Below are positions 1 to 5,571 of a stretch of 5,571 nucleotides of DNA, piece after piece (the first letter of the stretch is position 1; every line of letters starts with the position of its first letter). The notes beneath the pieces were generated by a model that searched no databases, was not told the DNA's origin, and saw nothing but the letters and a program-made list of their open reading frames with translations. Position numbers and translations under genes: made by a program. The stretch comes from an archaeon (lineage in GTDB: Archaea; Iainarchaeota; Iainarchaeia; Iainarchaeales; CSSED10-239), in NCBI GenBank assembly GCA_041677685.1, contig JBAYPN010000037.1, forward strand, positions 1-5,571, read 5' to 3'.

Positions 1-33
1 AAATTAATTTTATTAACTTTTAATTTTGTAAAT

Positions 34-137
34 TACTCTTCTACACTTCTACTCTTCTAATATTCAAATAAACTACTCTTCTAATATTCAAATAAACTAC
101 TCTTCTAATATTCAAATAAACTAATATTCAAATAAAT
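34..137. repeat. Modular tandem repeat built from the 8-mer TAC(T/A)CTTC and the 16-mer TAATATTCAAATAAA(C/T), in the order 8-8-8-16-8-16-8-16-16. It can also be read as three perfect 24-bp units (51-74, 75-98, 99-122) plus a 14-bp partial unit (123-136).
   Basis: Direct reading gives TACTCTTC at 34-41, TACACTTC at 42-49, and TACTCTTC at 50-57, 74-81 and 98-105. TAATATTCAAATAAAC is at 58-73, 82-97 and 106-121, and TAATATTCAAATAAAT at 122-137. No ORF spans the repeat. It lies 3' of the mutS stop and is followed on the plus strand by T-runs (137-177). Confidence 0.9.
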
Positions 138-215
138 TTTTCTGTTCTTTTTTAAATAAACTTTTTTTATTTCCTTTTAAAGTTTCTAAATTATCTTTTA
201 ACGATTTACCATCTT

Positions 216-2651
216 TTAAAATAATTGTTTCTTTTTTAGGGTTTGCTTTTTTAAAAATATTTCTTCTTCTAATTCTCTTTGAATCAATAAGGCTCTTTCA
301 ATTATTTGTTTATTAATTCCTGAAAGCTTTGCTACTTGGATACCATAACTCTTATCAATTCCACCTTCCCTTAATTTATGGTAGAAAAATAAATTATTAT
401 TTTCTTCTTTTGCAGTCACATGATAATTTTTTATACCAACATAATTTTCTTCAAGCTTATTTAATTGATGATAGTGAGTAGCAACTAAAGTCTTTGCCAA
501 AATATTATTATTCAAATATTCAATTATTGACCATGCCAAACTTAAACCATCATAAGTACTTGTCCCCCTACCAATCTCATCTAAAATTATAAAACTATTT
601 TTTGTACAATTATTTAAAATATAAGCAACTTCTGACATCTCCACTAAAAAAGTACTTTGCCCATGTATGATATCATCAGATGCACCAACCCTTGTAAAAA
701 CACCATCCACACACCCTATTTCAGAACTCTTGCAAGGTAAAAAGCAACCTATGTGTGCTAAAATAAGACCTAAACACACACTCCTCATATAAGAACTCTT
801 GCCAGACATGTTTGGTCCAGTAATAATCATTGTTCTATTATTTTCATCCAAAAAGCAATCATTTGGTATAAAGTCAACTAACTTTTCTATAATTGGGTGT
901 CTTAGTTCTTTAAAATCAATTTTAGAGGTGTTTGTATGATTTGGTTTAGAGTAACTATTGTTTAAACTAACAATTGAGTGACTTAAGATCACATCTAAGT
1001 TTCCAATAACTTTTGAAAGAGCATTTATTTCTTTTTGATATTTTAAAACTTCTTTACAAACATCTAAAAAAATATTATACTCTAATTCATATCTTTTGTC
1101 TTTAGCATTTAAAACTAAATTTTCTTTTTCAAAAAGTTTAGGTGTAGTAAACCTCTCAGCATTAACCAAAGTCTGTTTTCTTTCAAAATCAGATGGTATA
1201 TTTTTTACAGAGAATTTTGGAATTTCAATATAGTATCCAAAAATTTTATTAAATTTTACTTTTAATGATTTAATGTCTGTTTCATTTTTTAGTTTTGCTT
1301 CATACTCAATTAACCAAGAATCTACACTCTTATGTATGTTAACAAGATCAAAAAGTTCTTTTGAGTAATTAGGGTTAATAAAATTACCTTCTCTTACACT
1401 AAATGGTGGTTGAGAAACAATAGATGCTTCTAATAATTTAACTAACTCATTTATTTCTTGCAAACTAGAATTTATTAAATTTAATTTATTTGTTTTACAA
1501 TCTTTTAAACATTCTTTAAGTTTAGGGATGACCTCTAGGCTCTGTTTTAAAGAAATTAAGTCTCTTGGGCTTGCATTTCCAAAACCAACCTTACTAATTA
1601 TTCTTTCAATATCTCCAACAAAGGAAAGTTGTTGTGTTAATTCTTGTTGTAAAAAGATGTTGTTGATTAGTTCTTCAACAGAATTGTTTATTAAAATTAA
1701 TTCTTTTTTATTAAGAATTGGATGTAATATATCAAAATATAATTTTCTATATCCCATTGGAGTTTTTGTAAAGTTAATTAAACTAAATAAACTATTATTT
1801 GTGGAACTATCATTTAAATTAGACACAAGTTCTAAATTTCTAATTGTTTTTCTATCTAATTTTAAATATTTTGTTTGTGTGTAGTCTTTTATGTTGTTTA
1901 TATAAGTAAGTTCACTAAATTGAGTGTCTTTTAAATATTTTAATGCATTATATGCAGAAACTAAACACTCAGGTTTATTGTTTAGACCAAAAACTTCTAA
2001 TGAATTTAATTTAAAATGTTTTTTTAATTGTTCAGAAGATAAACTAGAGTCTAGATTTTCAGAATAATTGATGATTGTGTTTGTTGTACTCTTTTTAATT
2101 AAGTTTATTAATTCAAGATTATTTAATATATTTTTTGTAATTATTAGTTCTTTTGGTTTAATAGAACTAAGTTCATTTAGCAGTTCATTAAAATTATAAA
2201 AGATAGTTGTTTTAAATTCTCCAGTGGTGATGTCTATAAATGAGAAACCAAAAATTTCTTTTAATTTTGAAATTGAACACAAAAAGTTATTTTCATAATT
2301 ATCATCAAATAAAGTACTTGGAGTTATTATTCTTGTAACTGCTCTTTTAACTAAACCTTTTGCTTTTTTTGGATCTTCAATTTGTTCACAGATTACAACT
2401 TTTTTCCCTGCTTTTATTAATTTTGAAATGTATGGATCAATTGAATGGTAAGGTATTCCTGCTAATGGTGCTTCTGTTAAGCCTTTTCCTCTTTTTGTTA
2501 AAGTTATGTTTAATATGGTTGAAGCTTGTTTTGCATCATCAAAAAACATTTCATAAAAGTCTCCAGCTCTAAATAGAAGTATACCTTCAGGATGTTTTTT
2601 TTTAGTTTCAATGTATTGTTTCATCATTGGAGTTAATAACTTTGGATCCAT
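216..2651 (-). CDS. mutS: DNA mismatch repair protein MutS (bacterial-type MutS1), 811 aa, apparently full length
   Basis: The N-terminus TPMMKQY...LLFRAGDFYEMFFDDA matches the MutS mismatch-binding domain, including the Phe-X-Glu motif. Also present are Walker A GPNMSGKS, STFLVEM, Walker B ILDEIGRGTSTYDG, ATHYHQL and the C-terminal HTH-like SYGIQVAKLSGI. The start ATG is at 2649-2651 (reverse complement) and the stop TAA at 216-218 (reverse complement). A T6 run plus TTTAAAC on the minus strand (plus-strand A-run 2678-2683) lies about 27 nt upstream of the ATG. It could be a TATA-like element, the terminator of the tRNA operon, or both. Confidence 0.95.
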   Translation of the reverse strand: MDPKLLTPMMKQYIETKKKHPEGILLFRAGDFYEMFFDDAKQASTILNITLTKRGKGLTEAPLAGIPYHSIDPYISKLIKAGKKVVICEQIEDPKKAKGLVKRAVTRIITPSTLFDDNYENNFLCSISKLKEIFGFSFIDITTGEFKTTIFYNFNELLNELSSIKPKELIITKNILNNLELINLIKKSTTNTIINYSENLDSSLSSEQLKKHFKLNSLEVFGLNNKPECLVSAYNALKYLKDTQFSELTYINNIKDYTQTKYLKLDRKTIRNLELVSNLNDSSTNNSLFSLINFTKTPMGYRKLYFDILHPILNKKELILINNSVEELINNIFLQQELTQQLSFVGDIERIISKVGFGNASPRDLISLKQSLEVIPKLKECLKDCKTNKLNLINSSLQEINELVKLLEASIVSQPPFSVREGNFINPNYSKELFDLVNIHKSVDSWLIEYEAKLKNETDIKSLKVKFNKIFGYYIEIPKFSVKNIPSDFERKQTLVNAERFTTPKLFEKENLVLNAKDKRYELEYNIFLDVCKEVLKYQKEINALSKVIGNLDVILSHSIVSLNNSYSKPNHTNTSKIDFKELRHPIIEKLVDFIPNDCFLDENNRTMIITGPNMSGKSSYMRSVCLGLILAHIGCFLPCKSSEIGCVDGVFTRVGASDDIIHGQSTFLVEMSEVAYILNNCTKNSFIILDEIGRGTSTYDGLSLAWSIIEYLNNNILAKTLVATHYHQLNKLEENYVGIKNYHVTAKEENNNLFFYHKLREGGIDKSYGIQVAKLSGINKQIIERALLIQRELEEEIFLKKQTLKKKQLF

Positions 2652-2710
2652 AATAACTATTATGTAACAAAATGTTTAAAAAATAAGAGAAATTAGAAAT
2701 TATAAAGAAG

Positions 2711-2784
2711 TGGTCCCGGGGGGATTTGAACCCCCGACACATAGGTCTTCAGCCTATTGCTCTCCCAGACTGAGCTACGGTACC
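2711..2784 (-). tRNA. tRNA-Phe (anticodon GAA), 74 nt, no encoded CCA
   Basis: The reverse complement folds as a cloverleaf: GGTACCG TA GCTC AGTCTGGGA GAGC A ATAGG CT-GAA-GA CCTAT GTGTC GGGGG TTCAAAT CCCCC CGGGACC A. It has U33 and G37 (expected for Phe) and discriminator A73. There is one A4/G69 mismatch in the acceptor stem. Confidence 0.88.
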
Positions 2785-2791
2785 TTTTTTA

Positions 2792-2867
2792 TGAGCCCGG
2801 GGGGATTTGAACCCCCGACACCTGGATTAAGAGTCCAGTGCTCTAAACCAGACTGAGCTACGAGCCC
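2792..2867 (-). tRNA. tRNA-Lys (anticodon CUU), 76 nt, no encoded CCA
   Basis: The reverse complement folds as GGGCTCG TA GCTC AGTCTGGTTTA GAGC A CTGGA CT-CTT-AA TCCAG GTGTC GGGGG TTCAAAT CCCCC CGGGCTC A. The acceptor stem has two G-U pairs. Only 7 nt separate it from tRNA-Phe. Confidence 0.92.
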
Positions 2868-2896
2868 TTGATTATAATAACTCAGATAAAATGTTA

Positions 2897-2970
2897 TGAA
2901 CCCGGGGGGATTTGAACCCCCGACACCTGGATTAAAAGTCCAGTGCTCTGCCAGACTGAGCTACGGATCC
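2897..2970 (-). tRNA. tRNA-Lys (anticodon UUU), 74 nt, no encoded CCA
   Basis: The reverse complement folds as GGATCCG TA GCTC AGTCTGGCA GAGC A CTGGA CT-TTT-AA TCCAG GTGTC GGGGG TTCAAAT CCCCC CGGGTTC A. A 29-nt spacer separates it from tRNA-Lys(CUU). Confidence 0.92.
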
Positions 2971-3031
2971 TTTTTATAGATTATTTAAAAAAACAACAAA
3001 TAAAAAATGTTACAATAGTATATATTATATT

Positions 3032-3049
3032 AGAGAAAAGATTTATAAA
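3032..3049 (+). promoter_or_regulatory. Candidate archaeal BRE/TATA promoter for trm56-tfe
   Basis: A purine-rich AGAGAAAAGA (3032-3041) sits immediately 5' of TTTATAAA (3042-3049). The box centre is about 48 nt upstream of the ATG at 3094. That predicts a transcription start near 3072 and a short leader containing the SD-like GATGAT (3085-3090). This is position and consensus reasoning only. The same 123-bp divergent intergenic region (2971-3093) must also hold the tRNA-operon promoter; a weak candidate is TTTTTATTT on the minus strand at 2998-3006. Confidence 0.35.
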
Positions 3050-3093
3050 CTAATATCTTGATTGCTTCATAAAAAAATATAAAAGATGATAAT

Positions 3094-3636
3094 ATGATAA
3101 AAATATTAAAATTAGATCACAGACCTGAAAGAGATAAAAGGATTACAACTCATTGTGCATTAGTTGCAAGAGCATTTTGTGCAGAAGAATTTTATTATTC
3201 TGGGATAGAAGATTATAGAATTGAAGAAAATATAAAAAATATTAAGGAGAAATGGGGTGGAGATTTTAAAATTGAGTATGTAGAAAAACCTAGTGCCTTT
3301 ATTAAAAAAGTAAAAGAAGAAAAAAAAACAATAATTATTCATTTGACTATGTATGGAGAACAGATTATTAAAATAATTAATAATGTAAGCTCTAAAATCA
3401 ATATAGAAAAATTAGATTTACTTATTGTTGTTGGGGGACCTAAAGTCCCTAAACTATATTATGAATTAGCAGATTATAATGTGTCAGTTACAAATCAACC
3501 ACAAAGTGAAGTTGGGGCTTTAGCAGTCATTTTATATTTACTTAATCCTGATGCTTTAAATGAAAAAGATTTTAAAAATAATAAAATTAAATTAATACCA
3601 AATAACACTTACAAAGATGTTATCAACTTAAAATAG
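3094..3636 (+). CDS. trm56: tRNA (cytidine56-2'-O)-methyltransferase aTrm56 (SPOUT family), 180 aa
   Basis: The N-terminus MIKILKLDHRPERDKRITTHCALVARAF matches the conserved aTrm56 signature (L-[RK]-L-x-HRPERDKR-[IV]-[TS]-TH-V-[AG]-L-[TV]-AR-A-F-G-A). The C-terminal VVGGPKVP...NQPQSEVGALAVILY fits the SPOUT knot region. The size is typical of the family. Confidence 0.88.
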   Translation: MIKILKLDHRPERDKRITTHCALVARAFCAEEFYYSGIEDYRIEENIKNIKEKWGGDFKIEYVEKPSAFIKKVKEEKKTIIIHLTMYGEQIIKIINNVSSKINIEKLDLLIVVGGPKVPKLYYELADYNVSVTNQPQSEVGALAVILYLLNPDALNEKDFKNNKIKLIPNNTYKDVINLK

Positions 3637-3676
3637 TTTTGTATCTATATTATTCTATTAAGGGAAAAGATTAATT

Positions 3677-4249
3677 ATGAATAAATTAAAAAAAGAATTA
3701 TTGTTTGATCAAAATGCAATTACTTTTTTAGAACAAATTGCAGGACCAATTGCTACAGATGTTGTTAAATTGTTTAAGAATGGCTCTGAACTCTCTCCTG
3801 AAATAATATCTTCTAAACTTAATGAAAAAATAACAACAGTTAGATCTACATTAAATAGTTTACATTATAGAGGGATTGCTTGTTATAAGAAAAAAAGAAA
3901 TGAAAAAAATATGTATGTGTTTTTGTGGGAAATTAAACATAAAAAAATTGTTGAGATATTAATGATTCAAGAAATTAAAAAATATAAAAAAATTGAAATG
4001 GAAATTAGTGATAAAAAAATACATGATTTTTTTGTTTGTCCAAAAAACTGTATAGAGGTTCCATTTGAAGTTGCTGCAGCATATGATTTTAAATGCACAA
4101 ATTGTAACTCTAATTTGAAAATTGTAAATTCTACAGCAAAAATTACTAAACTAAATAAAGATCTTAAAAAAATAGAACTAAACATTAAAAAATTAGAAAA
4201 TTTATTAGAAAAAATTAAAGATAATACTAAAGGTTACATTTGTGAATGA
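3677..4249 (+). CDS. tfe: Transcription factor E, alpha subunit (TFE/TFIIE-alpha homologue), 190 aa
   Basis: The N-terminal region looks like a winged helix (PEIISSKLNEKITTVRSTLNSLHYRGIACYKKKRNEKNMYVFLWEI). It is followed by a zinc-ribbon pattern, FVCPKNC-x-VPFEVAAAYDFKCTNCNSNL, which has four Cys and the F-x-EA motif between the Cys pairs. The tail is coiled-coil-like. It starts 40 nt after trm56 and has an AAGGGA SD-like element upstream, so it is probably co-transcribed. Confidence 0.85.
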   Translation: MNKLKKELLFDQNAITFLEQIAGPIATDVVKLFKNGSELSPEIISSKLNEKITTVRSTLNSLHYRGIACYKKKRNEKNMYVFLWEIKHKKIVEILMIQEIKKYKKIEMEISDKKIHDFFVCPKNCIEVPFEVAAAYDFKCTNCNSNLKIVNSTAKITKLNKDLKKIELNIKKLENLLEKIKDNTKGYICE

Positions 4250-4265
4250 TTTAAATATGTTTTGG

Positions 4266-4273
4266 TATATAAA
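4266..4273 (+). promoter_or_regulatory. Candidate TATA box for tRNA-iMet
   Basis: TATATAAA at 4266-4273 is centred about 40 nt upstream of the mature tRNA 5' end (4310). With the usual archaeal -26/-27 TATA spacing this implies a leader of about 14 nt. Positional inference only. Confidence 0.3.
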
Positions 4274-4309
4274 TTAAATTACTATTTGTAAATTTTACAT
4301 ATTTTTTAT

Positions 4310-4384
<75 letters not shown>

Positions 4385-4388
4385 CTTA

Positions 4389-4393
4389 TTTTT
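4389..4393 (+). terminator. Oligo-T tract, likely archaeal terminator of tRNA-iMet
   Basis: A T5 run begins 5 nt after the tRNA 3' end (CTTATTTTTA). Archaeal RNA polymerase terminates at oligo-T tracts. Further T5 runs follow at about 4414-4418 and 4436-4440. Confidence 0.4.
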
Positions 4394-4548
4394 AAATTAA
4401 GATTCAATTGCTATTTTTGTTATTTTAATAAATCCTTTTTGTCTAATTATATGTTTTTTAGAGTGGTAATTACTAGAATTAGTTTTCAATTTTCAGTATA
4501 TGTAGGACATATTTGTTAAATTAAAAATGATTGCTTAAAAAGATAAAC

Positions 4549-4575
4549 TAACCTTTAAAAACAAAATAAAGGTTA
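4549..4575. other. Perfect inverted repeat (hairpin): 9-bp stem, 9-nt loop
   Basis: TAACCTTTA (4549-4557), loop AAAACAAAA, then TAAAGGTTA (4567-4575). On the minus strand it is followed by a T-rich tract (GTTTATCTTTTT). Function unknown. Confidence 0.5.
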
Positions 4576-4595
4576 AAATTTGTATTATTTAACAT

Positions 4596-4621
4596 AATAT
4601 AGTTTATTTAACTATATTTTT
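4596..4621 (+). terminator. Hairpin plus T-run, terminator-like element
   Basis: AATATAGTT (4596-4604), loop TATTT, then AACTATATT (4610-4618), running into a T5 tract (4617-4621). The stem is AT-rich and therefore weak. Whether any transcript ends here is not known. Confidence 0.3.
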
Positions 4622-4790
4622 GAAAAATGAACTTAATTTATTCAAATAAGTTGATAATTACTATATTTTTTATTGGGTAATTACCTAAACTTTAGTAAAA
4701 TCTGATGTAAATTTGTTTTAAAATACAAATTATATACATAATATTTATAGTTAATTTTTACTTTTTTGGTAATTACTTATAAATAGCATA

Positions 4791-4869
4791 ATAATTACTG
4801 TAATTACTATTATCACGAAATATAATTACAGTCATTACCGAAAGCTTTAAAATAATTACGGTAATTACT
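4791..4869. promoter_or_regulatory. Three phased 18-bp double sites (ATAATTAC-N-GTAATTAC) forming a candidate operator/iteron array that abuts the promoter of the ORF at 4902
   Basis: Unit A is ATAATTACTGTAATTACT (4791-4808). Unit B is ATAATTACAGTCATTACC (4822-4839). Unit C is ATAATTACGGTAATTACT (4852-4869). Unit starts are 31 and 30 bp apart, roughly three helical turns. Each unit contains the 15-bp palindrome TAATTAC-N-GTAATTA. Unit C ends on the first base of the TATA-like TATATAAT. Confidence 0.6.
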
Positions 4870-4876
4870 ATATAAT
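4869..4876 (+). promoter_or_regulatory. Candidate TATA box for the ORF at 4902
   Basis: TATATAAT at 4869-4876 is centred about 29 nt upstream of the ATG, implying a leaderless or near-leaderless mRNA. An alternative box is TTTAAAATAA (4846-4855), which would give a leader of about 25 nt containing AAGGA (4891-4895). Both candidates overlap the palindromic array. Confidence 0.3.
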
Positions 4877-4901
4877 AGATGTAATAATAAAAGGATAACT
4901 T

Positions 4902-5447
4902 ATGAACTTATTTAAAATTATAAAAAATATATTTTCTAAAAAAGATATAAATAAAGAAAATATAGAGACTGAAAATATAAATAAAAAAGAAGATCAAATT
5001 CATAATTTAGAAACAAATACAAAAATAGAAACTATAGATAACTTCAAAAATACAAACATTTTAGAAAACAATAATTATTCAAAATCAAATATTTCAGAAA
5101 CTAAAATAAAAACTCTACAACCTCAATTAAATTATGAAAATACAAAAATAAAAGAAGTTACTGTTCAAGAATTAACAAACGAACTAAACACTATTTGGGA
5201 TCTGATAAAAATAAAAGAAAACACACAAGCAGAACATATAATAAAATCTCTACCTTCTGATAAATGGACTACTATGGATGAGTTAAGACAAAATATAAAA
5301 TTAGAATTTAATATAGAATATAAAAACGAAAAAAGTCTTTATCCATATTTAAAAACATTAACTGACATACATTTAATAAAAATAAATAATACAGGAAAAA
5401 AAAGAACTTGGAAAAAAAATATAATAATTATTAAAGATAAAAATTAA
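4902..5447 (+). CDS. Hypothetical protein, 181 aa, with an N/K/E/T-rich low-complexity N-terminal half and a more ordered basic C-terminal half (possible winged-helix DNA-binding fold)
   Basis: A 546-nt open frame is unlikely by chance in DNA this AT-rich, where stop codons are frequent. There is a TATA-like box and a possible SD upstream. I recognise no family. The C-terminal part (WTTMDELRQNIKLEF...SLYPYLKTLTDIHLIKINNTGKKRTWKK) has a helix-helix-hairpin-like pattern. Confidence 0.65.
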   Translation: MNLFKIIKNIFSKKDINKENIETENINKKEDQIHNLETNTKIETIDNFKNTNILENNNYSKSNISETKIKTLQPQLNYENTKIKEVTVQELTNELNTIWDLIKIKENTQAEHIIKSLPSDKWTTMDELRQNIKLEFNIEYKNEKSLYPYLKTLTDIHLIKINNTGKKRTWKKNIIIIKDKN

Positions 5448-5475
5448 AATAATAATAATTTCTTATATTAATTAG

Positions 5476-5511
5476 AATATTAACAAATTCATTTAATATT
5501 AACAACTTCAT
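5476..5511. repeat. 17-bp direct repeat x2, AATATTAACAA(A/C)TTCAT
   Basis: Copies at 5476-5492 and 5495-5511 have one mismatch and a 19-bp period. They lie 3' of the ORF stop. Confidence 0.8.
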
Positions 5512-5516
5512 CTAAT

Positions 5517-5556
5517 TTTAAAAAATCAGAATGAAATTTATTTAAAAAATCAGAAT
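5517..5556. repeat. 16-bp exact direct repeat x2, TTTAAAAAATCAGAAT
   Basis: Copies at 5517-5532 and 5541-5556 have a 24-bp period. They lie at the window edge, so context is missing. Confidence 0.8.
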
Positions 5557-5571
5557 AAATATATGTATCTT

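Follow-up and report, generated by a model that had tools for sequence, protein, structure and literature searches.

Palindromic sites arrayed before a conserved winged-helix gene of Iainarchaeota are probably operators for its own product

The long gap that follows an initiator tRNA gene in a genome of the phylum Iainarchaeota (DPANN) holds an array of short palindromes. We think it probable that these are operators for the winged-helix protein encoded by the next gene (4902-5447), through which the protein represses its own promoter. A palindrome cluster kept before the same winged-helix gene in about 80 species is most likely the regulator's own operator array; that this protein is the binder, that it binds cooperatively, and that the effect is repression, we infer. 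The winged-helix regulator and its array are previously undescribed and the regulator is uncharacterised: a literature search with the motif string returned primers only, and we found no paper on DPANN regulators with the motif. The features of the window, by which we mean the whole stretch of 5,571 nucleotides that was analysed, are listed in Table 1.

The gap between tRNA-iMet and the next open reading frame (ORF) covers 516 bp (4386-4901) at 16-17% GC. Its length is about four times that of the second-longest spacer of the window (2971-3093, 123 bp), in line with an earlier sequence-only reading that had put it at several times the length of any other. It contains nine copies of RTAATTAC and one GTCATTAC variant, where about 0.1 is expected. 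The enrichment holds against a composition-matched background: in 5000 shuffles of the gap alone, the nine RTAATTAC compare with 0.13 expected (maximum 2), the nine TAATTAC with a mean of 0.30 (maximum 4), and the five exact GTAATTAC with 0.03 (maximum 2). The 7-mer is thus rarer by chance than once per 500 bp, as had been estimated. Counted on both strands of the window, TAATTAC matches 16 times vs 2.75 expected, and the highest of 200 shuffles reached 8. All nine copies on the + strand lie in the gap (starts 4467, 4655, 4678, 4770, 4792, 4801, 4823, 4853, and 4862; span 4467-4868), and two more, on the - strand only, fall within MutS (1365, 2137). Exact GTAATTAC starts at 4466, 4677, 4769, 4800, and 4861, and ATAATTAC at 4654, 4791, 4822, and 4852. 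A chance origin of the array is disfavoured. We propose the 8-bp palindrome GTAATTAC as the recognition unit, with YRGTAATTACYR as the extended consensus.

The sites are organised. Three double sites start at 4791, 4822, and 4852 (31 and 30 bp apart), with halves offset by 9 bp in each. The sequence-only reading had described this geometry, and its pair at 4654 and 4677, correctly; it had given the double sites 18 bp where they have 17 (8+1+8), and in the middle one the second half is GTCATTAC (4831-4838) and not GTAATTAC. A GTCATTA variant recurs among relatives. Every double site doubles as a 15-bp palindrome, TAATTAC-N-GTAATTA. The series 4769, 4800, 4831, and 4861 is in phase (spacing of 31, 31, and 30 bp), and helical phase extends over seven sites (4769-4868). 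Tandem Repeats Finder called nothing in 4440-4900 and the spacers between sites differ, so that the array is not a slippage repeat; we rejected a tandem repeat or satellite. A structured RNA in the gap is likewise without support. Rfam gave no RNA family there, either in a permissive scan of the window or in a scan of seven GC-rich relatives at the gathering threshold. The folding z-scores of the gap are weak and differ among relatives (-0.4 to -2.5), and those of the window (-3 to -3.8 on both strands, with a shuffle that may under-mix) are expected from palindromic repeats. The only ORFs inside the gap have 20-30 aa and overlap the sites.

Table 1. Coordinates of the features in and around the gap (positions in the window).
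Feature	Position	Strand	Remarks
tRNA-Met(CAT), initiator-like (A1:U72 and, within the anticodon stem, GGG:CCC)	4310-4385	+	ARAGORN and Rfam; 5' edge of the gap
Distal single site, GTAATTAC	4466-4473	no strand	Context tgGTAATTACta; distal sites of relatives lie 200-450 bp upstream of ATG
Upstream pair, ATAATTAC (4654-4661) and GTAATTAC (4677-4684)	4654-4684	no strand	23 bp from start to start
TATACATAA, second conserved element of the AT-rich clade	4733-4741	+	(G)CTACATAA in relatives, from aligned upstream regions
Single site, GTAATTAC	4769-4776	no strand	Keeps a 31-bp phase with the 3' half of each double site
Double site O3, ATAATTAC-t-GTAATTAC	4791-4807	no strand	Kept at -86/-77 from ATG in close relatives
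Double site O2, ATAATTAC-a-GTCATTAC	4822-4838	no strand	One mismatch; kept at -54/-45 in relatives
TTTAAA, conserved TATA-like box	4846-4851	+	Abuts the 5' side of O1
Proximal double site O1, ATAATTAC-g-GTAATTAC	4852-4868	no strand	Conserved among relatives at -24/-15, counted from an ATG of leaderless type
Predicted start region and short leader	4869-4901	+	Holds TATATAAT, the TATA-like box of the sequence-only reading; SD-like GGA at 4893-4895
Gene of the 181-aa protein, candidate binder of the array	4902-5447	+	C-terminal winged-helix domain, residues 95-178 (nt 5184-5435)

The array is conserved across the phylum. In 77 of 80 species, genomes of 44-49% GC among them, the 800 bp 5' to the conserved domain contain at least one exact GTAATTAC, and the palindrome is kept from 20% to 49% genomic GC. 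The three exceptions are two truncated loci and L067, which has six GTAATGA(C/G) variants; this motif is also that of L046, and in both the recognition helix of the downstream protein shows no obvious change. The 61 kb of upstream regions hold 235 sites where 2.1 are expected, and sites are 42 times as dense there as in the flanks (1.14 Mb, from ±10 kb per genome). In the 18 genomes with a GC content of at least 0.40, there are 30 upstream sites vs 2 in 220 kb of flank. Close relatives show site pairs spaced by 20-23 bp at -185 to -250 in the comparison of upstream regions, and relatives have the counterpart of the 4769 site at -108 to -131. The strand-specific CTCAC repeats found in GC-richer relatives may be the counterpart of the TATACATAA element. 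Strain variants from ten samples are identical save for one SNP, too alike to inform on constraint. The strain is present in digester samples, SRR8925804 and ERZ27247361 among them. In metagenomes, a scan for three phased GTAATTAC gave, among the 120 matches listed, 4 that encode the winged-helix protein and 77 true tandem repeats. Some of the matches listed belong to an unrelated ACGTGTAATTACACGT system.

Pairwise distances between sites peak at 9-10, 19-23, 30-32, 39-41, 51-53, 62, 71, 82, and 92 bp. The strength of the periodicity is 0.62-0.63 at 10.3-10.5 bp (a period of 9 bp gives 0.05, one of 12 bp gives 0.22), which bears out the suggestion of the sequence-only reading that the sites lie on one helix face. 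With the units of composite sites 9-12 bp apart and the others at multiples of about 10.4 bp, the bound proteins would sit on one face and could bind cooperatively. The sites are best explained as cooperative binding sites, on one helix face, for a sequence-specific HTH-type protein. Tandem 8-bp palindromic units recall the met boxes of MetJ, where repressor dimers occupy adjacent units cooperatively; there, a ribbon-helix-helix (RHH) protein reads boxes that follow each other directly, one every 8 bp, whereas here a winged helix is the candidate, and the units are offset by 9-12 bp and by multiples of about 10.4 bp.

The gene order around the array is as stable as the array itself. The order Trm56-TFE-tRNA-iMet-gap-winged-helix gene is always found in the Iainarchaeota species that carry the gene, tRNA-iMet precedes the gap in every relative checked, and the succession of tRNA-iMet, gap, winged-helix gene, ORF197, and PRC-barrel gene is unchanged in about 78 species of 20% to 49% GC, which indicates a vertically inherited core block. 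This bears on two of the four options that the sequence-only reading had offered. The sites might be iterons or att-linked repeats of a plasmid or virus integrated at the tRNA-iMet gene, since the gap starts at the 3' end of a tRNA gene and a tyrosine recombinase gene lies four genes downstream. We regard this as extremely improbable, given the same block order in so many species and the identity, but for that one SNP, of the strain variants. Moreover, a viral scan for paired GTAATTAC gave at least 120 matches, and none of the 120 contigs examined encodes the winged-helix protein, Trm56, or TFE.

The other option, a replication origin or origin-recognition array, is suggested by a long AT-rich gap flanked by repeated sites and conserved in length (median of about 430 bp in 68 species). 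It too is very unlikely. The sequence GTAATTAC is, we presume, unlike the ORB consensus, and a search within 10 kb found no orc1/cdc6, no partition NTPase (ParA, ParM, TubZ, or SegA-type), and no Rep. The sites overlap the predicted core promoter, and GC-rich relatives keep them without an AT-rich unwinding stretch. GC skew shows no persistent switch at the locus and follows gene orientation only. In the complete genome of Ca. Forterrea, the locus falls near 770 kb in a record of 839.6 kb and the origin is elsewhere: defined by skew and Z-curve, it adjoins cdc6 (PMC5905446). Comparative evidence favours the autoregulated operator among the options of the earlier reading, and disfavours the iterons and the origin for a chromosomal locus that is syntenic in 80 species and has no orc1/cdc6 within 10 kb.

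Judging from its homologues, the gene at 4902 belongs to the core genes of the whole phylum and is not the orphan it had been taken for. It has 122 homologues at E <= 0.01 and species-level loci in at least 148 Iainarchaeota species; the family forms 39 clusters at 50% identity and is restricted to the phylum among 1.84 billion proteins. The N-terminal part of the protein has a conserved motif, M..L..IKNIF.KK, followed by a disordered Asn/Lys-rich linker. The C-terminal domain of 85 aa is almost invariant across the family (invariant residues W99, D100, E106-A110, H112, W122, Y140, N142, S145-Y149, K151, T152, D155, W170, and K172). AF2 models residues 95-178 as a winged helix whose pLDDT exceeds 90 from residue 100 to residue 170, and Foldseek matches it with probability 1.0 to the DNA-binding domains of Fur, CzrA/SmtB (ArsR), PadR, BlaI/MecI, and STIV F93. 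A DNA-binding protein is thus predicted right beside the sites, as for an autoregulated archaeal repressor. Like the DNA motif, the putative recognition helix, with the sequence SLYPY(L/I)KT, hardly varies.

Sequence searches with the protein gave no Pfam, NCBIfam, or PDB match, and Pfam remained empty for the window protein at E <= 1. The PadR HMM matches 12 of 26 members weakly (best E 0.0011, below the Pfam threshold), and the window protein does not reach the gathering score of PadR (PF03551). Autoregulation, dimer formation, and binding to palindromes are typical of PadR proteins. The protein resembles them in its winged helix with a recognition-helix motif of the S-L-Y-P-x-L-K-x-L type, and the PadR structure 8ioi_A is among the Foldseek matches. 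It differs in domain layout: PadR has an N-terminal winged helix and a C-terminal dimerisation helix, whereas here the domain is C-terminal, after a disordered linker, and the protein ends 3 residues past the last strand, the AT-rich clade having no dimerisation helix. The sequence and geometry of the operators differ as well. One would expect a classical winged-helix dimer to bind a palindrome longer than 8 bp, which counts against the operator reading.

The rigid synteny also means that co-occurrence cannot tell the winged-helix protein from its other conserved neighbours, TFE-alpha, ORF197, and the PRC-barrel protein, as the binder. The sites could be operators of a different conserved factor, such as a member of the ORF197 family or an unlinked regulator, of which the winged-helix gene would only be the best-conserved target. 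The order of the winged-helix, ORF197, and PRC-barrel genes is as conserved as the sites and singles out no protein, ORF197 matched no known family or structure in our searches, and sites also occur at the promoters of tRNA-Lys(CTT), ORF197, and Dus. Yet among the neighbours, only the winged-helix protein has a confidently assigned fold for sequence-specific DNA binding; its recognition helix varies as little as the motif does, and the densest and most conserved sites are at the promoter of its own gene, the usual signature of autoregulation. We therefore hold a different factor to be rather unlikely.

The promoter layout fits autoregulation by the winged-helix protein. In 18 of 20 close relatives, TTTAWA (TTTAAA or TTTATA) is followed directly by ATAATTAC-N-GTAATTAC and, after 7-12 nt, by the ATG. 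Across all the loci compared, a few start-codon assignments (L028, L031) may be off. The sequence-only reading had placed a TATA-like box at 4869-4876, where the last unit ends; this is probably not the TATA, since the box conserved in these 18 relatives abuts the 5' side of O1. With a conserved box in that position, O1 is predicted to lie downstream of the TATA-like box and ahead of the transcription start. The transcription start in the source genome itself is uncertain because about 26 nt between O1 and the ATG have no counterpart in the closest relatives. Distant relatives have sites on either side of a TTTAA/ATTATTTAAA box; a site is found 4-26 nt ahead of the ATG, and 4-20 nt separate the end of the last site from it.

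This predicted geometry, an operator downstream of or overlapping the TATA, resembles that of the archaeal autorepressors MDR1 of Archaeoglobus and LrpA and Phr of Pyrococcus. Their operators lie between the TATA and the transcription start, where recruitment of RNA polymerase is blocked, and MDR1 binds three adjacent operators cooperatively. As in these systems, the gene that directly follows the operators, here putative ones, codes for a small HTH or winged-helix protein. Unlike them, the system described here has ten sites over 400 bp with an 8-bp palindromic unit, sites are also present in certain lineages at tRNA promoters and 3' of the gene, the protein has no ligand-binding or metal-binding domain, and there is no sequence relationship. 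Occupation of O1 would leave TBP and TFB able to bind, and would block the recruitment of RNA polymerase or the opening of the promoter. The upstream sites (4791-4838, 4769, 4654-4684, and 4466) would load the protein cooperatively, possibly through a looped or wrapped complex, and sharpen the response.

Sites are not confined to this promoter. In some lineages they also occur at the promoters of tRNA-Lys(CTT), a convergent ORF197-like gene, and Dus, and in the spacer 3' of the gene. Given these sites at neighbouring promoters, the regulator seems to control a small local regulon. In L023 and L025, three sites lie between convergent 3' ends, where no promoter is expected, and simple autorepression does not explain such clusters. 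Every cluster of at least two sites falls between -3 kb and +1.5 kb relative to the gene, and the 876 kb of flank beyond contain no cluster.

These observations lend some weight to a centromere-like or architectural site, at which the winged-helix protein would coat phased sites on both sides of its gene for chromosome organisation, segregation, or membrane tethering, with autoregulation as a side effect, as for ParR/parC, omega, or AspA. The phased sites of the window, up to ten in 400 bp, the clusters 3' of the gene and between convergent genes, and the confinement of all clusters to one block of about 5 kb that is conserved across the phylum are consistent with such a role. So is the PadR-like fold, which is also that of AspA, an archaeal plasmid centromere-binding protein. 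The plasmid centromeres that double as operators, ParR/parC and the omega heptad arrays, likewise have many short helically phased sites around the promoter of the binder's gene (here a candidate binder), with cooperative binding along one face of the DNA, which we suppose here. They consist of direct repeats with RHH binders and an adjacent partition NTPase; here, we find a winged helix, a chromosomal core block, palindromic units, variable spacers, and no NTPase nearby.

The conserved N-terminal motif, hydrophobic and basic, could be an interaction or membrane peptide, and the PRC-barrel gene is a conserved neighbour; PRC-barrel proteins are reported to act in archaeal cell division (10.1101/2023.03.28.534520). 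Against a centromere-like role stand the lack of any ParA, ParM, TubZ, or SegA-type NTPase within 10 kb, the many relatives in which the sites number just 1-3 and all sit at the predicted core promoter, a pattern more in keeping with regulation than with a centromere, and the overlap of the best-conserved positions with the predicted region from TATA to start. We consider this role unlikely. More specifically, the GTAATTAC arrays and the winged-helix protein might form a chromosomal landmark complex instead of a simple operator, either centromere-like or a tether to the membrane or division site, in which the conserved N-terminal peptide, taken as amphipathic, would link the coated DNA to a partner. 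That, too, we consider unlikely.

To our knowledge, DPANN archaea have no recognisable segregation machinery, and a landmark complex, if true, would be a new chromosome-organising system in these archaea; an architectural role could be accommodated, given that every site cluster falls within a single conserved block. We also know of almost nothing on gene regulation in DPANN archaea, and of no cultivated Iainarchaeota. The motif could serve to mark promoters for annotation and to flag mis-binned contigs of Iainarchaeota. The links to tRNA-Lys(CTT), Dus, and Trm56-TFE hint at control of translation-related genes, and the locus provides a concrete, testable candidate for a regulator-operator pair with a clear predicted geometry at the promoter.

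The window is contained in a 38.7-kb chromosomal contig (JAQUEP010000007.1, GCA_028685115.1) of an uncultivated archaeon, and more than 10 other assemblies hold DNA identical to it. The coordinates of the palindrome array in the sequence-only reading are all correct save for details, and the nine plus-strand copies of TAATTAC all lie within 4467-4868. On both strands together there are 16 copies against 2.75 expected, and the claimed enrichment over composition holds, with nine RTAATTAC against 0.13 expected and a maximum of two in 5000 shuffles of the AT-rich gap alone. The three composites (two 8-bp palindromes separated by 1 bp) start 31 and 30 bp apart, as claimed, but are 17 bp long, not 18. 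Each also contains the 15-bp palindrome TAATTAC-N-GTAATTA, and their 3' halves keep register with the single site at 4769 (steps of 31, 31, and 30 bp). Tandem Repeats Finder did not detect the array because the spacers between its sites are mutually unrelated, which is the look of protein-binding sites and not of slippage repeats. The motif might have been similarly dense elsewhere, as had been cautioned, but 21.8 kb of this genome hold just one further exact GTAATTAC, and none in coding sequence. This further site lies about 3.5 kb past the window end, between the divergent genes for the Xer-like recombinase and a CobA/CobO-like adenosyltransferase and about 70 bp upstream of the latter. A different repeat, the 24-bp tandem CTACTCTTCTAATATTCAAATAAA (3.6 copies, 95% match), lies in the spacer between MutL and MutS, immediately 3' of the latter.

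Genes and palindromic sites in the window, and additional site clusters at other loci (L-numbers; L001 is the window's own genome)
Feature	Position	Strand	Remark
MutL and MutS	216-2651	-	
tRNA-Phe, tRNA-Lys, tRNA-Lys	after MutL/MutS	-	
aTrm56	3094-3636	+	
TFE-alpha	3677-4249	+	
tRNA-Met	4310-4385	+	initiator: A1:U72 pair, GGG:CCC anticodon stem, read from sequence
Gap	tRNA-Met to 181-aa ORF		516 bp
ORF, 181 aa	4902-5447		winged-helix gene
Convergent 197-aa ORF (ORF197), PRC-barrel, Xer-like recombinase, CobA, RNR, dUTPase, CDC48, topoisomerase I	past window end, in this order		
GTAATTAC, exact	4466, 4677, 4769, 4800, 4861		n = 5
ATAATTAC	4654, 4791, 4822, 4852		n = 4
GTCATTAC	4831		n = 1
GTAATTAC, further exact	L001 13553-13560		
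24-bp tandem repeat	49-134		
Two or three sites abutting 5' end of tRNA-Lys(CTT)	L054 7797-7822, L056 7769-7794, L062 7765-7791, L079 7880-7908		one clade
Five sites	MutS to tRNA-Phe, L020		
Sites upstream of Dus	L068, L069		Dus precedes winged-helix gene
Sites upstream of ORF197 homologue	L051, L053, L062		convergent ORF
Two or three GTAATTAC in winged-helix/ORF197 3' spacer	L023 10418-10466, L025 10265-10313, L022 10550-10620, L028 10284-10312, L079 10470-10562		convergent

The gene downstream of the array had been taken for an orphan; it has 122 homologous proteins at E <= 0.01. Scanning one genome per species, we identified 148 loci and kept 80; nearly all of these are labelled Iainarchaeum, Diapherotrites, or "archaeon", and Ca. 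Forterrea multitransposorum is represented by its complete genome. Family members share a short N-terminal motif (M..L..IKNIF.KK), which is conserved, and a C-terminal domain of about 85 aa that hardly varies, joined by a variable low-complexity linker. In the AlphaFold2 model, residues 95-178 form a winged helix (pLDDT >90 over residues 100-170), which Foldseek matches to the DNA-binding domains of Fur, CzrA/SmtB, PadR, BlaI/MecI, and STIV F93. The window protein has no sequence match in Pfam, NCBIfam, or PDB; sub-threshold matches to PadR occur in 12 of 26 relatives. An exhaustive HMM search of 1.84 billion proteins returned only 39 clusters at 50% identity, and the family is narrow and undescribed. 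The archaeal winged-helix/ORF197 block also turns up in contigs from four bacterial genome bins: L020 (NZ_JAEDAM010000051.1, Ca. Vampirococcus lugosii, which also encodes aTrm56), L027 (Bacilli), L044 (Falkowbacteria), and L093 (Gammaproteobacteria). Iainarchaeota DNA has probably been mis-binned in these cases.

Conservation of the sites goes with that of this gene: 77 of 80 species have one or more exact GTAATTAC no farther than 800 bp 5' of the conserved domain. Of the other three loci, two are truncated at the gene, and L067 carries six variants of the form GTAATGA(C/G). The 61 kb of upstream DNA contain 235 sites where composition predicts 2.1, and the flanking DNA (1.14 Mb) has a site density 42 times lower; in the 18 genomes of 40-49% GC, there are 30 upstream sites and only 2 across 220 kb of flank. 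Site-to-site distances peak at 9-10, 19-23, 30-32, 39-41, 51-53, 62, 71, 82, and 92 bp, and the periodicity of pairwise distances, to which close relatives contribute non-independently, has a strength of 0.62-0.63 at 10.3-10.5 bp. Distant clades share this spacing. Because the offset between adjacent sites differs by lineage (9, 10, or 12 bp), the conserved unit is the 8-bp palindrome, with extended consensus YRGTAATTACYR, the 17-bp composite being an arrangement particular to a clade. The related species L046 and L067 have five or six GTAATGA(C/G) at 10-bp offsets in the upstream 60 nt instead of GTAATTAC, with no change in the putative recognition helix of the protein. The array of cis-elements is real, deeply conserved, and strongly non-random, and it is almost certainly a protein-binding array of some kind.

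Plasmid or viral iterons, and those of mobile elements generally, are excluded by synteny throughout the phylum; among the matches listed (at least 120), viral contigs with paired sites lack the winged-helix protein. That the array marks a replication origin is unlikely. There is no orc1/cdc6 within 10 kb, and local GC skew, proposed earlier as a check, tracks gene orientation only. The origin of Ca. Forterrea, placed by skew and Z-curve, adjoins cdc6 (PMC5905446), whereas the locus sits near position 770 kb in a record of 839.6 kb. Rfam scans and folding z-scores gave no support for a structured RNA in the gap, nor did ORF inspection for a small gene.

Of the 20 closest relatives, 18 have three composites at -86/-77, -54/-45, and -24/-15 relative to the ATG, with a box (TTTAAA or TTTATA) abutting the proximal one and the ATG 7-12 nt beyond that composite. 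To judge from sequence, this is the layout of a leaderless archaeal promoter, with a TATA box centred about 27 nt before the ATG and the predicted TATA-to-start interval filled by the proximal composite. Distant, GC-richer relatives follow the same principle with fewer sites, e.g., GTAATTAT-TTTAA-GTAATTAC then ATG, or ATTATTTAAAC-N9-GTAATTAC-tatc-ATG. The TATA-like box first proposed in the window, TATATAAT (4869-4876), falls instead in what is the start region in relatives; the homologue of their box is TTTAAA (4846-4851), next to the proximal composite O1 (4852-4868). The window's genome has about 26 extra nt before the ATG, with an SD-like GGA.

Known archaeal repressors (MDR1, LrpA, and Phr, for example) block recruitment of RNA polymerase by sitting between TATA and start, and the predicted placement of O1 is like that of their operators. 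Given this known mode of action, we read the array as a set of negative autoregulatory operators: protein bound at O1 would block recruitment of RNA polymerase to the promoter of its own gene, and the phased upstream sites would give cooperative loading.

Other lineages have extra clusters, every one within the same syntenic block, which match simple autoregulation poorly. At tRNA-Lys(CTT), the sites are a GTAATTAC pair whose proximal member belongs to a composite, suggesting that the same factor may control this gene in that clade; the window's own tRNA-Lys genes have no abutting GTAATTAC. Clusters of at least two sites are confined to -3 kb to +1.5 kb of the gene, with none across 876 kb of farther flank, a distribution that fits a small local regulon. 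The array may alternatively have an architectural or centromere-like role, since all these clusters are near the gene and some lie in the convergent 3' spacer (about 20 or 42 bp apart), where no promoter is expected. The window's convergent spacer (5476-5564) has no GTAATTAC and holds two other short tandem repeats, AATATTAACAAATTCATCT (2.7 copies) and TTTAAAAAATCAGAATGAAATATA (2 copies). The 197-aa family and the PRC-barrel protein are always convergent and directly downstream of the winged-helix gene (L001 10588-11711 and homologous positions in about 78 loci). No Pfam or PDB entry matches the former, which has many invariant residues; PRC-barrel proteins have been linked to archaeal cell division (10.1101/2023.03.28.534520).

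Among the matches listed, most GTAATTAC arrays elsewhere in metagenomes are either plain tandem repeats or part of an unrelated ACGTGTAATTACACGT system. In the latter, a 16-bp palindrome resembling ACGTGTAATTACACGT, with flanks varying by a base or two, occurs three or four times in each of eight metagenomic contigs (L116, L117, L119, L137, L142, L172, L207, and L214; GC 0.50-0.56, several from seawater assemblies), spaced 20-23 bp with unrelated spacers. No relative of the winged-helix protein lies nearby, and this is a different, apparently widespread binding-site array with a GTAATTAC core in common. The gap of mid- and high-GC relatives (L039-L098) also has a second, strand-specific repeat: two to four copies of (A)CTCAC after A-tracts, 62-83 bp apart (e.g., from the ATG, L061 -346/-263/-201/-118; L081 -281/-198/-116; L062 -310/-237/-165). 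The repeat occurs 94 times on the gene strand versus 7 on the other, and ACTCAC 17 times versus 0.4 expected. In the AT-rich clade, (G)CTACATAA stands once at a comparable distance (in the window TATACATAA, 4733-4741).

Because the synteny of Trm56, TFE, tRNA-iMet, gap, gene, ORF197, and PRC-barrel is rigid, co-occurrence by itself is no proof of which neighbour is the binder; the winged-helix protein is the only one in the block with a recognisable DNA-binding fold. Among the earlier options, we favour the autoregulated operator, given the conservation of the sites with the gene, the proximal composite abutting a TATA-like box, and the winged-helix fold. We consider it moderately probable that the array serves as the operators of a winged-helix autoregulator that is specific to Iainarchaeota and undescribed. 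The chief interest of the array is that a regulator and its operators can be tested directly here, in a phylum whose regulation is unexplored.
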